Shown: piece after piece, positions 1 to 64,000 of the stretch | How the letters are laid out: each line of letters opens with the position of its first letter | How positions within the stretch are numbered: position 1 is the stretch's first letter | Sequence record: PZ386957.1 | Strand: one strand, 5' to 3' | Length of the DNA stretch: 64,000 nucleotides | From: a phage | Notes under the pieces: model-generated | Databases searched by the model: none | What the model was told of the DNA's origin: nothing | The model's input: the letters and a program-made list of their open reading frames with translations, nothing else | Program-made: the position numbers and the translations under genes

Positions 1-2940
<2,940 letters not shown>

Positions 2941-2974
2941 ATACGATAATGCATAAAAAGATGAGGAAATTCTA

Positions 2975-4972
2975 ATGACTCTATTATCACCGGGTTTCGA
3001 AACGAAAGAAACTACTCTCTCCACTACCATTGTGCAATCTGCGACTGGTCGCGCGGCACTGGTAGGTAAATTTCAATGGGGTCCAGCTTTCCAGATTGTT
3101 CAAATTACTAATGAAGTGGAATTAGTAGATAAATTTGGTCAGCCGGATAATAACACCGCAGACTATTTCATGAGCGGGGCTAACTTCCTCCAGTATGGTA
3201 ATGATCTGCGCGTTGTTCGTGTACTGAATAAAGAAAAAGCAAAAAATGCTACTGCCCTCGCGGGTAACGTTGCGTTCGAAATTAGCAACGAAGGTTCTAA
3301 CTATAAAGTTGGCGATACAATCAAGGTAAAATATAAAAACTCCGAAATTGAAACTGGCGGTAAAGTTACTAAAGTAAGCTCAGAAGGTAAGATTAAAGGT
3401 ATCTTTATCCCAACCGGAAAACTGATCGCACACGCTAAAGCCGTAGGCACTTATCCAGAAGTGAACGGTTATACCGTTGAAGTTACTTCCGGTACTGGTA
3501 ACTCCGGTGCATCTGTTACTATCTCCAGCATTGTGACTGATTCCGGTTTGCTGCTTACGGATCTGGAAACTTCCCGTGACAATATCACTAATCAGACTTT
3601 CTTGACCAAACTGCAAAAATATGATATGCCAGCTATCAGCGCAATCTATGCAGGTGAGATCGGGAACTCTCTGGAAGTTGAAGTGTTGTCACGTAGCGCG
3701 TTTACTGGTACTGCACCGACTCTGACTATGTATCCTTACGGTGGTGAACGTACCGCTGCACGCAATCTGGTAGCATATGGTCCGCAGAATGATAACCAAT
3801 ACGCTATTATTGTTCGCCGTGATGGTGTCGTGGTAGAATCATTTGTCCTGTCCACCGTAAAAGGTGATAAGGATGTTTACGGCAATTCCATCTATATGGA
3901 TGATTTCTTTGCCCGTGGTGCTAGCCAGTACATCTACGCGACGGCACAAGGTTGGGTAAACGGTTTTAGCGGTATCATTTCGCTGGCGGGTGGTGTATCG
4001 GCTAACGAAGCCTCCACCAACGATCATCAAAATGATCCGTTCATCGGTGCGATGATGCAAGGTTGGGATCTGTTTGCCGAGCGCGAAACTATCCATGTAA
4101 ACCTGCTGATTGCTGGTGCGTGTGCTGGTGAAGCTGATAACTTCTCTACCGTACAGAAACACGCTGTTTCCATCGGTGATGAGCGTCAGGATTGCTTAGT
4201 GCTGGTATCTCCACCGCGTAGCACTGTAGTTAATATTCCGGTGACTACCGCAGTTGATAATCTGATCAAATGGCGTGAAGGTACTGATAGTTACTCTGAA
4301 AATAACATGAATATCAATACTACCTACGCGGTAATTGACGGTAACTACAAATACCAATATGACAAATATAACGATGTAAACCGTTGGATTCCGCTGGCTG
4401 CTGATATCGCTGGTCTGTGTGCACGCACTGATACCGTAGCTCAACCGTGGATGAGTCCGGCTGGCTATAACCGTGGTCAGATCATGAACGTCGTTAAACT
4501 GGCAATCGAGCCGCGTAAAGCACATCGTGATCGCATGTATCAGTGTGCAATTAACCCGGTAATTGGTGCGGGTGGTGAAGGATTTATCCTGCTGGGCGAT
4601 AAGACCGCTACCAGTGTTCCGAGTCCGTTTGACCGCATTAACGTTCGTCGTTTGTTTAACATGCTGAAAAAGAATATCGGCGATTCCAGCAAATACAAAC
4701 TGTTTGAAAACAACGATAACTTTACTCGTGCGTCTTTCCGTATGGAAGTCTCTCAGTATCTGAACACGATCCGCTCTCTGGGTGGTATCTATGACTTCCG
4801 CGTACAGTGTGACACTACGAATAACACCGCAGATGTGATTGATCGTAATGAGTTTGTCGCTAGCATGTTCATTAAACCTGCTAAATCTATCAACTTCATT
4901 ACTCTATCTTTCACTGCTGTTGCTACTGGTGCTGATTTCGATGAAATCATCGGTCCAGCTAATCAGGCGTAA
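2975..4972 (+). CDS. 18: Tail sheath protein
   Basis: 665 aa; N-terminus MTLLSPG and long collinear similarity to T4 gp18 (FQWGPAFQI, YAIIVRR, TATSVPSPFDRINVRRLFNML); RBS GAGGA upstream. Confidence 0.95.
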   Translation: MTLLSPGFETKETTLSTTIVQSATGRAALVGKFQWGPAFQIVQITNEVELVDKFGQPDNNTADYFMSGANFLQYGNDLRVVRVLNKEKAKNATALAGNVAFEISNEGSNYKVGDTIKVKYKNSEIETGGKVTKVSSEGKIKGIFIPTGKLIAHAKAVGTYPEVNGYTVEVTSGTGNSGASVTISSIVTDSGLLLTDLETSRDNITNQTFLTKLQKYDMPAISAIYAGEIGNSLEVEVLSRSAFTGTAPTLTMYPYGGERTAARNLVAYGPQNDNQYAIIVRRDGVVVESFVLSTVKGDKDVYGNSIYMDDFFARGASQYIYATAQGWVNGFSGIISLAGGVSANEASTNDHQNDPFIGAMMQGWDLFAERETIHVNLLIAGACAGEADNFSTVQKHAVSIGDERQDCLVLVSPPRSTVVNIPVTTAVDNLIKWREGTDSYSENNMNINTTYAVIDGNYKYQYDKYNDVNRWIPLAADIAGLCARTDTVAQPWMSPAGYNRGQIMNVVKLAIEPRKAHRDRMYQCAINPVIGAGGEGFILLGDKTATSVPSPFDRINVRRLFNMLKKNIGDSSKYKLFENNDNFTRASFRMEVSQYLNTIRSLGGIYDFRVQCDTTNNTADVIDRNEFVASMFIKPAKSINFITLSFTAVATGADFDEIIGPANQA

Positions 4973-4999
4973 TATAGCACACCAAAAGAGTTAAATCAA

Positions 5000-5017
5000 G
5001 CGGGGATTACTCCCCGC
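5000..5017 (+). other. Intercistronic hairpin GCGGGGATTACTCCCCGC between genes 18 and 19, no T-tract
   Basis: Perfect 7-bp GC-rich stem with 4-nt loop seen in sequence; lacks a downstream U-run, so more likely RNA processing/stability or attenuation than a full terminator. Confidence 0.4.
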
Positions 5018-5036
5018 TCTATTAAGGAATACAATC

Positions 5037-5531
5037 ATGGCACTTGATTTAAACGATATTACACGCGGCTTTGAATCAGGCGATTTTGCTCGTCCTAACC
5101 TGTTTGAAGTTGAGATCCCATATCTGGGTCAAAACTTTAAGCTGATGTGTAAAGCTGCTACAGTTCCGGCTGCTACCGTAGAAAAAATCGCGGTAGGCTT
5201 CCAAAACCGCAAGATTAACATTGCTGGCGACCGTGTATATGATGACTGGACTATTACGGTCTTCAACGACGATGCACACAAGATCCGTGATGCTATCGTC
5301 GCGTGGAACGCATTAACACACGGTACTGGTTCGGCAATCACTGGTTCTACCCCAGCACATTACAAAAAACAAGCTGTTCTCCGTCAGCTTAACCGTAACA
5401 CCGAAGCAACTAACGAAAAAACCCTCTATGGCATTTTCCCGCTTAATGTCGGTGAAGTTACTCTCGATTGGGATCAAAACAACGAAGTAGAAACCTTCGA
5501 GGTTACTTTCGCTATCGATTGGGTAGAATAA
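5037..5531 (+). CDS. 19: Tail tube protein
   Basis: 164 aa; collinear with T4 gp19 (FESGDFARPNLF, GFxNRKINxAGDR, TFEVTxAxDxxE). Confidence 0.95.
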   Translation: MALDLNDITRGFESGDFARPNLFEVEIPYLGQNFKLMCKAATVPAATVEKIAVGFQNRKINIAGDRVYDDWTITVFNDDAHKIRDAIVAWNALTHGTGSAITGSTPAHYKKQAVLRQLNRNTEATNEKTLYGIFPLNVGEVTLDWDQNNEVETFEVTFAIDWVE

Positions 5532-5543
5532 ATATATTATCAC

Positions 5544-5561
5544 GCGGGGATTATTCCCCGC
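5544..5561 (+). other. Intercistronic hairpin GCGGGGATTATTCCCCGC between genes 19 and 20
   Basis: Near-identical copy of the 5000-5017 hairpin; the same stem sequence recurs at 55107-55124. Confidence 0.4.
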
Positions 5562-5587
5562 TTAATATCTCCCAATCGAGGTGAATA

Positions 5588-7153
5588 ATGTTTAATAGAT
5601 TAAAGATGCTTGCGCGTTGGGCGGATTTCGACAACGACAAATACGAAGAACAAATTAAATCAAAAGCGGAATCTATCGCTGCACCAAATAACAGTGATGG
5701 TGCTACGGAAGTAGAAATAAATGATAATACACCCGCTAGTGCATGGAACTCTCTAACACAGCAATTTTACAGCACTGACCAGAAGATTAGCAATACTAAA
5801 CAGCTAATTAATACCTATCGTGGATTAATGAATAATCACGAGGTAGAAAATGCCGTTCAAAATATTGTTAATGATGCAATTGTATTCGAGGAAGGGCACG
5901 ATGTTGTATCTCTGAATCTGGAGTCTACCGGATTTAGTGAATCAGTTAAAGAGCGTATTCATGAAGAATTTAAAGATCTCTTAAACACTATCCAGTTTGA
6001 TAAACGCGGTCAGGATATGTTCCGGCGCTGGTATGTTGATTCCCGTATTTTCTTCCATAAAATCATCGGAAAGAGTCCGAAAGATGGGATTGTGGAATTG
6101 CGACAACTCGATCCGCGTAATCTGGAATATGTTCGCGAGATTATCACAGAAGATACGCCGGAAGGTAAAATTTATAAAGCAACGAAAGAATATTTCATTT
6201 ACACCGTAGGAAGTGGTTCTTATTGCGCGGGAGGACAAGTATTCTCTCCGAATAGTCGCGTTAAAATTCCACGTAGTGCTATTACATATGCGCATAGCGG
6301 CTTGATGGATTGTGACGATAAATATATCATTGGTTATTTGCATCGGGCGGTTAAACCTGCTAACCAGCTTAAATTACTGGAAGATGCTATGGTTGTTTTC
6401 CGTATTACCCGCGCGCCGGAACGTAGAGTATTCTTTATTGATACCGGAAACATGAACAACCGCAAGGCCGCACAGCACATGAACTCGGTGGCACAGTCTT
6501 TTAAAAACCGGGTTGTTTATGATGCGTCTACGGGCAAATTAAAGAATCAGCAAGCCAATATTTCTATGACCGAGGATTATTGGTTACAGCGTCGTGATGG
6601 TAAGGCTATTACCGATGTGACTACATTACCTGGTGCATCCGGTATGAGTGATATCGATGACGTTCGCTATTTTAACCGTAAACTTTATGAAGCGTTGCGC
6701 GTGCCACTGTCACGTAGTAATCTCTCAGAAGCAAATATGGTTATTGGCGGTGACGGTAATGAAATTACCCGCGATGAGCTAGAATTTTCTAAATTCATTC
6801 GTACTCTACAGACTCAATTTTCGGAAGTCCTGCGCGATCCTCTTAAATACAATCTGATTCTCAAAAATGTTATCACAGAAGACGATTGGGATCGTGAAAT
6901 AAATAATATCAAGGTTGTTTTCCATCGGGACTCTTATTATACAGAAGTTAAAGACGCGGAAATTTTAGAACGTCGAATCAACCTGATCGAGCGTATCGCC
7001 CCTTACATTGGTAAATATTTCTCAAACCAGACAGTAATGCGCGATATTCTGAAATATACCGATGACCAGATGGACACCGAGAAGAAACAGATCGAAGAAG
7101 AAGCGAACGATCCGCGCTTTAAACAAACTCCCGATGAAATAGAGGATTTTTAA
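5588..7153 (+). CDS. 20: Portal vertex protein
   Basis: 521 aa; strong collinearity with T4 gp20 (FRRWYVDSRIFFHKII, GYLHRAVKPANQLKLLEDA, MTEDYWLQRRDGKA). Confidence 0.95.
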   Translation: MFNRLKMLARWADFDNDKYEEQIKSKAESIAAPNNSDGATEVEINDNTPASAWNSLTQQFYSTDQKISNTKQLINTYRGLMNNHEVENAVQNIVNDAIVFEEGHDVVSLNLESTGFSESVKERIHEEFKDLLNTIQFDKRGQDMFRRWYVDSRIFFHKIIGKSPKDGIVELRQLDPRNLEYVREIITEDTPEGKIYKATKEYFIYTVGSGSYCAGGQVFSPNSRVKIPRSAITYAHSGLMDCDDKYIIGYLHRAVKPANQLKLLEDAMVVFRITRAPERRVFFIDTGNMNNRKAAQHMNSVAQSFKNRVVYDASTGKLKNQQANISMTEDYWLQRRDGKAITDVTTLPGASGMSDIDDVRYFNRKLYEALRVPLSRSNLSEANMVIGGDGNEITRDELEFSKFIRTLQTQFSEVLRDPLKYNLILKNVITEDDWDREINNIKVVFHRDSYYTEVKDAEILERRINLIERIAPYIGKYFSNQTVMRDILKYTDDQMDTEKKQIEEEANDPRFKQTPDEIEDF

Positions 7154-7372
7154 ATGGAAAAATTTATCGAAGCAATTAAAACCCGCGATCTAACGCTGAT
7201 CGAAAAAGAATTTGATAAGATCATGGAGGCTAAAAAAGCCCAGATCATCGAATCCCAGCGTGTCGAAATCGCATCCAGTGTCATGATCGAAGGTGAAGAA
7301 GAAAAAGACCGTGAAGATGATGAGGATGATGACCGCGAAGACGACGAAAAAGATAAAGAAGACGACGAATAA
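7154..7372 (+). CDS. 67: Prohead core protein with acidic C-terminal tail
   Basis: 72 aa; position between 20 and 68 and D/E-rich C-terminus as in T4 gp67; start overlaps gene 20 stop. Confidence 0.8.
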   Translation: MEKFIEAIKTRDLTLIEKEFDKIMEAKKAQIIESQRVEIASSVMIEGEEEKDREDDEDDDREDDEKDKEDDE

Positions 7373-7384
7373 TAGGACGCCAAC

Positions 7385-7792
7385 ATGATTAAAGATTTTA
7401 CTCCGAAAGCCGACCTGGAAACCTTTCTGCCGGAAGCACGGGAAAAGCTCGACATGTTGGCTATGTTTGAGTCAGAAGAACTATTGAAAATCGTTGAAGG
7501 TATTTCTAACGATGAGCCAGAATTGGCGGTAGCAATGCTGTCTATTATCGACGGAATTACTGTAAACGAAGCAATGGTTAAACATGTTAATGCACGCGGT
7601 GAAGTTGCCCGTAAAAAGGATCGTAAAACTCGCGAACGTAATGCATACATGACTACTGGCCTAAGCAAAGCTAAACGCCGTCAGATTGCCCGTCGTGCTG
7701 CTAAAACTAAGCGTGCTAATCCGTCGATTGAACGTCACGCGGAACGTAAACGCAAAAAAGCAATGCGCAAGCGCAAGGCATTAGGACTATAA
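7385..7792 (+). CDS. 68: Prohead core protein, basic C-terminus
   Basis: 135 aa; synteny with T4 gene 68; K/R-rich C-terminal tail. Confidence 0.8.
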   Translation: MIKDFTPKADLETFLPEAREKLDMLAMFESEELLKIVEGISNDEPELAVAMLSIIDGITVNEAMVKHVNARGEVARKKDRKTRERNAYMTTGLSKAKRRQIARRAAKTKRANPSIERHAERKRKKAMRKRKALGL

Positions 7793-7803
7793 CAGGAAAC
7801 AAC

Positions 7804-8499
7804 ATGGAAAAGAACGAATTACTGATCGAACAATGGGGCGCTCCTTGTGCTCGCGGTAGTTCGTCATTGCTTGAATCATTTGATGATAAGGCTACAGGAA
7901 ATCTCTACATTCAAGGGATTTTCCTGCAAGCCGAAACAGTAAACCGTAATAAACGCTGGTATCCACGCGCGGTACTAGAAAAAGCGGTTACTAAATACAT
8001 TCATGAACAAGTTGAGACACATCAAGCTCTGGGCGAACTGAATCATCCAGCAAGGGCAACACCAGATCCATCTAATGCTTGCATCATAATTGAAAAATTA
8101 TGGTGGGAAGGTAATAACGTTATGGGTAAAGCTCGCGTTATTGAAGGTGATAAAGGGGTCGGTGATAAACTCGCTGCGTTAATTCGCGCTGGCTGGATTC
8201 CTGGCGTTTCCTCCCGTGGATTGGGTCGTTTAAAAGATTCCGGTCGCGGTTATAATATTGTACAGGAAGGTTTTGTGTTAACGGTTGGTGTCGATGTTGT
8301 TTGGGGTCCAAGTGCTCCAGATGCGTGGGTCAAACCAGTGGTTGAATCGGAGGATATTGATTCTAGCGTCTCAGACGCACCAGAAATCGATAATCAGGAA
8401 AAAACGATTAACCCTACACCCAAGCAAGAAAACATCGTAGAATCGAATAATAACGCGTTTATGGCGTTGGCAGAGGCGCTATCTAAACGATATAAATAA
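7804..8499 (+). CDS. 21: Prohead core protease
   Basis: 231 aa; collinear with T4 gp21 (ALGELNHP, AAIIIExxWW, GDKLAAxIRAGWIPGVSSRGLG, GVDxVWGPSAPDAWV). Confidence 0.95.
   Translation: MEKNELLIEQWGAPCARGSSSLLESFDDKATGNLYIQGIFLQAETVNRNKRWYPRAVLEKAVTKYIHEQVETHQALGELNHPARATPDPSNACIIIEKLWWEGNNVMGKARVIEGDKGVGDKLAALIRAGWIPGVSSRGLGRLKDSGRGYNIVQEGFVLTVGVDVVWGPSAPDAWVKPVVESEDIDSSVSDAPEIDNQEKTINPTPKQENIVESNNNAFMALAEALSKRYK
8491..8498 (+). promoter_or_regulatory. T4-type late promoter TATAAATA upstream of gene 22
   Basis: Exact TATAAATA 32 nt upstream of the gene 22 ATG. Confidence 0.7.
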
Positions 8500-8529
8500 T
8501 ATTACGTTATCAACAAGAAGGTTATAACC

Positions 8530-9324
8530 ATGCTTAAAGAAATGCTGCTCGAAGAAGCAAAACAGATCACCGTAGACGTTGCTCTCGATGATCTGTTTGA
8601 ATCCGTCGAACTGTCGCCGGAAGTAAAAGAAAACTTTGGTACTATCTATGCTCAAGCGGTAAAAGCTAATGCCGTTGCTCTGGCAGAAAGTCACATTGAA
8701 AAAATTGCTGCTAAAGCCGATGAACTGGTAGAATCAAAGGTAGAAGAAGCTCGCACTGAAATTGAAGCTAAACTCTACGAAGATGCAGATAAATTCCTGA
8801 ATCATCTGGGCGCTAAATGGCTGGCTGAAAATAAAGAAGCTGTTACCCGTAATATTAAAGCGGATCTGTGCGAATCCCTGATTGGTTCCCTGAAAGATGT
8901 TTTCGTTACTCACAATGTTGTAGTACCGGAAGAATCTGTAGATGTTGTTGCTGAACTGGACGAAGCACTGAAAGAAGAAAAAGAGAAAACCGCTGAACTC
9001 TTTGACGCTAAACTGACTCTGGAAAGCGAAATTCGCGGCATGAAGCGTGAGCAAGCTATTACTGAAAGCACTCGTGATCTGTCCGATACCCAGAAAGAAA
9101 AAGTAACCGCGCTGATCGAAGGTCTGGAATATAGCGAAACCTTCGATAAGAAGCTGAATGCTATTGTTGAGATGGTTGCTAAGAAAGAAGAAAAACCAAC
9201 TCACATTGAAGAATCACTAAATACTGATGCCGACAAGCTGAATGTTATTGTTGAAGCTGTCGAAGAATCAGAGAAAAAAGCAACTGTAGATACTGGCGTT
9301 TCTCGCTACCTGAATTATATCTAA
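8530..9324 (+). CDS. 22: Prohead scaffolding core protein
   Basis: 264 aa, acidic coiled-coil-like protein in the gene 22 position. Confidence 0.85.
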   Translation: MLKEMLLEEAKQITVDVALDDLFESVELSPEVKENFGTIYAQAVKANAVALAESHIEKIAAKADELVESKVEEARTEIEAKLYEDADKFLNHLGAKWLAENKEAVTRNIKADLCESLIGSLKDVFVTHNVVVPEESVDVVAELDEALKEEKEKTAELFDAKLTLESEIRGMKREQAITESTRDLSDTQKEKVTALIEGLEYSETFDKKLNAIVEMVAKKEEKPTHIEESLNTDADKLNVIVEAVEESEKKATVDTGVSRYLNYI

Positions 9325-9341
9325 TATAATTCGATCTACTT

Positions 9342-9349
9342 TATAAATA
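9342..9349 (+). promoter_or_regulatory. T4-type late promoter TATAAATA upstream of gene 23
   Basis: Exact TATAAATA 34 nt upstream of the gene 23 ATG. Confidence 0.75.
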
Positions 9350-9382
9350 CTTTAGGTTAACAACAAACAAGGTTTAAAGAAC

Positions 9383-10969
9383 ATGAAAACTACCAAAGAA
9401 CTGATGGAAAAATGGTCTCCGCTGCTGGAAAACGAAAAACTGCCGGAGATTGCAACCGCATCTAAACAGAAACTGGTTGCTAAAATTCTGGAATCTCAGG
9501 AAGCAGATTTTGCAGTAGATCCGATTTATAAAGATGAGAAAGTAGTAGAAGCGTTTGGTGGCTTTATCGCAGAAGCAGAAGTTGCTGGCGACCACGGTTA
9601 TGACGCACAGAAAATTGCCGCAGGTCAGATGAGCGGTGCTATCACCAACGTAGGTCCGGCTGTAATCGGTATGGTTCGTCGTGCTATTCCTAACCTGATC
9701 GCATTCGACATTTGCGGCGTTCAGCCGATGAGCACTCCGACTAGCCAGATCTTTGCAATCCGTTCCGTATACGGTGCTGATCCTCTGGCACAGAATGCAA
9801 AAGAAGCATTCCATCCGATGTACTCTCCGAATGCGTTCCATAGCTCTCTGGCAGCAAAAGACGCGACCGCTCAGTCTCCGACTGGTACTGCATTCGCACA
9901 ACTGACCATGTCTCAGGCGATTCAGGTTGGCGATATTGTACATCACACCTTCGCGGAAACTGGCATTGCTTATCTGCAAAACGTTTCCAGTCAAGCGGTA
10001 ACTCCGTCTAAACAGGGTCAGGAATCCGAAGATGAAGTTGTAATGAAACTGATCGAAGATGGTAAACTGGCTGAAATCGCTTTCGGTATGGCTACTTCCA
10101 TCGCGGAACTGCAAGAAGGTTTCAACGGTTCTCAGAATAACCCGTGGAATGAAATGTCCATGCGTATTGACAAACAGGTTGTTGAAGCGAAATCTCGCCA
10201 ACTGAAAGCCCGTTACTCTATCGAAGTTGCTCAGGATCTGCGTGCTATCCACGGTATGGATGCTGATGCCGAACTGAATGCTATTCTGGCTAATGAAGTT
10301 CTGCTTGAAATCAACCGTGAAATCGTTGACGTAATCAACTTTACCGCTCAGGTTGGTAAGACTGGTATGACTCAGACCGTTGGTTCTAAAGCTGGTGTAT
10401 TCGACCTGCAAGATCCGATCGATACTCGCGGTGCTCGTTGGGCTGGTGAATCCTTCAAATCTCTGATCTACCAGATCGACAAAGAAGCTGCTGAAATCGC
10501 TCGTCAGACTGGTCGCGGTGCTGGTAACTTCATTATCGCTTCCCGTAACGTTGTAAACATTCTGGCTTCTGCTGATCAGGGTATTAGCGTTGCTATGCAG
10601 GGTGCTGCTCGTGGTCTGAATACCGACACCACCAAAGCTGTTTTCGCTGGTGTTCTGGCTGGTAAGTATAAAGTATTCATCGACCAGTATGCTCGTCAGG
10701 ACTACTTCACCGTAGGCTACAAAGGCGACAACGAAATGGATGCTGGTATCTACTATGCGCCGTATGTTGCTCTGACTCCGCTGCGTGCAACTGATCCTCA
10801 GTCCTTCCATCCGGTTCTGGGCTTCAAAACTCGCTATGGCATCGGTATTAACCCGTTTGCAGACAGCAAGTCTCAGTCTCCGAGTGCTCGCATTACTTCC
10901 GGTATGTTGAGCAAAGACAGCGTAGGTAAAAACGCTTACTTCCGCCGTGTATGGGTTAAAGGCTGCTAA
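9383..10969 (+). CDS. 23: Major capsid protein
   Basis: 528 aa; extensive identity with T4 gp23 (GPAVxGMVRRAIPNLIAFDICGVQPM, ATSIAELQEGFNGS, GRGxGNFIIASRNVVN, YFTVGYKGxNEMDAGIYYAPYVALTPLR). Confidence 0.97.
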   Translation: MKTTKELMEKWSPLLENEKLPEIATASKQKLVAKILESQEADFAVDPIYKDEKVVEAFGGFIAEAEVAGDHGYDAQKIAAGQMSGAITNVGPAVIGMVRRAIPNLIAFDICGVQPMSTPTSQIFAIRSVYGADPLAQNAKEAFHPMYSPNAFHSSLAAKDATAQSPTGTAFAQLTMSQAIQVGDIVHHTFAETGIAYLQNVSSQAVTPSKQGQESEDEVVMKLIEDGKLAEIAFGMATSIAELQEGFNGSQNNPWNEMSMRIDKQVVEAKSRQLKARYSIEVAQDLRAIHGMDADAELNAILANEVLLEINREIVDVINFTAQVGKTGMTQTVGSKAGVFDLQDPIDTRGARWAGESFKSLIYQIDKEAAEIARQTGRGAGNFIIASRNVVNILASADQGISVAMQGAARGLNTDTTKAVFAGVLAGKYKVFIDQYARQDYFTVGYKGDNEMDAGIYYAPYVALTPLRATDPQSFHPVLGFKTRYGIGINPFADSKSQSPSARITSGMLSKDSVGKNAYFRRVWVKGC

Positions 10970-11049
10970 TCCATTCTAACATAAAATCAGGTCGGGTGCA
11001 ATGCCCGACTTATCATAAACTTTATGACAGTGTAAAGTGTTAATTCCAA

Positions 11050-11085
11050 AGGGTAGATCCGAAAGGGTCTGCCCTTTTTGCTTTT
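11050..11085 (+). terminator. Rho-independent terminator after gene 23
   Basis: 10-bp stem (two G.U pairs) AGGGTAGATC...GGTCTGCCCT followed by TTTTTGCTTTT. Confidence 0.7.
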
Positions 11086-11103
11086 ATGCGGATTATAACT
11101 CGT

Positions 11104-11111
11104 TATAAATA
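11104..11111 (+). promoter_or_regulatory. T4-type late promoter TATAAATA upstream of the 23/24 insert module
   Basis: Exact TATAAATA 38 nt upstream of the ATG at 11149. Confidence 0.65.
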
Positions 11112-11148
11112 AGGATGCAAGCCTATATTCTAAGGGGAGCGAAAATAG

Positions 11149-11457
11149 ATGCACACACTTATAAAGACCAAAACTCCCGCCACGTCTGCACCAGTAAGCT
11201 GTATTCATAGTACGCATATGACTGTACAAATGACGGTAGAAGGTGTAAGGCAAGGGCAAAAAGTCATTGCAGAGGCTGTTTTAGAAGGTTCTCTGGATGG
11301 CAAAGGTTGGTTCACTATCTCAGAGTTGAAAGCAGATGGTAATGAATATGCAACTGACGGTGGAGCGTTTGAAACATTATGGTCATTTATTAGGGCGAAA
11401 GTAAAATCAATTTCTATTGATTCTACTGTCACAGTGTATCTTGCGAAACGGGGGTAA
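11149..11457 (+). CDS. Hypothetical protein (102 aa), first gene of the late insert module between 23 and 24
   Basis: ORF with GGGGAG RBS; no family recognised. Confidence 0.6.
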   Translation: MHTLIKTKTPATSAPVSCIHSTHMTVQMTVEGVRQGQKVIAEAVLEGSLDGKGWFTISELKADGNEYATDGGAFETLWSFIRAKVKSISIDSTVTVYLAKRG

Positions 11458-11460
11458 TAC

Positions 11461-13176
11461 ATGAAGCTGAATCCAGATGCAGTAATTAACGCTGGTTCCG
11501 TTGGTGGTGGCGGTTCCGGTGGTGGTATTCAGGTCGGTACTAATGTACCGTGTGGTATTCAGAATAATCACCGTTTCGAAAACGAGCAGGAACGAGACGC
11601 GTATTTTGCAACTAAATTCCCGGAACTGGAACGACTGAAAACAATTATTGTTTGCGGCGGTAAACTCCAGCTTTGGACTGGTGCAACTGCGCAATCACCT
11701 TATGATAATTCTAAATGGGTCGATATGACCTGGGTGATTCAGGGTGAACAAGGTACGGCAGGTGAAAAGGGTGATGCCGGAAGAGGCATTGCCAGAATTG
11801 AAGCACAAATCTCGCCGGATGATGCAAACTGGACACTTGAAATCACGTACTCTGATCAGACACAAGAAAGTCTCGTTTTCCCCGTACCGGATGTGTTGGC
11901 GAACGTAGCACAGCGTTTAACGGCGTTGGAAGTTCGATGGACGACTACCGGAAACCCTATTAACAATCTAGACGCAACATTACAACAAGGCCGTTACCCC
12001 GTAGATGTTACTACCTACGGTAAACCGCAAATGATGGCAAATAAGGGGTCTGTAGATGTATATGTCGTGGATAGTAGCGTTATTCAGGTTGTCCATTCTA
12101 TTGATGGTGGTGTGTACTCTCGCACGCGACACAATGGTAGTTGGACAGAGTGGGTATCTAAGGGATCTGGTGGTGGTTCCGGTGGTGGCTTAAATGGTGA
12201 TCAAGAAGCATTGCTCGCCAGCTTAGGTACACGTTTACCGGAAATTTCGCCAAATACCCGCGATCTAAACGCACTTCAACATCAAGGCCGTTTTTGCTAC
12301 GATGAACAATCCGCTAACCGTCCAAATGGTGTCATCACTCATGGGTCAGTAGATGTTCATGCTTGCAAAGACCATGTATTGCAAATCGCTACCAGTATTG
12401 AAGGGGTAATGTATCACAGGGCTTTAGACAAAGCAAATGGTACATGGAGTCAATGGACACAGATTAGTGATGCTACGGGAGGTGCTACCATCTATGCATT
12501 CCCTCGCGCGGCTAGTGTCTTTACGACTTCTCAGAGTCTGTTAGATGCAGCTAATCCCGGTGCTGGATTCTTTTATATTCCGTGGAAATATGTAATCCAT
12601 GATAACTATGGATGTACACCGCAGATTAAAGAGCCAAACAGACAAGCTGATGCTGATCACTGGTGGATTGCCCCGAAATCCGGTAGTTATGATATGGAAT
12701 TGATGCTTGATGTAAGTTTCATCAAGACACAAGCAACGATTCCGGTAATGCTGGTTGTTACTGCATGGCATCGTGACTCACAGGGTCATGAACACATGGC
12801 AGCACGTTACAATATGCCGTTAGATGTTACACAGAAAAACCAGAAAACGAAATCCGCTAAACTCCGACTTAATCAAATCTTGCACGGTGATATGGTCCGT
12901 TGGCAGGTTGAATTTACTGGAGGTAACTGGTCGCAGGATGACAACCCAGATGTTTCCTTTGTTCCTTTCCGAACAATGCTGATGGTCGATGAGGCAGAAT
13001 ACGACACAGCAAAACGGATCGGGCTATTGGCTTATAACACATGGGCTAATTTCCATGCTAAACCCGGTTTAGCTGCAACCGTAATTGAAGATCAGGGTAA
13101 AGCCCGTCTGAATGCGGTTAAATGGAATGTTGCAATTGATAGTATCGAGGCAACTGTACAACCAGGCCAGCCATAA
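11461..13176 (+). CDS. Fibrous protein with Gly-rich linkers, short collagen-like G-X-Y stretch and two knob-like repeats
   Basis: 571 aa; GGGGSGGG and GSGGGSGGG linkers; GEQGTAGEKGDAG; two ~70-aa repeats (LQQGRYPVD...GSVDVYVV...YSRTRHNGSWTEW and LQHQGRFCYD...GSVDVHAC...YHRALDKANGTWSQW) resembling tail-fibre knob domains. Confidence 0.8.
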   Translation: MKLNPDAVINAGSVGGGGSGGGIQVGTNVPCGIQNNHRFENEQERDAYFATKFPELERLKTIIVCGGKLQLWTGATAQSPYDNSKWVDMTWVIQGEQGTAGEKGDAGRGIARIEAQISPDDANWTLEITYSDQTQESLVFPVPDVLANVAQRLTALEVRWTTTGNPINNLDATLQQGRYPVDVTTYGKPQMMANKGSVDVYVVDSSVIQVVHSIDGGVYSRTRHNGSWTEWVSKGSGGGSGGGLNGDQEALLASLGTRLPEISPNTRDLNALQHQGRFCYDEQSANRPNGVITHGSVDVHACKDHVLQIATSIEGVMYHRALDKANGTWSQWTQISDATGGATIYAFPRAASVFTTSQSLLDAANPGAGFFYIPWKYVIHDNYGCTPQIKEPNRQADADHWWIAPKSGSYDMELMLDVSFIKTQATIPVMLVVTAWHRDSQGHEHMAARYNMPLDVTQKNQKTKSAKLRLNQILHGDMVRWQVEFTGGNWSQDDNPDVSFVPFRTMLMVDEAEYDTAKRIGLLAYNTWANFHAKPGLAATVIEDQGKARLNAVKWNVAIDSIEATVQPGQP

Positions 13177-13187
13177 GGGGGCGTTTA

Positions 13188-14114
13188 ATGGTTAGTGTAG
13201 AATCGAAAATCCGGCAATTACAAAACGGATTTGTTCAAGGCGAAATTACCCAGTTTACTGGTAATGAATCGAATGCTTTGATGGAAAGTGATGTTGAACG
13301 AATTTCTAATTCAATCAACACGGAACTAATCGATCCGGTTATTGATTTTGTTATTGCGTGCGATGACGTAATTTCAGAATCAGCGACGGAAGCACTTAAA
13401 GCGGCGGAAGCCGCTAAAAATCTTGCTGATGTAGCAGATGCCACGGCAGGGCAGTCTATGAGTAAAGCGACAGACGCGCTAGCTAAAGCAAATCATGCTG
13501 ATTCAGAAGCAACAAGGGCGCATGATCGATTAGATAAACTCAATATTCCACAAATCCCAAACTTAGACGGTCATACGTGGAATTGGCTACCGCGTTCATT
13601 TGACAGCGTATCAATTAAATTGGGTAACGGTGTTACATTAGCAGATGCGCAGCAAAAACCGCGTATTATATGGACACCAATTAGACAAAACTTTGAAACA
13701 GGTCGATATTATCTCGAAGGTAGATTTGAAGCCCGTTTTAAAGTCATGCTGATGGATTGGATTCAAACTCCCGGTTCGGGTGGTCATATTTTCTATTTGG
13801 GAGGTACTCAAAGTCTCGCATCATTTAACGGTAGGATTTATCCTCAAAACTTGTCAAATGATGTTATGAAACCTATGAGTATTCAGGTTAACGCATATTC
13901 CGCTAAAGATACCCAAATGATTTTCGGTGCTAGCGCCGATGCATCACTTTCTAATTCTCAGGAAGTGAAATTGGCTATTTTGGCAGATATTGGTTCAGAT
14001 AGATTCGACCGTTATGGCGATCCAGTTTATGTTGATTTGGTTATGACGTTCCAGCGTGACAGTGAAGGTAACTTTGGTTTTGGTAATAATTTATTCCCAT
14101 CTATTTCACCTTAA
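13188..14114 (+). CDS. Fibre-like protein, paralog A (shared N-terminal module with 14166-15521)
   Basis: 308 aa; N-terminal segment ISNSINTELIDPVIDFVIACDDVISE matches ISQTINDALIDPVVNFIAECDAVIVE in the next gene; Ala-rich helical region then distinct C-terminal domain. Confidence 0.75.
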   Translation: MVSVESKIRQLQNGFVQGEITQFTGNESNALMESDVERISNSINTELIDPVIDFVIACDDVISESATEALKAAEAAKNLADVADATAGQSMSKATDALAKANHADSEATRAHDRLDKLNIPQIPNLDGHTWNWLPRSFDSVSIKLGNGVTLADAQQKPRIIWTPIRQNFETGRYYLEGRFEARFKVMLMDWIQTPGSGGHIFYLGGTQSLASFNGRIYPQNLSNDVMKPMSIQVNAYSAKDTQMIFGASADASLSNSQEVKLAILADIGSDRFDRYGDPVYVDLVMTFQRDSEGNFGFGNNLFPSISP

Positions 14115-14124
14115 TTGTCAATTT

Positions 14125-14143
14125 TCGGGGCGCTATGCCCCGA
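14125..14143 (+). other. Hairpin TCGGGGCGCTATGCCCCGA between the two fibre paralogs
   Basis: 7-bp GC stem seen in sequence, no T-tract; lies between the stop at 14114 and the RBS of the gene starting at 14166. Confidence 0.4.
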
Positions 14144-14165
14144 TCTAATTACTGGAGAATGCTTT

Positions 14166-15521
14166 ATGCTAAGAAACCGTTTAAAAGCTGTACCGTCTTT
14201 TACTCCTGGCGAAATGGGTAACATCACCACACAAGATGAGCATTGCTTGATGGAACATGATATTCCTATCATTTCACAGACTATTAACGATGCTCTAATT
14301 GATCCGGTTGTTAATTTTATTGCGGAATGTGATGCCGTAATTGTTGAAGGTATGGGAACTATTGCCGATACCGTCGATATTATCGATAAAAAAGCCGATA
14401 ATGCAATTTCAATGGCACACTATGCTGATACTCGATCCGGTGAGGCTATGACTAAGGCAACCGAGGCCAAAACAATAGCAGACGAGAGCAAAGCAGAAAA
14501 TACCGCTTTAAAAGCCCGTATCGACACCATAGAGCCAGAAATCGGTGTAATTAATGGTAACGTAGCAGAAGCACAGAAAAACGCGTCAGACGCGCTCTCA
14601 AGCGTTTCTACGCTAAATCAGAAAGTAGACGAAGTAAAAACCGTCGCTGATAATGCAACCGTGGAGATCACTGGTATTAAACCACAAGTACAAAGTCTGG
14701 AATCCGTTGTATCAGATGCCTATAGTGGGATTGCTGTATTAAGCAAAGATGTAGAGAAATTAAAAACTGATGTACAGAGCGCAGATACAAAGGCCGCAAG
14801 CGCAGGAACTAAAGCAGGTGAGGTAGAGACACAACTCAATGCATTATCACCGCGCGTGGATACCGTAGAAAGCGATTTGGCACAAATGCAAACCACGGTC
14901 AACGGCATCAACGACAAAGTAAATGATACTACGGTTAAAGCAGATAATGCGGTAAGCAAAGCGACTGCGGCAGAGCAAAAAGTAGACTCGCTGGAGCCAA
15001 ATGTTCAAACCGCTACGCAGAATGCTGAAACAGCTTTGACAACGGCACAAGCGGCAAGTGGTGAAGCAGCAACCGCAAAAGCTAAAGCAGAAGATGCGGT
15101 CACTGAATCAGGTGAGGCTAAGTTATTGGCAGAAGAAGCCAACAATAAAGCAACCACAGCAGAATCTAATATCAATACTCTTACTAGTCGCGTTTCTACT
15201 CTGGAAACCGATAAAGTTAAGATCCAGCGTTTTACATTTATGGAAGACCGTCGAATCGGTGGCGGTGGTACAACTTTCCGACGTATTAACGTACCTGGCG
15301 TTAAAGTTGGTGATACAGCCACGTTACAAATGTATGAAGATTTTCAACACAAAAGCCTATTAATTTTGCAAGCTCATGTGATTGATGCTGATACTATCGT
15401 AACATCTGTATATAATTTGTCAACTTCCCCGATGAACATCGGCAAGAAAATGCTAGTTACTATAATTAGCTCAAATGATGTAATTACGCAGGATGTAGAG
15501 GCGGTTGTATCGTCCAACTAA
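14166..15521 (+). CDS. Fibre-like coiled-coil protein, paralog B
   Basis: 452 aa from ATG at 14166 (GGAG 8 nt upstream); track start at 14115 overlaps the hairpin. Long Ala/Thr/Lys/Glu-rich heptad-like region, small beta-rich C-terminal domain. Confidence 0.75.
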   Translation: MLRNRLKAVPSFTPGEMGNITTQDEHCLMEHDIPIISQTINDALIDPVVNFIAECDAVIVEGMGTIADTVDIIDKKADNAISMAHYADTRSGEAMTKATEAKTIADESKAENTALKARIDTIEPEIGVINGNVAEAQKNASDALSSVSTLNQKVDEVKTVADNATVEITGIKPQVQSLESVVSDAYSGIAVLSKDVEKLKTDVQSADTKAASAGTKAGEVETQLNALSPRVDTVESDLAQMQTTVNGINDKVNDTTVKADNAVSKATAAEQKVDSLEPNVQTATQNAETALTTAQAASGEAATAKAKAEDAVTESGEAKLLAEEANNKATTAESNINTLTSRVSTLETDKVKIQRFTFMEDRRIGGGGTTFRRINVPGVKVGDTATLQMYEDFQHKSLLILQAHVIDADTIVTSVYNLSTSPMNIGKKMLVTIISSNDVITQDVEAVVSSN

Positions 15522-15547
15522 TTTAATTCATCAATGGAGGTATTAAC

Positions 15548-15700
15548 ATGAGCAAGAAAATAGATGGCTATGTTAAATTAACTCAAAAACAATATGATGA
15601 ATTGATGTTAGCGATTGCATATGCAATTATTCGTTCTGATTTGGCAATTAGTTTAATTCACAAAACTAATCGTAGTATTGAGAACGTAGCCAGCAAATAA
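15548..15700 (+). CDS. Small protein (50 aa), below the ORF-track length cutoff
   Basis: ATG preceded by GGAGG; MSKKIDGYVKLTQKQYDELMLAIAYAIIRSDLAISLIHKTNRSIENVASK; followed by a terminator. Confidence 0.5.
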   Translation: MSKKIDGYVKLTQKQYDELMLAIAYAIIRSDLAISLIHKTNRSIENVASK

Positions 15701-15706
15701 CCTTTT

Positions 15707-15738
15707 AGGGGGAGTCCTTCGGGACTCCCTTTTCTTTT
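15707..15738 (+). terminator. Rho-independent terminator (GGGAGTCC-TTCG-GGACTCCC + T-run)
   Basis: 8-bp stem with TTCG loop followed by TTTTCTTTT. Confidence 0.75.
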
Positions 15739-15745
15739 ATAAATA
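15738..15745 (+). promoter_or_regulatory. T4-type late promoter TATAAATA upstream of gene 24
   Basis: Exact TATAAATA 37 nt upstream of the gene 24 ATG. Confidence 0.7.
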
Positions 15746-15781
15746 CATCATATCCATAAAACAAATACAGGATTCATAAAC

Positions 15782-17029
15782 ATGAAAGTAACCAATCAAT
15801 TTAATGAACTTTTGCGAGAGTCCACTACGTCTGTAGCAAACCAGACAGCACGCCCACAATTATTATCACTGACTCGCGCGGTTAATAACCTGATTTTCTC
15901 TGACTTAGTAGCAATCCAGCCAACCGAACAACCTGTGTGCGCTCTGTATGGCCTACGCTATCTCAATCGTGATGGTCAGATGACTTATCGTAGTGCAGCT
16001 ACTTACGGTGGTGCAGCAGGTGATCGCACAGGGATCGAAGAATTTAACAAAGAAAAAGATTATCAAGCGGGCGATCTGTTTGACTACGAAAACGTGGTTT
16101 ATCAGGTTGTTGAGGCTGGCGTAGTTAGTGCTGGCGCAACTACTGATGAAGAGGCAATTTTCAAAGGTGTAATGGCTAACAAAATCCGTTTCTATAGTGA
16201 TTGTGCACCAACGGAATATTTCGAAGATGCAAACACCGAAATTTCCACAACTAGCATGGATTTTGATAAATGGCAGGTTAATGTAGGTTCTCGTAAACTG
16301 AAAACCGAATTTACTACCGAGTTTATGCAGGATCTGGAAGCAAACCAGATGAACTCCGAAAATGCAGTAGTGGATCTGTTGGCTACGGTAGCCTCAGAAG
16401 AAATTAACAAAGATATCATGCAGAAGTTGATCACTATATCAACTCGTTATAAAATTAAAGGTGTAACCCCAGATGGTGTTCTTTCTTTGGTGGGTGTACA
16501 GGATGCACCGAAACAAGCGCGTGAACTCTACAGATATGCATGTGAAATGAGTAATCATATGCTTCGCACTTCGTCCTTTGGTGGCACTTACGTTCTTGCG
16601 TCTTCCCGTATAGTCGGACTTCTCCAGTCTACTGGATGGATGGAAGAAACTGATAATGCATTAAGTGAAGGCCGTTTACGTTGTGGCTTAGAAGTCTATG
16701 CAGATACTGTTACCCCGTTTGATTATATGCTCGTTGGTTGTAAACATATGATCGGTGACATGGAAAGCATTGGATCTCTTTTCTATTCTCCATACACAGA
16801 AGCCGATGGCGCTGGTGCATATAAGAGCGTAATTGATCCGAATAGTTTCAACCATAAAGTAGCAATCATGAATAGATATGCACTTTCAGTTAACCCATAC
16901 ACCGCCAAACAAGATCAAGATGTACATACTCCAGTTAAAGGCGATGAATGGAATAAACTGGCAGGTCGTTCAGAAATGTCTTATATTCTGGGTATTGAAC
17001 TGCCACCGCTTGAAATTGATAATGCCTAA
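15782..17029 (+). CDS. 24: Head vertex protein
   Basis: 415 aa; collinear with T4 gp24 (NELLRESTT, SANPYT near the C-terminus). Confidence 0.93.
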   Translation: MKVTNQFNELLRESTTSVANQTARPQLLSLTRAVNNLIFSDLVAIQPTEQPVCALYGLRYLNRDGQMTYRSAATYGGAAGDRTGIEEFNKEKDYQAGDLFDYENVVYQVVEAGVVSAGATTDEEAIFKGVMANKIRFYSDCAPTEYFEDANTEISTTSMDFDKWQVNVGSRKLKTEFTTEFMQDLEANQMNSENAVVDLLATVASEEINKDIMQKLITISTRYKIKGVTPDGVLSLVGVQDAPKQARELYRYACEMSNHMLRTSSFGGTYVLASSRIVGLLQSTGWMEETDNALSEGRLRCGLEVYADTVTPFDYMLVGCKHMIGDMESIGSLFYSPYTEADGAGAYKSVIDPNSFNHKVAIMNRYALSVNPYTAKQDQDVHTPVKGDEWNKLAGRSEMSYILGIELPPLEIDNA

Positions 17030-17617
17030 CTAAATACCAATCCAATCTAATGTAGATCCGCCCAAGATTTTTTCAACGGCGGATCTATTTTCCTGATGAT
17101 ACAAGTTAAAGCATGGTATCCCATGTCTACGAGCAACATAAACAGCAATTCGAGTTCCTCCCGAAACGATTCCATTTACTTCTTTCGCCCAGAATATCAC
17201 ACAATCCACAGGATCATCAAGTGTCTCACCCAAGACTTGAGCAACATTTCTAGAAAACAGATTTTGCATGTATAACGGTATAGAACGAGGATTATCATAA
17301 ACATGTTCTAATTCATCCATTGCCAGATTCTTTTGTTCTAAAGTTTGCCAAGCAATAACATCATGACCGTTATGCTTATGGTCATAAAACTTCCAATTTG
17401 GTATGAATATTTTTCTATAATCAGGGTCGTAATACTTCATGAAAGCATTATCCATACCGTAAGCCCCTCCAGAATGAGCTATAACGCGATTTTCTGACAA
17501 TACCCTCCCAATGGTACTAGCCAATACTAAAATGTCGCTAGGCGCTTTTCTAGAGCCGATTAAAGCACATCTACGAAGTGGTTTTACTCCAAATAGATCT
17601 TGTAACTGGTCAAACAT
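17030..17617 (-). CDS. DprA/Smf-like Rossmann-fold protein (putative ssDNA-binding recombination mediator)
   Basis: 195 aa; motifs LIGSRKAP, VIAHSGGAYGMDNAF, FSRNVAQVLG, IVSGGTRIAVYVARRHGIP resemble the DprA core; RBS GGAGG. Confidence 0.6.
   Translation of the reverse strand: MFDQLQDLFGVKPLRRCALIGSRKAPSDILVLASTIGRVLSENRVIAHSGGAYGMDNAFMKYYDPDYRKIFIPNWKFYDHKHNGHDVIAWQTLEQKNLAMDELEHVYDNPRSIPLYMQNLFSRNVAQVLGETLDDPVDCVIFWAKEVNGIVSGGTRIAVYVARRHGIPCFNLYHQENRSAVEKILGGSTLDWIGI
17043..17085 (+). terminator. Terminator for gene 24 embedded in the 3' coding end of the convergent minus-strand gene
   Basis: Perfect 10-bp inverted repeat TAGATCCGCC...GGCGGATCTA with 15-nt loop followed by TATTTTCC. Confidence 0.5.
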
Positions 17618-18001
17618 AATATTTCCTCCATAGAAAGCAATATCATACTACAAGTTAATAACAAATACAAGTATCCGCGTAGCGGAAGCGAGCACAGCGA
17701 GCAATAAAACACTTCCAGTAATTGATTAATAAATGTTCGAAACAAATTTTTATTATTCTATAAGATAAGTCTTCGTTTTGATCATAATTTAATCATACTA
17801 ACAAAACTGATCATCAAAGATATCGCTTCGCGAACTCCTTCGGAGTATAACATTTATGTTACAATATGTGGTGTTTAATTATTAACCAAAGATACAATTT
17901 CTATATCTATAAGATACTTCTTCGTTTTGATTATATTTTAGTCAAACTGTATTATTTGTGTACTAATGTAAACTTAAAGTGTGTAAAAATAGATACAAAA
18001 A

Positions 18002-18021
18002 AGCCGCCCAGAAGGACGGCT
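18002..18021 (-). terminator. Rho-independent terminator for the 19118 early operon
   Basis: On minus strand AGCCGTCC-TTCT-GGGCGGCT followed by TTTTTT. Confidence 0.65.
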
Positions 18022-18029
18022 AAAGTTAA

Positions 18030-18467
18030 TTATTTGTTAATAATGATTTGATTCTGACGGATCGTTACATTGCTTTTAGAGATGATCAGGTCATCCGGCA
18101 CTACGTTAGTTTTGTATGGCTGGAAGCGAACAAGCATCTGATTGCGTTTAGACCCTTCTTTGATCTTGATCTCCATTTGGATATTCCCACCTACACGCAC
18201 TACTGCGACCTGACCTTTATTTTCGTATACCCATTTGCTAGTATCATCACCAGCGAAAGCCTTAACGATCTGCAACGCTTCGTCATATGCAGTAGAGCTA
18301 TGAACTTCTAACAGACCTGCCGTTGCCAGACGGGAGCAGGTGATCGCCGGAGATTGCCATACATCAACATTGATTTGCTCGATCAAAGTTGCACCGCCCA
18401 GATCAACTGCTTTGAATGCTTCGAACATTGCTTTTTTCATTGCTACGTGGTTTTTACGGAATTTCAT
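18030..18467 (-). CDS. Hypothetical protein (145 aa)
   Basis: ORF with GAGGTG RBS; no family recognised. Confidence 0.7.
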   Translation of the reverse strand: MKFRKNHVAMKKAMFEAFKAVDLGGATLIEQINVDVWQSPAITCSRLATAGLLEVHSSTAYDEALQIVKAFAGDDTSKWVYENKGQVAVVRVGGNIQMEIKIKEGSKRNQMLVRFQPYKTNVVPDDLIISKSNVTIRQNQIIINK

Positions 18468-18513
18468 AATTATTCACCTCTATTGATTAAGTATTCATAT
18501 TGTCAATTTCAAA

Positions 18514-18798
18514 TCAGGACAATGCCTTATTGAATGCGTCCATTATAACAGTGTTTTTCGGTGTGTCAACTCTTTTTATTGTTGCTGGCTTAACTTTTTT
18601 GCGGTTCTTGTTAATGTGACGTTTGCGATAAACTACCTTTTCACGGTTGGCGTAAGCCTCGCGAGCGTCTTTAACCATTAACCATGCTTTCGCGGCTTCT
18701 TGTCCACTGATACCGCCTAGTGTTCTAGCAATATCAACAAAGTTCATACCTTTGTCCTCGCGGAGCATGTAAACCATCAATGCTTTCTGTTTGTCCAT
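18514..18798 (-). CDS. Small basic protein with helix-turn-helix-like segment
   Basis: 94 aa; MNFVDIARTLGGISGQEAAKAW looks HTH-like; K/R-rich C-terminus. Confidence 0.6.
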   Translation of the reverse strand: MDKQKALMVYMLREDKGMNFVDIARTLGGISGQEAAKAWLMVKDAREAYANREKVVYRKRHINKNRKKVKPATIKRVDTPKNTVIMDAFNKALS

Positions 18799-18995
18799 TA
18801 TTTCGCACCATCAACGATTAACAGGATAGTGATCAGTACCGGAATCTGGATCATGACAGTACCAAAAAACCGGATAAACGCATTTTCTGACTTCCATACA
18901 TTACACGCTGCTAGCTGATAGCACATTGTTGCAACCAGAGCAAGAATATAAACAGAAAGTGGTGTAACTTCGATCAGTCGCAAAATCTCATTCAT
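18798..18995 (-). CDS. Small membrane protein (two hydrophobic segments)
   Basis: 65 aa; LSVYILALVATMCYQLAA and VMIQIPVLITILLIV; RBS GAGGTG. Confidence 0.6.
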   Translation of the reverse strand: MNEILRLIEVTPLSVYILALVATMCYQLAACNVWKSENAFIRFFGTVMIQIPVLITILLIVDGAK

Positions 18996-19003
18996 AATTC
19001 ACC

Positions 19004-19075
19004 TCATACATTCATAAACACAACAACGAATAAGACAGTAACAGTTATCAATGCCATTTTCAACCCCATATTCAT
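19004..19075 (-). CDS. Candidate 23-aa hydrophobic peptide (MNMGLKMALITVTVLFVVVFMNV)
   Basis: ATG 8 nt after GTGAGGA, just downstream of a consensus promoter; too short to be certain. Confidence 0.3.
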   Translation of the reverse strand: MNMGLKMALITVTVLFVVVFMNV

Positions 19076-19117
19076 AATATTTTCCTCACTAGGACGAGCT
19101 ACCCGTCGATGTGTGCC

Positions 19118-19145
19118 ATTATAGGCCACTAAACCACGCTGTCAA
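19118..19145 (-). promoter_or_regulatory. Sigma70-type early promoter (TTGACA-16-TATAAT)
   Basis: Consensus -35 and -10 hexamers on minus strand upstream of the 19075-18030 operon. Confidence 0.7.
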
Positions 19146-19160
19146 GCATAAAAACAAAAA

Positions 19161-19180
19161 AGCCACCCTCTCGGATGGCT
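19161..19180 (-). terminator. Terminator after hoc-like gene 1
   Basis: Hairpin AGCCATCC..GGTGGCT followed by TTTTTTGTTTTT on minus strand. Confidence 0.6.
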
Positions 19181-19191
19181 TAAGATAAAAA

Positions 19192-20424
19192 TCACGCAGG
19201 AGGCGCTTCACGGATGCGTAGCACCCGCTCTAAGATCTCGCGATCAAGTTTGTGGAACTCTTTGGAATTGTACATGAAACCGTTTCGTGATTCCATGCAA
19301 ATGCAGTCGCTATATTTTTCTTCTGCCGCTGCAATCGTCTCCAGATCACGCGCGTATCGGCTTGTTTCATAAACATGACGTTCGCGCCATTCTAAACCAG
19401 CTTCATTGAATTTAACAATCTCATCGAATACCCACCAGCCTATATAAATGAAGGATGTTTTACGCCACGGGATCGGGTGAACATATCGCCACATTTTGTG
19501 TAGGGAATCAACAATGGTCATTGTGCATTTTCGGCTTTCCTGATAGGAAAGTTCTACTGTCGCACTACCAATAGTCTGGTAAAGTTTAGCGATACACCAG
19601 AAAGACGCATGATCATCATGTGTTGCTCGTTCTTTAAACAGATGACCATCTGGCATAATGGCAAACCCTTCTAATACCTCACCTACTTCTGTTCCAAGTA
19701 AAGTCGGTTTAGCTTGTCCTTCGCGTTGCAGATACCAATTATATTTGATTGTTAGTGCTGGCATACCGCTAGAATCGCCTACAACGTCCTCTGACACGCT
19801 AAACGGCAATAGAATCTCCTTACCTACAGCTACGATTTTTGACGCTGGTACATCGCTTTCTGTGCGCAATGATGCAAGCATTACTTTAACCGATGAACTA
19901 TCAGCCGATGCCTCATTTTCGCCCCATACTTTAACAGTATACACACCATTATCAGAATTGCTAAAATCCTGAATTGTTAAATTCTCTTGTATTCCTAAAT
20001 CTTCTCCACCTTTACTCCATTCATAATGGATCACGTATGAATCGGAAGGAGCTTTACCGCCTGAATATGAAACCTTAGTATGCAATACTACGTCAGTGTG
20101 AGTAGGAACATAGAAATGTGATGGTTCGGTGATCGTCACAACTAATGCTGTTTCGTCCATGCGAAGTGCATCGCTGGTTACTTCTTCGCCTGAATCGGTA
20201 TCACGCACCGTAATTTTATATGCACCTGCATTTGCGGCAGTGGCATTAGCAATGCTTAAAGTTGCTGTATCCCCTTCATGTGGTTTATTATCTTTTGTCC
20301 ATGTATAAGTCAGATTGCTGGGTAATGGATCGCCTCCAACCGCTTCAACCGTCGCAGTTAGTGTAAATGCATCACCAGGAAGAAAACATGCTTTATCTGA
20401 CTTGAGTTTAACAGTAAATGCCAT
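19192..20424 (-). CDS. hoc: Hoc-like outer capsid protein, short paralog (Ig-like domains + Hoc capsid-binding C-terminus)
   Basis: 410 aa; Ig-like repeats; C-terminal RYVHPIPWRKTSFIYIGWWVFDEI...ESRNG matches the T4 Hoc C-terminal domain (YVHPLP...GWWVMDEI...ESRNGY). Confidence 0.85.
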   Translation of the reverse strand: MAFTVKLKSDKACFLPGDAFTLTATVEAVGGDPLPSNLTYTWTKDNKPHEGDTATLSIANATAANAGAYKITVRDTDSGEEVTSDALRMDETALVVTITEPSHFYVPTHTDVVLHTKVSYSGGKAPSDSYVIHYEWSKGGEDLGIQENLTIQDFSNSDNGVYTVKVWGENEASADSSSVKVMLASLRTESDVPASKIVAVGKEILLPFSVSEDVVGDSSGMPALTIKYNWYLQREGQAKPTLLGTEVGEVLEGFAIMPDGHLFKERATHDDHASFWCIAKLYQTIGSATVELSYQESRKCTMTIVDSLHKMWRYVHPIPWRKTSFIYIGWWVFDEIVKFNEAGLEWRERHVYETSRYARDLETIAAAEEKYSDCICMESRNGFMYNSKEFHKLDREILERVLRIREAPPA

Positions 20425-20445
20425 ATAGCCACTCCATAGAGAAAA

Positions 20446-20463
20446 GTCGCCCCGAAGGGCGAC
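20446..20463 (-). terminator. Hairpin terminator between the two hoc paralogs
   Basis: GTCGCCC-CGAA-GGGCGAC followed on minus strand by TTTTCTC. Confidence 0.55.
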
Positions 20464-20469
20464 TATTAA

Positions 20470-23013
20470 TTAAAATAGTTGAGTACCATCAACCAGATAA
20501 CCGTTTCGGGATTCAAGAACATGCGTATTGCTATAATGATGCAGCGATGCCGCAATAGTCTCGACCTCGTCCGGGTAACGGGTATGTGTAAAGTCCTCTA
20601 ACCAGTTAAGACCTTCGCGGTTACAACGATCAATCTCATCCATTACCCAATACCCTTGATACTGGAAGGATGTACGTCGCCATGGGATCGGGTGTACATA
20701 TCGCTTAAGCTGTGCGGTAGTGAATACCACACGGATTTTTTCAGTATGAGCAACATGACCCGCGTCATCGGTGATCTCTGCGTAGTAAGTCGCCTGGTCT
20801 TTATCCTTGCTGATTTGATCTTTCGGGATGGTATAAGTTTTGTCATTCGCGCCCTGAATAACGCTATCTTTACCGCCCTGTACTTTATGCCACTTCCAGC
20901 TAACTACCTTATTCGGCGTGATATGTTCCGCGTCAGCCTTTAACACAATATCCTGATCCTGACCTTCTTTAGCCACCACATCCACTGGATGTTGAAGGAT
21001 ATTAATGTTAGTATGTGGATTCAGCACAATAACAGCCGGATTAGTTTCTAGAGTACGCTCTGCGGCAGTAACTACAGCCGTGTAAGTCCCCGCATCGGAT
21101 GGTTTAGCGTGATCAATTATCAGCACCTCATCATTAGCGCCCGGAATAATCTGACCATCTTTTTTCCACTGATACGATGGTTTAATGCCGATAGTGTTCG
21201 TCGCTTGCGCATGTAGCATAATCCGCTGGTTGTAGTTGACATTATTACTTTGCGGGTGAATCGTAATTTGTGTATCATTAGGAACTACAGTCGGATCATC
21301 GGTGATCAGTACGCGCACGGCATCGGACATTTTAGATACACGATGATCGCCAAAGCCAGCCGATACACGGCAAGTATAAACGCCAGTTGATGACAATTGC
21401 GCGTGATCTTCACCATATACATTTCGTTGTTCAATTCCGGTTGGGAATAAATCCTCACCATCTTTAAACCAACGGTAACGAACTGGCAAAGCATCATTCG
21501 ACGTTGCTGTAATGCTTAACGCCCACTGTCCACCGGAACGAATGCTAACCGCTTTTGGTTGTACCGTGATGTTTAGCGTAGATTTAGAATCATCTACGGT
21601 AACTTGAACAGGATTAGATTCTTTAGTGATTCGGTGGTTCTGAATACCCATAGAAACTACGCACTTATACTGTCCTTCGTCGGCTTTTGTGATCGCGGAG
21701 AAATGTAGCGCATTAGACGTTTTACCCGGCAACAATTCATTATCTTTATACCACTGATAAACAAGTTTATAATGCTCGTAGTCAGTGGTCGCCTGACAAA
21801 TCAATGATTGAGCGGAACTAACACGAACATTAGTTAACTGCTGCGGTTGCTGTGTGATTCGAATTTCAGGCGCAGCACCGACCAGCAAACTTGCTTCTTC
21901 TGTGTCTACTGTTATATTATCACCGTAGGTCAATTTGGCTTTATATTTCGCCTGATTATATTCCTGAGTAGCCGGAATAATATGCAACTCGTTATTAACC
22001 GCACCAACAATCGGTTTAAATTCAGGATCGCCGTTTTTCTGGACATACCATTGAATTTTTACCGGAGAATAGTTGGTTGCATATTCAACGCGGAATAAGC
22101 CAAGAGCACCAGCGCCCACATTAAGTGTCTGTGGTTGCTGAATAATACGGAAGAAAGCATGATCACTGATGATCACATTACAATCTTTCGAATATACGGT
22201 AGTCTCTGCTTGTCGAACTTCCATTCGCCAGATTCCCGCGTCTGCTTTAGTAACATGGGTAATAATCAGCGATTGACCGTTTTGATCCGGTACAATCTTG
22301 CCGTTATGAATCCACACATACTCAATCGGGCGAGTAGTATCATCTGACACCACATGAGCGACTAACTCCAGTCGACCATCTTCTGGAATAGTTACAGACG
22401 ACTCGTATTGTTCAGTAATATGAACTTTCGGTGCATCGGTGTTTTGTTCCACGACTACCGGTTCGATCCAATAGTGAGAACGTGCATCATCCTGTACAAA
22501 TACTTTACAAGTGTAGTTACCAAAATCCTCATAACCTACACGATCAACGTGTACGGAAATGTTATTACGAATCTTACTCGGATCTAGTAATACATGGTTT
22601 TTATACCAGATATAAGCCGCATTATGATTATCTTCGATAAACGGGGTAGCGAAAATATCCAGTGATTCACCTAAACGCTTGTAAATGTACGTCGGAGATT
22701 GGTCTTGTGGAGCAATAAAGATTCGACGTTCAACAAGGATTGGTTTAATATCCACATATTCCTGCGGATTTTCTTTGAGTTTTACACGCGCGGTGTAAGT
22801 ACCGAACTGCTGATCTGTCATTTCTGCAATATACAGAGATTGATCTGGTTCGGTAACTTGTTCCGCTGGTACACTCTGCCCGTTTAGCTTCCATTCTACA
22901 ATATAGTCTTTAAAATCTGCGACACTAACAACCAGTCGCAAAACCAATTCATGACCTACTGATGCATAAACCGGACCTACTGTTTGATGTAAGATATTGA
23001 TTTTATCAGACAT
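20470..23013 (-). CDS. hoc: Hoc-like outer capsid protein, long paralog (~8 Ig-like domains)
   Basis: 847 aa from ATG at 23013 (AGAGGA RBS); repeated ~90-aa Ig-like units; C-terminus KRYVHPIPWRRTSFQYQGYWVMDEI...ESRNGYLV as in Hoc. Confidence 0.85.
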   Translation of the reverse strand: MSDKINILHQTVGPVYASVGHELVLRLVVSVADFKDYIVEWKLNGQSVPAEQVTEPDQSLYIAEMTDQQFGTYTARVKLKENPQEYVDIKPILVERRIFIAPQDQSPTYIYKRLGESLDIFATPFIEDNHNAAYIWYKNHVLLDPSKIRNNISVHVDRVGYEDFGNYTCKVFVQDDARSHYWIEPVVVEQNTDAPKVHITEQYESSVTIPEDGRLELVAHVVSDDTTRPIEYVWIHNGKIVPDQNGQSLIITHVTKADAGIWRMEVRQAETTVYSKDCNVIISDHAFFRIIQQPQTLNVGAGALGLFRVEYATNYSPVKIQWYVQKNGDPEFKPIVGAVNNELHIIPATQEYNQAKYKAKLTYGDNITVDTEEASLLVGAAPEIRITQQPQQLTNVRVSSAQSLICQATTDYEHYKLVYQWYKDNELLPGKTSNALHFSAITKADEGQYKCVVSMGIQNHRITKESNPVQVTVDDSKSTLNITVQPKAVSIRSGGQWALSITATSNDALPVRYRWFKDGEDLFPTGIEQRNVYGEDHAQLSSTGVYTCRVSAGFGDHRVSKMSDAVRVLITDDPTVVPNDTQITIHPQSNNVNYNQRIMLHAQATNTIGIKPSYQWKKDGQIIPGANDEVLIIDHAKPSDAGTYTAVVTAAERTLETNPAVIVLNPHTNINILQHPVDVVAKEGQDQDIVLKADAEHITPNKVVSWKWHKVQGGKDSVIQGANDKTYTIPKDQISKDKDQATYYAEITDDAGHVAHTEKIRVVFTTAQLKRYVHPIPWRRTSFQYQGYWVMDEIDRCNREGLNWLEDFTHTRYPDEVETIAASLHHYSNTHVLESRNGYLVDGTQLF

Positions 23014-23090
23014 TTGATATCCTCTTTTTAATTGCATAACGGAACTACAATTAAAATCATAACAAATATTTCACATCTACACTCTCAATA

Positions 23091-23804
23091 TTACTTGAGT
23101 GTGTGGAATTGGCTATGTTTAGTCTCGCGTACCTTGACAGATCCATCACGCTTGATATAATAGATCAGTGATTTAAGGGTATCATGGACATACACATGCG
23201 GGAAACGTTCTGGGTGTTTCTTCCAGTCTGGGGTATTCTGAATCCAGTCGAAGATCCACCATGGGCAAGTGTAATAGCCACGACCGCCACCAATCAAGCT
23301 AATGGTAGGACGAAATCCAGTGAGATCGCAGAGTGTTTCGGAATCAGGAATACCACGATGTTCTGCCTCATCTGAGAAGATGTTAGCGACCGGAGATTCT
23401 TTAACTTCCGGCAATTCTACATTGATTTCGACGTGTTCCGGTTCCGGCTTGACTTCTTCTACGATTTCAATTACAGTAGGCTGTTCTTCCGGTTCTTTCA
23501 TTGCTTCAACCAATGCCGGACGTGCTTCGTCAAATACAACTTTATCTTCTGCGGTATCAGCCGCAATAATCAGATCGGTAATACTGGTTCCTTCTGCTGG
23601 AGTTTCATTATTCATTTCAGATGCCATATTATTGAGTTCTGATTCTACGTTGGTGATCATGGTTTCCAGCGACCAAGTTTTTTTCACCTTAATGTCAAAT
23701 TGTTTTGCGTAATCTGCTAATTCTGCTTTAGCTGTCTTCTGGGCTTCCTTATCGTCAGAAGCCGCGATCAAGCGGAGTTCTTCAAAGTATTCTTTATCAA
23801 ACAT
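23091..23804 (-). CDS. inh: Putative Inh-like head protein (assigned by synteny only)
   Basis: 237 aa from ATG at 23804 (AGGAG RBS); position between hoc and uvsW as T4 inh; acidic central region. Confidence 0.5.
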   Translation of the reverse strand: MFDKEYFEELRLIAASDDKEAQKTAKAELADYAKQFDIKVKKTWSLETMITNVESELNNMASEMNNETPAEGTSITDLIIAADTAEDKVVFDEARPALVEAMKEPEEQPTVIEIVEEVKPEPEHVEINVELPEVKESPVANIFSDEAEHRGIPDSETLCDLTGFRPTISLIGGGRGYYTCPWWIFDWIQNTPDWKKHPERFPHVYVHDTLKSLIYYIKRDGSVKVRETKHSQFHTLK

Positions 23805-23833
23805 GTTATATTCTCCTAGTTTGATGGTGTTTG

Positions 23834-23841
23834 TATAAATA
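23834..23841 (+). promoter_or_regulatory. T4-type late promoter TATAAATA upstream of uvsW
   Basis: Exact TATAAATA 36 nt upstream of the uvsW ATG. Confidence 0.65.
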
Positions 23842-23876
23842 TTGTATATTGTATTTATTGAGTGAGGCTGTTCGCT

Positions 23877-25379
23877 ATGCAGGATATTAAAATTCACTTT
23901 ATTAATTATTCGCATGTTCAAATTGAATGTAGCGATTCAATTCTAATGGAAATGCGAGAATATTTTAGTTTTGAAGTTGAGGGAGCACAGTTCCAAAAAC
24001 GTGTGAAATACGGATCTTGGGATGGGCGTATTCGTCTTTTAGACTACAACGGAAAGTTGCCTATTGGCCTAACAAAAACCGTCGGTATCTTCGCTAAAAA
24101 TATGGGCTATAGCGTATGGGTAGACCCTCGCTTATTCGAAAAAGAACAAGTTACAGAAGAAGAAATTACAAAATGGTGTAATGACTTAGAATTATATTCC
24201 GGTGCTAACAGGATCACCCCGCACTGGTATCAATCAAAGGCAGTCTTTGAAGGTATTCATCATAAACGTAGAATGCTTGTTCTTCCAACGTCTGCGGGTA
24301 AGTCTGCGATTGCTTGTATGTTGTCTCGTTGGTACTTAGAGAACTACGAGGGAAAAGTGTTGATCATTGTCCCGACCACATCTCTTGTTCTCCAGATGCG
24401 TGATGACTTTGTTGATTATCGCCAGTTTCCTTATGAAGCAATTCACACTATCATGAGCGGTACTAGTAAACACGTAGGTGATCGCCTGATCGTTGTTAGT
24501 ACGTGGCAATCAGCATGTAAACAGCCTCGTGAGTGGTTCCAGCAATTTGGGATGGTGATTGTTGATGAATGTCATCGTGCTACCGCCAAAAACCTGCTGA
24601 ACATCGTTACTGACATGGACCACTGTCAATTTAAGATCGGTATGACTGGTTCCCCGCGAGATGGAAAGGCTAACATGATGCAATATGTCGGGTTGTTCGG
24701 TGATATTTCTAAGATTGTTAGTATTGACCGCTTAATGGAAGATGGACAGGTTACAAAGCTGAAAATTAACTGTCTATTCCTTCGATATACCGACGAGGAA
24801 TGTGCTGCTGTTAAAGGACGAGATTATGCCGAAGAGATCAAATACATCACCTCACATGGGCGACGAAATAAGTTTGTATGTAATTTGGCGCTAAAACTCG
24901 CTAGAAAGAACGAAAACGTCTTCCTGATGTTCCGCAATACCAAGCATGGAAAAATGATGTATGAAGCCTTACAGAAGGTACACGATAAGGTTTACTACAT
25001 TGACGGTGGCGTTAAAACCACCGAACGTGATGAATTTAAGAAATTAGCGGAAGGTGAAACAGGGATCATTTGTGTTGCATCCTATGGTGTGTTTTCTACT
25101 GGTGTTTCTATCAAGAACTTGCATCATGTAATTTTTGGTCATCCTGTAAAAGAATCCACTATCGTTAGACAGAGTATCGGGCGATCATTGCGTAAACATG
25201 GTTCTAAGGATATTGCGACCGTCTGGGATGTTGTTGATCACCTTGCTATTAAAACAAAGAGCAAGACCGCTAAGAAACAATTCAGCCACCTGAATTACGC
25301 GCTTAAACACTCGTTAGAACGCATCCGTGTTTATGGGGAAGATCGATTCGAGTACGTGACCAAAACAATTGAGATTTAA
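23877..25379 (+). CDS. uvsW: UvsW RNA-DNA/DNA helicase
   Basis: 500 aa from ATG at 23877 (MQDIKIHF; GAGG RBS); collinear with T4 UvsW (NLPTSAGKS, IIVPTT, DECH, GxSGSxRDGKANIMQYVG, VASYGVFSTG). Confidence 0.93.
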   Translation: MQDIKIHFINYSHVQIECSDSILMEMREYFSFEVEGAQFQKRVKYGSWDGRIRLLDYNGKLPIGLTKTVGIFAKNMGYSVWVDPRLFEKEQVTEEEITKWCNDLELYSGANRITPHWYQSKAVFEGIHHKRRMLVLPTSAGKSAIACMLSRWYLENYEGKVLIIVPTTSLVLQMRDDFVDYRQFPYEAIHTIMSGTSKHVGDRLIVVSTWQSACKQPREWFQQFGMVIVDECHRATAKNLLNIVTDMDHCQFKIGMTGSPRDGKANMMQYVGLFGDISKIVSIDRLMEDGQVTKLKINCLFLRYTDEECAAVKGRDYAEEIKYITSHGRRNKFVCNLALKLARKNENVFLMFRNTKHGKMMYEALQKVHDKVYYIDGGVKTTERDEFKKLAEGETGIICVASYGVFSTGVSIKNLHHVIFGHPVKESTIVRQSIGRSLRKHGSKDIATVWDVVDHLAIKTKSKTAKKQFSHLNYALKHSLERIRVYGEDRFEYVTKTIEI

Positions 25380-25383
25380 TAAA

Positions 25384-25408
25384 TAGGGGCTATATGCCCC
25401 TTTATTTG
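25384..25408 (+). terminator. Terminator after uvsW
   Basis: GGGGC-TATAT-GCCCC followed by TTTATTTG. Confidence 0.6.
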
Positions 25409-25423
25409 ACGGAGATTAAAAGA

Positions 25424-25663
25424 ATGTGTATTAGTTTTAAAAGATTTCTGGTTGAGGCTGCAATTGACGGCTTTATGAATAAAATCTATTCCTGCAATAC
25501 TCTCGATGGTTTAGATGAACTTGAGGGATATTACGAGAAGCGTAAAAAAGAGACTGAACTGAAACCTGCTGATGATATTTCTATACGTGATGCCATCGCC
25601 GGACGACGTAAACAACTGGAAGCCGAGAACGAGCCAGAAGAAGAGCCAGAAGAAGATTTTTAA
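25424..25663 (+). CDS. UvsW.1-like small acidic protein
   Basis: 79 aa from ATG at 25424 (GGAG RBS); acidic C-terminus EPEEEPEEDF. Confidence 0.6.
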   Translation: MCISFKRFLVEAAIDGFMNKIYSCNTLDGLDELEGYYEKRKKETELKPADDISIRDAIAGRRKQLEAENEPEEEPEEDF

Positions 25664-25674
25664 GATACAAAAAA

Positions 25675-25693
25675 GCCCCATCAATGATGGGGC
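25675..25693. terminator. Bidirectional terminator between convergent transcription units
   Basis: GCCCCATC-AAT-GATGGGGC flanked by an A-run upstream and T/A-rich sequence downstream. Confidence 0.65.
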
Positions 25694-25735
25694 AATAAAA
25701 ATAACCAATCGGTAAAAAGGTTATCAACATTGATT

Positions 25736-25912
25736 TTACATTAAGAGCATTGTTTGCTCTACGAGTTGCTCTTGTTCTTCAACGTCTGAATTTTCACTTA
25801 ATTGACGTTCGGTTACTAGCTGTAAACAATAGCCAGTGTGAGCAACGCCGTGTTCTGTTTGGACTGCTAAAGCGTCTTCTACAGGTTGCTTGCAACAAAT
25901 ACAGATTTTCAT
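25736..25912 (-). CDS. Small Cys-containing protein (58 aa) downstream of uvsY
   Basis: ATG with AGGAGG RBS; MKICICCKQPVED...; position of T4 uvsY.-1/-2. Confidence 0.5.
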   Translation of the reverse strand: MKICICCKQPVEDALAVQTEHGVAHTGYCLQLVTERQLSENSDVEEQEQLVEQTMLLM

Positions 25913-25933
25913 AAAAATTCCTCCTACCGTTAT

Positions 25934-26341
25934 TTATCGACCGGATTCCAACATACGCAATTCTATAGCATTCTTGATCGCAAAACCACGGGATTTAATA
26001 ATATCCAATGCCTTGCTTGCGAAGTCCATAACCATCTGATAATATGCAATTTTGGTATCAATTGGTAGGATCTCATCGTCTGCCGTCATAACTACTTTCA
26101 ATTCGGTTGAAGAGTATTCAACTCTACACCACTCATCACTACGGTTAGTATAAAAATCAAGTTTATTTTTAACCGCTTTCTTTTTCTTTGCCTCAAGAGC
26201 AATGATCTCGCGTTTCGCCTCGCTATACACTCGCAACCACTTAGAGTAAACTACAGGGTTATTGAGTGCTTCCCATTGCAGTTTCGTTGCATCGATTTTA
26301 ACGTCGTTGTCAAGCTGGTCTTTTAATTCATTCAGATCCAT
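25934..26341 (-). CDS. uvsY: UvsY recombination mediator
   Basis: 135 aa from ATG at 26341; collinear with T4 UvsY (YSKWL, IKSRGFAIK). Confidence 0.9.
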   Translation of the reverse strand: MDLNELKDQLDNDVKIDATKLQWEALNNPVVYSKWLRVYSEAKREIIALEAKKKKAVKNKLDFYTNRSDEWCRVEYSSTELKVVMTADDEILPIDTKIAYYQMVMDFASKALDIIKSRGFAIKNAIELRMLESGR

Positions 26342-26356
26342 AATAAAACACCTCAA

Positions 26357-26743
26357 TCATTTGGACAATCTTACTCTTAGTTGTTCTAACTCTTCGGGGT
26401 TGTCTATAACAGAAAAGTAAATTGTTACGATAATCGAGTTATCATCATACTGTGGAGTGACTTCTACGTCAAGTTTTTTTACGCGCGGTTCATAGTTCCT
26501 GATCGACTCGTTGATGTTCTTTGATAGTGTATCCACTGTCAGTGGATTTATATTCTCAAACAGCGTTCTGTTTAAGTCGCAACCAAAATTAGGATCAAAT
26601 GGTCGAGATCCTTTAGCGGTGGTTATGATTAGCAATAAAGAATCTTTAACCGCTTTAATCCCTGTATTCTTTTTTATATCATTGTTCCATGCTCGCTTAA
26701 ACTCTAGGTTTAAATCAGTGTACATCTGGTTAATCGTTGCCAT
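26357..26743 (-). CDS. 25: Baseplate wedge protein gp25
   Basis: 128 aa; TTxKGSRPFDPxFGCDL, RNYEPR, FSVIDNP as in T4 gp25. Confidence 0.93.
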   Translation of the reverse strand: MATINQMYTDLNLEFKRAWNNDIKKNTGIKAVKDSLLLIITTAKGSRPFDPNFGCDLNRTLFENINPLTVDTLSKNINESIRNYEPRVKKLDVEVTPQYDDNSIIVTIYFSVIDNPEELEQLRVRLSK

Positions 26744-26750
26744 AATTGCC

Positions 26751-27380
26751 TCAAAGAATCGTTAGAAATTCATCAAGACCTCTGATCGAATGAATGCCAG
26801 ATTCACCACAATCACACTTGATCGGCACTGCTAGTGTGATTTGTGGTTTTGTTAGCTCATCGATGATAGTCTCTACGTGTTCTGTTGTCAACATGCTTAG
26901 GATTGTGTCGAAATCTTGTTCGTTCAGGTCACTAATGTCAAATTCCTGATTGTCTATGACAATGTATTCTATACACGCAATAACCATCTGCATAATATCA
27001 TTATCTTCTGTGAATCTCGGAGAACGAAATTTAATTTTTATCCCACCCAAATCCAAAAGATATGGTTCGGCTTCTGGGATCTGAGTTCGTTCTACATTAA
27101 GTGAATACTCCTTCTCTTTGTTACATACTCCACACACCCACGTAGATTTAAAATTATCTTTTGCAAGGCTATGACACCATAACATAAGGAAAATATATTC
27201 AGCTTCGCATTTATCCAATTCTAGAGCATTAATTCCGGTACAATCTCTGATAATCTCTAACACCGCTTCTTTAAGTCTTCCAGTGTTCTTATATTCTACT
27301 AATTTCTGAAATTCTTTGTAGGTGAATGCTCTCGTGGTGACTGTCTTGTCGCCTATTTTAATCTTGAAAATATGTTGCAT
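26751..27380 (-). CDS. 26: Baseplate hub protein gp26-like
   Basis: 209 aa from ATG at 27380 (AGAGGTG RBS); size and position match T4 gp26; shares CxxC...KEK motif with the divergent gene 51-like ORF. Confidence 0.65.
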   Translation of the reverse strand: MQHIFKIKIGDKTVTTRAFTYKEFQKLVEYKNTGRLKEAVLEIIRDCTGINALELDKCEAEYIFLMLWCHSLAKDNFKSTWVCGVCNKEKEYSLNVERTQIPEAEPYLLDLGGIKIKFRSPRFTEDNDIMQMVIACIEYIVIDNQEFDISDLNEQDFDTILSMLTTEHVETIIDELTKPQITLAVPIKCDCGESGIHSIRGLDEFLTIL

Positions 27381-27421
27381 AGTATACACCTCTTATAGTA
27401 CATAGAAATTATTTAGTATTT

Positions 27422-27429
27422 TATAAATA
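27422..27429 (+). promoter_or_regulatory. T4-type late promoter TATAAATA upstream of gene 51-like ORF
   Basis: Exact TATAAATA 21 nt upstream of the ATG at 27450. Confidence 0.65.
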
Positions 27430-27449
27430 CCCGAAAGGGGGATTTTATC

Positions 27450-28220
27450 ATGAATGTTATACGAATTAAAATGCCGGATGGTGCTAAACGATTTAAACCA
27501 TTTACCGTAAAAGACTATCGCGATTTTCTTTTAGTGTCTGCTGATATGAAGGGGAATCCGGCGGAGGAACAAACGATTCTAGATGAATTGCTGGAAGAAT
27601 TATATCCTGATGTAGATCCAGTGTTCCGTCCATATGTATTTCTTAACGTGTTCACATCTTCTATCGGCAAAACAAAAATACCGCTTTCATTCAAATGTCC
27701 AACATGCGGAAAAGAAAAGCGGATAATGTTGAATCTTGCGGTTCCTGCATTGCAACCAATCATCCTAGAAACTGCTGGGCTTAAAATTACGTTTAAGTAT
27801 GTGAAACCGTCCACCGACTACGCAAAAACGTTTCTAGAAGCGATTGAGCGCGTTTCTGATGGGGTTAACGACTACGCATGGAATGAACTATCGGAAGACG
27901 TTCGGGATCAGGTGATTGACGCTATATCGTTTGCTGAATTTGAGGACGTGGTAAAGAAAATGCACACAATTTTGATTGAGCAGAAAATCAAATGTTGTGA
28001 TACCCACGAATTAAGATACACCGATTTACTAGGGCTTTATAAGCTACTTCTTAATCCAGATGAAATTTTTACTTTTTATAGGATCTCGCATTTGCTTGTA
28101 AAAAATAATTATTCATTTGGTGATCTGATGAATATGATCATGGTCGAAAGGAATATAGCATTGGCGCTAGTTGAAAAAGACGTTAAGGAGGCTAATAATG
28201 CAAAGACCCGGATTTCCTAA
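27450..28220 (+). CDS. 51: Baseplate hub assembly protein gp51-like
   Basis: 256 aa; position upstream of gene 27 and size as T4 gp51; assignment by synteny. Confidence 0.6.
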   Translation: MNVIRIKMPDGAKRFKPFTVKDYRDFLLVSADMKGNPAEEQTILDELLEELYPDVDPVFRPYVFLNVFTSSIGKTKIPLSFKCPTCGKEKRIMLNLAVPALQPIILETAGLKITFKYVKPSTDYAKTFLEAIERVSDGVNDYAWNELSEDVRDQVIDAISFAEFEDVVKKMHTILIEQKIKCCDTHELRYTDLLGLYKLLLNPDEIFTFYRISHLLVKNNYSFGDLMNMIMVERNIALALVEKDVKEANNAKTRIS

Positions 28221-29307
28221 TGTCTCCATAAAGCTATATCAAGATTATGAGGCATTTTCAGAAAACAGATTTGTTGAGTTAGGTGCTACGTTCATCACTA
28301 TGACTCTTCGCGATTCCTTACGCGGAATTAATGAGGGGCTATTACAGATCTATGACTCCAAAGCCTTACATACAAAATTGGCAGGAACAGAGATCATACA
28401 AATTTCATTGTCAACGGCTAATACTGAACAAGTATTCAACCGTATATATGGCATTGCTCATAGCAATGTGACAGTTGATTCTAAGGCTGATAATATAATC
28501 ACCTTTCAGTTAAAAAGCTATCACGAAACATTGAATTTAAAGTTCTCTCGCGGTACTGATACTAACGCGGTGAACAATATCACTAGTATGATTGATGCGA
28601 TTTATAAGGATGTTCCCTTGTGGAAACCTGCCATTAATGGAATAAACGTATTCATCCCCAAGTGTCCGTGGGTGAGTACCATTAATGACTATTTTGAATA
28701 TATCCGAACGCACGGACAGAGCGTAGAAAATGAATCATTTGTCTATTGCTGGGAAGATTTCGATGGTATTAAAATAATCGACCACAAACTGTTGATGGAA
28801 ATTGATCCTATCCCTGCAATCGTCACTGAGCCGACCTTGATGGGGCAATTTATGGATATGGGCGATTATCTAATGGTGTTTAACTTTGAATGGGATACTA
28901 AGAGCAACGCGGTTACAAAAAATTCATTCAATAATGTCACATACACTACCATAGATTTCATAACAAAACAATATAATAAAATTATTGTTGGTAACGGTAA
29001 TAATATTGCTCATTTTGCACATGGTGGTGTATATGGTGACTTGACATATAAAAACGCATATCTCGAAGGAACTAAACTTGCAACCTTCGGGCAATATGAT
29101 TCTTATGCTAGTGCGATTTGTCATGGTAATTTCTCATTGCGACCAGCACAAAAGCTGAGATTCTTTGATGCTAAACAGCAAATTCGTACTGACTTTATTG
29201 TCGATGAAGTTGTGCACGAAATATGTCGCGAGCAATCGCTGACGCATATTCATATGTTTAGCCATAGTGAGATTTTAAAAGACGTTACATTTGAAGGTAA
29301 AATATGA
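28198..29307 (+). CDS. 27: Baseplate hub protein gp27
   Basis: 369 aa from ATG at 28198 (AGGAGG RBS); MQRPGFPNVSIKLYQDYEAFSENRFVELGAT collinear with T4 gp27. Confidence 0.9.
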   Translation: MQRPGFPNVSIKLYQDYEAFSENRFVELGATFITMTLRDSLRGINEGLLQIYDSKALHTKLAGTEIIQISLSTANTEQVFNRIYGIAHSNVTVDSKADNIITFQLKSYHETLNLKFSRGTDTNAVNNITSMIDAIYKDVPLWKPAINGINVFIPKCPWVSTINDYFEYIRTHGQSVENESFVYCWEDFDGIKIIDHKLLMEIDPIPAIVTEPTLMGQFMDMGDYLMVFNFEWDTKSNAVTKNSFNNVTYTTIDFITKQYNKIIVGNGNNIAHFAHGGVYGDLTYKNAYLEGTKLATFGQYDSYASAICHGNFSLRPAQKLRFFDAKQQIRTDFIVDEVVHEICREQSLTHIHMFSHSEILKDVTFEGKI

Positions 29308-29825
29308 TGATTGATACTAAACCATCTTTAAAATTTGTCGTTCCTGTCAAGAATATCACTGTTAACGACAAACAGATTAAGATCCCCAAAATGGGGATCA
29401 AACAGCACCGATTATTAAAAGATGTTCGTAGCTGTGATGAGACTTTAAAAATTCTACTTGATTCTATTCATCCAGGATTAAATGCAGCCGAAGCAGAATT
29501 GGTTATGCTTCATATATGCGCTTTTAATGGAAAGTGTTTAGAAGAAAAAGACGGTTTGCGATTGGATGATGTTTATATTTGTACGGAATCGGAGTTTGAA
29601 TTTAATGGCGAGAAATTCAAGTTTACCCCGCCTATGTTATCTTCTGAATATACACATGATGATGCAAATTTCCTAAGCAATCACTATCACGATCCTAGCG
29701 TAGACTTTCATGATTTCCCAGCGTTTATTATGAATTGGGCTACAGGATTAAGAAAAACAGTTGCCTTAGATACGCCGGACGGCACTATCTATGGAGGCAT
29801 TAACATATTGGATCGCCTATCATGA
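29304..29825 (+). CDS. 28: Baseplate hub distal subunit gp28-like
   Basis: 173 aa; synteny and size; start overlaps gene 27 stop (ATGA). Confidence 0.75.
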   Translation: MMIDTKPSLKFVVPVKNITVNDKQIKIPKMGIKQHRLLKDVRSCDETLKILLDSIHPGLNAAEAELVMLHICAFNGKCLEEKDGLRLDDVYICTESEFEFNGEKFKFTPPMLSSEYTHDDANFLSNHYHDPSVDFHDFPAFIMNWATGLRKTVALDTPDGTIYGGINILDRLS

Positions 29826-31504
29826 ATGACGCATTAACATCATTTCGCGGAATGCGTAAAGACGCAGATACTGTAAATCCGCTTGATAAGTTAGAAAAAT
29901 TAGATAAACTTGATTCATTAGATGATATGCAAGCTGCGACCGAAATGGTCGCAGAGACAGTAGAACAAAAATCTAATGAAGTTATTGAATCTGTGGAGGA
30001 TAACACCGCCGCAAGTGAATTGACGGCAGAGAATACTCAATCTACCGCCAGCAATACCCAAAAAACTTATGAGGAATTGCAAAAACTGAATAATTTCTCT
30101 TCTCAAATGAATGAGAAATTACGCGGGTTTGGGATCATGATGGAACGGCGATTCAGTGTCGTTTCCAAGATTACTAGCGGGCTGGATGCAATCGAAAAGG
30201 CTATCAAGGACGAGAAACAGCCAGAGCAGACTATGCCTTCTCCGCAACCAATTTTGCCAACTGTACCTGAACAACAAAACAATAATAACTATCCTACGTT
30301 ACCTAAAAAGCCTAAAGACGATAAAAAGAAAAACGACGATAATAACCGCGATCAAGATAAAAATATGCAGATGTTGATCAAAGTGGTTCGTGGTGGATTT
30401 AAAGAAACGATGGGGATTTCTAACAAGATATTCTCTATGTTGTTTAAAATGACCATAACTGCGATGCTAGAGGCTGCTAAATGGGGTGTTATCTTGCTGG
30501 GGATCGTTGTTGCTATTGATACTCTGTTGATTCATTTTAGGCACTGGAGCAAGCTGTTTAATACCAATTTTGAACAGTTTAAAGACAAAGCCGGTAATTG
30601 GGGTTCCACATTAGACACTATTTTAACTACTGTGCAGAATATTAGAGATTATTGGGAAAATAAAGAATATAGCGAAATGATCGCTGAATTTGTCACTGGT
30701 ATGGCAAAAGCACTGAGAGATGCGTTTTTCCAATTGGATAGAATAATCACTAAAGGTATTGCGTCGGTTCTTCGTTCGATCCCTGGTATGAGTTCATTGG
30801 CTGATACTCTGGAATATGGCGCATTGAAACAAGCCAAAGAACACGGCGGCGTTAAAATGGATGCGCGTGAAAAAGAATTATATGCCCGTATGAAGAAAAA
30901 AGAAGATATGCAAGCTGGTATGCTTACACAAGCAAAAATAGCGAATGTACAATACAGCACTGTCGCTAGTATGCAAGTAGAGCCTATTCTGTCTGAGGAT
31001 GAACAATATAAAATCGATAGGATGAAAGAACTAAAAACTGTTAGTGATGATGCATACACAAAGAGTAGTGATATAACAATAGATATTGAAACCGATATGG
31101 CTAAAAACATTTCTATGGTTGAAAACGTAAAACCGGGAACAAGACCTGATAAATTGGCTAGTCTTGATAAAGATGTTAACGAACATCGTAAAGCATTAGA
31201 CAATCCTGATTTGCTTTCTACTGATAAACAGAGAATTAAACAACTTTTAGACCGCTATGACCGAATCCGCGCTACTAAAAATACTCCTGCGGTGACTCCA
31301 CCACCACCGGATGAAACAGATACAGGAAAACAAGCTAATTCTATAGAGAAAGGTCAATTGCAGAATATCAGAAACGACAATACTGTTACAAATACTGCTA
31401 ATGTTGCAAACACACAGGTCTATAACAATAATAGGACTGTACAAATAACCAGACCTCAAACTAATACACCGTCGCCTGGTTTATTGCAGAAAGGAATAGT
31501 TTAA
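29822..31504 (+). CDS. 29: Baseplate hub / tail length determinator gp29-like
   Basis: 560 aa; synteny and size; start overlaps gene 28 stop. Confidence 0.75.
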   Translation: MNDALTSFRGMRKDADTVNPLDKLEKLDKLDSLDDMQAATEMVAETVEQKSNEVIESVEDNTAASELTAENTQSTASNTQKTYEELQKLNNFSSQMNEKLRGFGIMMERRFSVVSKITSGLDAIEKAIKDEKQPEQTMPSPQPILPTVPEQQNNNNYPTLPKKPKDDKKKNDDNNRDQDKNMQMLIKVVRGGFKETMGISNKIFSMLFKMTITAMLEAAKWGVILLGIVVAIDTLLIHFRHWSKLFNTNFEQFKDKAGNWGSTLDTILTTVQNIRDYWENKEYSEMIAEFVTGMAKALRDAFFQLDRIITKGIASVLRSIPGMSSLADTLEYGALKQAKEHGGVKMDAREKELYARMKKKEDMQAGMLTQAKIANVQYSTVASMQVEPILSEDEQYKIDRMKELKTVSDDAYTKSSDITIDIETDMAKNISMVENVKPGTRPDKLASLDKDVNEHRKALDNPDLLSTDKQRIKQLLDRYDRIRATKNTPAVTPPPPDETDTGKQANSIEKGQLQNIRNDNTVTNTANVANTQVYNNNRTVQITRPQTNTPSPGLLQKGIV

Positions 31505-31505
31505 T

Positions 31506-32561
31506 ATGAAAATTCAAGTTTTAGATGAGGCAAAGACCACATTAAAAAATGGTATTAAAACATCGGCTGGGTTTACCAGTAAACGCACAGATACTACATT
31601 AACCGCTCAATTTCCTTCTGAGCGCGCAAGCGGTAATGATGCGTCTGGTATATACATCAATGACCTTTATAATAACGGGTTATTGTTTACTGCCTATGAT
31701 TATAAAAATCGCGCAACTGATTCACTGCGAAACTTTCGAAATAAAGGGAATACCGTAGCTGGGTTTGGTTTGAGCATTAACAGTAGCGGAAAGGTTGAAA
31801 CCACAAGCAATAGAGAAGTTGGCTTTGACCGAAGTGCGGTTGCTAATATTCTTCTTCCTCGTAGTCAATCAGATGTTGATGCTGTCAGTCATAAGTTTAA
31901 TGATGTTGGTGAATCCCTCGTTACTCGCGGTGGTGGCACTATTTCTGGTGCATTGTCTGTTATGGCATCGACCGCTGTATTTGGTGGTCTTGAGAGCTTG
32001 ACGGGTGGTTATCTTGCGGATAAAAACGAACAGATCTATAATACTGCAAGGAGCATGTATGCTGGCGCTGACCCGCGAACTAAAAACTATGTTTGGCACT
32101 TAACCCCTCGTAGTATTGAAGATCTTCGAAATATACTGATTATCTACGAAACATTTTTAGAATTATCTTATGGTTCAAGTGGTATTTCCAGCACTGCAAA
32201 GCAATTGAAAGCCGAAGTTGATGCATGGTATAAAAACACAATTCTTTCTAAGACGGTTCCTGATGGTGCTGATACATCAAACACGGTATTTGAAGGAATT
32301 ACTGATTTTTTAACCAACGTAACCACTGTATCGAATCCGACAATTTGGATGATCTCTAATTTTGGTAAAAGATCTACCTATGAAGGAAGAAGCGATATTT
32401 TCGGACCCGCTCAAATTACCAGTGTGAGACTTGATAAATCCCCTGATGGTAAATTTAATGGGTTGGCAATTTCTCCTAATTTACCTAGTACCTTTGTTCT
32501 GGAAGTATCATTTAGAGAAATTCTTACTCTTTCCCGTGGTACTATATTTGGGAGTCAATAA
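31506..32561 (+). CDS. 48: Baseplate tail-tube cap gp48-like
   Basis: 351 aa; synteny and size. Confidence 0.75.
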   Translation: MKIQVLDEAKTTLKNGIKTSAGFTSKRTDTTLTAQFPSERASGNDASGIYINDLYNNGLLFTAYDYKNRATDSLRNFRNKGNTVAGFGLSINSSGKVETTSNREVGFDRSAVANILLPRSQSDVDAVSHKFNDVGESLVTRGGGTISGALSVMASTAVFGGLESLTGGYLADKNEQIYNTARSMYAGADPRTKNYVWHLTPRSIEDLRNILIIYETFLELSYGSSGISSTAKQLKAEVDAWYKNTILSKTVPDGADTSNTVFEGITDFLTNVTTVSNPTIWMISNFGKRSTYEGRSDIFGPAQITSVRLDKSPDGKFNGLAISPNLPSTFVLEVSFREILTLSRGTIFGSQ

Positions 32562-33490
32562 TGTTTGATTTAAATGATTTCAACGAACAAGCTGCAAACC
32601 TTGATTTTCAACGTTCTAACCTATTTTCGGTGGCGTTTGCCACCGTTCCTAGTAGCAAGACGCAACAAGTTTTAGAAAATTTTGGTGGCGCTGTTTACGA
32701 CCTTATTCCCGGAACTCTCAATGATGTTTTTGGTATAACTAGCGGTGAATATACCGATGCAGTAACTCATTTGGCTATACAAGGTGTGCGCAAAGTAACA
32801 GGTTCCAGTGGCGTTAAAAAGTATTTGTTAGGTGCAATGTCCTCCCGTGTTGTTCAATCTCTATTGGGGCAATTCACTGTAGGTACATATGTCATGGATT
32901 GGTTTAATATGGCATATCAAACAAGCGGATTGCTAGTCTATGCAGTGAAAGTGCCGGAAAATAGACTGAGCTATGAAATGGATCGTAACCATAACGCGCC
33001 AAACGTTCGTATTACCGGACGTGATTTCGACCCGCTTGTATTGAGCTTTAGAATGGACGCTAGCGCATCAAATTATAGAGCAATGCAGGATTGGGTTAAC
33101 TCGGTCGAAGATCCCGTTACAGGGCTTCGTGCGCTTCCGGTAGACGTTGAAGCAGATATTCAGGTCAACTTGCATAACCGTATGGGTGTACCTCACACTA
33201 TTATGATGTTTGGTGGTTGTATTCCTGTCGGTGTAAGTGCGCCTGAGTTGAGTTATGAAAATAACAACGAGATTACTACATTCGACGTTACCTTTGCTTA
33301 TCGTACAATGCAAGTTGGTGCGGTGGGTGAACAAGCCGCTAGAGAATGGGTTGAAGATAAGGCCATAAACCTAATTCAAAATACTATTGGTCAAGGTAAG
33401 GATAATTCATTGTCTTCTGCTGGTAGTGCATTATCTAGATTGCAAGGTGTTGGTGGTAGGGTAGTTAATACTATCACCAGATTATTTTAA
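32561..33490 (+). CDS. 54: Baseplate tail-tube initiator gp54-like
   Basis: 309 aa; synteny and size; similarity to the tail tube protein family. Confidence 0.75.
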   Translation: MFDLNDFNEQAANLDFQRSNLFSVAFATVPSSKTQQVLENFGGAVYDLIPGTLNDVFGITSGEYTDAVTHLAIQGVRKVTGSSGVKKYLLGAMSSRVVQSLLGQFTVGTYVMDWFNMAYQTSGLLVYAVKVPENRLSYEMDRNHNAPNVRITGRDFDPLVLSFRMDASASNYRAMQDWVNSVEDPVTGLRALPVDVEADIQVNLHNRMGVPHTIMMFGGCIPVGVSAPELSYENNNEITTFDVTFAYRTMQVGAVGEQAAREWVEDKAINLIQNTIGQGKDNSLSSAGSALSRLQGVGGRVVNTITRLF

Positions 33491-33495
33491 TACAA

Positions 33496-33518
33496 AAAAG
33501 GGGCATAGCGCCCCTTTT
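33496..33518. terminator. Bidirectional terminator after gene 54
   Basis: AAAAGGGGC-ATAGC-GCCCCTTTT, A-run and T-run on either side. Confidence 0.7.
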
Positions 33519-33519
33519 A

Positions 33520-34032
33520 TTATTTGATTAGATCATCACATTGCTTACGTAGTTTATATTTGTATTCTTTAGAACGTAGCATTTGTACTTTTTCATAATC
33601 TCCTTCCTGAAATGCAGACGAGAGATCATCTTGATATGCTGCCTCCGTTCCAATAACACACATACCAAATTTACGACGTTGATCCGCTTCTTCCATAGCT
33701 TTGCGGTTCATTTCTTCAATTGAATTTTCACGACCATAATAATATTCGTAAATGCGTTTCTTCTCTGCTTCTTTATCGGCTTTAATCTTTGCGATCTGTT
33801 CTGCTGATTCCGGCTGACGGCCTAAACGCTGTAATGCCGCATCTTTCTTTTCAAGATAGTTAATCACGCAATCTTCAACACTATTGAATGGAAAACGTGG
33901 TTCTTGCTGCCATCGTGCACATGAGCGTGCAAACTCTTGTGTATTCTTAGATGCAAGTGCCAGGTCATGCACAGCGCACCCATTAAGCATAGCCACTAAA
34001 GCCGCAAGACCAATCAGTTTAATCATTTTCAT
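33520..34032 (-). CDS. Putative lipoprotein (signal peptide + lipobox LNGC)
   Basis: 170 aa; N-terminus MKMIKLIGLAALVAMLNGC; start overlaps upstream stop (ATGA). Confidence 0.6.
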   Translation of the reverse strand: MKMIKLIGLAALVAMLNGCAVHDLALASKNTQEFARSCARWQQEPRFPFNSVEDCVINYLEKKDAALQRLGRQPESAEQIAKIKADKEAEKKRIYEYYYGRENSIEEMNRKAMEEADQRRKFGMCVIGTEAAYQDDLSSAFQEGDYEKVQMLRSKEYKYKLRKQCDDLIK

Positions 34033-34853
34033 TTAGTCACCTCACCGAAAATTGTAAATTGTCTACGATTCTCATCACCGAAAGATTCTACTACGTCGTT
34101 TACCTTGATGCAAGTCCCACGCGGTAAAATTACTTCACATTCGCAAGGGTTCCATGCAATCGACCCAACAACAAAACCTTTATGATCTTTTACATCAATC
34201 ACCCACGAAACATTACAAGAATGTTGCATCTTTCCGGTCATTGATTCATATCGATTTTCGCAATAAAGGCTAGTGCTATTTGAAAGCCAGCCTCCAAAGA
34301 TGATCGGTGTCATGCTGGTAGATACAAAGTTTTTAAAGGTAAATTCCTTATCTTCAATAATACGCTCTATTGTCTGAATGTCAAGATGTTGACCGCGATA
34401 AAGAGTACCGTTTAACTTTTCGGTTTTATCCATGACACAATCCATCAAATCAACCATTTCTGATATTTCGTCGGTCATGTCTTCTTCCCCTAAGAGAGCA
34501 CCATTTACCCATTCGTAATGCTCGGAGATATAATCGCAGATCGCATCATACTCGGCTGGGGTAAGATTGGTGTGTCCATAATGTTTGAATACACTATCTC
34601 CGAAGTCTTCGGATTGTACTTCGTACATGACATTAATGATCTTCTTGACAAATCCATAATCTTGTGTTTCTCGCTCAAGAAAACGGATAACCTTAACGTA
34701 ATCATCAAAGTTAATATGATCGCTGATCATCTCAGTGATCATGTAACCATTAATACCCTCAATGTCATATGTTTCAATATAATTGTCCATACGTTCCATC
34801 ATGGTTTCGCGTGCTTCTTCTGAAAGACGAAAACCCTGTAATTGTTTGAACAT
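34029..34853 (-). CDS. ADP-ribosyltransferase (Alt/Mod-like, R-S-ExE signature)
   Basis: 274 aa; LYRGQ (Arg), FVSTSM (STS), CECEVILPRG (ExE) aligned with the same motifs in the adjacent Alt; GGGAGG RBS. Confidence 0.75.
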   Translation of the reverse strand: MFKQLQGFRLSEEARETMMERMDNYIETYDIEGINGYMITEMISDHINFDDYVKVIRFLERETQDYGFVKKIINVMYEVQSEDFGDSVFKHYGHTNLTPAEYDAICDYISEHYEWVNGALLGEEDMTDEISEMVDLMDCVMDKTEKLNGTLYRGQHLDIQTIERIIEDKEFTFKNFVSTSMTPIIFGGWLSNSTSLYCENRYESMTGKMQHSCNVSWVIDVKDHKGFVVGSIAWNPCECEVILPRGTCIKVNDVVESFGDENRRQFTIFGEVTK

Positions 34854-34877
34854 TTTAAACCTCCCATATAACAGAAA

Positions 34878-34906
34878 ACGGGGCTAGTATAAAACTAGTC
34901 CCCGTT
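34878..34906 (-). terminator. Hairpin with T-run between alt and the downstream ART gene
   Basis: 11-bp interrupted inverted repeat ACGGGGCTAGT / ACTAGTCCCCGT followed on minus strand by TTTTCTGTT. Confidence 0.5.
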
Positions 34907-34931
34907 TGAGTCAACCATTATTTCTTAAAAA

Positions 34932-36983
34932 TTACATTTTAAATTTATCTGGCATTGCGTCTACAGATACCAGATCAGCAATAAGCTGGCGTAGAGTTGC
35001 TTTGTCTGCTTTCTTGCGTTCTGTCTTAGCTTCGGTAATAAAGCTGGAGAAAGACAGGTCAGAAGCAGGTTTAACAACACCTTCACGGATGAATGCATCA
35101 CCGTCCGCGATCATCTCGCCAGATTCTTGTAATGCTGCCAGTTCATTTTTGGTCATAATATGTGCCTCAATGTAATAAGTTTCTTGTGAATCCGTCGATG
35201 CCGTAGCACGAGTTACCGTATCAAAGGATAACACAACACCGCGAGGAAGTAAAATCTCGCATTCTTTGTAAGCAAATGCTTTGTTACCTACTGGCAATAC
35301 AGGGATGTTTTCCGCGCCAGCAATGGAGAAAGCAACATTAGCGCCACCTTCACCGCGAGATCCAGCCATAGAATCAACACCAGCAACGGCACTAGCCACG
35401 TTTGCATTCCAGCCACCAAAGATATTAGGTGCAAGGGATGTGCTCACATAGTTTTTAAAGTAAAACGCTTTTTGCTTACGTGCAGTTTCCCACATTTGCG
35501 ACCGGAAGTCCATACCACGATACAGAATAGTACCCGGATCAAGTTTAACTCCATAGTTAGCGAAGGCATTATCCAGTGCATCACACATCTTGACCAATTC
35601 TTCTGGATCTGCTACACCTTCAAACTCTTCCAGTTTTCGATCTGTCAGGAAGTTGTTCATGTTAATGTATGCTGCATCGGCGTATTCGCTTAATACAAAA
35701 CCTTCCGCACCTGGTAGGTCAAGATCAATATCTGCCATCATTTCACCCATGTTGCTAGCAATTGCTTCAAACATACCGGAAGCAACATTACGCAGGGCAT
35801 CGGTTTTAATCTGGGTGATATGACTACGCAGCATTTCAGCTTTTATGTCTGCTGGCATAGCCGGATCTACTCGGTCCATTGCAAGGGCAGTGATCTTGTT
35901 TTCGAATACTTCCTCGCTCATGATTTCTTTTAAGCGTTTAATTGATGCCGCGATAACTTCCGCAGACAACGGATCATATTGGTCCTGAACTTTTACCAGT
36001 TCACTTACTGCGTATTTTGCATCGGCTTCGCTTTCAAAGATAGTACGCATAAAGCCATAGCGAGTGATAATATCACTTGTCCAGTCATTCAAAGAACGGG
36101 CGGTTGAACGTTCTAAGGCTTGACGATCGATCAGAGTATTAAACTGTTTCTTCGGTTCCGCTTCGGTAATGTCTTCTTCCGGTTTAAGATTAATTTTTTC
36201 TGGATGATTGACATAATCACCGTTATATGTCGCTTGAGTTTTCAGCATTTCTTCTTTAGTCAAACGAGATTTAGCCGCTACGCGTTGTTCCGCTTCCGCG
36301 TTTCGTTCTTCTTCTGCTGCAAGGCTAGCCGCATATGCTTCATCTTTAGTAAGAGATTCGCCAGTAGCTTTAGATACCCAGCGATCACCTAAATCACTTT
36401 CTACTTTAGTGAACAAGGACTCATCCAGTTTAATCCCTTTAATCTTATCAATCGCCATCCCTCGACGCTTGACAACAACTAAAGCGATCTTTTTGCTGGT
36501 CATTACTTCCTGCTGGAATACTTCAAACTTCGGAGTACGACGCACTAAACGCTCTATAACTCGTTTAACCAGTTCGGTCTTGCCTTTCATACGGGAAACA
36601 TTAAAACGGAACATAACAGCGTCTAATTGAGCTTTACGGGCGGTTTCCATCACCACATCAAAAGCACTTGCCATAACAGCAATCGGGTTATCGCCTAGAC
36701 CATTTTTAAGCTGTACAATTCGACCGCTTTTATTCATCTCACACAGGACCACATGCGCGGTTTTATCACCCACGCGAATAATTTTAGGTGTTTTGTTGGT
36801 GAAGTTGCAAAGACGAACAATCACATCTTTATCGCGTGTCTGTACTGCAAAAAGCTGTTTTGGGTTCTGCTTCGGCTTTAGGCACTGTACAGGGGCAATG
36901 CTACCAAAGTTTTCTTCCTCTTCTGTTAACAGCCATTTCTCAAAAGATTCAATCATTAGATCGTCGATTTCTAAGTTAAACAT
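34932..36983 (-). CDS. alt: Alt-like ADP-ribosyltransferase
   Basis: 683 aa (T4 Alt is of similar size); C-terminal ART motifs ILYRGMD, YVSTSL, KECEILLPRG; synteny downstream of DNA ligase. Confidence 0.85.
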   Translation of the reverse strand: MFNLEIDDLMIESFEKWLLTEEEENFGSIAPVQCLKPKQNPKQLFAVQTRDKDVIVRLCNFTNKTPKIIRVGDKTAHVVLCEMNKSGRIVQLKNGLGDNPIAVMASAFDVVMETARKAQLDAVMFRFNVSRMKGKTELVKRVIERLVRRTPKFEVFQQEVMTSKKIALVVVKRRGMAIDKIKGIKLDESLFTKVESDLGDRWVSKATGESLTKDEAYAASLAAEEERNAEAEQRVAAKSRLTKEEMLKTQATYNGDYVNHPEKINLKPEEDITEAEPKKQFNTLIDRQALERSTARSLNDWTSDIITRYGFMRTIFESEADAKYAVSELVKVQDQYDPLSAEVIAASIKRLKEIMSEEVFENKITALAMDRVDPAMPADIKAEMLRSHITQIKTDALRNVASGMFEAIASNMGEMMADIDLDLPGAEGFVLSEYADAAYINMNNFLTDRKLEEFEGVADPEELVKMCDALDNAFANYGVKLDPGTILYRGMDFRSQMWETARKQKAFYFKNYVSTSLAPNIFGGWNANVASAVAGVDSMAGSRGEGGANVAFSIAGAENIPVLPVGNKAFAYKECEILLPRGVVLSFDTVTRATASTDSQETYYIEAHIMTKNELAALQESGEMIADGDAFIREGVVKPASDLSFSSFITEAKTERKKADKATLRQLIADLVSVDAMPDKFKM

Positions 36984-37029
36984 TTTATATCCTCTAGTTG
37001 ATAACCTATAAACCTATATTTATGAAAAA

Positions 37030-37044
37030 GGGGCTTTACGCCCC
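37030..37044 (-). terminator. Terminator after small early gene
   Basis: GGGGC-GTAAA-GCCCC followed by TTTTTC on minus strand. Confidence 0.6.
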
Positions 37045-37045
37045 A

Positions 37046-37225
37046 TTAAAACATCTTAGAAATTAATTCTGCTTTGATTTCGCAGAGAACATCTAAAGAT
37101 TTCTCGTCACCTGCTTTTGCTGCTTCTGCTTGCATTTTTGAAATGGCTTCGAGGTCGGTGCAATTATAAGCCGCCTGAACTTTAGCGATTGCGATGATTG
37201 CAGATTCGATTGTTAAGTGTTTCAT
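37046..37225 (-). CDS. Small early protein (59 aa)
   Basis: ATG with AGGAGA RBS 34 nt downstream of a perfect TTGACA-17-TATAAT promoter; MKHLTIESAIIAIAKVQAAYN... Confidence 0.65.
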   Translation of the reverse strand: MKHLTIESAIIAIAKVQAAYNCTDLEAISKMQAEAAKAGDEKSLDVLCEIKAELISKMF

Positions 37226-37257
37226 GTTTGATTCTCCTTTCGTTTCGGTATGTGTGC

Positions 37258-37286
37258 ATTATAGGGGATCGGTGATCCCCTGTCAA
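37258..37286 (-). promoter_or_regulatory. Early promoter cassette TTGACA-17-TATAAT with palindromic spacer GGGGATCACCGATCCCC
   Basis: Perfect -35 and -10 hexamers; spacer is a palindrome containing two GATC sites. Confidence 0.8.
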
Positions 37287-37293
37287 CAACTTT

Positions 37294-37812
37294 TTAGTTA
37301 TTTTTTAATTGCTCATCTTGCAATAATGCAATCACATGCTGGCGATGTTCTTCCGATTGAGGCACACCGAAAAAGTTTGTTTTGTAGAAATATTCTAATC
37401 GATCTTCTCGTGTGCTCTCTTCCATCATGATAGCTGGTAGACCAAGATTGCGAAAACGTCGCTTTTCTGCTGGCGTAAAATCGCTGTAATACAACATAGA
37501 ATCATCATTACCAGCAATGCTAAACTCATCCTTCATGAAAGAGAATATTGCGTTTAAACGCTGTTTACCGTCCACGATTTCGATCTCATAGCGAGAGCCA
37601 TCATCAATCTTAGCCATTGCGATAGCGCCTACCGGAAAATCATTAATAAGGTTTTCGACAAACATGCGTTTGTTTTCTGTATTCCATACCAACTCACGCT
37701 GATAATCTGGGTTCATGTTGATATAGCCATCTTCTAACCATGCCTCATAGACAGAGATGACAAAGTTTTTAGTATTGGTATAGTAACGGCGTTTAGGCGT
37801 TAAACGGTTCAT
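37294..37812 (-). CDS. DUF262/ParB-like nuclease-domain protein
   Basis: 172 aa from ATG at 37812 (AGGAG RBS); motifs DYQRELVW and VDGKQRL typical of the ParB/DUF262 (GmrSD N-terminal) fold. Confidence 0.7.
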   Translation of the reverse strand: MNRLTPKRRYYTNTKNFVISVYEAWLEDGYINMNPDYQRELVWNTENKRMFVENLINDFPVGAIAMAKIDDGSRYEIEIVDGKQRLNAIFSFMKDEFSIAGNDDSMLYYSDFTPAEKRRFRNLGLPAIMMEESTREDRLEYFYKTNFFGVPQSEEHRQHVIALLQDEQLKNN

Positions 37813-37813
37813 A

Positions 37814-38146
37814 TTATAGTCTCCTGAATGGATCATCACGTAGGTCAATATCTTTTAAGAACTCATCCCATGAATGCCGGATATTGTTCTTAGTTCTCCA
37901 GATAAGAGCAGGAATCGAACGCTCTCCCATCTGGAAGTAAGGATCATATGATCCATATGCCCAATATGCTACTACAATTCCACAATCAGCGCAATAGTAT
38001 TCTATTTCACTTGCTGGCGACCAAAGACCATCAATATGATCGGTGATCTTGCTTTCGATGTTATGGCTATGACAATCAGGGCAACGGATGCAATGACCTT
38101 GTTTATCGTAATTTGACGTTAGCGAATACTTGAATAATCTCATCAT
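37814..38146 (-). CDS. Zinc-ribbon protein
   Basis: 110 aa; CIRCPDCHSH...YYCADCG (two CxxC pairs); start overlaps upstream stop. Confidence 0.65.
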   Translation of the reverse strand: MMRLFKYSLTSNYDKQGHCIRCPDCHSHNIESKITDHIDGLWSPASEIEYYCADCGIVVAYWAYGSYDPYFQMGERSIPALIWRTKNNIRHSWDEFLKDIDLRDDPFRRL

Positions 38147-38859
38147 AGATCCTTATTGGCTTCAAATACTGCCTTTGCAAATCCGCGCGGGGTAAGTGAC
38201 CGGATAGTCTTTGTTCTGGTTCCTTTCCCGCCTAGCTTAGAATGCTGTTTACTGTACCCTTTCTCAATTGGTATCGGTTTCTTTTCTGGCATTATAAAGC
38301 CTTGTCCAGTCCATAGGCAAGTCTTTTTAGGATACATGTCACGGGCGGCGATATAATCAGGGAAGGTCGGATGTATATCATCTTCCGGTAAATATCCGCC
38401 ATATTCCCACGGGTGGAACATATAATCGGGTTTACGCCACATGCTAGAGATAACGCTTACAGGATTCTCTATCATGTAGGGAACGCCCAACCATTCGCCC
38501 AAATAAGCCGATATTTTCGCTGTTTGTACATCTCTGTGTTGAATGAGTGGACCTAGAGTTTTTCTCTTACGTTCAAAGTGTGCAGCACCACTAACCGCTA
38601 AATTTGAACAGCTAGGAAATGCAAAAATCATATCCGGTTTGCCCCATTCAAGATCCATTGCTCTTTCTAGCCAATCCAAATCAATCCAGGTGTTTACATA
38701 GGTAATGTTTGGATGCTCAAATCGGGTATTATACTTTTTGTATGTACCGTGGTCGCCATCGTCAGCATTAAAGCAGATCACCTTATGACCTGCTTTAGCC
38801 CATTCTAGCCCCATTATCCCCGATCCGTCAAAGTTGCAGAATATTAATTTTTGTTTCAC
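38143..38859 (-). CDS. Compact C5-cytosine DNA methyltransferase-like protein
   Basis: 238 aa, GTG start overlapping upstream stop (GTGA); motif I-like FDGSGIMG, PCQ-like FPSCSNLAVSG with Cys, ENV-like MIENPV, C-terminal RSLTPRGFAKAVF resembling RxLTPRExxRLQGF. Confidence 0.65.
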   Translation of the reverse strand: MKQKLIFCNFDGSGIMGLEWAKAGHKVICFNADDGDHGTYKKYNTRFEHPNITYVNTWIDLDWLERAMDLEWGKPDMIFAFPSCSNLAVSGAAHFERKRKTLGPLIQHRDVQTAKISAYLGEWLGVPYMIENPVSVISSMWRKPDYMFHPWEYGGYLPEDDIHPTFPDYIAARDMYPKKTCLWTGQGFIMPEKKPIPIEKGYSKQHSKLGGKGTRTKTIRSLTPRGFAKAVFEANKDL

Positions 38860-39107
38860 GCTGCCCCCATTGGTTTGATAGTAACAGAATCTAAAAGACC
38901 TTTGTTAGCCAGTTCGCGGCAAGTTTTCAGATCCGCAACTTCCCAGCCAGCCGCAATCAGATTATCGATGAGGCTGTTAGCAACGTATTCGCTCATGAAA
39001 GAGCACTGTTTGCCGATGGTGTAGCGTACACGCTGTAATTTAAGTTTACGGAAGCCTTTAACGTTCAGGTCTTTAGCGATTTTCTTTGCGGTTTCGATGT
39101 TAGCCAT
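38856..39107 (-). CDS. Hypothetical protein (83 aa), first gene of the MTase operon
   Basis: ATG with GGAGAATC RBS downstream of promoter at 39148-39176. Confidence 0.65.
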   Translation of the reverse strand: MANIETAKKIAKDLNVKGFRKLKLQRVRYTIGKQCSFMSEYVANSLIDNLIAAGWEVADLKTCRELANKGLLDSVTIKPMGAA

Positions 39108-39147
39108 TGTTTGATTCTCCTAAGTGGTATCTCGTCTTGATGTGTGT

Positions 39148-39176
39148 ATTATAGGGGATCTCCCGATCCCCGTCAA
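39148..39176 (-). promoter_or_regulatory. Early promoter cassette TTGACG-17-TATAAT with palindromic spacer GGGGATCGGGAGATCCCC
   Basis: Hexamers and GATC-containing palindrome seen in sequence. Confidence 0.75.
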
Positions 39177-39190
39177 CAACTTTTTTAAAA

Positions 39191-39472
39191 TTATTCGTGA
39201 TTAGTTTCGATGTTATACATTTTGCACCAGTTCAGCCAATCACCCAGATCCTGATAGTTGATGCTTTTATCTGCTGCCATCGTTTTTGTCTTGATACCCA
39301 TATGTGCGTTATGAGTAACCATTTTTACAGTGAACTCAATTTTATCGCCTTTGGCCTTAACATCAACCAGTTTGGTCCACTGGCTACCAGCGCCGCGAAT
39401 GTTCATACCAACGATGTTTCCGATGTATGCTTCTTTGTTTTTCAGGATTTCGGTTGCTTTGATGAATTTCAT
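39191..39472 (-). CDS. Hypothetical protein (93 aa)
   Basis: ORF with RBS and own promoter. Confidence 0.65.
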   Translation of the reverse strand: MKFIKATEILKNKEAYIGNIVGMNIRGAGSQWTKLVDVKAKGDKIEFTVKMVTHNAHMGIKTKTMAADKSINYQDLGDWLNWCKMYNIETNHE

Positions 39473-39505
39473 TTTTGATTCTCCAGTTCGTTTCGGTATG
39501 GGTGT

Positions 39506-39534
39506 ATTATGCTATGTTCTTACTTTGGTGTCAA
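39506..39534 (-). promoter_or_regulatory. Early promoter cassette (TTGACA-17-CATAAT)
   Basis: Shares the extended conserved context AAAAAGTTGTTGACA ... CATCGAAAC with the other cassettes. Confidence 0.65.
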
Positions 39535-39542
39535 CAACTTTT

Positions 39543-39812
39543 TTAGATATTTTCAGAAATAAATTTTAAAACTTGACGTAAATGTTTCTCATCTTTGATA
39601 GTCGCCGGAAGTTCTTCTTTTACTTCCTGTGCAAGATAGATATTGCCGTTCCAAGTGAAAGATCCGTCTTCGTTTACGCGGTAGCTGAACATCCACTCGC
39701 AATCATTTTCGACTTCATAAACACACAGAAGGGTGTAATCATTAAAGTTATTGATTTCAAGGTCGAGGCCGTGACGTTTTGCAAAGTTGGTAGTGGTTTT
39801 AGTCAATGCCAT
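39543..39812 (-). CDS. Hypothetical protein (89 aa)
   Basis: ORF with GGAGAATC RBS and own promoter. Confidence 0.65.
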   Translation of the reverse strand: MALTKTTTNFAKRHGLDLEINNFNDYTLLCVYEVENDCEWMFSYRVNEDGSFTWNGNIYLAQEVKEELPATIKDEKHLRQVLKFISENI

Positions 39813-39852
39813 TGTTTGATTCTCCTAAGTAGTATCTCGTTTCGATGGGTGT

Positions 39853-39881
39853 ATTATGATATAGGCGTGATCTGGTGTCAA
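39853..39881 (-). promoter_or_regulatory. Early promoter cassette (TTGACA-17-CATAAT)
   Basis: Consensus context as above. Confidence 0.65.
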
Positions 39882-39910
39882 CAACTTTTTTAAAATTTAG
39901 GCAATAAAAA

Positions 39911-39928
39911 GCCGACACTAAGGTCGGC
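39911..39928 (-). terminator. Terminator GCCGACC-TTAG-TGTCGGC + T-run (repeated at 40413)
   Basis: Hairpin followed by TTTTTATTGC on minus strand; the ~35-bp terminator block recurs identically at 40413-40430. Confidence 0.7.
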
Positions 39929-39933
39929 ACATT

Positions 39934-40188
39934 TTAAAAATTCTTGCTATATATGCAAGCCTCATAATCTAGAGGATGACCGCCAATCCTACCAGGCTTA
40001 ATATTCCAACCGCATCGATATTTGCTGACCATGCTAACCGTTTCGGTTCTTAGAGCATTTCTTTGCAAATCATACCCCCTAAATTCTTGTCTATAAGGAC
40101 AGTCCGCTTTGCAAGTTGGCGGTTCTACGTCATTTAGCGGGTCAGAAGCAGTTGGCTTTATTATCAATTCTTTGTTTGCAATAATCAT
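39934..40188 (-). CDS. Hypothetical Cys-containing protein; start uncertain, overlaps upstream ORF in another frame
   Basis: Track ORF 39934-40251; first ATG at 40188 lies inside the ORF ending at 40142, with no clear RBS. Confidence 0.4.
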   Translation of the reverse strand: MIIANKELIIKPTASDPLNDVEPPTCKADCPYRQEFRGYDLQRNALRTETVSMVSKYRCGWNIKPGRIGGHPLDYEACIYSKNF

Positions 40189-40321
40189 AAGCACATCCCA
40201 TTGAAGGCAATTTAACATCTTCGCAATAAGTGTTGAATCCGTCAAATACAATCACTTCGTATTTGACTCCATCGGCGATAGCTTTTACTTTATACCATCC
40301 ATGCTTGTATAAAATCTTCAT
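40142..40321 (-). CDS. Small Cys-rich protein (59 aa)
   Basis: ATG at 40321 with GAGGGAAA RBS downstream of promoter 40355-40383. Confidence 0.6.
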   Translation of the reverse strand: MKILYKHGWYKVKAIADGVKYEVIVFDGFNTYCEDVKLPSMGCAYDYCKQRIDNKANCF

Positions 40322-40354
40322 CTTTATTTCCCTCAATCTCGTTTCGATGGGTGT

Positions 40355-40383
40355 ATTATGCTATACACAGGATCTAGTGTCAA
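40355..40383 (-). promoter_or_regulatory. Early promoter cassette (TTGACA-17-CATAAT)
   Basis: Consensus context. Confidence 0.65.
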
Positions 40384-40412
40384 CAACTTTTTAAAATTTT
40401 ATGCAATAAAAA

Positions 40413-40430
40413 GCCGACACTAAGGTCGGC
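40413..40430 (-). terminator. Terminator (second copy of the 39911 hairpin block)
   Basis: Identical hairpin and flanks. Confidence 0.7.
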
Positions 40431-40438
40431 TAATAAAA

Positions 40439-40747
40439 TCATTTAGACAAATAATCATTCTGTGCAATCCGGTCAGCATGTTCCGGCGTTACGTCAATCG
40501 CAATCACTTTAACGCGTGCTTTCTTGCGACCTGGGTTTTCTCGTAACCAGTGCTCATGACCGTGAACATTTTTATACTGCGATGCTTCTTCGAAGGTACG
40601 GATCGGACCTGGGTAATCAGCGTAAAGGATCTCTAGATCTTCGGTGATGTAAAAATATACATCGTAATTGCTGTTCTCTAGCTTAAGCAGAGACTTTCGG
40701 AACATTGGGAGATTTTCGCGGGTAAATTCAAAGATATTATCTTTCAT
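40439..40747 (-). CDS. HxHW-motif family protein, paralog 1
   Basis: 102 aa; YFYITEDLEI...HGHEHW...VIAIDV. Confidence 0.7.
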   Translation of the reverse strand: MKDNIFEFTRENLPMFRKSLLKLENSNYDVYFYITEDLEILYADYPGPIRTFEEASQYKNVHGHEHWLRENPGRKKARVKVIAIDVTPEHADRIAQNDYLSK

Positions 40748-40797
40748 AGTATTATCCTCAATAGTTGGATGAAAAGGGGGCTTAACGCCCCCATATA

Positions 40798-41085
40798 TTA
40801 AAACAGCCCTTCCTGTACACCGTAGTAGAGTTCGTCACTGATAATTTCATTAATGCGACGGTGTGCATATTCCTGATTTGCGAAGTTGTCAGCAAGTTCT
40901 ACTTTAGTTTCGCCGTCATGAGTCCATTTAGTGATAACTTTACCATCTGCAAATTTGAAGTTGAACTCTTTAGCTACTGCATCGCGTACCAGACGTGCAA
41001 ACTTGTTGTTACGGATTGCATTATCGGTTTCGTGTGCAGCGTGAGCAAATTTGTTAACTTTCAGCGTGATAGTGATGTATGCCAT
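40798..41085 (-). CDS. Hypothetical protein (95 aa)
   Basis: ORF with GGAGAAT RBS. Confidence 0.65.
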   Translation of the reverse strand: MAYITITLKVNKFAHAAHETDNAIRNNKFARLVRDAVAKEFNFKFADGKVITKWTHDGETKVELADNFANQEYAHRRINEIISDELYYGVQEGLF

Positions 41086-41131
41086 AATTTGATTCTCCTA
41101 GTTAGAAAGTGTATCTCGTTTCGATGGGTGT

Positions 41132-41160
41132 ATTATGCTATACACCCGATCTTATGTCAA
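41132..41160 (-). promoter_or_regulatory. Early promoter cassette (TTGACA-17-CATAAT)
   Basis: Consensus context. Confidence 0.65.
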
Positions 41161-41166
41161 CACTTT

Positions 41167-41445
41167 TTATAAAATAATTTTTTGATATTTTTCTATGATG
41201 TTTGTGTAGGTCACGTCAACCGCTAGCACCGTTGCTTCGAATCCACCGTTTAACCAATGGCTATGATCATGGTCGTGAAAGAAACCTAGACCAGTACGAA
41301 GACCTTCTTTATATTCTGCGCGTACATTCAGTTTGTCGTCGATAAACAGATAAAACCATGAATTTTTACTAGGATTGATGATACAACCTTTCAGATTAGG
41401 GAGAATATCACGACTAAGAATAAACTTATCACCTACTTTGAACAT
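41167..41445 (-). CDS. HxHW-motif family protein, paralog 2
   Basis: 92 aa from ATG at 41445 (GTGAGGA RBS); FYLFIDDKL...HDHDHSHW...VLAVDV. Confidence 0.7.
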   Translation of the reverse strand: MFKVGDKFILSRDILPNLKGCIINPSKNSWFYLFIDDKLNVRAEYKEGLRTGLGFFHDHDHSHWLNGGFEATVLAVDVTYTNIIEKYQKIIL

Positions 41446-41449
41446 AATA

Positions 41450-41770
41450 TTAGTCCTCACTTATAAGGTCAAACCAATTGTTTTTCGCATAATGCTTAAT
41501 GCGTGCTTGATCTGCTTCCGATGGTGATAGATTCCATGCAACCACTACAACTTCTGACGCATCGTCATCCGTTTCTGATACCCAATGATTGTGATTCATA
41601 CAGTTATTTGCTATCGAGTGAGCAAATGATTTCATCACTGGAGACGTATAATCATAGTAACGGATTTTCAGATTTTCATCAACGTACAAATAGATCGTAT
41701 AAGGTTTATATTCAGTAACCAGTAACAGACAGTTACGCAATTCTGGGAAAATATTTTTAGTTAATTTCAT
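41450..41770 (-). CDS. HxHW-motif family protein, paralog 3
   Basis: 106 aa; IYLYVDENL...MNHNHW...VVVAWN. Confidence 0.65.
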   Translation of the reverse strand: MKLTKNIFPELRNCLLLVTEYKPYTIYLYVDENLKIRYYDYTSPVMKSFAHSIANNCMNHNHWVSETDDDASEVVVVAWNLSPSEADQARIKHYAKNNWFDLISED

Positions 41771-41972
41771 ATTCTAGTTCTCCGTAATACACGGTAATCC
41801 ATTTTTCTTCATACTTTGTATCTTTCCAACACACAATCCCGTTTACTGTGCAATCTTTGGAATTGACGAATGATTCATATTGTTCTGCATCTTCCATCAT
41901 TGCATGAGCGGTCTTTTCATCGAATATATCGCAGATCGCTTTATATGCTCGATAATCTTTAAATTTGCTCAT
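41757..41972 (-). CDS. Small protein, tandem paralog a (MSKFKDY...)
   Basis: 71 aa from ATG at 41972; about 50% identical to the adjacent 41975-42184 product. Confidence 0.6.
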   Translation of the reverse strand: MSKFKDYRAYKAICDIFDEKTAHAMMEDAEQYESFVNSKDCTVNGIVCWKDTKYEEKWITVYYGELEYEIN

Positions 41973-41974
41973 AA

Positions 41975-42184
41975 TTAAGACCACTCAAGAGTTTTTGAAA
42001 ACACATCTATCCATTGTTGAGTATATGCGGTTTCTTTCCATGATACAATACCAGTCGAATAATGGTTTTTGTTTCCAGAAAAGGACGGGCATTTTGAGGC
42101 ATCTTCCATCATCTTTTCGGCGAACTCTGGTTCGTATACTCGCAAGATCTGTTGATATGCTTTATAATCTTTAAATTTGCTCAT
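41975..42184 (-). CDS. Small protein, tandem paralog b (MSKFKDY...)
   Basis: 69 aa; shares MSKFKDYxAY...MMEDA...GIVxWKxTxY with the neighbour. Confidence 0.6.
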   Translation of the reverse strand: MSKFKDYKAYQQILRVYEPEFAEKMMEDASKCPSFSGNKNHYSTGIVSWKETAYTQQWIDVFSKTLEWS

Positions 42185-42449
42185 AATTGTTAACTACCTT
42201 ATCAGCTTCTTTTATTGTTTTTACATCAACTGCGATAATCCGTAAAGGTTCGTCGAAGGTCCACCAATGATCGTGAATATCGGCTTGTGATTTATCACCA
42301 AAGGAATCACGAATATCATTTTTACATTTATAGCCAATGTGACCTTCATAGTCAACATAAAGGTAATTATCGAAAATCGGCGTTTTTAAGATCATACCGA
42401 AAAATCTTTCTTTGTGTGTCTTATCCAGTGTTGCAGTAATTCTCATCAT
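42171..42449 (-). CDS. HxHW-motif family protein, paralog 4
   Basis: 92 aa; YLYVDYEG...IHDHWW...IIAVDV; AGAGGAA RBS. Confidence 0.7.
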   Translation of the reverse strand: MMRITATLDKTHKERFFGMILKTPIFDNYLYVDYEGHIGYKCKNDIRDSFGDKSQADIHDHWWTFDEPLRIIAVDVKTIKEADKVVNNYEQI

Positions 42450-42461
42450 AATATATTCCTC

Positions 42462-42641
42462 TTAGAAAGGGATGGTCATTTCTTGAGCTTGTACATTCTC
42501 GTTAGGATTAAACTTCATCCAACCGATATTGTCTACCAGCATATGCACATTTTTATCATATCCTACGTGAGTAGTCAACACTAAATGTGTTTTACCTTCA
42601 ACGATGATTTCCATGTACTTCTGAACTTCGATAGCTTTCAT
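42462..42641 (-). CDS. Small protein (59 aa), below the ORF-track length cutoff
   Basis: ATG at 42641 with GGAGA RBS, 33 nt downstream of promoter 42674-42702. Confidence 0.5.
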   Translation of the reverse strand: MKAIEVQKYMEIIVEGKTHLVLTTHVGYDKNVHMLVDNIGWMKFNPNENVQAQEMTIPF

Positions 42642-42673
42642 TTTGATTCTCCGTTTGTTGTCTTGATGGGAGT

Positions 42674-42702
42674 ATCTTACTACTCCCTTTAATCATTGTC
42701 AA
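42674..42702 (-). promoter_or_regulatory. Early promoter cassette (TTGACA-17-TAAGAT) with GGGAGT...ACTCCC palindrome
   Basis: -35 consensus, weaker -10, palindromic spacer. Confidence 0.5.
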
Positions 42703-42705
42703 CTA

Positions 42706-42873
42706 TTATTTGTTAATTTCCGGTGCGTTGCTCGGATAGTAACCTTCTTTAACACCCAGATATTTCGCAACCATTCCGGTGATCTTCTGTGCTACTACGA
42801 TATCGAATTTCAGGTAGTCTTCACCGTGGTTTGCTACAATGTATGCTTCGCATTCTGCTTTAGTCTGGAACAT
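42706..42873 (-). CDS. Small protein (55 aa)
   Basis: ATG at 42873 with AGGAGA RBS downstream of promoter 42908-42936. Confidence 0.55.
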   Translation of the reverse strand: MFQTKAECEAYIVANHGEDYLKFDIVVAQKITGMVAKYLGVKEGYYPSNAPEINK

Positions 42874-42907
42874 TTTTGATTCTCCTATATCTCGTTGGTA
42901 TGTGTGC

Positions 42908-42936
42908 ATTATAGGGGATCACCGATCCCCTGTCAA
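42908..42936 (-). promoter_or_regulatory. Early promoter cassette TTGACA-17-TATAAT with palindromic spacer GGGGATCGGTGATCCCC
   Basis: Perfect hexamers and GATC palindrome. Confidence 0.8.
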
Positions 42937-42943
42937 CAACTTT

Positions 42944-43252
42944 TTATTCTTCATCTTCAACTTTATCTTTATATGCGTATTTCATAAATTTGTCTGCTAC
43001 TTTGTCGGCCTTTTCTGGTTTGACGTCTGACGCCAGGACAATGGCTAGATCGGTTTCGTCGTTCCCACCATACCAGTGATTATGTGTGTCGTTTTCATCA
43101 ATATAGAATTTATCACCTTCGTAAGTTCGAGCAAATACATCTAAATTCCCATCGATGTAAAAGATCCAATCTTCGTAAAGAATAACCGTATTAGCAAGGT
43201 TCTTGTTGCCTTCAACGAAAGGTTCGGTTACAAACAAATTGGTACGTTCCAT
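42944..43252 (-). CDS. HxHW-motif family protein, paralog 5
   Basis: 102 aa; IFYIDGNL...THNHW...AIVLASDV; GAGGA RBS. Confidence 0.7.
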   Translation of the reverse strand: MERTNLFVTEPFVEGNKNLANTVILYEDWIFYIDGNLDVFARTYEGDKFYIDENDTHNHWYGGNDETDLAIVLASDVKPEKADKVADKFMKYAYKDKVEDEE

Positions 43253-43308
43253 AATATTATCCTCAAATTATGGGAGAGTATTACCCTCCCAATGATTGTT
43301 ATATTACA

Positions 43309-43629
43309 TTACACAAAATGGCGTGTCAATGCTTCTTTTGCTGTTCCGCTAAGACTTTCGATCTCGCCTGGCATAACATCAACTGCCAGAACTTCTACAA
43401 CATCCTCGGACCATAACCAGTGAGTATGACCTTTGTAGAACTTGATAACCAGACTACCTTCCTCGTCCCATTTAACGCTATCGCTAGCCCACCACACATC
43501 ACCGTCGATAAAGTTGATGTAAAGTACGCTACGCCACATAGAATTAGTTACTTTTAGGACCGCGCCTTTCATCTCTTCCACGGTGTGGTCTTCCATTTTG
43601 AAGACCTCGCCTACCTGAACTTTTGCCAT
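43309..43629 (-). CDS. HxHW-motif family protein, paralog 6
   Basis: 106 aa; LYINFIDGDV...GHTHW...VLAVDV; AGAGGTG RBS. Confidence 0.7.
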   Translation of the reverse strand: MAKVQVGEVFKMEDHTVEEMKGAVLKVTNSMWRSVLYINFIDGDVWWASDSVKWDEEGSLVIKFYKGHTHWLWSEDVVEVLAVDVMPGEIESLSGTAKEALTRHFV

Positions 43630-43646
43630 TTAGTCACCTCTCTTTA

Positions 43647-43826
43647 TTACATAACAATCACGCCAGCCGTTGAAAGTTGATGTTTCAGTTGAGCATTTTC
43701 TGCTACCGTCAAATCAATGATTTCTTGTGACGCTGCAATCATATAACCATTGGTGATATTGTTTTGCATCAGTTCAATGGTTTCTTCGTTGTAGCGGATT
43801 TTAGCGATGATTTCGTTGAAGTTCAT
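43647..43826 (-). CDS. Small protein (59 aa)
   Basis: ATG at 43826 with AGGAGAATC RBS downstream of promoter 43861-43890. Confidence 0.55.
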   Translation of the reverse strand: MNFNEIIAKIRYNEETIELMQNNITNGYMIAASQEIIDLTVAENAQLKHQLSTAGVIVM

Positions 43827-43860
43827 AATTGATTCTCCTAGTTCGTTTCGGTATGTGTGT

Positions 43861-43890
43861 AGTATAGGGGATCGGTGATCCCCTGTCAAC
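43861..43890 (-). promoter_or_regulatory. Early promoter cassette (TTGACA-18-TATACT) with palindromic spacer GGGGATCACCGATCCCC
   Basis: Consensus -35, imperfect -10, GATC palindrome. Confidence 0.6.
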
Positions 43891-43902
43891 AACTTTTTTG
43901 AA

Positions 43903-44379
43903 TTATTTTTCTTGATGCTCGCGCTCATACTTTTCGAAATAAAATTCTACTGGCTGGTCGTGGATTGACAGTAAGCCAAAGCGTTTAGCCGCGCGTAATC
44001 CCATGTTACGTTGAATGTACTTCTGGAAGTTCTCGCGTATACACTTACGCCAGTATTCTAAGCCCATACAGCTTTTATAAAGATTGCATTGCACACACGA
44101 CGGATTCATGTTATCAAGTATATCATGTTCCGGTTTATGCATTCCTACAACCTTATACTTCCACGATCCATCATCATTACGGGAAATTCGTCCATTTTCA
44201 TCATAGACTACTTTTGAGCGTCGCAATACTGGTTTGATGTGGTCTGCGTGCCAGCGATCCCCTAGTTCCTCGCCACAATAGGCACAACGTCCACCGTATT
44301 TCATTTTCAGGATCTGGCGTTGCTCTTTCTTTGACAATTTTTTAGGTTTAGGGGCTTTCGCCCCTTCATTATCACACAT
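43903..44379 (-). CDS. HNH endonuclease
   Basis: 158 aa; CAYCGEELGDRWHADHIKP (CxxC...HxDH) and later Cys pair; start overlaps DNA ligase stop. Confidence 0.75.
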   Translation of the reverse strand: MCDNEGAKAPKPKKLSKKEQRQILKMKYGGRCAYCGEELGDRWHADHIKPVLRRSKVVYDENGRISRNDDGSWKYKVVGMHKPEHDILDNMNPSCVQCNLYKSCMGLEYWRKCIRENFQKYIQRNMGLRAAKRFGLLSIHDQPVEFYFEKYEREHQEK

Positions 44380-45868
44380 CGAATACCTCTTTTACTGTAT
44401 TTGCAGTTGTCTTATCGTAGCGAATACGTTTGATGATTGGGAGAAATAACGAGAACTCCGGTTCATCTTCTTTACGTGACTTGCTGCGAATATACCCGTT
44501 ACATGTCATCTCAATGACTTTTCCAATCAGGTTATGACGATCAGACCATAGCATTTCTCGGTCTAGTTCATTTCGACGGTCAAACGGAATCACACGTTCA
44601 ATACCATCATCACCTTTTTCGGTTGTAGTGTCGGTTAATCCCGATCCGGTATTAGTCATCATTCGTCCACACGCACTACGGACAGTAAAACCGCCTACCT
44701 TATTAGGATCTTTACTATGCGGATATACATCAACAATTTCCGCATCGAAGTCAATCACTTCTTTAAATTTGACCTGATCTTTACTGCGACGATCTTCAAA
44801 TACGCCATGTAAATTTTTAAGGATAATGCCTTCTAAGCCCATGTTTACATAGCGATGATATACTTCGCGAGCTTCATCGATATTGTTAACTACAGTATTT
44901 TCGATTATCTGAACACGAGGATCGTTGAGTTCGTCAACAATCTGTTTTAGTTCTTCGAATCGATCTTTATATTGCTTCGTTGCTTTCTCATTTCCGTAGT
45001 ACACATCACGGTCGATAACATCCCAGACAGTGTAAACAATACACTGGGCTTCTTCTTTTGGAATAGTTCCTTTCAGTGATTTGTTGAGGATACCATTTCC
45101 GGTCTGACGATCTGCAACAACGGATTCTTTAACCGCTTCCGCTACTGGCGTTAATGGCATTTCCTCTTCTTCAAATATCCATGACAGAGTACCATCATAA
45201 ACGCTCTCAACGAAGTTCTGTGCTGGTGTTTGCGAAAGGGTAGGCATATATACCAATTCGCCATCTAGAACAATTCCACGGCCTCGTAGACGCTCTAAAA
45301 CAGCAAACAAATCATCAAGCCCCTGATAGGTATTGCCTGAACGGGTATAGATTGCTAATGTTTCCCCGTCAATGTCAGCCATCCCACGAGCGCCATCACT
45401 TTTAAGTTGTGCATACGCCGGATATTTGATATTAGCAATAGTCTTATCAGAATATGACGATGCAAGGTGACATGGTTGCTGAGGAATCAGTTTCTTCCAT
45501 ACCTTGTTTGCGGTAGTAGCGGAACAACCGCACTCCAGATCACGATTCAGGACCATCATTGCAACTTTAGCATCATCTTCTGACAAGCAAGTCAGAGTAT
45601 CGGTAACTAGCTGTAATGCAGCATTGCCAGTTACTTGACGCGTGGCAAGTTTATTTTTAAAGACCTGTAATGCACCGGATAAAGACAATACAGATGAATA
45701 ACGAGAAGGTTTATCGTATTTCTTTACGCCAAACGTAACCTGTTTGCAATATGCCAGATAAAAGCATTCTTTCAGCGTTTCATTGCTTGCAGATTCTTTC
45801 AGAATCTTTTCTTTCAGCGATGTTTTGTCCGTTGCCGAAAGCTGATTAATGATATTAAGAATTGACAT
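44372..45868 (-). CDS. 30: ATP-dependent DNA ligase
   Basis: 498 aa from ATG at 45868; KSDGARG adenylation motif and collinearity with T4 gp30 (TGNAA, DLECG, ANKVW, LDGELVY, NGIxNKSLKGTIxKEEAQ, GLEGIILKN). Confidence 0.93.
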   Translation of the reverse strand: MSILNIINQLSATDKTSLKEKILKESASNETLKECFYLAYCKQVTFGVKKYDKPSRYSSVLSLSGALQVFKNKLATRQVTGNAALQLVTDTLTCLSEDDAKVAMMVLNRDLECGCSATTANKVWKKLIPQQPCHLASSYSDKTIANIKYPAYAQLKSDGARGMADIDGETLAIYTRSGNTYQGLDDLFAVLERLRGRGIVLDGELVYMPTLSQTPAQNFVESVYDGTLSWIFEEEEMPLTPVAEAVKESVVADRQTGNGILNKSLKGTIPKEEAQCIVYTVWDVIDRDVYYGNEKATKQYKDRFEELKQIVDELNDPRVQIIENTVVNNIDEAREVYHRYVNMGLEGIILKNLHGVFEDRRSKDQVKFKEVIDFDAEIVDVYPHSKDPNKVGGFTVRSACGRMMTNTGSGLTDTTTEKGDDGIERVIPFDRRNELDREMLWSDRHNLIGKVIEMTCNGYIRSKSRKEDEPEFSLFLPIIKRIRYDKTTANTVKEVFDV

Positions 45869-46334
45869 TTTCACCTCGTTTTGTTAAACGTTCACGAATA
45901 TCATTGAGGATACTACAAAATTCTGATTCAGTCAATATAGTCTTTAATGGATCTGTTCCACCTATACTGTGACGCAATTTCTTATTTCCTGTAGCAAGCA
46001 ATGCTTTACAAAAATCTGGGTTATTCCGTGCCATCGTAACAAATGCCAGATGTACCAGTCTGTAATAATGCTCACTCATTCGATGAATCGGGCGACCCTG
46101 AAAATATAACATGTGATTCTCTATCTTTTCAGTCCTTCCGGTTCTTTTTGCTTTGCCACCGTGCATCAAAAAGATTTCTCTTTGTCTCTGAGGGTTCTTA
46201 AATCTTAACCCCTGTAAAAATCCTTCTGTGCTGTTAATATCGCAACCAAATAGACGGAATGGTCTTTTATTGAAATTACTCAACTCACCCGATGGATAAG
46301 GTCCACCAGCATAGATATCAATTTCAGAAGTCAT
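45855..46334 (-). CDS. NADAR (DUF1768/YbiA)-like protein
   Basis: 159 aa; N-terminal GELSNFNKRPFRLFGCDINSTEGFLQGLRF fits the NADAR signature (LSNF..PF...G..F.S.E...Q..KF). Confidence 0.55.
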   Translation of the reverse strand: MTSEIDIYAGGPYPSGELSNFNKRPFRLFGCDINSTEGFLQGLRFKNPQRQREIFLMHGGKAKRTGRTEKIENHMLYFQGRPIHRMSEHYYRLVHLAFVTMARNNPDFCKALLATGNKKLRHSIGGTDPLKTILTESEFCSILNDIRERLTKRGENVNS

Positions 46335-46488
46335 TGAAACTAATCTCGCTAATCAGAGAGAACGGATCATAATCGTCATGAGGAATATCGATAGTAATCG
46401 AATGAGGATTTACCCATACACCAAACTGGTCTTCTTCGGTGAATACTTCGGTATGAATTTCGTGGATGTTTACATTCATAGTTTTCAT
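46324..46488 (-). CDS. Small acidic protein (54 aa) overlapping the NADAR start
   Basis: ATG at 46488 with AAGGAA RBS; ends 11 nt inside the NADAR ORF. Confidence 0.45.
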   Translation of the reverse strand: MKTMNVNIHEIHTEVFTEEDQFGVWVNPHSITIDIPHDDYDPFSLISEISFNDF

Positions 46489-46540
46489 AATAAAAATTCC
46501 TTAATAATCAATAACTTACAAAATCATATAGCCAAAATAT

Positions 46541-46559
46541 AGGCGGGATTATTTCCCGC
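46541..46559 (-). terminator. Terminator after gene 31
   Basis: GGCGGGA-AATAA-TCCCGCC followed by T-rich sequence on minus strand. Confidence 0.6.
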
Positions 46560-46570
46560 CGTTTAAATCA

Positions 46571-46894
46571 TTAACCGTAAACTACCACAATATTCTGTTT
46601 GTGCGTTACAGTCCATTTCAGGTCGATCTCTTCTTCCTTCTTAACGCCGTTAATAACGTCTGGATGAGGAACTTTATTAAGTTTGCCATGAGGAAGCAGT
46701 ACAATTTTACCCAGCAATTCTTTATCTACATTCTCGCCAATATCAATGATTTTACCTACTAGCGGAATCTCACCCATAGTGCGCTTTTGCTCAATGATAA
46801 TACCCATAGAGCTTTTAACTTCGGTTCCTGCGCTTTCTGCTTTAGCTTCGATAATTACATAATCACCAAGTGCTTTAGGAGTTTTAACGGTCAT
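46571..46894 (-). CDS. 31: GroES-like co-chaperonin for capsid folding
   Basis: 107 aa; LPHGKLNKVPHP resembles T4 gp31 LPVGQIRNVPHP; position next to cd. Confidence 0.8.
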   Translation of the reverse strand: MTVKTPKALGDYVIIEAKAESAGTEVKSSMGIIIEQKRTMGEIPLVGKIIDIGENVDKELLGKIVLLPHGKLNKVPHPDVINGVKKEEEIDLKWTVTHKQNIVVVYG

Positions 46895-46935
46895 AATTTT
46901 ATTACCTCTTCAAATCAATACAGTTTAATGATGAA

Positions 46936-47256
46936 TTATTTATAAATTTCGACGATCTGCGCTGGAGCCAATCCGTCTACGTGAATCAGTGTATCAAGCC
47001 CGAAGCTACGAAAACCTTCAACTGCAATTTCATATACTGGCAAAGATGTTTCTGATTCTTTACGCGGTTTTTCAACATTCGGAACTAACCATTTTTCGTA
47101 TGTTTCAAATGGCATCAATGCTGGATCGCGAGTAGCAATCATATCTCGGACAGTACCATCTTTCTTAGTAAACTGTAAAGCGTGAGTACCTACCGAAAAC
47201 ATTTTCTTTAGTGCTTCACGAAGTACGATATTATCAATTTGTTCAATCATTATCAA
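46936..47256 (-). CDS. Hypothetical protein (106 aa)
   Basis: ORF between cd and gene 31. Confidence 0.6.
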   Translation of the reverse strand: MIMIEQIDNIVLREALKKMFSVGTHALQFTKKDGTVRDMIATRDPALMPFETYEKWLVPNVEKPRKESETSLPVYEIAVEGFRSFGLDTLIHVDGLAPAQIVEIYK

Positions 47257-47749
47257 TACCCTTCAAATCAGTCAATAATGCTTTTGGAATACGCGTAACC
47301 GTAATGTCGGCTTTATACAAAATATCAGCCCAATCACGCCCACCATTTCGGTCGTATGTATCGCAATAGTATAGATGTTTAATGCCACTGTTTGCAATTG
47401 CTTTAGCGCAATCTGGGCATGGTGAAGCAGTACACCACATACTAGCGCCTTCAATCGATACACCGCTACGGGCAGCAAACAAAATAGCATTTAATTCAGC
47501 GTGGATCTCGTTTTTATGCGACCATGCGCTATGTTCCGGTCGTTTTGCTGGGATCATGTTGCCGTCATCATCCAGCCATCCGCTTTTATGTGCATGACAG
47601 CTACAGTTTTCTTGCCCTGCTGGAGTGCCATTAAATCCGGTAGAAATGATTCGCCCGTCTTTTTCAATCAGTGCGCCTACCTTCCACGAAACACATTTAG
47701 AGTTCTTTGCGATCAGATAGGCGATCTGCATGTAAGTTTGTGATAACAT
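47243..47749 (-). CDS. cd: dCMP deaminase
   Basis: 168 aa from ATG at 47749 (GAGGA RBS); HAELNAI and SPCPDCAKAI zinc-binding motifs; collinear with T4 Cd. Confidence 0.92.
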   Translation of the reverse strand: MLSQTYMQIAYLIAKNSKCVSWKVGALIEKDGRIISTGFNGTPAGQENCSCHAHKSGWLDDDGNMIPAKRPEHSAWSHKNEIHAELNAILFAARSGVSIEGASMWCTASPCPDCAKAIANSGIKHLYYCDTYDRNGGRDWADILYKADITVTRIPKALLTDLKGIDND

Positions 47750-47770
47750 AATATAATCCTCACTTATCAT

Positions 47771-47974
47771 TTAACCGTATACGCGAAAGTATTCTACGGA
47801 CCCGTCGCTATACTGTTTTACATTGAATGTATTCACACCATGATTATTGCTCATGATGACATATACACTACGACGTTCATCGCTAAACGGCATAACTGGT
47901 GCTGGTTCAATCTCAACATTAAAACCACGTTTAGCAAGTGCTTCGCCTAATTGCTTGATTTTATCGGTAAACAT
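47771..47974 (-). CDS. Hypothetical protein (67 aa)
   Basis: ORF; start overlaps pseT stop. Confidence 0.55.
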   Translation of the reverse strand: MFTDKIKQLGEALAKRGFNVEIEPAPVMPFSDERRSVYVIMSNNHGVNTFNVKQYSDGSVEYFRVYG

Positions 47975-48852
47975 TAAAAGTCTCCGTAGTTAACCTGAAA
48001 ACATTCTACACCGATTGCGCGGTACATGTCAACCACTTGATCACGGTCATCTACTGCCAAAACAACATGATAACGCGGTGCAATTTCAGAGAAGAAAATC
48101 TCTTTCTTAACTTCATGGTCCGGTCGGCGATCATTAGTTTCACGCTGAAAGTGATCACTAGGTTCGATCCCTTGTTCACGCAACCATTGCAGCGTATCTT
48201 CTTCGCAAATGTCCTCACGTCCAGAACATGTAATGATCCGATAACCATTATCACGATACAGTTTAAGCATTTCGATAACCTGCGGACGTGGTTTATCTTC
48301 TTTGACCTTTGTCCAGTCAAAAGGATGACGATCGCCCTTATCCGCTAATGTCCCATCAATATCAAAGATCACTGCTTTCGGCAGCATGGTATTCGGTTTG
48401 TATACTTCTTGACCCATATATTCCTGCATCAGATAAAATTGGTTGCGCAGATTGGAAAGCGGAATTGCTTTCTCTCCACGATAGAAATTACGTTTCTTTA
48501 GTGTCTCAAATGATTCATTGAATACTTGTTCAGTATACACTGCGTCAAATTCTTTTGCAAGTTCTTTATAGAACACTCGATGTTTTTCTTTCAGGTTAGT
48601 ATCAGAGATAATGATACTTAATCCGCGTGATAGAGTCTCGCGAGCAATCATTCTCTGTACAGACTCTACCAGCTTTTCTTTTTCTTTAGTGTATTTGTAT
48701 TTCAGAAGCGAATCAACACCAAACAACATAAGACGCAGGTCATCACGATTTACATTACGATAATTACTAAACCGTTTACACGTTTCCATCGCCCAGGTGG
48801 ATTTACCGGACCCAGAACAACCAACGGTTAAAATCACTTCACATTTCGACAT
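47974..48852 (-). CDS. pseT: Polynucleotide kinase / 3'-phosphatase
   Basis: 292 aa; P-loop GCSGSGKST, HAD motif IFDIDGTL, C-terminal VDDRDQVVDMYRAIGVECFQV collinear with T4 Pnk. Confidence 0.93.
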   Translation of the reverse strand: MSKCEVILTVGCSGSGKSTWAMETCKRFSNYRNVNRDDLRLMLFGVDSLLKYKYTKEKEKLVESVQRMIARETLSRGLSIIISDTNLKEKHRVFYKELAKEFDAVYTEQVFNESFETLKKRNFYRGEKAIPLSNLRNQFYLMQEYMGQEVYKPNTMLPKAVIFDIDGTLADKGDRHPFDWTKVKEDKPRPQVIEMLKLYRDNGYRIITCSGREDICEEDTLQWLREQGIEPSDHFQRETNDRRPDHEVKKEIFFSEIAPRYHVVLAVDDRDQVVDMYRAIGVECFQVNYGDF

Positions 48853-49319
48853 TATTTCTCCTTCGGTTTACACCGTTCCTCGTTAAGTTCTTTTCGATAA
48901 TAACACATGATCATCTTACTTTCAAGTGTATATCTCTTAATATCCGCTAGCCATATTCTGAACTTTTGGGAATCTTCCCAACTCATCATGACCATTGCTT
49001 TTCCTCGTATTGTATCCACTTTCAGATCAATGTCAACTGGTTCTACTGGTGCTGGTAATACCGGATGCATTGCCGGATCTGCTGTATAGTGAGGAAGTGA
49101 ACATGAAGACAGAAGAAGCACTAACGGAATAGCAAATGAATGGATGATAGCAATTTTAACTCCTTTCTGAGTATTGCGAAAAATGTAATACACTATCCGT
49201 AAAGCAACGACCATTAGGAATAACGCACATACCCCGACCCCCAATTTCTCCGCAAGGTTAAATCCTTGTATCTCGCTGAATGATGGAAGACCATTCCATA
49301 GATCACTAAGAAAGTTCAT
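48852..49319 (-). CDS. Membrane protein; candidate o-spanin-like lipoprotein
   Basis: 155 aa; two hydrophobic segments, internal LLLSSC lipobox-like site then Pro-rich stretch; AAGGAG RBS; position as T4 pseT.2. Confidence 0.45.
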   Translation of the reverse strand: MNFLSDLWNGLPSFSEIQGFNLAEKLGVGVCALFLMVVALRIVYYIFRNTQKGVKIAIIHSFAIPLVLLLSSCSLPHYTADPAMHPVLPAPVEPVDIDLKVDTIRGKAMVMMSWEDSQKFRIWLADIKRYTLESKMIMCYYRKELNEERCKPKEK

Positions 49320-49639
49320 TGTGTGATCTCCTTAATCTCTTTGGTAAATTCTTTAAATGATTCATTGAGTTTAGGTTCTACCAACTTAGGTTTCTTTGCG
49401 ACAATATCACCCCTTACAGCGTCTTTAATCGCCTGATTTTGTTCCGATACAAAATTACTTCTGATATCGTTTATTTCTTTCTGTAAGCCGTCTAAAACCT
49501 TTAATTTTTCATTAGTCTGTTTACGGTATTCTGTGAACTCCTGATTCAGTCGTTCTACCTCCTGTTTATTTTCCCACCACATATTTCCCATGAAGCCTAA
49601 AATCAAAGACACCAAAACCACATAAACGATTTTTATCAT
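49316..49639 (-). CDS. Candidate i-spanin (N-terminal TM + coiled coil)
   Basis: 107 aa; MIKIVYVVLVSLILGFMG then helical charged region; position as T4 pseT.3. Confidence 0.5.
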   Translation of the reverse strand: MIKIVYVVLVSLILGFMGNMWWENKQEVERLNQEFTEYRKQTNEKLKVLDGLQKEINDIRSNFVSEQNQAIKDAVRGDIVAKKPKLVEPKLNESFKEFTKEIKEITQ

Positions 49640-49659
49640 AGTACCCCCAACGACAAAAG

Positions 49660-49675
49660 GCGGGGCAAGCCCCGC
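49660..49675 (-). terminator. Terminator after rnlA
   Basis: GCGGGG-CTTG-CCCCGC followed by CTTTTGTCG on minus strand. Confidence 0.55.
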
Positions 49676-49681
49676 TTATTA

Positions 49682-50851
49682 TTACCAGTCAATCTTATCG
49701 GCCGGAATCAGTTTCTTGTAATTCCGTAGATAATAAGTTTTAAGTGAATCCAGCATACGGTCATAATCAAGACCATCAAAGGCAATCATCAGACACATGA
49801 AAATATATGCTTGTGCATCACCATGTTTACGTGATTCGACGGTAGCATTAGCCGCATATGTTTTACGGTCTTCCCCTGCATGTAATGCATGAAACTCTGT
49901 AGTTTCTTTAAATGCTTTACGCAGAATAGATCTAAATGCTTCCTCGAACAATTCAATTCGTTCCAGTGCTTCCGGTTCTCCTTCATATGCAGCACGAAGA
50001 TCATCGGTTTCGCTCTCTACGACATAATAGATCAGATTGTTGGGAAAAAGCGAAGTGCTCTTGATGTTATGCACACCAATATACCATTCACTCTTCACCT
50101 TGAACATTTGACCGTCTTTAGTGCGTGCAACAATTCCTTCTACACCTTCCGCTACCCGAACTTCATCAAGAATATGCGTAAACCGCGCTGAATCAACCTG
50201 TAACGCATTTACCAGATGAGGACGTAGGATTGCATCAGAGAACAGCATTTGATGCGGTACGTACTCCCCTGTGACGTTATGGCGTACATTCAGCAGTGTT
50301 AGCGACGGTTCATTGTATTCTACAACAATTCGGTTGCTTGGTGCTGTGTATTCAAAGTTGAAAGTATAATCAGACCCAATATCAGAGATCTTAGCGCGTA
50401 GTTCTGCATACTTCTCTGAATACAGAAGACCATTTGCTCGCTCTGCCTGGCTTGAGTATAAAGCCGCTTTAGATTTTAGCTGAACATACCCATTATCAAT
50501 GTATGTGCTAACTAGACTCCCGTCCATTTTGTCCATGACCATTTCAACATCTTCCGGCTTGAAATGTGATCGAGCATTTTCACCTAAATTAAAAAACTTC
50601 TCCATAGGACGAGATGCAATGCGGACAGGACGGTCTTTATCATCAATTTCAAACATGATCCCGCGACACTCTAAAGCATCTGGCTTATTCCACATTTCCG
50701 GCTTGCTCAAATAGAGATAGCTAAAAATACGCATACGCGATTGCATTGGCGTAATTTCATCTTTGTAATAGAACGTATCGGACCCGTCACACAGTGCCAT
50801 CAGATTTTTGAACAATGCTAAAACTTTTTTGTTGTTTTCTTTTGTTGACAT
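49682..50851 (-). CDS. rnlA: RNA ligase 1
   Basis: 389 aa; collinear with T4 Rnl1 (PDALECRGIMFE, VRIASRPMEKFFNL, DKMDGSLVSTY, EGIVA..KDG..FKxKSxWY, CGKDRKTYA). Confidence 0.9.
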   Translation of the reverse strand: MSTKENNKKVLALFKNLMALCDGSDTFYYKDEITPMQSRMRIFSYLYLSKPEMWNKPDALECRGIMFEIDDKDRPVRIASRPMEKFFNLGENARSHFKPEDVEMVMDKMDGSLVSTYIDNGYVQLKSKAALYSSQAERANGLLYSEKYAELRAKISDIGSDYTFNFEYTAPSNRIVVEYNEPSLTLLNVRHNVTGEYVPHQMLFSDAILRPHLVNALQVDSARFTHILDEVRVAEGVEGIVARTKDGQMFKVKSEWYIGVHNIKSTSLFPNNLIYYVVESETDDLRAAYEGEPEALERIELFEEAFRSILRKAFKETTEFHALHAGEDRKTYAANATVESRKHGDAQAYIFMCLMIAFDGLDYDRMLDSLKTYYLRNYKKLIPADKIDW

Positions 50852-51248
50852 AATTTGTGTTCCATTCTGGTTTAAATTTGGTGATCAAAACAGGTTCTTC
50901 GATATCGGCAGTGCTTATAATATCCTTACCTTCTGGATTCTCGATATACAACTCGAAACACTGGCGATAATAGAATGTTACTTGTTTCCCTTCCTCTAGC
51001 GCCTTATGAATATTCTTACTCTTGCGAGTGTCCGCTGTTGGTGTTTTTCTGTTAATGCTAGTTCGGTAATAGTTGATCCGCTTTCTGAGATTAACAGTCT
51101 GACCAATGTATACCAGTTCATCATCAACCACAATAGCATAAAGAACATTTAAACGGTTCTTCTGAGGCGGTAGAATCACATCACCATCTTTACACTCTAA
51201 ACATGAATATTTAACGAATCCATAGTTTTCTATTAGCTCATTAATCAT
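50787..51248 (-). CDS. GIY-YIG endonuclease (seg-like)
   Basis: 153 aa; VLYAIVVDDELVYIGQTVNLRKRINYY fits GIY-(10)-YIG...R; 3' end overlaps rnlA start by 65 nt. Confidence 0.7.
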   Translation of the reverse strand: MINELIENYGFVKYSCLECKDGDVILPPQKNRLNVLYAIVVDDELVYIGQTVNLRKRINYYRTSINRKTPTADTRKSKNIHKALEEGKQVTFYYRQCFELYIENPEGKDIISTADIEEPVLITKFKPEWNTNYVNKRKQQKSFSIVQKSDGTV

Positions 51249-51273
51249 TATCCTTTCCTCACGTCATAACAAA

Positions 51274-51291
51274 GGCGGGATTTCTCCCGCC
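51274..51291 (-). terminator. Terminator
   Basis: GGCGGGA-GAAA-TCCCGCC followed by TTTGTT on minus strand. Confidence 0.55.
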
Positions 51292-51298
51292 CACCTTA

Positions 51299-51697
51299 TT
51301 AGCTTTCCAGAATATCGCGAGCTTCGTTACGCTCTTTGATGATTTTAAGGACAAACTCCAGTTTTTCTTTGTTCAGTGTCCCGTTTTCCATTGCTTCTTT
51401 GGCAGTGAATACTCCGCCACCTTGACCATACACAGTGACAGTAATTTCGCCTAACATGGTGATGTGAAAACCGCCAATTTTCGGTGATTCGAAAGAAACA
51501 ATCACCTCGCGGACAGTATTACCGTCGTTGATTTCTGAGAGGGTAATGTCGTTTTTGTAGGCGGTTGCTTTAACCATACGGATCAGCATAGTCTGATCTG
51601 GGGAGATGGTCATTTTGTCCATTGCATGTTGCAACGCAGCGTAACCGAAAACTTTAACGAAATCCAGAACGTCTTTGCGAGTTTGAAACTTAATCAT
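51299..51697 (-). CDS. Hypothetical protein (132 aa)
   Basis: ORF with AGGAG RBS and own promoter. Confidence 0.65.
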   Translation of the reverse strand: MIKFQTRKDVLDFVKVFGYAALQHAMDKMTISPDQTMLIRMVKATAYKNDITLSEINDGNTVREVIVSFESPKIGGFHITMLGEITVTVYGQGGGVFTAKEAMENGTLNKEKLEFVLKIIKERNEARDILES

Positions 51698-51738
51698 CTT
51701 GATACTCCTTAGTAAGTTAGTTTCGTTTCGATGGGGGT

Positions 51739-51767
51739 ATATTACTACCCCCGTTTCATGCTGTCAA
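51739..51767 (-). promoter_or_regulatory. Early promoter cassette (TTGACA-17-TAATAT) with GGGGGTA...TACCCCC palindrome
   Basis: About 45 bp nearly identical to the cassette at 52002-52048. Confidence 0.6.
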
Positions 51768-51986
51768 CTACTTTTTAATGACAAGTTCGAATTTTGCTAC
51801 CTTGCGTCCTCGCTTATTGAAAGCAACCCACGGACGGTTTTCAATGTAGAACAATTCTTCGCCAATAATTAATACTGGCTGATTGTAAAGGCGACCCATC
51901 AGGTCACGCTGGCGAATGGTAGTAGATTTGTAAACTTCGCCTACTACAAAGTGTTTGCTGATAGAGTCGGTGCAAGTAAATTTCAT
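51768..51986 (-). CDS. Hypothetical protein (72 aa)
   Basis: ORF with AGGAGAATC RBS and own promoter. Confidence 0.6.
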   Translation of the reverse strand: MKFTCTDSISKHFVVGEVYKSTTIRQRDLMGRLYNQPVLIIGEELFYIENRPWVAFNKRGRKVAKFELVIKK

Positions 51987-52019
51987 TTTGATTCTCCTTT
52001 GTTTCGTTTCGATGGGGGT

Positions 52020-52048
52020 ATATTACTACCCCCGTTATTCAGTGTCAA
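52020..52048 (-). promoter_or_regulatory. Early promoter cassette (second copy of 51739 block)
   Basis: Same sequence block as 51721-51767. Confidence 0.6.
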
Positions 52049-52055
52049 CTACTTT

Positions 52056-52274
52056 TTACTTGTTGTATTCATTCCACCATTGGGTGAGCTTATCAATTAT
52101 TTTTGTGTTTCTATCCAACTTATCCCACCGTTTTCGAGGGTTTATCAACCGGAATAGGTAAGGTGTACTTGTTAAGTGGACTCGGTCAATATAGTGATTG
52201 ATGTACTGTTTTTCGATTCTAAGTTTCATCTTTTTACGATGAAAATATGCAATGACTTGTTCTTCTGTTTCCAT
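52056..52274 (-). CDS. Hypothetical basic protein (72 aa)
   Basis: ORF with GGAGGAAC RBS and own promoter. Confidence 0.6.
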   Translation of the reverse strand: METEEQVIAYFHRKKMKLRIEKQYINHYIDRVHLTSTPYLFRLINPRKRWDKLDRNTKIIDKLTQWWNEYNK

Positions 52275-52298
52275 ATGTTCCTCCGTTTCGATGTGCGT

Positions 52299-52327
52299 AT
52301 TATGCTATGGCAAGATCCTATTGTCAA
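52299..52327 (-). promoter_or_regulatory. Early promoter cassette (TTGACA-17-CATAAT)
   Basis: Consensus context. Confidence 0.6.
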
Positions 52328-52344
52328 CACCCAATAACAAAAAA

Positions 52345-52362
52345 GTCGCCACTATGGGCGAC
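52345..52362 (-). terminator. Terminator after HAD-like gene
   Basis: GTCGCC-CATAGT-GGCGAC followed by TTTTTTGTT on minus strand. Confidence 0.6.
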
Positions 52363-52374
52363 TTTGAACAAACA

Positions 52375-52851
52375 TTAATCATGACCGTGATTTGCAATAT
52401 CCGCTCGCGTCTTATCTTTGTGATTTCCTACGTCAAAGACACGATAACCATTTTCACGCAAAACTTTAATCACTTCTGGGTTATCTTCGAATACTCCCAC
52501 CACTTCATCTTTATCAAAGGATTTAATTACCTCTAATTTGATGTGATAGTCTTTACGGGAATCATTGCGACCTCTCATAAAGATTTTATCGAAACACACA
52601 TCATTAGCGATCAGCCATTCCACCGTTTCCATGTAAGCATGTGAACTTCGTCCGGTGAGGATGTAAATCAAATGCCCGTTGTCGGAAAGAGCATTGATAA
52701 CACGGATTACATCGTAAATGGGGGAATCTCCCCCACATGCCTTGTTATATTCGATCCATGACTCGACTTTATCAAGATTTTCGGTTGGCATCTTTGCTAG
52801 TCGATGCGTTGGATCTGTGATCGTAAAATCTAAATCGACAAAATATATCAT
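52375..52851 (-). CDS. HAD-superfamily phosphatase-like protein
   Basis: 158 aa; N-terminal FVDLDFTIT (DxDxT motif). Confidence 0.6.
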   Translation of the reverse strand: MIYFVDLDFTITDPTHRLAKMPTENLDKVESWIEYNKACGGDSPIYDVIRVINALSDNGHLIYILTGRSSHAYMETVEWLIANDVCFDKIFMRGRNDSRKDYHIKLEVIKSFDKDEVVGVFEDNPEVIKVLRENGYRVFDVGNHKDKTRADIANHGHD

Positions 52852-54008
52852 AGATATTTCCCGAATCGGTTGTAGTCGTCGTCTGTTAAATCGGTATTAA
52901 CCTGAGATACCAGATACATAATCTCTACTTCTTGCGCCGCGTTTTGAACTTCGTCAGAGTTTAACCACTTACGCATCCACGGTAAAGGATGACGACGAAC
53001 ACTAAACGGGCTTTTCAGTCCGGCAGCACGCATACGGGAATCTGCCAGGTATTCTACATAGGTTTTCAGAATTTCCGGTGACAGGTTAGGAATTGCCCCC
53101 ATTGCGAATAGGTGGTCTACCCATTCTTTTTCTTGCTCGACAACATCCAGAAAGATTTTCGTTGCTTCGTCTTCAAGTTCTTCCGCAATCTGTTTCCACT
53201 CATCACCGTCAGCCCCCGTTTGCCATTGACGAATAATGTATTGTGTGCCTTTTAAGTGAAGTTGTTCATCACGCGCAATAAATTTCATGATCTTCGCGTT
53301 ACCTTCCAGTAAACCACGTTCGGCAAAGCTGAAAGTACATGCAAAGGACACATAAAAACGGATTGCTTCCAAAGCATTAACGCAGTGTGCACACAGATAA
53401 ATCGACGCCATCAGATCTCGTTTTGTATCTTCAAAAAATCTTCTTGCATCATCTAATGCTGTCTGGTCGTCTCGGTCTTCCCAATAGCGGAGATCTTCTT
53501 TTGCATTCTCATACTTACGAATCCAATAAAGAACATCATCATAATATTGCCCGATAGATTCCGCTCGCTTCATGATAGCAGGGTTATCGATGATCTGGTC
53601 GAACTCACTAGCCGGATCAATAAAACAGTTACGCATAATGTGAGTATAACTGCGGCTATGAATCGTTTCGCTGAATGTCCATGTTTGCAACCATGTATCA
53701 AGAGTCGGATCAGATACAATTGGACCAAATACACGGGCAGGCGCTCTGCCTTGAATAGAATCAAGCAAAGTCTGATAACGTAAGTTCTCGGTGAAGAAAC
53801 GCTTTTCAACATCGCTCATATTCAGATATTGAATGCGGTCAGTCGCTAGCGAGATCTCTTCTGGACGCCAGAAAAATGACAACTGTTTTTCGATCAACTC
53901 TTCAAATACTTGATGACGCTGGATATCATAACGAGCAATCCCTAAATCACTACCAAAAAACATCGGTTCAGTCATAATATCAACATGTTCACGATTAAAT
54001 ACGCTCAT
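52848..54008 (-). CDS. nrdB: Ribonucleotide reductase small subunit
   Basis: 386 aa from ATG at 54008; size and position match T4 NrdB; helical ferritin-like di-iron protein. Confidence 0.85.
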   Translation of the reverse strand: MSVFNREHVDIMTEPMFFGSDLGIARYDIQRHQVFEELIEKQLSFFWRPEEISLATDRIQYLNMSDVEKRFFTENLRYQTLLDSIQGRAPARVFGPIVSDPTLDTWLQTWTFSETIHSRSYTHIMRNCFIDPASEFDQIIDNPAIMKRAESIGQYYDDVLYWIRKYENAKEDLRYWEDRDDQTALDDARRFFEDTKRDLMASIYLCAHCVNALEAIRFYVSFACTFSFAERGLLEGNAKIMKFIARDEQLHLKGTQYIIRQWQTGADGDEWKQIAEELEDEATKIFLDVVEQEKEWVDHLFAMGAIPNLSPEILKTYVEYLADSRMRAAGLKSPFSVRRHPLPWMRKWLNSDEVQNAAQEVEIMYLVSQVNTDLTDDDYNRFGKYL

Positions 54009-54010
54009 CA

Positions 54011-54550
54011 CTATTCTCCATCAATTTTGTTTATATTGTAACCTACGTTGCCTTTTTCTATTTCTTTCAACGCAACTGAATTAAACGCTCTTGCCGCATC
54101 TTGTTCGCTATCAAATCTCCCTATATGAACACTCTTTCCTTGTATATTAATATGAACTAGCCATCTATTTGTGTACTTACACCAACTTACCCCGTTATAT
54201 TTTGATGACGCACCTTTAAATTTAGTCCTGTTTCTATTATTGACAGAATAATCAGTGCCTCGTAAATTTTCTATATGATTGTTCAGCTTGTTTCGGTCGA
54301 TATGGTCTATAACTTTAGGCTTATGTCCATGAAACATATGATAAATCACATGATGTATTAACTTCTTTCTATTGTCTACTGTTAGTTGAAGATATCCTCC
54401 GTTATGTGGACTTCCAACCTCATCACCAACTTTAACTTTATTGCTTGTTGAAACCTTTCTGAAAAGTTTACCGTCTTCGTATTTAAATAGATAGTGATAC
54501 CTTTCGTAAAGTATTCGGTCCTCTTCCGTATAATGTATTACCTCATACAT
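54011..54550 (-). CDS. HNH endonuclease with AP2-type DNA-binding domain (mobE-like position)
   Basis: 179 aa; HHVIYHMFHG...VIDHIDRNKLNNHIENLR (HNH) followed by YNGVSWCKYTNRWLVHINIQGKSVHIGRFDSEQDAARAF (AP2-like). Confidence 0.7.
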   Translation of the reverse strand: MYEVIHYTEEDRILYERYHYLFKYEDGKLFRKVSTSNKVKVGDEVGSPHNGGYLQLTVDNRKKLIHHVIYHMFHGHKPKVIDHIDRNKLNNHIENLRGTDYSVNNRNRTKFKGASSKYNGVSWCKYTNRWLVHINIQGKSVHIGRFDSEQDAARAFNSVALKEIEKGNVGYNINKIDGE

Positions 54551-54560
54551 AATATTTTAC

Positions 54561-54728
54561 TCACTTTTTAACACAAAAGAACTTAGTATTTCTGTTTATT
54601 TCGTTATCCTGTTGCAATTCCTGCACGGCTTCAAAACAACTTTGATGTGATGAAAACTCCACGCTGGTAACAGTTCCTTTATTATATGAGCCTACGCTAA
54701 CGGAAAGCAATAACCATATTGTAGCCAT
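54561..54728 (-). CDS. Small hydrophobic-N-terminus peptide, tandem paralog B (55 aa)
   Basis: MATIWLLLSVSVGSYNKG...; start overlaps the stop of paralog A (TAATG). Confidence 0.45.
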   Translation of the reverse strand: MATIWLLLSVSVGSYNKGTVTSVEFSSHQSCFEAVQELQQDNEINRNTKFFCVKK

Positions 54729-54901
54729 TAGTTCACCTTCTGCTTTTCAACACAGTACAGATTCATAAAGCGTTTATTGTCTTCGCGGATAATCTCGCGA
54801 GCTTTAACGCAATCCTGCTTTGTTGCAAATTCAATGCTTGACATATTTCCGTAATTATACATTGAATTGCTGATTGCAATCAATAACCATACAGTAGCCA
54901 T
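54728..54901 (-). CDS. Small hydrophobic-N-terminus peptide, tandem paralog A (57 aa)
   Basis: MATVWLLIAISNSMYNYG...; start overlaps upstream stop. Confidence 0.45.
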   Translation of the reverse strand: MATVWLLIAISNSMYNYGNMSSIEFATKQDCVKAREIIREDNKRFMNLYCVEKQKVN

Positions 54902-55068
54902 TATTCGACAACCTCAAAGCATTTATCATCAGGTAGAATAGCCCATTCTACGCCGTATTCATCCTCAACGTAGTAGCAAGCCCCATCATGTCGAGCATCA
55001 TATACATCACCGACAACAAAGCTATCAGCTAGCTCAAAATCTACAGCAACACATTTTAATTTGATCAT
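54901..55068 (-). CDS. Small protein (55 aa)
   Basis: ATG at 55068 with GTGAGGA RBS downstream of promoter 55100-55128. Confidence 0.5.
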   Translation of the reverse strand: MIKLKCVAVDFELADSFVVGDVYDARHDGACYYVEDEYGVEWAILPDDKCFEVVE

Positions 55069-55099
55069 AATAAAATCCTCACTTGTTTTTGATGGTTGA

Positions 55100-55128
55100 A
55101 TTATAGCGGGGATTTCTCCCCGCGTCAA
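55100..55128 (-). promoter_or_regulatory. Promoter/stem-loop cassette TTGACG-17-TATAAT whose spacer is the hairpin GCGGGGAGAAATCCCCGC
   Basis: The hairpin plus flanking A/T runs also reads as a terminator for the upstream nrdA fragment. Confidence 0.65.
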
Positions 55129-55140
55129 CACTTATTTTTT

Positions 55141-56178
55141 TTACAGTTTGCAAGATGAACATTCGCTAGCGTCTTCCGTACCATCAGCACCATCACGAAC
55201 GTTAGCGTAATACAGTGTCTTGAGGCCGTAATATTGAGCAAACAGCATATCATCTAACACATCAACAATATCGACTTTACCAGTCTTATAAGTGCTTGGA
55301 TCGTAGGATGTATTGGAACTAATCGCCTGGTCTACAAACTTCTGCATGATCGCTGCCAGTGTCAGATAAGGCTTGTTACCTTTCTTGATCAGTGTCCAAA
55401 GCAGGTCAATAACATCAGCATTATTCTCTACGTTCGGAATAACCTGATTAAATTGTCCTTCCTTTGATCCTTTAACCGATACAATCCCGCGAGGCGGTTC
55501 AATACCATTTGTGCTGTTAGATACCTGAGAAGACGACTCACAAGGCATCAGCGCCGAAAGCGTACTGTTACGAATGCCATATTTTTTCAGGTCTTCGCGC
55601 AGTTCTTCCCAATCCATCTCATACACCGGATCAACCAGTTCATCTACTGTCTTTTTGTACCAGTCGATAGGCAGTTCACCGCGTCCATAACGTGTTTCGT
55701 GCATCAGTTCGCAAGCACCCTTCTCTTTAGCCAGTTGCACACTAGCCTTAATCAGAGCATATTGCAAGCGTTCAAACGTTTTATGCGTAAACTCGTTAGC
55801 GTCTTCATATGTGAAGAAATTATCCGCCAAATATGATGCAAAGTTAGTCACACCAACACCCAGAGAGCGACGTTTTTTGGCTGTCAGAGCTTGTTCTACA
55901 GGATAATCCTGATAATCTAACAGGTTGTCAAGTGCACGCACCATAACCATAGCAATGCGTTCTACTTCTTCCATGTTTTCGATATCGAAATTACCTAAAA
56001 CATAGGCAGCTAAGGTGCATAGTCCCACCTCGGCGTCTTCTTTCCCCATCGGAGAAGTGGGGAGTGTAATTTCCATGCAGTTATGTACTAAAATATCATT
56101 AGCGAAGAAAGAATGTGTATCTTCTACGGTAATGTCGTAAACCGGAATTTCAATCTCAATATATTCAATCTCAACCAT
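55141..56178 (-). CDS. nrdA: nrdA C-terminal fragment: split-intein C-half fused to NrdA C-terminal part (from catalytic Cys)
   Basis: 345 aa; first 33 aa MVEIEYIEIEIPVYDITVEDTHSFFANDILVHN are intein blocks F/G, followed by CMEITLPTSP...LCTLAA (compare E. coli NrdA SNLCLEIALPT...ALCTL). Confidence 0.85.
   Translation of the reverse strand: MVEIEYIEIEIPVYDITVEDTHSFFANDILVHNCMEITLPTSPMGKEDAEVGLCTLAAYVLGNFDIENMEEVERIAMVMVRALDNLLDYQDYPVEQALTAKKRRSLGVGVTNFASYLADNFFTYEDANEFTHKTFERLQYALIKASVQLAKEKGACELMHETRYGRGELPIDWYKKTVDELVDPVYEMDWEELREDLKKYGIRNSTLSALMPCESSSQVSNSTNGIEPPRGIVSVKGSKEGQFNQVIPNVENNADVIDLLWTLIKKGNKPYLTLAAIMQKFVDQAISSNTSYDPSTYKTGKVDIVDVLDDMLFAQYYGLKTLYYANVRDGADGTEDASECSSCKL
56080..56178 (-). 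mobile_element. Split intein C-terminal half (IntC, 33 aa)
   Basis: Ends FFANDILVHN followed by Cys, as in known phage-type split inteins. Confidence 0.8.

Positions 56179-64000: not shown

Follow-up and report, generated by a model that had tools for sequence, protein, structure and literature searches.

Repeated GC-rich stem-loops flanking the tail tube gene of an RB49-like phage as probable gene-end RNA elements

The stretch of phage DNA considered here (record PZ386957.1; 64,000 nucleotides, hereafter the window) is assigned by its gene sequences to Krischvirus, the RB49-like phages of the T4 type, with genes 17-21 showing 92% identity to Shigella phage JK32 and ~86% to RB49 and JSE. Homology to JK32 and RB49 also bears out the identities given to genes 18, 19 and 20 in an earlier, sequence-only reading of this DNA (Table 1). 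In the late block (genes 17 to 23), only genes 18, 19 and 23 are followed by hairpins. Their products, i.e., sheath, tube and major capsid protein, are the most abundant proteins of the virion. At the end of gene 23, a hairpin without a U-tract (GTCGGGTGCAATGCCCGAC; 10991-11009, plus strand) lies 21 nt past the stop codon and is followed ~40 nt further on by a canonical U-tract terminator (11048-11077, plus strand) and then by a late promoter at 11104, an arrangement that is the same in RB49. Upstream of the tail genes, the gene 17 (large terminase) ORF (1-2940, plus strand) encodes at least 979 aa as against 607 aa in RB49, with the Terminase_6N match split into two stretches and Terminase_6C at residues 768-940. 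From this organisation, at least 370 aa seem to have been inserted in frame, possibly as an intein; the annotation of JK32 has two overlapping terminase CDS in this region.

Table 1. Genes, promoters and repeated stem-loops discussed in the text, in window coordinates
Feature	Position	Strand	Remarks
Late promoter TATAAATA	2936-2943	+	upstream of gene 18
Gene 18, tail sheath	2975-4972	+	homology to JK32 and RB49
H1, GCGGGGA-TTAC-TCCCCGC	5000-5017	+	stem extendable to 8 bp, 4999-5018
Gene 19, tail tube	5037-5531	+	homology to JK32 and RB49
Candidate late promoter AATAAATA	5527-5534	+	overlaps gene 19 stop codon, 9 nt before H2
H2, GCGGGGA-TTAT-TCCCCGC	5544-5561	+	between genes 19 and 20
Gene 20, portal	5588-7153	+	homology to JK32 and RB49
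Fourth stem copy (6 bp), GCGGGG-CAAG-CCCCGC	49660-49675	-	between two minus-strand genes
Sigma-70-type early promoter TTGACG-17-TATAAT	55100-55128	-	11/12 matches
H3, GCGGGGA-GAAA-TCCCCGC (transcribed strand)	55106-55123	-	17 nt past nrdA stop codon

An exact search of the whole window for the stem GCGGGGA-N4-TCCCCGC recovers exactly three copies, namely H1 (GCGGGGATTACTCCCCGC), H2 (GCGGGGATTATTCCCCGC) and H3 (GCGGGGATTTCTCCCCGC; plus-strand loop TTTC). The search agrees with the near-identical 18-nt hairpins that had been noticed at the 18/19 and 19/20 junctions; the third copy had been placed at 55107-55124, and its recurrence stands with the coordinate shifted by one. Three matches are reached in none of 100 dinucleotide-preserving shuffles of the window, even with two mismatches tolerated, and the three hairpins fold as RNA with energies of roughly -13 to -15 kcal/mol, corresponding to z-scores between -4.5 and -4.9 relative to shuffled sequences. 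Together with the shuffled controls for the junction hairpins (see below), the motif counts and fold z-scores reject a chance origin. The fourth, shorter copy of the stem has CTTTTGT directly 3' on the minus strand and is classed as terminator-like by our scan. More generally, at least 21 of the 31 GC-rich hairpins in the window are intergenic, as against the 5.5% of the window that is non-coding DNA. The same stem occurs in at least 120 unrelated IMG/VR contigs and is hence ruled out as a lineage marker, while an IMG/VR scan with a pattern specific to the 18/19 junction returned only two Krischvirus contigs, both already in our sample. A search of the entire window against Rfam 15 at gathering thresholds gave no matches.

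H1 starts 27 nt past the stop codon of gene 18, with a further 19 nt separating it from the ATG of gene 19; H2 starts 12 nt past the stop codon of gene 19 and is separated by 26 nt from the ATG of gene 20. With short flanks, H1 folds at -15.4 kcal/mol (z = -4.9) and H2 at -15.1 kcal/mol (z = -4.55). Both present the GC-rich stem-loop of an intrinsic terminator, with stems of 7-8 bp that include six G-C pairs, and both share with such terminators the placement of a stable stem-loop directly after a gene. They part from them in the U-run: the tails of H1 and H2 each have four T in the first 8 nt, as opposed to seven of eight in the window's canonical terminators, including those of the late region, and their tail scores of 2.8-3.0 fall short of the 4.7-4.9 of clear terminators. 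Under the scan's U-tract rule (at least five T in 8) neither is listed as terminator-like, and the description of both hairpins as being without T-tracts is correct by that rule. In the GenBank record of phage G2248 both homologous hairpins figure as putative terminators, based on ARNold predictions (PMC6563267).

On their downstream side, H1 and H2 end 7 and 16 nt upstream of the respective Shine-Dalgarno sequences, without overlapping them. This spacing bears on the idea that the hairpins help to hide the downstream ribosome-binding site and so control translation. There is some pairing potential of this kind at gene 20, where UAUCUC (5566-5571), just 3' of H2, can pair with the Shine-Dalgarno sequence GAGGUG (5578-5583) and a longer fold can enclose the ATG; T4 and Dhakavirus E33 show a similar weak UCCCA...GGAG pairing. 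However, the extra pairing (5566-5583, plus strand) is worth only about -4 kcal/mol and is missing in most lineages, and we regard a translational role as very improbable.

H3 belongs to a different genomic setting. On the minus strand, the -35 hexamer TTGACG (55128-55123) and the -10 hexamer TATAAT (55105-55100) are separated by a 17-nt spacer and rank among the region's best sigma-70 matches; H3 takes in the final base of the -35 hexamer plus the entire spacer, and its earlier description as a promoter spacer is accurate for that strand. Upstream of the promoter lies an A-rich element (55130-55142), with the nrdA stop codon (55141-55143) inside the A-run, and downstream of it a GAGGA and the ATG at 55068 of an ORF (54901-55068) homologous to RB49p233. 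The 'promoter-early stem-loops' (PeSLs) of RB49 and phi1 combine a near-consensus sigma-70 promoter and an AT-rich upstream region with a stem-loop of the form Gn-loop-Cn, most often between the -35 and -10 elements (Arbiol 2010, PMC2839356). Since H3 has every element of such a unit (promoter, stem-loop, AT-rich upstream stop codon, and Shine-Dalgarno sequence with early-gene start), it is, by its sequence context, the stem-loop of a PeSL cassette, which is identical in RB49, JK32 and G5211. Further PeSLs with different stems are present in the window at 37263, 39154, 42913 and 43866. The transcript that starts at the H3 promoter excludes the hairpin, which forms only in the nrdA message coming from upstream; thus, in RNA terms, H3 is a gene-end hairpin like H1 and H2.

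H1 and H2 have the stem-loop type in common with the PeSLs but differ in lacking a sigma-70 promoter and in lying within the conserved late-gene block rather than a hyperplastic region. No sigma-70 promoter with at least 10/12 matches overlaps either of them in the window scan, and the 9/12 matches near them are at chance level (41 observed vs 41.9 expected). As they have no associated sigma-70 promoter, H1 and H2 are not PeSLs. Late genes are undiscussed in the PeSL papers (PMC2839356; Comeau 2014, PMC4122927), and the word 'late' is absent from the second of these.

The gene upstream of H3 has peculiarities of its own. The nrdA region (55141-58788, minus strand) is ~1.4 kb longer than the single 2244-nt gene of RB49 and comprises three ORFs. 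An intein N-terminal splicing region closes the first of these (57181-58788), after the ATP-cone, all-alpha and barrel domains; next comes a free-standing HNH-endonuclease ORF (56171-57145); the last (55141-56178) opens with an intein C-terminal region and continues with what remains of the barrel. Both intein matches lie below the Pfam cut-off. The whole looks like an intein with a homing endonuclease, whether frame-broken or in the form of a split intein (a 'fractured gene').

The TATAAATA upstream of gene 18 is the sole consensus late promoter on the plus strand before the next copy at 8491, and the scan for this consensus found none at the 18/19 or the 19/20 junction. In RB49 the first T of the late-promoter consensus is poorly conserved, with either A or T occurring (Nolan 2006, PMC1524935), and we rescanned the window with the RB49-type consensus WATAAATA. 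Between 2944 and 5037 there is no such match; every one-mismatch variant in this interval falls within gene 18 and departs from the consensus at core positions, and our scan likewise found no good sigma-70 promoter for gene 19. As neither a late nor a sigma-70 promoter is found between 2944 and 5037, gene 19 lacks a promoter of its own and, by this promoter survey, must be expressed by read-through of H1, which must therefore be leaky. H1 thereby has the layout of a 3' stabiliser, i.e., a hairpin between two genes that is read through with no promoter in between.

The situation at gene 20 is less clear-cut. AATAAATA may be its own late promoter, with a predicted transcript start at ~5540 that would place H2 at the 5' end of the message, or it could be a chance match: WATAAATA shows no excess over chance in the window (12 observed vs 14.2 expected), and the copy at 5527 is partly dictated by the Glu-stop codons GAA TAA. 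Since gene 20 possibly has its own promoter, H2 need not control portal expression by read-through, and its status as a read-through intercistronic hairpin is uncertain. In E. coli, the stabilisation of mRNAs by 5'-terminal stem-loops is well established, and by this precedent H2 could mainly be a 5'-terminal stem-loop that shields a separate, AATAAATA-started gene 20 mRNA from 5'-end-dependent RNase E. AATAAATA fits the RB49-type consensus, its 9-nt spacing from H2 is that of the TATAAATA from the 19/20 hairpin in Dhakavirus E33, and a canonical late promoter also precedes this hairpin in Slopekvirus and Pseudotevenvirus. Yet in the latter two the predicted start falls inside the 5' arm of the hairpin, the match itself has the background frequency and codon constraint noted above, and H1 and H3 are left unexplained; we consider this reading rather unlikely as the main account of H2. 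Elsewhere in the window (25378-25401, plus strand), a second AATAAATA overlaps a stop codon and runs into a GC-rich hairpin, AGGGGCTATATGCCCCT, mirroring the arrangement at the 19/20 junction.

To place these hairpins in a wider context, we compared the junctions flanking gene 19 in 12 T4-type lineages. Eleven of the 12 have a hairpin that exceeds shuffled controls (P <=0.016) 4-18 nt past the stop codon of gene 19, and such a hairpin follows gene 18 in eight of the nine junctions with gene 18 directly upstream. The stems are unrelated between genera while the position is kept, such that these hairpins are to be understood as positional analogues rather than alignable homologues. T4 and other Straboviridae resemble the window in the position of the hairpin a few nucleotides past the stop codon and in its short GC-rich stem, and the T4 19/20 hairpin (TGGGGAGAAATCCCCA) even has the core GGGGA-GAAA-TCCCC in common with H3 and with the H1 of G2248. 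They differ in their promoters: most other genera have a TATAAATA beside the hairpin, unlike Krischvirus, in which it is missing from 18/19 and represented at 19/20 only by the variant AATAAATA. T4 has late promoters at its tail tube junction, whereas the tube gene of the RB49 group would depend on reading through a hairpin.

The tetraloops of these hairpins provide a means of distinguishing selection on the RNA from selection on the DNA. UNCG and GNRA tetraloops are unusually stable only as RNA and only in one orientation. When the junction loops of the other genera are read on the transcribed strand, 14 of 15 tetraloops belong to the UNCG or GNRA types, as opposed to none of 15 when read on the complement; in the window, the corresponding counts are 7/10 and 1/10, all these counts being of loops entered by hand, from lineages several of which are mutually related. 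Because this stability is confined to RNA and the tetraloops are strand-asymmetric, the comparison indicates that the gene-end hairpin class as a whole is selected as RNA. H1 (UUAC) and H2 (UUAU) are themselves exceptions, being neither UNCG nor GNRA where most junction loops of the other genera are one or the other; H3, with its GAAA loop, qualifies. The complement of the H1 loop is GUAA, a GNRA, which would fit a past inversion of that loop.

Across 15 Krischvirus genomes, the stems of H1 and H2 are invariant, while the H1 loop takes six states (TTAC, GAAGT, GAAAA, GAAA, TAAAA and TTTTC) and the H2 loop two; G2248 has GAAA at H1, and other Krischvirus genomes have 5-nt H1 loops. In JSE and Skers, the segment ATTTTCT is the exact reverse complement of the AGAAAAT of RB49 with identical flanks, i.e., the loop has been inverted. 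As the stems remain constant while the loops vary freely and are even inverted, these patterns show that structure is what matters and that no factor recognises the loop sequence. The stems never change within the genus and accordingly offer no covariation, so that the structural argument rests on the comparison between genera.

These patterns bear directly on whether some sequence-specific factor, protein or RNA, recognises and binds the shared stem-loop. Such a factor might be expected from the identical 7-bp stem at three sites, its invariance in the 15 genomes, and the agreement of the H1 and H2 loops in each lineage. It is hard to reconcile with six H1 loop states, an exact inversion and both 4- and 5-nt loops among genomes only 0.3-3% apart, with the unrelated stems at the same positions in other genera, with the prevalence of the stem in unrelated viruses, or with the want of an Rfam family match, and we hold it to be the most improbable of the alternatives.

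The loops also have a history at the DNA level. H1 and H2 agree with each other within a lineage (ATTACT/ATTATT in the window; AGAAGTT/AGAAGTT in L001 and pEJ01) and differ completely between lineages, a pattern that points to exchange between the two copies, 544 bp apart, by conversion or template switching. The mosaic JK32 has one loop of each type, matching a crossover at 5432-5441 inside gene 19; this is the sole mappable crossover and lies ~100 nt from H2, so that this exchange made no use of a hairpin. In the PeSLs of the general form AGGGGATC-NNN-GATCCCCT at 37263-37281, 42913-42931 and 43866-43884, the flanks are the same and the loops are GGT, ACC and GGT; as ACC is the exact inverse of GGT, the copy at 42913 shows the same inversion as H1 does between RB49 and JSE/Skers. 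By all indications from these comparisons, the hairpin palindromes are mutationally active as DNA. Escherichia phage UPWr_E1 (PP418985) carries H1 twice (2517-2535 and 2790-2808), within a 273-bp tandem duplication that takes in the end of gene 18, the 18/19 hairpin and the start of gene 19 and includes a stray 'tail sheath protein' fragment CDS; the duplication could be real or an assembly artefact.

It is therefore pertinent to ask if the hairpins might act mainly as DNA, as joints for recombination, gene conversion or template switching, with any effect in the RNA being secondary. The recurrence of one stem at three or four sites, the loops that are shared within and wholly different between lineages, the inversions at H1 (JSE/Skers vs RB49) and at the PeSLs (42913 vs 37263/43866), and the RB49 PeSL crossover that was mapped inside a loop (Arbiol 2010, PMC2839356) would all be in keeping with this. 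Against it stand the JK32 junction, which lies away from the hairpins, the homology of only ~18-24 nt, which is very short for homologous exchange, and the strand bias of the UNCG/GNRA loops and the conservation of position with unrelated stems, both of which favour selection on the RNA; we judge it unlikely that the DNA-level role is the principal one. A related conjecture, which we advance as speculative though with a little more credence, is that the GCGGGG/CCCCGC hairpins behave as REP-like palindromes in the late block, a small family undergoing mutual short-patch gene conversion, loop flips through template switching, and recombination of the PeSL type. If so, gene 19 would be a cassette bracketed by two exchangeable joints.

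Our preferred reading, to which we assign a probability of roughly 0.6, is that H1, H2 and H3 are gene-end RNA stem-loops, of the kind by which T4-type phages ordinarily mark off one cistron from the next, with H1 and H2 acting as leaky intrinsic terminators and/or as barriers to 3'-to-5' exonucleases. Each hairpin would form in the mRNA 12-27 nt past the upstream stop codon (that of sheath, tube or NrdA). H3 would close the nrdA message, with its DNA doubling as the spacer of the early promoter of the next gene, while H1 and H2 would give the messages of gene 18 and of genes 18-19 stable 3' ends, a part of the transcription passing through them. What we observe directly is the structure of the hairpins, where they lie, how this location is kept from genus to genus, the bias of the class towards the RNA strand, and the lack of a gene 19 promoter; that 3' ends form at the hairpins, and that relative mRNA levels are set in this way, is what we infer.

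Experiment on stem-loops of this kind is confined to RB49, whose PeSL211/210 stem-loop (AGGGGATCACGTATCCCCT) is of the same type as H1 and H2 and is likewise without a U-tract. PeSL211/210 reduced downstream lacZ expression as strongly as rrnB T1 (Arbiol 2010, PMC2839356). If H1 blocked transcription as strongly, it would starve gene 19 of transcript; at the opposite extreme, termination at H1 and H2 is possibly negligible, since they fail the simple U-tract rule. A literature search for maps of transcript 3' ends or decay found none usable for Krischvirus or T4 at the 18/19 and 19/20 junctions.

The sequence-only reading had suggested that the hairpins tune mRNA stability or processing to set the stoichiometry of sheath, tube and portal. 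A role at the RNA level in shaping the late mRNAs has the strongest support, from the positional conservation and the strand bias of the UNCG/GNRA loops, though leaky termination is no less probable than an effect on stability or processing, given that ARNold calls the G2248 homologues terminators. The idea of a special stoichiometry device does not survive, as the hairpins belong to the genome-wide gene-end set seen in the intergenic excess of GC-rich hairpins. For the portal, a contribution of H2 through read-through is not required if AATAAATA acts as the gene 20 promoter. Moreover, T4 virions contain 138 copies each of sheath and tube. Because the two proteins are needed in equal numbers, a step-down at the 18/19 junction would have no obvious stoichiometric purpose.

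Among known hairpin classes, two more bear comparison with H1 and H2. The first is the intrinsic terminator, from which H1 is set apart, beyond its tail, by the substantial read-through that it must permit. The second comprises the intercistronic mRNA-stabilising palindromes, such as the REP/BIME elements of E. coli (malE-malF) and the puf hairpins of Rhodobacter. Like these, H1 and H2 are repeated extragenic palindromes without U-tracts that are similar to one another within a genome and, in a polycistronic unit, follow the stop codon of the upstream cistron, the more abundant one; they differ from REP elements in being much shorter, perfect palindromes with no REP consensus.

Earlier publications and GenBank annotation already cover both the hairpin class and these particular sites, and our result, which places the three hairpins in known classes, has little importance beyond annotation in this respect. 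It does nevertheless carry some more specific implications. For the RB49 group, the promoter survey indicates that expression of the tail tube gene requires transcription to pass through a hairpin. That the tetraloops are biased to one strand offers a simple and general argument that such phage hairpins work as RNA, and the loop inversions, along with the concerted change of H1 and H2, illustrate cleanly, on a small scale, how palindromes drive mutation in a phage genome. Finally, were the transcript ends to be mapped, the locus would serve as a convenient natural test of whether hairpins lacking a U-tract terminate transcription or only stabilise the message.

Follow-up and report, generated by a model that had tools for sequence, protein, structure and literature searches.

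In T4-type phages the genes for fibres usually adjoin the genes of the structure that bears them, and side fibres or extra receptor-binding proteins are carried on the baseplate or tail by phi812, phi92 and G7C. Other arrangements have been described on the capsid. In the capsid turret of HFTV1 a ring of XepA-like beta-sandwich protein sits on the capsomer and carries a trimer that plugs in via its N-terminus, the symmetries of the two being mismatched (PMC12494034), and the vertex fibres of phage 7-7-1 serve first contact (PMC12796354). XepA itself is cytotoxic and exported and has been reported to be absent from mature PBSX particles; its N-terminal domain is necessary for toxicity (PMC6834076).

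The module described here lies in a stretch of 64,000 nucleotides from sequence record PZ386957.1 (the window), which comes from a T4-like coliphage, a Krischvirus whose nearest phage is JK32. All features of the locus are on the + strand. On the left it is flanked by the major capsid protein gene gp23 (9383-10969) and on the right by the capsid vertex protein gene gp24 (15782-17029), both identified from annotation and from identity to the JK32 proteins (95% and 83%, respectively). A terminator-like hairpin past gp23 (11048-11077; a 13-pair stem, then a T-run), which is kept in GEC-3S and JK32, forms the module boundary, and is followed by TATAAATA (11104-11111), the predicted T4-type late promoter for ORFs A to E. 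A hairpin and motif scan placed a second terminator (15707-15732) and the gp24 late promoter, again TATAAATA (15738-15745), at the other end. The motif occurs eight times in the window against 6.5 expected, and is thus not enriched, so that the promoter call depends on its position and its conservation in relatives. The same scan found no second TATAAATA or strong terminator within the A to E block; thus A to E are predicted to be a single T4-type late transcription unit of five closely packed ORFs with one late promoter. A GC-rich hairpin read directly from the sequence (CGGGGC-GCTAT-GCCCCG, 14126-14142), with no T-run after it, lies in the gap separating the C and D ORFs and borders what is a variable D cassette. 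An earlier note on this DNA had listed the promoter, ORFs of 102, 571, 308 and 50 aa and a terminator past the last of them, and all were found as placed; it also gave D as 452 aa, and this ORF is present, but is 451 aa long, the true start being the ATG at 14166 with GGAG at 14154. The 50-aa ORF E (15548-15700; phrog_16600), which had been counted as part of the module, was rejected as a member: phages that lack the module also carry it (64% identity to an ORF of the module-less GEC-3S), and it is best described as a co-transcribed backbone gene.

Judged by comparison with relatives, the module ORFs are real genes under purifying selection; dN/dS was 0.07-0.19, the same range as for gp23 and gp24, and the orthologue frames were intact down to 40% identity. 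DNA identity between relatives was about 90-95% for A and gp23 and about 70-76% for B and C, and dS was 0.2-0.4 for the former pair and above 1.3 for the latter. Within proteins, the proximal parts were conserved and the distal parts variable (86% for the N-terminal peptide of B versus 54-61% for its knobs; 80% for the anchor of C versus 61% for its coil), a pattern that is consistent with a constant base and exchangeable fibres. The module is kept in 6 of about 59 GenBank Krischviruses. A, B and C were never found apart and so make up the conserved core, whereas D varies in the relatives, being absent, 230, 614, or 982 plus 382 aa (zero to two D-type paralogs per phage). The earlier note had taken the module to be inserted between gp23 and gp24, a reading that the presence and absence of the genes among relatives did not bear out. 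In GEC-3S-type phages A, B and C persist as collinear remnants with 88-96% identity to phage Brandy, the GEC-3S locus corresponding to a Brandy-type module less two deletions, and in GEC-3S the late promoter and the start of A, from its ribosome-binding site through its first codons, are still in place. Because these remnants are found in phages that lack the module, insertion was rejected in favour of an ancestral module that has been deleted in most relatives in culture. Frameshifted or fragmented copies were also seen in Brandy, L007 and IME13. On this comparative evidence the module appears to be an ancestral, dispensable late operon of Krischvirus phages.

A (102 aa; 11149-11457) is predicted to be a small beta-sandwich and is proposed to be a ring-forming base or adaptor. 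Its best fold matches were the pentameric discs YomS and XepA (PDB 6i5o, 6i56), and the model could be superposed on YomS or on the C-domain of XepA. Neither protein was present among the PDB matches of the A-family profile at E<=10, and hhalign of A6 against YomS gave a probability of only 0.2%. As modelled, then, A resembles YomS and XepA in fold only, not in sequence; jelly-roll folds are widespread. Homologues of A occupy the slot between gp23 and gp24 in T4-like phages of Aeromonas and Stenotrophomonas (44RR2.8t, IME13), and the order gp23-A-fibre-gp24 was seen repeatedly, in three Straboviridae genera. The fibre that follows A in 44RR2.8t and IME13 has Phage_fiber_rpt repeats and an Sf6-type knob and is unrelated to B save for its first ten residues, MILNPKAVLN in the former phage and MILNNKAVLN in the latter, which resemble the N-terminus of B, a likeness that alone is below BLAST significance (E 0.32). 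A third lineage, on a metagenomic contig, looks similar, with a fibre N-terminus of MDLIPRSIFG in the corresponding position. In Pseudomonas phage Orisa03 an A-like domain and a GDSL esterase are fused in one gene, which is directly 3' of the lysis cassette and among tailspike-like genes (GDSL esterase, collagen-like protein, pectate-lyase-like protein); for this fusion, a role of A as a carbohydrate-binding module would fit equally as well as one as an adaptor.

B (571 aa; 11461-13176) is predicted to be a multi-domain fibre, and its full-length orthologues fall into 22 clusters at 40-92% identity. Its best-conserved region (the 86% above being the mean pairwise identity) is residues 1-24 (11461-11532), made up of the peptide MKLNPDAVINAG and a G/S linker, which we propose to be a docking peptide; G/S runs are present at residues 15-22 and 235-243. 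Residues 95-109 (11743-11787) form five G-x-y triplets, GEQGTAGEKGDAGRG, the glycines of which are invariant in the family alignment. An array of only five triplets gave no Pfam Collagen match, and this stretch is read as a collagen-like motif without collagen family membership. Two knob repeats follow (residues ~165-232 and ~263-338; 11953-12474; pLDDT ~80), with a G/S linker and a helix between them. They are visible as an internal repeat (residues ~165-235 versus ~265-340, 34% identity, E 3e-15), and their Foldseek matches were baseplate chains of phi812 (6e-10) and the R1 pyocin fibre 6cl5 (2e-8). The C-terminal head (residues ~345-530; 12493-13050; pLDDT ~85) is predicted to be a TNF/C1q-like jelly roll, matching more than 40 TNF-family chains in Foldseek (probability 1.0, E 1e-5 to 4e-4, target TM 0.45-0.73) as well as the binding domain of the cyanophage A-1(L) short tail fibre. 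In Pfam B itself matched nothing, including Phage_tail_NK, which its counterpart in 44RR2.8t does match; some B orthologues have a faint precomputed match to XkdV_N. Similarity to YomR was weak (hhalign E 0.016 across one knob).

C (308 aa; 13188-14114; 17 orthologue clusters) consists of an anchor (residues 14-62), an alanine-zipper coiled coil (~63-120) and a beta head (~125-300), as assigned from Pfam Alanine_zipper and an AF2 model that has a long helix at residues 33-117 and a head of pLDDT 80-90. D (14166-15521) has a C-type anchor followed by a segmented coiled coil some 290 aa long (Pfam Alanine_zipper and Tropomyosin; heptad scan) and by a beta domain of ~95 aa. The heptads of C extend over about 60 aa; the coiled coil of D is interrupted by L-x-P-x-V breaks about every 50 aa, would be about 40 nm long if helical throughout, and in the PDB weakly matched that of reovirus sigma-1, which is trimeric. 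The claim of a common N-terminal anchor in C and D, with distal domains that differ, held up well (33% identity over 135 aa, E 9e-18, with a strongly conserved core of about 50 aa). A search of 1.84 billion representative proteins with the anchor gave seven true matches, all in the C/D family, indicating that the anchor is private to this family and is found in no other.

The predicted structures of B, C and D are those of fibres, and structure prediction, Foldseek and homology searches agreed with the suggestion of a fibre module under a late promoter, B having knob repeats and a trimeric-type head. The AF2 models are monomers from shallow alignments (~20 sequences; pLDDT 63 and 71) and cover only the residues of B past ~110, and the oligomeric states given here are those that we infer. 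Literature searches gave no virion proteomics, microscopy or genetics on A to D, and no study of the module. We consider it reasonably likely that A to D encode an accessory virion fibre system in which A is the adaptor, a judgement that leaves the place of attachment aside. A would form a ring-shaped base on the virion, into which trimeric B would dock via its conserved N-terminal decapeptide, the flexible Gly/Ser linker taking up the symmetry mismatch. From there B would extend its short stretch of collagen type, its pair of pyocin-type knobs and a binding head of TNF-like fold. The shorter C and the longer D may be fibritin-like trimeric coiled coils that join the A/B complex by their private anchor and display other binding heads. 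The ligands of the heads could be polymers of the host surface or of the environment, probably glycans, bound in a reversible first contact that widens or tunes host range and leaves the committed step to the T4-type long tail fibres. The module thus probably supplies the virion with additional host-binding fibres.

Where such fibres might be attached is a separate question, and genome position is only a heuristic for it. Given that they are virion fibres, attachment at the capsid, on the gp24 pentamer, is our best guess but at most an even call. The recurring gene order and the ring-forming nature of the best fold matches of A, whose one reported relative from a solved virion is the base of a capsid turret, are on the side of the capsid; the matches of the fibre domains to tail fibres and the place of yomS-yomR in a tail cassette are on the side of the tail. 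Two genes for Hoc-like Ig proteins are found elsewhere in the window (19192-20424 and 20470-23037), and their products presumably take the centres of the capsid hexamers. We weakly favour the capsid vertex over the tail. A more specific version, which we regard as rather speculative, has A as a penton-like cap, a YomS-type pentameric disc on the gp24 vertex into which trimeric B would plug by MxLNPxAV(I/L)N, with C and D branching off via their private anchor.

The alternative that survives best, although we think it unlikely, is that these are auxiliary tail fibres, with A plus B and C/D on the baseplate or tail, their genes having come to lie between gp23 and gp24 by chance, at an intergenic site that tolerates them. 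Every confident domain match of B is to a tail or baseplate fibre, and the faint XkdV_N match points the same way, as do the tail-fibre repeats and tail-needle knob of the Aeromonas counterpart and the tailspike-like neighbours of the Orisa03 domain. The genes yomS, yomR, yomQ and yomP are also annotated as tail proteins (PMC6834076). Set against this, relatives were checked for placement of the genes at a tail-fibre locus, and the B orthologue lay between gp23 and gp24 in 11 of the 11 loci examined. That slot has been retained in three genera even though the body of the fibre was replaced, and would be an unusual one for tail fibres given where T4-type phages usually encode them. Furthermore, A is as conserved as gp23 and has a dS like that of gp23, unlike B and C, and XepA-like ring proteins have so far been placed on a virion only at the capsomer. 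None of these last points is decisive.

A neck location, which had been offered alongside the capsid, was unsupported, and the idea that C, D and perhaps B are extra whiskers, i.e. fibritin-like collar fibres acting as environment sensors or helpers of tail-fibre assembly, is in our view very improbable. C and D do have the layout of fibritin, in that an anchor at the N-terminus leads into a coiled coil, segmented by short Pro/Gly breaks, and the C-terminal domain is small, but BLASTP against the fibritin of JK32, used as a proxy for the phage's own, revealed no likeness of either to the wac N-terminus. Neither has a foldon-sized C-terminus (the beta domains are ~180 aa in C and ~95 aa in D) or a PDB sequence match to fibritin, their anchor is found only along with A and B, and the relatives already have a fibritin of 589 aa beside the neck genes. 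Least probable of all is that A is a YomS/XepA-like lysis or export accessory and B to D late-made decoys, adhesins or exclusion factors, released or cell-associated, since, although XepA is exported, toxic and reportedly missing from PBSX particles and the Orisa03 gene directly follows a lysis cassette, A has no counterpart of the toxicity domain and is like the YomS-like disc only (PMC6834076), B to D have typical virion-fibre architectures and no evident signal peptides (translations judged by eye), and the operon, driven by a late promoter, is among the head morphogenesis genes.

An accessory fibre system with A as its adaptor can be compared with several known systems. T4 fibritin (wac) resembles C and D in being a dispensable accessory fibre in which an anchor at the N-terminus is followed by an alpha-helical coiled coil in segments (predicted in C and D) and then by a C-terminal domain, but the anchors are unrelated, the foldon is ~30 aa against beta domains of ~95 and ~180 aa, and the C and D genes are away from the neck genes. 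Hoc of T4 is likewise an accessory protein that the phage can do without; it is exposed on the surface, resembles adhesins and has its gene near gp24. It differs in being monomeric, a chain of Ig domains with a domain for capsid binding at the C-terminus, and A to D have no Ig match in Pfam. The tandem knobs and TNF-like jelly roll of B are like those of R-type pyocin and myophage tail-fibre knobs and of the TNF-like Sf6 tail-needle knob, whereas the B gene lies outside tail-fibre loci and has the A gene as its partner. In the SPbeta cassette yomS-yomR-yomQ-yomP and the PBSX cassette xkdV-xkdW-xkdX-xepA, the likeness is in having an A-type gene just 5' of a knob-bearing fibre gene (yomS then yomR). 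These cassettes are in the tail or lysis regions of a siphovirus and a defective prophage and not between capsid genes, XepA of PBSX has been proposed to be lytic, and the similarity does not extend to sequence-level homology with A, the match of B to YomR being weak and to a single knob. The HFTV1 turret has the two-component layout proposed here for A and B, but it belongs to an archaeal siphovirus, its ring is hexameric and sits on hexamers, its head is a deacetylase and not a fibre, and its likeness to A is indirect, via XepA. Finally, the vertex or head fibres of 7-7-1, phi29 (gp8.5), adenovirus (penton base and fibre) and PRD1 (P31 and P5) gave no sequence or fold match to A to D in PDB searches; what they have in common with the proposed system is a five-fold base bearing a trimeric fibre for first contact, whose N-terminal tail is short and conserved and whose shaft leads to a distal knob. 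A penton-like cap, if true, would put vertex fibres in the style of adenovirus or PRD1 on a head of the T4 type, and would give the YomS/XepA family of Bacillus prophages a function, that of a fibre base.

The source phage is T4-like and belongs to the RB49 group (Krischvirus, Straboviridae); the first 9 kb of the window has 92.6% identity to Shigella phage JK32 and about 88% to phages of the GEC-3S type. The gene block described in the earlier note, lying between gp23 (9383-10969), which encodes the major capsid protein, and the gp24 vertex gene (15782-17029), was found as claimed. A hairpin terminator 3' of gp23 (11048-11077) is followed by a TATAAATA box (late promoter) at 11104 and then by five closely spaced ORFs, A (11149-11457, 102 aa), B (11461-13176, 571 aa), C (13188-14114, 308 aa), D (14166-15521) and E (15548-15700, 50 aa), with a strong terminator 3' of E (15707-15732) and the TATAAATA of gp24 at 15738. 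The lengths also agreed, except that D, previously given as 452 aa, is 451 aa when read from the ATG at 14166, which has a GGAG upstream. Orthologues had intact frames down to 40% identity, and dN/dS relative to three relatives was 0.07-0.19, comparable to gp23 and gp24, which rules out chance ORFs; these are constrained genes. The 51-nt gap between C and D contains a GC-rich hairpin without a T-run (CGGGGC GCTAT GCCCCG, 14126-14142), positioned at the exact start of the variable D cassette, which might act in attenuation or in RNA stability, or be the scar of a recombination event.

The suggestion that the module (A-D) had been inserted between genes 23 and 24 was contradicted by the equivalent spacer of the module-less phage GEC-3S. 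This keeps the same terminator and late promoter, then the same ribosome-binding site and the opening codons of A, where ATA replaces the ATG, and carries a 34-aa ORF matching B residues 414-441 and a 45-aa ORF matching C residues 261-298, followed by E, all in the order seen in the module. The spacer DNA is a collinear mosaic of window positions 10900-11157, 12649-12770, 13986-14085 and 15547-15881, and its pieces are 88-96% identical to Brandy, with two clean deletions (about 1.5 and 1.2 kb) between them. Because the spacer consists of collinear remnants parted by two deletions, the module is the ancestral state, from which the common 'short' arrangement was derived. Recent horizontal acquisition was ruled out by these remnants together with a GC content that is the same as in the flanks. 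As E also occurs in GEC-3S, it is part of the backbone and not, as had been proposed, a member of the module.

Only 6 of 50,697 GenBank phages (JK32, UPWr_E1, Brandy, SSG23, SFHK24 and G2248) had B, and all carriers inspected were Krischviruses; the neighbouring structural genes were covered by about 59 GenBank records. In several deposited genomes the fibre genes were broken: Brandy B (L002, 4548-6277) is split into two CDSs, the fibre gene of IME13 (L017, 3789-4654) into pieces of 72 and 139 aa, and in one IMG/VR contig (L007, about 9715-9775) the start of C is frameshifted at an A-run. Such breaks could be due to sequencing errors or to the decay of a function that is dispensable.

Where the module was present it always lay between gp23 and gp24 and included A, B and C (11/11 loci), and the number of coiled-coil paralogs beyond C varied. 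There were none in Brandy and several metagenomic contigs, and one in the window (451 aa), in JK32 (614 aa, annotated as 'tropomyosin-like') and in the relative L014 (230 aa). An expanded module was seen in a metagenomic relative (ERZ27260015; L003, 3498-9061), in which C has 454 aa, its head is larger, and two further paralogs follow: one of 982 aa, with a coiled coil and the N-terminal anchor of C and D, and one of 382 aa that lacks the anchor but has the distal coiled coil and a Pro-rich C-terminus in common with it.

Searches of A-E against Pfam, PHROGs and PDB sequences gave nothing informative besides coiled-coil models, namely Alanine_zipper in C and D and also Tropomyosin in D. The N-terminal likeness of C and D noticed earlier was borne out by an alignment over their first 135 residues (33% identity, E 9e-18). 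The heptads of D extend over about 290 residues and are interrupted by L-x-P-x-V approximately every 50 residues; the coiled coil would be about 40 nm long if fully helical. For C, which was predicted in one run with A through a joining linker, the model has an unbroken helix at residues 33-117 and a beta head (pLDDT 80-90), for which profile-profile comparison detected no similarity to the head of B. The anchor (F-x-x-G-x-[IM]...LME-x-D[VI]..IS..IN..LI-x-PV[IV]D[FY]) is conserved at 80% across the orthologues of C and showed no similarity to the N-terminus of the fibritin of this phage group. When a profile of it was searched against 1.84 billion representative proteins, seven genuine matches were obtained, every one from the module; a further match, the repeat protein P0051, was rejected as spurious. 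Since the anchor is found only where A and B occur, we infer that it binds either a module component or a Krischvirus-specific site.

B has the composition of a fibre, as had been proposed, with Gly/Ser runs at residues 15-22 and 235-243, a short collagen-like stretch of five G-x-y triplets (residues 95-109) and a sequence of about 70 aa that is repeated internally (34% identity, E 3e-15). The knob-like character of these repeats was supported by structure prediction. In the AF2 model (mean pLDDT 63, with the first 110 residues unmodelled) the knobs scored about 80 and the C-terminal domain about 85, and Foldseek matched the model to two chains of the phi812 baseplate (E 6e-10 and 3e-9), to the R1 pyocin fibre (E 2e-8) and to the binding domain of the short tail fibre of cyanophage A-1(L), while the C-terminal jelly roll matched dozens of TNF-family trimers.

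A was confidently predicted as a beta-sandwich with seven strands of at least three residues (pLDDT about 80-90), and its likeness is to YomS and XepA, Bacillus prophage proteins that crystallise as pentameric discs (PMC6834076). In SPbeta, yomS lies directly upstream of yomR, whose product is a fibre carrying a knob and fibre repeats; A and B follow one another in this order too. Profile comparisons gave no sequence-level homology supporting a link between A or B and YomS, XepA or YomR, and an indirect check of an XkdV_N (PF27308) lead gave a weak match between B and YomR, so that the proposed relationship of A to YomS/XepA is one of predicted structure and genomic context. The authors of the YomS and XepA structures had already speculated on a vertex location, and mature PBSX particles have been reported without XepA (PMC6834076). 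An A-like domain was also found in Pseudomonas phage Orisa03 (L016, 8974-10758), as the N-terminus of a 594-aa GDSL/SGNH hydrolase; the fusion gene is directly 3' of the lysis cassette and is followed by genes for a collagen-repeat protein and a pectate-lyase-like protein. A role for A as a carbohydrate-binding module would fit this fusion equally well.

Aeromonas phages of the 44RR2.8t/31 group (Biquartavirus) and Stenotrophomonas phage IME13 (Tulanevirus) encode homologues of A (about 36% identity), in both cases directly after gp23 and before gp24. The product of the next gene in 44RR2.8t is a 288-aa fibre that has Phage_fiber_rpt together with a TNF-like knob of the Sf6 type. Apart from its first ten residues (MILNPKAVLN, compared with MKLNPDAVIN in B) and the ensuing Gly/Ser-rich stretch, this fibre is unrelated to B; the fragmented fibre copy of IME13 begins MILNNKAVLN. 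A high-GC metagenomic contig encodes an A that is 43% identical, and a gene starting MDLIPRSIFG lies four bases past its stop codon. As scanning IMG/VR and metagenomes with alignments of B and A brought in few further loci (2, 3 and 4), the co-occurrence of A and the N-terminal peptide rests on three lineages.

Within the B family this peptide is the best-conserved segment, with 86% mean pairwise identity compared with 54-61% for the knobs. Among Krischviruses A is as conserved at the DNA level as gp23 (88-95%), whereas B and C are about 70-76% identical. These patterns suggest a constant A paired with a virion structure that is likewise constant; the fibres would be exchangeable 'plugs' recognised through a short N-terminal peptide. 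Between genera A (36%) is somewhat more divergent than gp24 and gp22 (both 46%), consistent with vertical descent over a long period at this site. Comparison of 9383-14114 with three relatives (L001, L006 and L013) showed that dS jumps at the A/B boundary, from 0.2-0.4 for gp23 and A to 1.3-2.9 for B and C, a step that suggests recombination, with allelic exchange of the B-C segment; gp24 likewise had a high dS against JK32 (1.5), but against L006 it was only 0.54. Within gp23, a patch at about 9700-9980 has 77-87% DNA identity to relatives, compared with 92-99% in the remaining gene, and may mark a part of the capsid protein that is exposed on the surface and evolves fast.

Taken as a whole, we consider it likely that A-D are virion fibres. 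If so, the capsid is our tentative choice of attachment site, on the grounds that the slot between two capsid shell genes is conserved in three genera, that conservation of A tracks that of gp23, and that a ring on a capsomer has a precedent in the XepA-like turret base of HFTV1. Two Hoc-like Ig proteins, of 410 and 855 aa, are also encoded in the window; they presumably occupy the hexamer centres, which would leave the gp24 pentamers free. Attachment to the tail is a serious, if lesser, possibility: all the fibre domain matches of B come from tail structures, yomS-yomR is part of a tail cassette in SPbeta, and the GDSL esterase carrying the A-like domain in Orisa03 is encoded amid tailspike-like genes. 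The neck or another site seems unlikely.

Several other features of the window were noted. The Hoc-like genes are adjacent on the minus strand (19192-20424 and 20470-23037) and encode Ig/PKD domains; the same pair is present in JK32 and metagenomic relatives, and two different Hoc paralogs on a single capsid is unusual in itself. On the plus strand, 1-2940 is a 979-aa ORF with large-terminase domains, Terminase_6N occurring in two stretches that start only at about residue 388 and Terminase_6C at 768-940. T4 gp17 is far shorter (610 aa), and in JK32 two overlapping TerL CDSs are annotated at this position, which points to an inserted element (an intein or one of the homing-endonuclease type) or to a fusion at the edge of the window. 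A 195-aa gene on the minus strand (17030-17617) abuts the gp24 stop codon; it has a weak Pfam match to DNA_processg_A, and the GEC-3S annotation calls it DprA-like.

T4-type phages serve as the reference for how myoviruses are built and how they adsorb, and the module-bearing Krischviruses SSG23, UPWr_E1 and JK32 are under development for therapy. If the module proteins are on the virion, these therapy candidates would carry host-range determinants that are now annotated as 'hypothetical', the label of all GenBank copies of the module genes, for which we found no description in the literature searched. The closely related Brandy and GEC-3S provide a natural presence/absence pair in which the contribution of accessory fibres could be tested. 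That a YomS-like protein accompanies fibres with only a ten-residue N-terminus in common suggests a portable 'socket and plug', which, if true, would be useful for engineering and would allow tests of what the YomS/XepA family, whose structures are solved but whose role is unexplained, does. To our knowledge, no fibre set encoded within the head gene cluster has been described for T4-type phages. Accessory fibres and head fibres are already known kinds of structure; what is new here is the location inside a T4-type head gene cluster, the YomS-like partner, the private coiled-coil anchor and the widespread recent loss.

Follow-up and report, generated by a model that had tools for sequence, protein, structure and literature searches.

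Results

Early genes between 24 and hoc flank an ORF-free stretch

The window, by which we mean the whole 64,000-nucleotide stretch analysed, is DNA of a Krischvirus-like (RB49/phi1/JSE) T4-type coliphage (DNA identity ~87%). Our locus lies between the late capsid genes 24 and hoc. Here, known early genes flank a 385-base stretch free of ORFs (Table 1). All genes at the locus have orthologues that are called as genes in RB49/phi1/JSE-type genomes. We conclude that the block between 24 and hoc is a conserved early-gene block of RB49-type phages. Its coding parts are ordinary and contain nothing new.

Table 1. Genes and predicted signals between gene 24 and hoc, in order of position in the window
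Feature	Position	Strand	Remarks
Gene 24	15782-17029	+	Pfam Gp23, 5.7e-87
DprA-fold (SLOG superfamily) protein, 195 aa	17030-17617	-	RB49p164 orthologue
Gene 24 terminator hairpin	17052-17088		Stem TAGATCCGCC.../...GGCGGATCTA, then TTTTCC on + strand
sigma70-like promoter of DprA-like gene	17642-17670	-	TTGTAT-17-TATGAT, directly after hairpin H3; PWM 8.0
Cassette copy A	17674-17799	-	Within 241-nt exact identity to RB49 (17559-17799)
Copy A hairpin H3	17686-17674	-	TCCGC-TAC-GCGGA
Copy A GCTCGC x2	17702-17688	-	
Copy A inverted box O2	17739-17722	-	
Copy A -10	17760-17755	-	TAGAAT
Copy A spacer		-	AAAACGAAGACT, after box O1
Copy A dyad box O1	17796-17778	-	ATGATTA-N5-TGATCAA
Cassette copy B	17823-17948	-	
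Copy B hairpin H2	17833-17823	-	TCGC-GAA-GCGA (+ strand TCGC-TTC-GCGA)
Copy B hairpin H1	17846-17834	-	ACTCC-GAA-GGAGT (+ strand ACTCC-TTC-GGAGT)
Copy B AU stem	17862-17847	-	
Copy B box O2	17889-17871	-	
Copy B -10-like degenerate run	17911-17897	-	TATAGATATAGAAAT
Copy B spacer		-	AAAACGAAGAAG, after box O1
Copy B dyad box O1	17945-17927	-	TTGACTA-N5-TAATCAA
Copy B opposite-strand promoter-like site	17927-17955	+	TTGATT-17-TATTAT
Intrinsic terminator of p145 operon	18002-18021	-	AGCCGTCC-TTCT-GGGCGGCT + T6
145-aa protein (p145)	18030-18467	-	RB49p165 orthologue, PHROG 15652
94-aa gp24.3 homologue (DUF2774)	18514-18798	-	Pfam PF11242, 93.8 bits, 7.4e-27
Second perfect promoter, serving p145	18542-18569	-	TTGACA-16-TATAAT with TG, in 3' end of gene 24.3
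65-aa protein (p65)	18798-18995	-	Two hydrophobic segments; PHROG 16558, RB49p167 orthologue
23-aa hydrophobic ORF (p23)	19004-19075	-	SD GAGG
PeSL	19118-19181	-	hoc terminator 19181-19160, then perfect TTGACA-16-TATAAT promoter 19145-19118

A DprA-fold gene faces gene 24

In agreement with an earlier note on this DNA, the 195-amino acid ORF is convergent to gene 24, and its 3' coding end contains the gene 24 terminator. Briefly, a hairpin with an 11-bp stem is inside the last ~20 codons of the ORF and TTTTCC follows. The 60-nt stretch around it (17041-17100) folds with -19.9 kcal/mol, and the record of phage G37-3 annotates the same hairpin as an ARNOLD terminator. At its other end, the ORF has a Shine-Dalgarno sequence, GGAGG, and ATG at 17629-15. 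Relatives have an equivalent of its sigma70-like promoter, at the same position (TTGATT-17-TATAGT, TTGTGT-17-TATAAT and TTGATT-16-TATTAT).

The product had been described as a DprA/Smf-like Rossmann protein. This holds for the core, which has the DprA-type Rossmann-like fold and fills nearly all of the 195 residues, but profile scores fall below the Pfam and TIGRFAM cut-offs. Pfam PF02481 scored 21.2 bits, against 29.6, over residues 15-60 only; TIGR00732 (DprA) scored 12.9, against a cut-off of 191. A PDB profile search gave E 0.0025 over residues 11-61. The fold, with its glycine-rich loops, is that of the SLOG superfamily, common to LOG, YpsA, MoCo-carrier and ThsA-SLOG proteins. The likeness to DprA/Smf and other SLOG proteins (the ShosA and PsyrA antitoxins, LOG, YpsA and ThsA SLOG) extends to the motifs GSR...SGGAxGxD and GGT. 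Unlike full-length DprA, the phage protein lacks the SAM-like N-terminal and DML1/winged-helix C-terminal domains. Note that criteria for the DprA family include single-stranded DNA binding and RecA loading. PADLOC returned only 19-20-bit motif matches, to the PsyrA and ShosA antitoxins, and RefSeq already uses the name 'DprA-like DNA recombination-mediator protein'.

Two consensus promoters serve the early operon

On the hoc side, the consensus-promoter-driven operon proposed earlier was found as described: a perfect TTGACA-16-TATAAT sequence, then ORFs of 23, 65, 94 and 145 codons. However, a second perfect promoter, within this operon, had been missed. Each of the two promoters matches the hexamers at 12/12 positions, and both are conserved in GEC-3S. 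The arrangement matches the promoter-early stem-loop (PeSL) cassettes of RB49 and phi1 (Arbiol et al. 2010, PMC2839356; Comeau et al. 2014, PMC4122927). In these, a near-perfect TTGACA-N16/17-TATAAT promoter, with an adjacent G/C-rich stem-loop, is upstream of an ORFan (PMC2839356, PMC4122927). Experimentally, PeSLs have been shown to be promoters and attenuators (PMC2839356). The block of p23, p65, gp24.3 and p145, with its two perfect sigma70 promoters and bounding G/C-rich terminators, has this published layout. The promoter at 19145 has a stem-loop directly upstream. The promoter at 18569 is a partial fit, because it is in coding DNA with no adjacent stem-loop. The textbook PeSLs of the locus are 19181-19118 and, with this qualification, 18569-18542 with 18021-18002. 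The terminator at the end of the operon is annotated in GEC-3S, G37-3 and Makalu.

As had been described, p23 is hydrophobic; p65, noted earlier as a membrane protein, has two hydrophobic segments. The DNA encoding p23 is ~98% conserved, and longer starts are called in some Krischvirus records. The 94-amino acid protein, which the earlier note took to be HTH-like, is, by its sequence, a member of the known T4 gp24.3 family; the PF11242 match is full-length (gathering threshold 29.2 bits) and RB49 and JSE annotate the orthologue as gp24.3. The 145-amino acid protein was seen only together with this type of locus, and modelling suggests a helical N-terminal part and a beta sheet. We found no support for the suggestion that these genes form an exclusion module; PADLOC gave nothing for p65, gp24.3 or p145, the three operon proteins that it covered.

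The gap consists of two tandem non-coding cassettes

The earlier note took positions 17618-18029 to be non-coding. There is indeed no conserved ORF, but the functional gap is only 17618-18001, because the upstream operon's terminator takes up 18002-18021. A six-frame peptide comparison, across seven lineages, identified no conserved ORF in any frame. Hence, we rejected both a hidden small gene and a decayed rnlB. In the gap, ARAGORN found no tRNA, and TRF detected nothing closer to a tandem array than an 11-nt, 1.9-copy trace. The region matched no Rfam 15 family; the best hits were to the terminator hairpin alone (24.9 bits against a gathering threshold of 95). Extending this search to E values of up to 10, for the region and for a prophage copy, gave only terminator-hairpin noise. 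The AT content is 72%, compared with 60% overall. By nearest-neighbour calculation over all windows of the 64 kb, the region is the least stable duplex, ranking first at 100, 200 and 380 bp. A turn in GC skew, at 17 kb, was discarded as a sign of an origin; skew follows gene orientation and the turn is explained by the change of gene strand.

Within the gap are two tandem copies, A and B, of a 125-150-nt non-coding cassette. Both are oriented toward the DprA-like gene, whose own promoter comes after them. The two direct repeats of ~33 bp reported previously are real. However, they are longer (43 nt, at 17757-17799 and 17906-17948; 86% identical and 149 nt apart) and are only the cores of these larger units. 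The repeat pattern had no match in 100 shuffles and has no other copy in the 64 kb. In general, a cassette has a dyad box of 19 bp (TTGRTTA-N5-TRAYCAA) that overlies a weak -35 element, and a conserved 16-nt spacer (AAAACGAAGA...). The -10 element that follows is TAGAAT in copy A, TATAAT in relatives, and a degenerate run (TATAGATATAGAAAT) in this window's copy B. Downstream, a second, inverted dyad box is in a very AT-rich tract, 55-64 bp from its partner, and one or two GC-clamped hairpins with 3-nt loops come next. On the other strand, the dyad box supplies a TTGAT(T/C) -35 element for a back-to-back promoter-like site. In copy B, this -35 element uses the same base pairs as box O1, and the site points into the terminator at 18002-18021. 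A TTCG-loop hairpin, placed by the earlier note at 17791-17803, is not present there; the hairpins with TTC loops are H2 and H1 of copy B, and H3 is a third.

The cassette is deeply conserved and its hairpins covary

An nhmmer profile identified two copies of the cassette in the window and exactly four in the 162 kb RB49 genome (E 2e-10 to 2e-12; the next match had E 0.04). The RB49 copies are at three loci, 24/hoc (a double copy), 3/2 and 35/36, and each locus borders late genes. In total, 60 records match, 59 of which are from Krischvirus-type phages, with ~4 places each on average and fixed positions. None of 59 retrieved GenBank Krischvirus records annotates the cassette as a feature. In metagenomic relatives, synteny and a gap of 330-430 nt persist even where the DprA-like and p145 proteins are 50-58% identical, and the boxes, -10 element, hairpins and motif order are all retained. 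Neutral DNA would be unalignable at this divergence of the flanking proteins. Note that mosaic ancestry, and not constraint, may account for part of the exact match between copy A and RB49 (100% identity). Identity is ~95% over the entire DprA-like module, and other regions, of 91-95% identity, often contain exact runs of 100-290 nt. Scanning IMG/VR with a loose motif (box...GCGWAGC) gave random matches only.

E. coli prophages carry one copy, in the divergent regulatory region upstream of a Rha operon. One prophage with the cassette has, in addition, swapped tail-fibre genes with RB49, and these genes lie next to locus 3. Beyond the tail-fibre genes and one unrelated ORF, we found no candidate binding protein common to RB49 and the prophage. 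In most copies, a good -10 element is 15-16 nt past the box. This is TATAAT in L012, L014, L015 and L016, and TAGAAT in copy A, at RB49 loci 2 and 3, and in the prophages. Box and spacer are conserved better than either -10 element. The boxes of RB49 loci 2 and 3 form perfect palindromes (TTGGTTA-N5-TAACCAA), and O2 is the same motif inverted. At the 3/2 locus, the homologue of the opposite-strand site of copy B, TTGGTT-17-TATATT, is rightly placed to express an 84-amino acid ORF.

Every cassette copy has either H1/H2 or H3. For H1, all 40 of 40 pairs in eight distinct copies are canonical; for H3, it is 30/30 in six lineages. Between two and four pair types occur. All loops have 3 nt and a closing C-G pair, and this holds even for stems that differ completely (for example, those of prophages L161 and L153). 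Stems are short (3-7 bp), and H3 alone passes a terminator scan. The stability of short RNAs predicted from the cassettes does not exceed that of shuffled sequences (z -1.4 to +0.3). When the whole gap was folded, only the + strand reached z -2.9, and this includes the terminator. We considered whether GNA loops could tell which DNA strand is functional, but abandoned this because loci 2 and 3 have the GNA form of the H1 loop on the other strand.

Discussion

The cassette is best compared with PeSLs. Both combine an intergenic stem-loop, an AT-rich tract and a sigma70-type promoter, and both are repeated in the genome and associated with the hoc region. In the cassette, the stem-loop by the promoter takes the form of tandem 3-nt-loop mini-hairpins. 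Unlike RB49 PeSLs, the cassette has neither a near-perfect TTGACA-N17-TATAAT (its best sites match at 9/12 positions) nor a G(n)-loop-C(n) stem, and it adds dyad boxes and a conserved spacer. Furthermore, three of four cassette copies precede no ORF in the promoter direction, the copies are far more alike (E about 1e-10, one profile), and temperate prophages have them too. The promoter-middle stem-loop (PmSL) of vibriophage nt-1 also has a -10 box, an activator-type box in place of a -35 element, and a stem-loop (PMC4122927). However, the upstream box of the cassette (TTGRTTA-N5-TRAYCAA then AAAACGAAGA) is unrelated to TGCTT. We rejected a middle-promoter class: with four copies, each genome has too few, and MotA is missing from RB49.

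We tentatively favour the possibility that the cassettes are promoter/operator-hairpin regulatory modules and non-canonical relatives of PeSLs. Each would be a compact, probably protein-regulated, divergent promoter/operator module. It would launch short transcripts, with no ORF, that stop or pause at the hairpins; the cassette would therefore insulate and tune expression at a transcription-unit boundary. At this locus, the boundary would precede the DprA-like gene and run antisense to the p145 operon. The anatomy, deep conservation, copy number, hairpin covariation and lack of coding potential are observed; that the cassettes are transcribed, in which direction, and that a protein binds them, is inferred. 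The PeSL-like layout is consistent with it, as are the well-placed -10 in most copies, the covarying hairpins, the lack of any ORF, tRNA or Rfam match, the position of the 84-amino acid ORF at 3/2, the prophage copy upstream of a Rha operon, the layout retained at 50-58% flanking protein identity, and the exactly four profile matches in RB49. Several observations are harder to accommodate. Neither strand is uniformly a good sigma70 promoter, because sense -35 elements are poor (3-4/6) and several opposite-strand -10 elements are poor or lack the final T (copy A has ACAAAA). In this window, copy B has no clean sense -10 hexamer, and a promoter scan found 8 sites in the region compared with 7.7 in shuffles. 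In addition, the predicted RNAs are not unusually stable, only H3 resembles a terminator, RB49 and the prophage share no evident binding protein, and the identity of copy A may in part be mosaic ancestry.

The earlier note thought that the repeats could mark an origin or a protein-binding site. The 19-bp dyad boxes, and their setting in a dispersed and deeply conserved cassette, agree with this, although what they first resemble is a promoter/operator. We think it possible, but doubtful, that the cassettes are MotA-independent replication origins of RB49 and other krischviruses, of the R-loop type, analogous to T4 oriF and oriG and sited beside the late-gene clusters 24/hoc, 3/2 and 35/36. A transcript would then stay R-looped in the AT-rich region just downstream and prime the leading strand. 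The displaced strand would fold into the GC-clamped hairpins, an accessory protein would occupy the dyad boxes, and the cassette would have a relative in the regulatory/ori region of siphophage-like prophages of E. coli. Minimal T4 oriF and oriG are ~100 bp, with a -10 sigma70 motif, an activator box replacing the -35 element, and an AT-rich downstream unwinding element; T4 has ~5 dispersed origins, mostly beside late-gene clusters and strand switches (PMC3016281). The cassettes are like the T4 origins oriF (uvsY) and oriG (34) in length (~100-150 bp), in having a -10 sigma70 motif with a non-sigma70 box upstream, where a good -35 would be, and in the easily unwound AT-rich tract downstream, the two copies here being the least stable duplexes of the 64 kb. 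Likewise, the four copies are at three dispersed loci, all bordering late genes (24; 3/2; 35/36). The prophage L153 cassette is directed toward an iteron-like array, and p145, encoded next to the cassettes here, has the RctB initiator as its best fold match. Moreover, RB49 has no motA and no Mot-box promoters (PMC1524935); hence, T4-type origin promoters are not usable by it. Set against this, prophages L161 and L162 have no such array, and the GC-skew turn reflects gene strand. A comparison with T4 origin sequences, which the earlier note had advised, gave little likeness: no cassette copy has the Mot box TGCTT at -30, and an oriE/iteron-type cluster of evenly spaced short repeats is absent, with only two long repeats 149 nt apart. 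Conversely, T4 origins have, and need, no dyad boxes or conserved hairpins. The genes beside the cassettes also differ from those at oriF and oriG. On the T4 map, the cassette loci match oriF, oriE and oriG only to within several kb, and by a rough, uncomputed estimate, ~1 in 10 random placements would fit equally.

Perfect palindromes, the inverted O2 motif, and a box and spacer that outlast either -10 element would also be expected if the cassettes act purely as DNA. The dyad boxes would then bind a dimeric or tetrameric protein, of phage or host. By looping or bending the AT-rich DNA, this protein would serve to repress genes, to structure the genome or to target recombination, as in PeSL-style module-exchange linkers, and promoter resemblance would be secondary. 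PeSLs have been shown to mediate recombination into mini-circles, and the cassette is common to RB49 and a prophage that swapped tail-fibre genes next to locus 3. We nevertheless consider this unlikely. It leaves the covarying hairpins and the consistently placed TATAAT/TAGAAT unexplained, and no homologous regulator common to phage and prophage was found. The dyad box is not known to match any E. coli regulator site; those of FNR (TTGAT-N4-ATCAA), Fur, ArcA, IHF, DnaA, LexA, CRP and PurR differ from it in sequence or spacing. Alternatively, the stretch could encode two trans-acting regulatory RNAs, ~65-95 nt long, that act on host or phage mRNAs; each would have an AU-rich 5' part and, with its terminal hairpins, a U-rich tail. 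In every copy, a promoter-like element is followed by 60-95 nt with hairpins and a U-rich tail, the hairpins covary, and ORFs are absent. This reading is quite improbable: between prophages and krischviruses, the part that would be transcribed is least conserved and the promoter region most, the opposite of a seed-driven small RNA, and short stems, a single terminator-like hairpin (H3), unremarkable folding z-scores and the lack of an Rfam match also weigh against it. Finally, the stretch could be a functionless leftover, either decayed rnlB or a selfish or neutral dispersed repeat. In other T4-like phages, rnlB occupies this slot, in distant T4-like contigs RNA ligase 2 abuts the DprA-like gene with no gap, and the cassette is dispersed and horizontally shared, like mobile repeats. 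Even so, we regard decay or neutrality as very improbable, given compensatory changes, retention of motif order and hairpins at 50-58% flanking protein identity, the lack of rnlB-like or other peptide similarity in any frame, and a stable copy number of four, at fixed positions, across Krischvirus records.

The cassette is a deeply conserved non-coding element of krischviruses, which are widely isolated for phage therapy. To our knowledge, T4-like phages other than the T-evens have no defined origin; if the cassettes were origins, they would be the first candidates there. If, as we tentatively favour, they are regulated promoters and insulators, the PeSL concept would gain a second, operator-bearing class, common to virulent and temperate coliphages, and the MotA-independent timing of gene expression in RB49-type phages would become easier to approach.

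Identity and gene content of the locus

Megablast with positions 17000-19200 matched 59 phage records, each from a Krischvirus or a Krischvirus-type coliphage (RB49, phi1, JSE and GEC-3S among them). Query coverage was 99%, and identity no higher than 88%, for each record. Given these matches, and 87% identity to RB49 across the aligned portion of the window, we conclude that the window represents a new but close relative within the RB49 group of T4-type phages. Features of the locus are collected in the table.

Features between gene 24 and the Hoc-like genes
Feature	Coordinates	Strand	Remarks
Gene 24	15782-17029	+	vertex protein, Gp23 family
DprA-like ORF, 195 aa	17030-17617	-	convergent on gene 24
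Cassette copy A	17674-17799	-	
Hairpin of copy A (H3)	17674-17686		
Cassette copy B	17823-17948	-	
Hairpins of copy B (H2, H1)	17823-17833, 17834-17846		
Strong terminator	18021-18002	-	closes block
145-aa protein (p145)		-	downstream of 18569-18542 promoter; no assigned function
Perfect promoter TTGACA-16-TATAAT, with TG	18569-18542	-	within 3' coding end of gene 24.3, before p145
94-aa gp24.3/DUF2774 protein		-	after 65-aa ORF; 7.4e-27
65-aa ORF (p65)		-	after 23-aa ORF; two hydrophobic segments
23-aa ORF		-	third element of block; hydrophobic
Perfect promoter TTGACA-16-TATAAT	19145-19118	-	after hoc terminator
hoc terminator	19181-19160	-	first element of block
Hoc-like Ig-domain gene, 410 aa	19192-20424	-	tandem with next
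Hoc-like Ig-domain gene, 855 aa	20470-23037	-	

The last ~20 codons of the DprA-like ORF contain, on the plus strand, an 11-bp-stem hairpin followed by TTTTCC. This is the predicted gene 24 terminator, and the record of phage G37-3 annotates the same hairpin as a terminator. The 195-aa protein is orthologous to RB49p164, which RefSeq names 'DprA-like DNA recombination-mediator protein'. The earlier note's DprA assignment holds in part. The protein matches PHROG 768 (5.8e-61), but the DprA models of Pfam and TIGRFAM remain below threshold and cover residues 15-60 only. Hence, it is a single SLOG domain of the DprA branch rather than a full DprA. Its gene has a sigma70-like promoter after the last hairpin, TTGTAT-17-TATGAT in the window and TTGATT-17-TATAGT, TTGTGT-17-TATAAT or TTGATT-16-TATTAT in relatives. 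Among more distant T4-like contigs, the DprA-like gene keeps its position and follows RNA ligase 2 immediately, without an intergenic gap; in L025-L029 (491-2046), rnlB (RNA ligase 2) comes first, the DprA-like gene second and gene 24, in convergent orientation, third. Members of the Krischvirus clade have p145 and the two cassettes in the rnlB slot.

The minus-strand block after hoc had been described as one operon with a consensus promoter. That promoter is present and perfect but, because a second precedes p145, the four ORFs form two nested transcription units. Both promoters are kept in GEC-3S. The predicted layout of the block is the promoter-early stem-loop (PeSL) architecture known from RB49 and phi1; experiments on those elements demonstrated promoter and attenuator activity, and they were reported to be associated with hoc (PMC2839356; also PMC4122927 for PeSLs). 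A proposed role as an exclusion module found no support, PADLOC being silent for the three proteins scanned, p65, gp24.3 and p145. The C-terminal module RYVHPIPWR.TSF... is conserved in both Hoc-like proteins. The stretch with the bulk of the 855-aa gene (20577-22980) lacks an RB49 counterpart; an 845-853-aa Ig protein is at its place in metagenomic relatives L012 and L015.

Anatomy and conservation of the ORF-free stretch

Direct repeats had been noticed in the ORF-free stretch. They are real: within 17618-18001 they measure 43 nt, are 86% identical and 149 nt apart, and none arose in shuffles. The accompanying hairpin, placed at 17791-17803, had the wrong coordinates; the actual hairpins are those in the table. 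The stretch has no tRNA, no Rfam family and no conserved peptide in any frame. Read in the direction of the DprA-like gene, each cassette copy has a 19-bp dyad box, TTGRTTA-N5-TRAYCAA, followed by a conserved spacer (AAAACGAAGA... or AAACGTCAT...) and a -10 element, TATAAT or TAGAAT, 15-16 nt past the box. There follow an AT-rich segment containing a second, inverted box (e.g. TTGATTA-ATAAT-TAATCA; 55-64 bp between box centres) and one or two short GC-clamped hairpins, in which every loop is 3 nt and C-G closed. Copy B in the window deviates at the -10 element, having a -10-like run, TATAGATATAGAAAT, with no clean hexamer.

Identity to GEC-3S is ~78% in gene 24, ~95% in the DprA-like gene and 100% in the 180 nt upstream of it; over the gap's upstream half it drops to ~78%. 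Around the upstream side of the DprA-like gene, the exact-match run against RB49 is 241 nt. The structural region, with 77-79% identity, has few exact runs of such length (two are longer than 80 nt), and the 91-95% early regions have many. Mosaic ancestry can therefore plausibly explain part of the conservation near the gene, on the copy A side.

Deeper relatives were more informative. Metagenomic contigs with DprA-like and p145 proteins 50-72% and 55-69% identical to those of the window have unchanged gene order and retain an ORF-free gap of 330-430 nt. Motifs in these gaps are of the same kinds and in the same order, with two copies each and three in L016. The hairpins show compensatory changes: in H1, 40 of 40 pairs are canonical across eight distinct copies, although a position can have as many as four pair types; in H3, 30 of 30 pairs are canonical in six lineages. 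At the level of sequence, these relatives establish a function for the stretch. In one relative, L011 (IMG/VR UViG_3300005711_000029, ~2250-2440), an extra ~150 nt separates the DprA-gene promoter from the start codon. In this insert a GTTTTAG...GGTAT motif occurs three times, in part as inverted repeats; it might represent either a structured leader or an element inserted there. Four independent metagenomic contigs from Logan assemblies (L014, L150, L151 and L152) terminate within or beside the cassette region, which suggests that its repeats or AT-rich DNA break short-read assemblies.

Dispersed copies in RB49 and E. coli prophages

An nhmmer profile found exactly four cassettes in the 162-kb RB49 genome (E 2e-10 to 2e-12; next match 0.04). 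Two are at 24/hoc, one is between gene 3 and an 84-aa ORF adjoining gene 2 (the 3/2 locus), and one is flanked by tail-fibre genes 35 and 36. Only the two 24/hoc copies are present in the 64-kb window. Using BLAST, matches of 75-85 nt and ~80% identity, always chromosomal and always unannotated, were found in 53 of 5426 complete E. coli genomes. In strain TO6, a 37-kb prophage occupies ycdX; it encodes a serine recombinase, a Rha regulator and structural proteins of siphovirus type, and the match falls within its divergent, ORF-free region of 1.4 kb. Homology spans the whole cassette: box, spacer, TAGAAT, AT-rich tract, then two hairpins with 3-nt loops. Other prophage variants have wholly different stems (GCAACC-GAA-GGTTGC, ATCCC-GAA-GGGAT) and retain the two-hairpin layout and GAA loops. 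A reverse search with the prophage copy returned additional Krischvirus copies.

The TO6 region (4440-4700 and 4740-4940 in L153) has 16 TCCCC iteron-like repeats beside the cassette, and two longer direct-repeat pairs, CAAAGTGATCT.GAATCA and GTAGGTATATTGGT. Variants L161 and L162 are without the TCCCC array.

Tail-fibre genes and one other ORF, with up to 94% amino-acid identity, are common to prophage and RB49, and so document DNA exchange between them. The segments common to RB49 and the ycdX prophage are of gp36/37/38 tail-fibre type. A ~145-aa ORF just past hoc in RB49 (OZ035808, 16205-16637, roughly 23.1-23.9 kb in the window; 16644-17099 in prophage L155) shares 85-95% amino-acid identity with a hypothetical protein from the ycdX prophage. 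Because the prophage has this ORF and the gp36/37/38-type segments, recent gene exchange between virulent and temperate phages is likely.

Proposed roles: promoter module or replication origin

On the strand opposite the DprA-like gene, the box supplies a -35 element, TTGAT(T/C) or TTGGTT, with a -10 element 16-17 nt further. The 3/2 site, TTGGTT-17-TATATT, is placed correctly for expressing the 84-aa ORF. The copy B site, TTGATT-17-TATTAT (17927-17955), points directly at a terminator, that of the upstream gene converging on it, and so does the 35/36 site; on this strand, copy A has a ruined -10 element. On the DprA-gene strand, most copies have a good -10 element and a weak -35 element overlapping the box. 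Since this arrangement occurs on both strands around a shared box, the cassette has the look of a promoter pair. It would be compact and back-to-back, with one common -35/operator, and would have hairpins and a further operator on its flanks. A -10 element with an upstream box and stem-loop is also found in the promoter-middle stem-loop (PmSL) element of vibriophage nt-1. Canonical RB49 PeSLs differ from the cassette: their promoters match the sigma70 consensus almost perfectly, and their stems are of the G(n)-loop-C(n) form (PMC4122927). Against a simple promoter are the uneven hexamer quality, a generic scan without enrichment of promoter-like sites, non-significant folding energies of the predicted RNAs and the lack of a regulator common to RB49 and prophage.

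Some of our data would fit cassettes that mark replication origins of RB49-type phages, a minority reading that we consider less likely. T4 oriF and oriG are ~100 bp, with a -10 motif, an activator box replacing the -35 element and an AT-rich element for unwinding; the roughly five origins of T4 are dispersed, most of them next to late-gene clusters (PMC3016281). In duplex stability, the two cassettes rank lowest among all 100-, 200- and 380-bp segments of the window, and copies adjoin late genes at three dispersed loci. Note that RB49 has neither motA nor Mot-box promoters (PMC1524935), so its origins must be differently built. The iteron-like array just downstream of the L153 cassette also favours an origin, but is absent from other prophage variants. 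Cassette loci presumably show a loose parallel to the map positions of T4 oriF, oriE and oriG, the odds of which are a rough mental estimate rather than a computation.

Most of the earlier note's observation holds up. The genes of the locus are ordinary and already annotated. The non-coding stretch, annotated as a feature in no retrieved record, is a real, deeply conserved and dispersed cassette. Judged by its motifs, its most likely role is that of a regulatory module combining promoter/operator and hairpins, as a variant of the PeSL type.

Follow-up and report, generated by a model that had tools for sequence, protein, structure and literature searches.

The 64,000-nucleotide stretch of phage DNA analysed here (record PZ386957.1, the window) comes from an RB49-like, Krischvirus-like relative of T4, and shows as a whole only about 79–84% nucleotide identity to any Krischvirus record; the best match in the phage collection searched has 76–84%. 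Two hoc genes lie in tandem on its minus strand, both in the usual place for hoc, flanked by inh/uvsW and 24.3/gp24, and the window order of gp24, a dprA-like gene, a DUF2774 gene (24.3), hocS, hocL, inh and uvsW is that of T4 and RB49 (gp24 ... 24.3 - hoc - inh - uvsW). As originally predicted from the letters alone, the shorter gene, hocS (19192–20424, stop codon 19192–19194), encodes 410 residues and the longer, hocL (20470–23013, stop codon 20470–20472), encodes 847. The hocL frame is open from 23037 (855 aa), but the real start was taken as the ATG at 23013, because this codon is preceded by the Shine-Dalgarno sequence AAGAGGA and yields the conserved N-terminus MS(D/N)KIN, whereas the ATG further upstream lacks conservation, being ATA in G2248. 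Next upstream of hocL lies inh (23091–23804, minus strand; prohead protease inhibitor, phrog_1051, E = 3e-73), which has 237 residues from a conserved MFDKEYFEEL start, and the orthologues of JK32, RB49 and others begin with the same residues. The window carries a single gp23 major capsid protein gene (9383–10969, plus strand; phrog_138, E = 2.5e-167), whose product is the only hexamer-forming protein in it. Compared with the nearest isolate, the window alleles have 79% (hocL) and 74% (hocS) amino acid identity, and as sequences both are new; the nearest hocL in a large protein database, 98% identical, is on a 3.4-kb contig.

Hoc is a non-essential acidic fibre with a pI of about 4–5, whose capsid-binding domain (CBD; T4 Hoc 281–376) has conserved residues Y293, H295, R300, W309/W310 and D313 and the loop E355-S-R-N-G359. 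The two window proteins match the PHROG 'Hoc-like head decoration' annotation (E = 8.8e-63 and 1.8e-45) and are acidic, with a pI of 5.1 for the 46 kDa product of hocS and 5.6 for the 96 kDa product of hocL.

HocS is the orthologue of RB49 Hoc, with the same architecture of three Ig-like domains and a CBD at the same locus, and ends in a 28-residue C-terminal tail. It matches the RB49 Hoc structure 3SHS (Fokine et al. 2011, as cited in PMC10385173) with an E value of 8e-127 and is 69% identical in amino acids to RB49 Hoc, and superposition of its AlphaFold2 model (pLDDT 91.3) on 3SHS gives a TM-score of 0.95 and an rmsd of 1.6 Å (Foldseek). The S-type CBD and tail (residues 307–410; 19195–19506, minus strand) read YVHPIPWRKTSFIYIGWWVFDEIVKFNEAG...ESRNGF, followed by the S-specific tail ...HKLDREILERVLRIREAPPA. 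Residues 313–386 align with T4 Hoc 292–363 in PDB 5VF3_Z (E = 3.8e-10 for this stretch, 6.9e-15 for the whole protein), and the model of this domain has the four-strand, two-helix α/β fold of the Hoc CBD, with strands at 316–318, 323–328, 375–378 and 384–386 and helices at 330–341 and 358–371 (pLDDT 84–92); short helices are predicted by AlphaFold2 in the tail, at 387–401. The S-type CBD signatures are conserved in all orthologues, and hocS is represented by 54 clusters in the large protein database.

For hocL, the "about eight Ig-like repeats" of the original prediction correspond to eight β-sandwich domains in the AlphaFold2 model (mean pLDDT 82.9), at approximately 1–96, 97–191, 192–284, 285–379, 380–475, 476–571, 572–665 and 666–764, with Pfam Ig_3/Ig_2/I-set matches down to E = 3.6e-40 and Foldseek matches of the model that are multi-Ig arrays. 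The L-type CBD follows the eighth Ig domain (residues 765–847; 20473–20721, minus strand; YVHPIPWRRTSFQYQGYWVMDEIDRCNREGLNW...ESRNGYLVDGTQLF). Residues 751–845 align with T4 Hoc 274–366 in 5VF3_Z (whole-protein E = 1.6e-17); in the CBD model two helices are predicted, and the strand regions at 774–787 and 832–847 are poor (pLDDT <50). The orthologues of hocL form 14 clusters of 841–853 aa in the same database, 42–98% identical.

The motifs by which both C-termini had been recognised as Hoc capsid-binding domains, YVHPIPW..., W/YWVxDEI and ESRNG, are present in both proteins, and the alignments of both to the T4 Hoc CBD are far beyond chance. Y293, H295, R300, W310, D313 and the ESRNG loop, contact residues as listed for T4 (PMC10385173), are retained in both CBDs, while T4 W309 is kept as W in hocS and replaced by Y in hocL. 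T4 Hoc itself (376 aa; CBD in 5VF3/8T1X; PMC10385173) is of the same family and shares with the window proteins the inh–24.3 locus, the string of Ig domains with a C-terminal CBD and the acidic character. The single hoc gene of T4, however, encodes three Ig domains, against the eight of hocL, and the T4 CBD core is only 40% identical to either window paralogue. HocS and hocL are genuine, intact Hoc paralogues, and we propose from their sequences that both encode functional Hoc-family head-decoration fibres.

All 12 genomes or contigs bearing hocL show the order inh, hocL, hairpin, hocS, down to 42% identity, and both reading frames are intact and constant in length in each of the seven genomes compared. 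The dN/dS values, about 0.1 for both genes (0.09–0.14 for hocS and 0.06–0.15 for hocL; range 0.06–0.19, from pairs with unsaturated dS only), indicate that both are under purifying selection. The CBD is the most conserved part of hocL, with a mean pairwise identity of 88% versus 56–69% for the Ig domains, and its L-type-specific columns are fixed in 8/8 hocL sequences compared. Identity of the CBD core is 0.83 within the S type and 0.89 within the L type, and 0.53 between them (maximum 0.57; the window pair is 54% identical); seven columns are fixed differently, and the tail after SRNG has 28 residues in S and only 9 in L. The S and L CBDs are thus separate conserved clades, and the duplication is therefore ancient; it would have taken place in the RB49-like lineage.

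An intact hocL is kept in 6 of about 60 Krischvirus records, and about 53 are without one. An internal deletion of about 2.4 kb, which left a recognisable relic, removed the gene from RB49, Phi1 and most isolated Krischvirus. What is left of hocL in RB49 and Phi1 comprises its Shine-Dalgarno sequence and start codon, 11 or 35 codons of the N-terminus and, out of frame, about 37 of the C-terminus; the frameshifted RB49 relic is the annotated 65-aa ORF RB49p168.2. In addition, 13 nt of the intergenic hairpin are gone from RB49-type genomes without hocL. In the four relics examined, the 3′ junction, the stop-codon mutation and the hairpin deletion all coincide, and recurrent deletion was therefore rejected for these four in favour of one event and later erosion. 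Whereas the window has both Hocs, RB49 has no second one, and since a frameshifted relic stands where hocL would be, this phage, the structural model for Hoc, is a derived one-Hoc form.

As an outcome that would speak against it, the original prediction had named a single product in virions together with disruption of the other gene in related isolates. The second part of this is indeed seen, as hocL is deleted in RB49, Phi1, Sf20 and Makalu, but wherever the gene is present it is intact, constant in length and under purifying selection. The naturally deleted phages are viable and the absence of the gene is widespread, and hocL is thus dispensable, which lends some weight to the idea that it is a passenger, absent from virions or on its way to being lost, on a head decorated by hocS alone. 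We consider this improbable, given a length held within 841–853 aa across all 14 clusters even at 42% identity, a dN/dS of about 0.1 with the CBD as the best conserved domain, a Shine-Dalgarno sequence that is kept in front of the first gene of the pair, and a 3′ junction common to the four relics examined, indicative of one loss in an ancestor and not of recurrent decay.

A putative late promoter, AATAAATA (23852–23859, minus strand), is located about 50 nt upstream of inh and departs at one position from the T4 late consensus TATAAATA. In 10 of the 11 window and relative sequences compared (L008 is without a match), and also in T4, the motif (A/T)ATAAATA precedes inh by the same distance; in L007 and L017 it is exactly TATAAATA. 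It is likely that AATAAATA is the start of an inh-hocL-hocS late transcript, from which the two hoc genes would be expressed as a unit with inh. Close to the two hoc genes, the gene strand contains no exact TATAAATA, and no separate promoter for hocS was found; a sigma-70 promoter scan gave sites no more numerous than in shuffled sequence and was set aside, and Rfam and tRNA scans of the window gave no match.

Between the hocL stop codon and the hocS Shine-Dalgarno sequence, we identified a terminator- or attenuator-like hairpin, AGUCGCCC-UUCG-GGGCGACU, followed by a U tract (20438–20464, minus strand). All 12 hocL-bearing loci have a hairpin here, with differing stem sequences, compensatory double changes are seen in five of the seven predicted pairs, and a terminator is annotated there in G2248 and in Serratia phage Muldoon. 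A second terminator-like hairpin with a T tract, downstream of hocS (19160–19181, minus strand), is the likely end of the transcription unit, and its equivalent is also annotated as a terminator in these two phages. If the intergenic hairpin were an efficient terminator, hocS would need its own promoter. Probably, the hairpin and its U tract attenuate read-through or stabilise the upstream message, and so help to set the ratio of long to short protein.

The capacity of this conserved hairpin, in principle, to modulate read-through is also the sole support for the suggestion that the surface is switchable, with alternative or phase-variable expression giving a short-fibre or a long-fibre capsid according to conditions. 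Against such a switch, both genes are co-oriented behind one promoter-like motif, no inverted repeats flanking a promoter were found, and no recombinase gene or reverse-transcriptase-like element was found in the locus or the neighbouring ORFs. The repeat search returned just a 74-nt, 78%-identical stretch of CBD-coding homology as a long repeat, and a switchable locus, with an invertible segment, a recombinase, a diversity-generating retroelement or a slippery repeat in control of alternative expression, was rejected; we give it hardly any credence.

Phages with two Hocs are already in the literature, so that the window pair is well supported but fairly ordinary; our search on second or paired Hocs and on Krischvirus Hoc found nothing beyond PMC10385173. 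A tblastn search with the CBD gave 1590 places in 1341 phage records. The two-Hoc Krischvirus isolates JK32, SSG23, SFHK24, Brandy, UPWr_E1 and G2248 carry an orthologous tandem pair of 846–847 and 408–410 aa with the same flanks as in the window, and in JK32 two genes already bear the annotation 'head outer capsid protein'. Muldoon also has two Hoc proteins (PMC10385173), of 1174 aa with 10 Ig domains and 314 aa with 2 (847 aa with 8 and 410 aa with 3 in the window), that is, one long and one short fibre with the same type of CBD, in the same layout beside uvsW (inh, long hoc, terminator, short hoc, terminator). The Muldoon CBDs are, however, 75% identical to each other, whereas the window pair is more diverged, and the long Muldoon CBD is 74% identical to that of T4 and only 35–37% to the window S and L types. 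On these identities we rejected orthology of the two pairs; the layout arose independently, and the window pair resembles that of Muldoon in its working but not in descent. More than one CBD-bearing ORF is likewise present at the hoc locus of Enterobacter phage PG7, for which a multi-Hoc locus has been described (PMC10385173), of Escherichia phage EcS1 (tandem genes of 445 aa and 165 aa) and of Slopekvirus Rpl1. The second protein of PG7 and EcS1 is distinguished by an N-terminal CBD or by other cargo, a lipase domain in the case of PG7, whereas both window proteins are classical Hocs with N-terminal Ig domains and a C-terminal CBD.

In T4, one Hoc touches all six subunits of a hexamer (PMC10385173), and by analogy each window Hoc would sit in the middle of a gp23 hexamer, anchored by its C-terminal CBD, with each hexamer taking one Hoc. 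The gp23 docking loop (equivalent of T4 gp23 326–344) is identical in the window, in JK32 with two Hocs and in RB49 with one, so that no co-variation with the presence of hocL was detected among the three, and the window loop is nearly identical to that of T4. With a single gp23 whose docking loop does not vary, the likeliest virion is one that bears both fibre types in a fixed mixture. Sharing of a common docking site and competition for it, giving a heterogeneous surface, appear to be the most economical reading; of the heterogeneous or switchable surface proposed originally, the first is thus favoured by two genuine intact paralogues, a single gp23 and a shared loop, while the second did not hold, with no invertible repeats, repeat-based switch or separate promoter at the locus. 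The short acidic 3-Ig fibres would be about 18 nm long by analogy with T4 and the long acidic 8-Ig fibres about 40 nm by proportion, and the outcome would be a two-tier adhesive and dispersive coat rather than a switch. To the whole of this explanation, with a late inh-hocL-hocS unit, both Hocs on gp23 hexamers as a fixed mixture, and an ancient pair of which RB49 has lost hocL, we assign a probability of roughly 65%.

Equal use of one site by both paralogues is not guaranteed, because the L CBD differs from those of S and T4 at fixed positions, including Y for W309, and is without the S-type C-terminal tail. Fixed paralogue-specific differences of this kind make it possible that the CBDs have subfunctionalised and that the sites are partitioned rather than simply competed for, each Hoc occupying its own class of quasi-equivalent gp23 hexamers (e.g. 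vertex-proximal or facet-edge versus mid-facet or cylinder) in a patterned, non-random two-tier coat. The two CBDs are only about 53% identical and yet 83–89% conserved within each type, with seven fixed columns and different tails, and this divergence looks like specialisation beside the independent Muldoon pair, whose CBDs have stayed 75% identical. There are also precedents, in that T4 Hoc favours certain orientations on vertex-proximal hexamers (PMC10385173) and the Hoc-like Hex-Dec of Bas63 is found on facet-edge hexamers only (PMC12609058). Partitioning nevertheless seems rather unlikely to us, since S and L have the central ESRNG loop and most of the contact residues in common, the docking loop of gp23 is the same with or without hocL, and RB49 Hoc alone binds T4 capsids (PMC10385173). 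In its fullest form, divergent CBDs would steer the 3-Ig and 8-Ig fibres to different hexamer classes and the hairpin would fix their ratio, giving a genetically programmed, spatially patterned two-tier coat, a scenario that we consider rather unlikely.

Regarding the accommodation of two Hocs by one docking site per hexamer, our literature search found no study, only a short passage in PMC10385173. The locus is a clean natural system for this question, with closely related two-Hoc E. coli phages (JK32, SSG23, UPWr_E1, G2248, Brandy and the window phage), with relatives in which the long Hoc is deleted (RB49 and Phi1), and with a crystal structure for the short paralogue. Hoc fibres mediate adherence of phages to mucus, to bacterial surfaces and to each other, and serve as the chief scaffold for display in T4 nanotechnology. 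In practical terms the gain is modest. The nature of Hoc is unchanged, but the question of stoichiometry and placement would become directly testable. These findings also show that the phage used as reference for Hoc structure, RB49, is itself reduced; should the coat prove to be patterned, RB49 would have lost a layer of capsid-surface organisation that is undescribed for T4-like phages.

The two hoc genes lie side by side on the minus strand, hocS (410 aa) at 19192-20424 and hocL (847 aa) from an ATG at 23013 down to 20470, and these adjacent ORFs fill exactly the interval of the original prediction. The ATG at 23013 is preceded by AAGAGGA and opens an N-terminus (MSDKIN) common to all orthologues, and is, judged in this way, the true start of hocL; the frame is open from 23037, and the upstream ATG was rejected as it is not conserved among orthologues. 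The gene order is gp20-21-22-23 ... gp24, a DprA-like gene, 24.3 (DUF2774), hocS, hocL and inh, the prohead protease inhibitor gene, with uvsW following on the opposite strand. The phage belongs to the T4 family and is of the RB49/Krischvirus type. Its nucleotide identity to any of about 60 Krischvirus records is only about 76-84%, so it is a divergent relative absent from the phage collection. A tRNA scan of the whole 64-kb window (1-64000) found no tRNA genes, in agreement with Krischvirus, which is reported to be without them (PMC11162368). The DprA-like gene is separated from the next minus-strand ORF by about 410 AT-rich nucleotides (17618-18029, GC 0.31), with no Rfam match and no convincing ORF, the sole one of at least 60 aa being a 61-aa plus-strand ORF; a small ORF is annotated at the equivalent place in SSG23.

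Both proteins fall in the PHROGs category 'Hoc-like head decoration' (E 8.8e-63 and 1.8e-45), and hocS matches 3SHS, the crystal structure of three Ig-like (Ig) domains of RB49 Hoc, with an E of 8e-127. The C-termini align to T4 Hoc, residues 313-386 of hocS to its capsid-binding domain (CBD, 292-363; 5VF3_Z) and residues 751-845 of hocL to 274-366. The key residues of the T4 CBD are Y293, H295, R300, W309, W310 and D313, and its E355-SRNG359 loop is located at the capsomer centre (Fokine et al. 2023, PMC10385173). Every one of these, the loop included, is kept in hocS, and in hocL as well except for a Y at the W309 position. The AlphaFold2 model of hocL (mean pLDDT 82.9), calculated from an alignment of 15 orthologues, comprises eight beta-sandwich domains followed by the CBD, the strands of which are modelled poorly, and so bears out the estimate of about eight Ig repeats. 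Foldseek matched this model to multi-Ig arrays, such as an eight-Ig DSCAM fragment, and the best PDB sequence match to Ig5-7 is with the Ig repeats of Hex-Dec (Bas63). In the hocS model (pLDDT 91.3), three Ig domains precede a CBD built of four strands and two helices; short helices close the C-terminus, and the model superposes on 3SHS with a TM of 0.95. Both proteins are acidic (pI 5.1 for hocS and 5.6 for hocL), like that described for Hoc. From the PHROGs matches, the CBD alignments, the key residues, the models and the acidic pI, the observation of two tandem Hoc paralogs, one much longer than the other, proved right in every detail.

The same tandem is present in six Krischvirus isolates (JK32, SSG23, SFHK24, Brandy, UPWr_E1 and G2248), and the JK32 annotation already has two 'head outer capsid protein' genes. 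In a large protein database the hocL orthologues form 14 clusters, all of 841-853 aa and from 98% to 42% identical, and the order inh, hocL, hocS, 24.3 is found in every hocL-bearing contig inspected, including the relatives with 59% and 42% identity. The pairwise dN/dS, counted only for pairs in which dS is not saturated, is about 0.06-0.19 for both hoc genes, similar to inh, and by this measure selection acts on both. Conservation within hocL is highest in the CBD (mean pairwise identity of 88%, with 56-69% for the Ig domains), and Ig3 and Ig4 are the most variable domains. Computed over a 70-column core, CBD identity reaches 0.83 among S-type sequences (those of hocS) and 0.89 among L-type ones (those of hocL), against 0.53 between types (maximum 0.57), which argues that the two anchors split before the known members of the lineage diversified. 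Seven columns are fixed differently in the two types, and after SRNG the S type carries a 28-aa tail (...HKLDRExLERVLRIRExPPA) and the L type just 9 aa. Each anchor has been held constant since the split, and the Krischvirus-type hoc pair is, on the evidence of these alignments, ancient, with specialised anchors. The cassette as a whole is unusually diverse within the genus: between JK32, UPWr_E1 and G2248, hocS and hocL are 60-71% identical and the adjacent inh 92-99%, which marks the hoc region (19192-23013 in the window) as a diversity hot spot within Krischvirus.

Of the 11 sequences compared (the window and relatives), 10 have an (A/T)ATAAATA motif about 50-57 nt upstream of inh; the relative L008 has no match. 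In the relatives L007 and L017 it reads TATAAATA, and in T4 AATAAATA precedes inh by 35 nt. In the window, two late-promoter-like motifs stand back to back in the 70-nt inh-uvsW intergenic region, AATAAATA at 23852-23859 on the minus strand, facing inh, and TATAAATA at 23834-23841 on the plus strand, facing uvsW, an arrangement conserved in relatives. Near the hoc genes we found no exact TATAAATA on the gene strand, nor any promoter for hocS alone. The gap that separates the stop codon of hocL from the Shine-Dalgarno sequence of hocS contains a GC-rich hairpin at 20438-20464, with a loop of UUCG and followed by a U tract. A hairpin occupies this position in 12 of 12 loci, with differing stem sequences, and compensatory double changes are seen in five of the seven predicted pairs; a second terminator-like hairpin lies downstream of hocS. 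The genes inh, hocL and hocS may thus form one late transcription unit, in which the internal hairpin could act as a partial terminator or message stabiliser, biasing the long:short ratio. In L007 (ENA contig k141_207255), which is the most distant of the two-Hoc relatives, uvsW (2469-5003) encodes 844 aa, versus the usual 500 aa or so, and its LAGLIDADG/Hom_end matches suggest that it holds an intein or a homing-endonuclease insertion.

RB49 has one hoc gene and an annotated 65-aa ORF, the sequence of which (YPDEIDTISASLHHYSNTHVLESRNGYLVD...) is the C-terminus of hocL. In the DNA alignment its 5' remnant comprises the hocL upstream region, the Shine-Dalgarno sequence and the ATG plus 11 codons, followed after the junction by the last ~37 hocL codons, out of frame; the stop codon is mutated from TAA to CAA and the intergenic hairpin has a 13-nt deletion. 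Phi1 and Makalu_002 keep 35 N-terminal codons and agree with RB49 in the 3' junction, the mutated stop and the deletion in the hairpin, and the RB49/Sf20 form is the Phi1/Makalu_002 form minus a further 75 nt, deleted between CAGAA repeats. These common features indicate that hocL was lost once, in an ancestral deletion that removed about 2.4 kb, and that the remainder then eroded. In one-Hoc Krischvirus, the small ORFs annotated as 'hypothetical protein' between hoc and inh (RB49p168.2, phi1p168.1 and others; PHROGs 32100 and 19377), at 4386-4583 in the RB49 locus (L003), 1808-1972 in Phi1 (L009), 1703-1894 in Sf20 (L010) and 1795-1959 in Makalu_002 (L011), are accordingly hocL relics and not genes in themselves. 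The hocL N-terminal relic of RB49 (MSNKINVLHQTE) matches the UPWr_E1 allele and its hocS is of the JK32 type, a mismatch that suggests recombination within the hoc cassette. Only 6 of about 60 Krischvirus records retain hocL; in a metagenome-rich protein database the member sequences number, as a rough sum, about 143 for hocL and 334 for hocS, totals in which short contigs bias against the longer gene. Judged from the remnants, RB49, a model phage, derives from a hocL-bearing form by deletion.

Between gp23, the major capsid protein gene, and gp24 the window has four plus-strand ORFs (11149-15521), of 102, 571, 308 and 468 aa. The 571-aa product, with no family match, contains linkers rich in Gly and a short stretch, GEQGTAGEKGDAGRG, that resembles collagen, the 468-aa product has a long alanine-zipper/tropomyosin-like coiled coil, and the four look like extra fibre proteins. 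Comparable genes are present in JK32 and in contigs L007 and L008, whereas in RB49 a 50-aa ORF is all that lies there, so that this phage is without the fibre-like ORFs just as it is without hocL.

Two-Hoc phages are known already: Serratia phage Muldoon has a 1174-aa Hoc with 10 Ig domains and a second, 314-aa Hoc with two, and phage PG7 encodes two Hoc-like proteins (PMC10385173). The layout in Muldoon is that of the window, with inh followed by the long hoc, a terminator, the short hoc and another terminator. The two Muldoon CBDs, however, share 75% identity with each other, and that of the long Hoc only 35-37% with the S and L types of the window. These identities imply that the long-then-short tandem arose independently at least twice, and that the arrangement with a terminator-like hairpin in between has separate origins in the window lineage and in Muldoon. 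A tblastn search with the CBD gave 1590 places in 1341 phage records, so that extra CBD-bearing ORFs are common in the family (EcS1 and the Slopekvirus Rpl1 are examples); some of these places are relics, as in RB49-type Krischvirus. A literature search found no paper on the tandem in Krischvirus, on the remnant in RB49 or on the stoichiometry of capsids with two Hocs. The alleles of the hoc pair in this divergent Krischvirus-like phage are new.

The window carries one gp23 and one gp24. Residues 326-344 of T4 gp23 form its Hoc site, and the equivalent segment shows no difference between the window, two-Hoc JK32 and one-Hoc RB49; T4 departs from it at two positions. In T4 a single Hoc touches all six subunits via the central ESRNG loop (PMC10385173), so that two Hocs cannot share a hexamer if the T4 binding mode holds, and the capsid would most likely carry short fibres mixed with long ones. 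Scaled from T4 Hoc, which has four domains and measures 180 A (PMC10385173), the short ones would reach about 18 nm and the long ones about 40 nm. The original prediction of a heterogeneous or switchable surface is thus plausible as regards heterogeneity through a shared site, whereas nothing supports a switch between the two Hocs: the locus showed neither invertible repeats nor genes for a recombinase or retroelement, and hocS and hocL have the same orientation. A less likely alternative, suggested by the fixed S/L differences, is that each anchor prefers a different class of hexamers; as precedents, T4 Hoc has an orientation preference at vertex-proximal hexamers (PMC10385173) and the Hoc-like Hex-Dec of Bas63 binds at the facet edge only (PMC12609058). 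If the two anchors do pattern the capsid surface, the question of their placement and stoichiometry would gain in interest.
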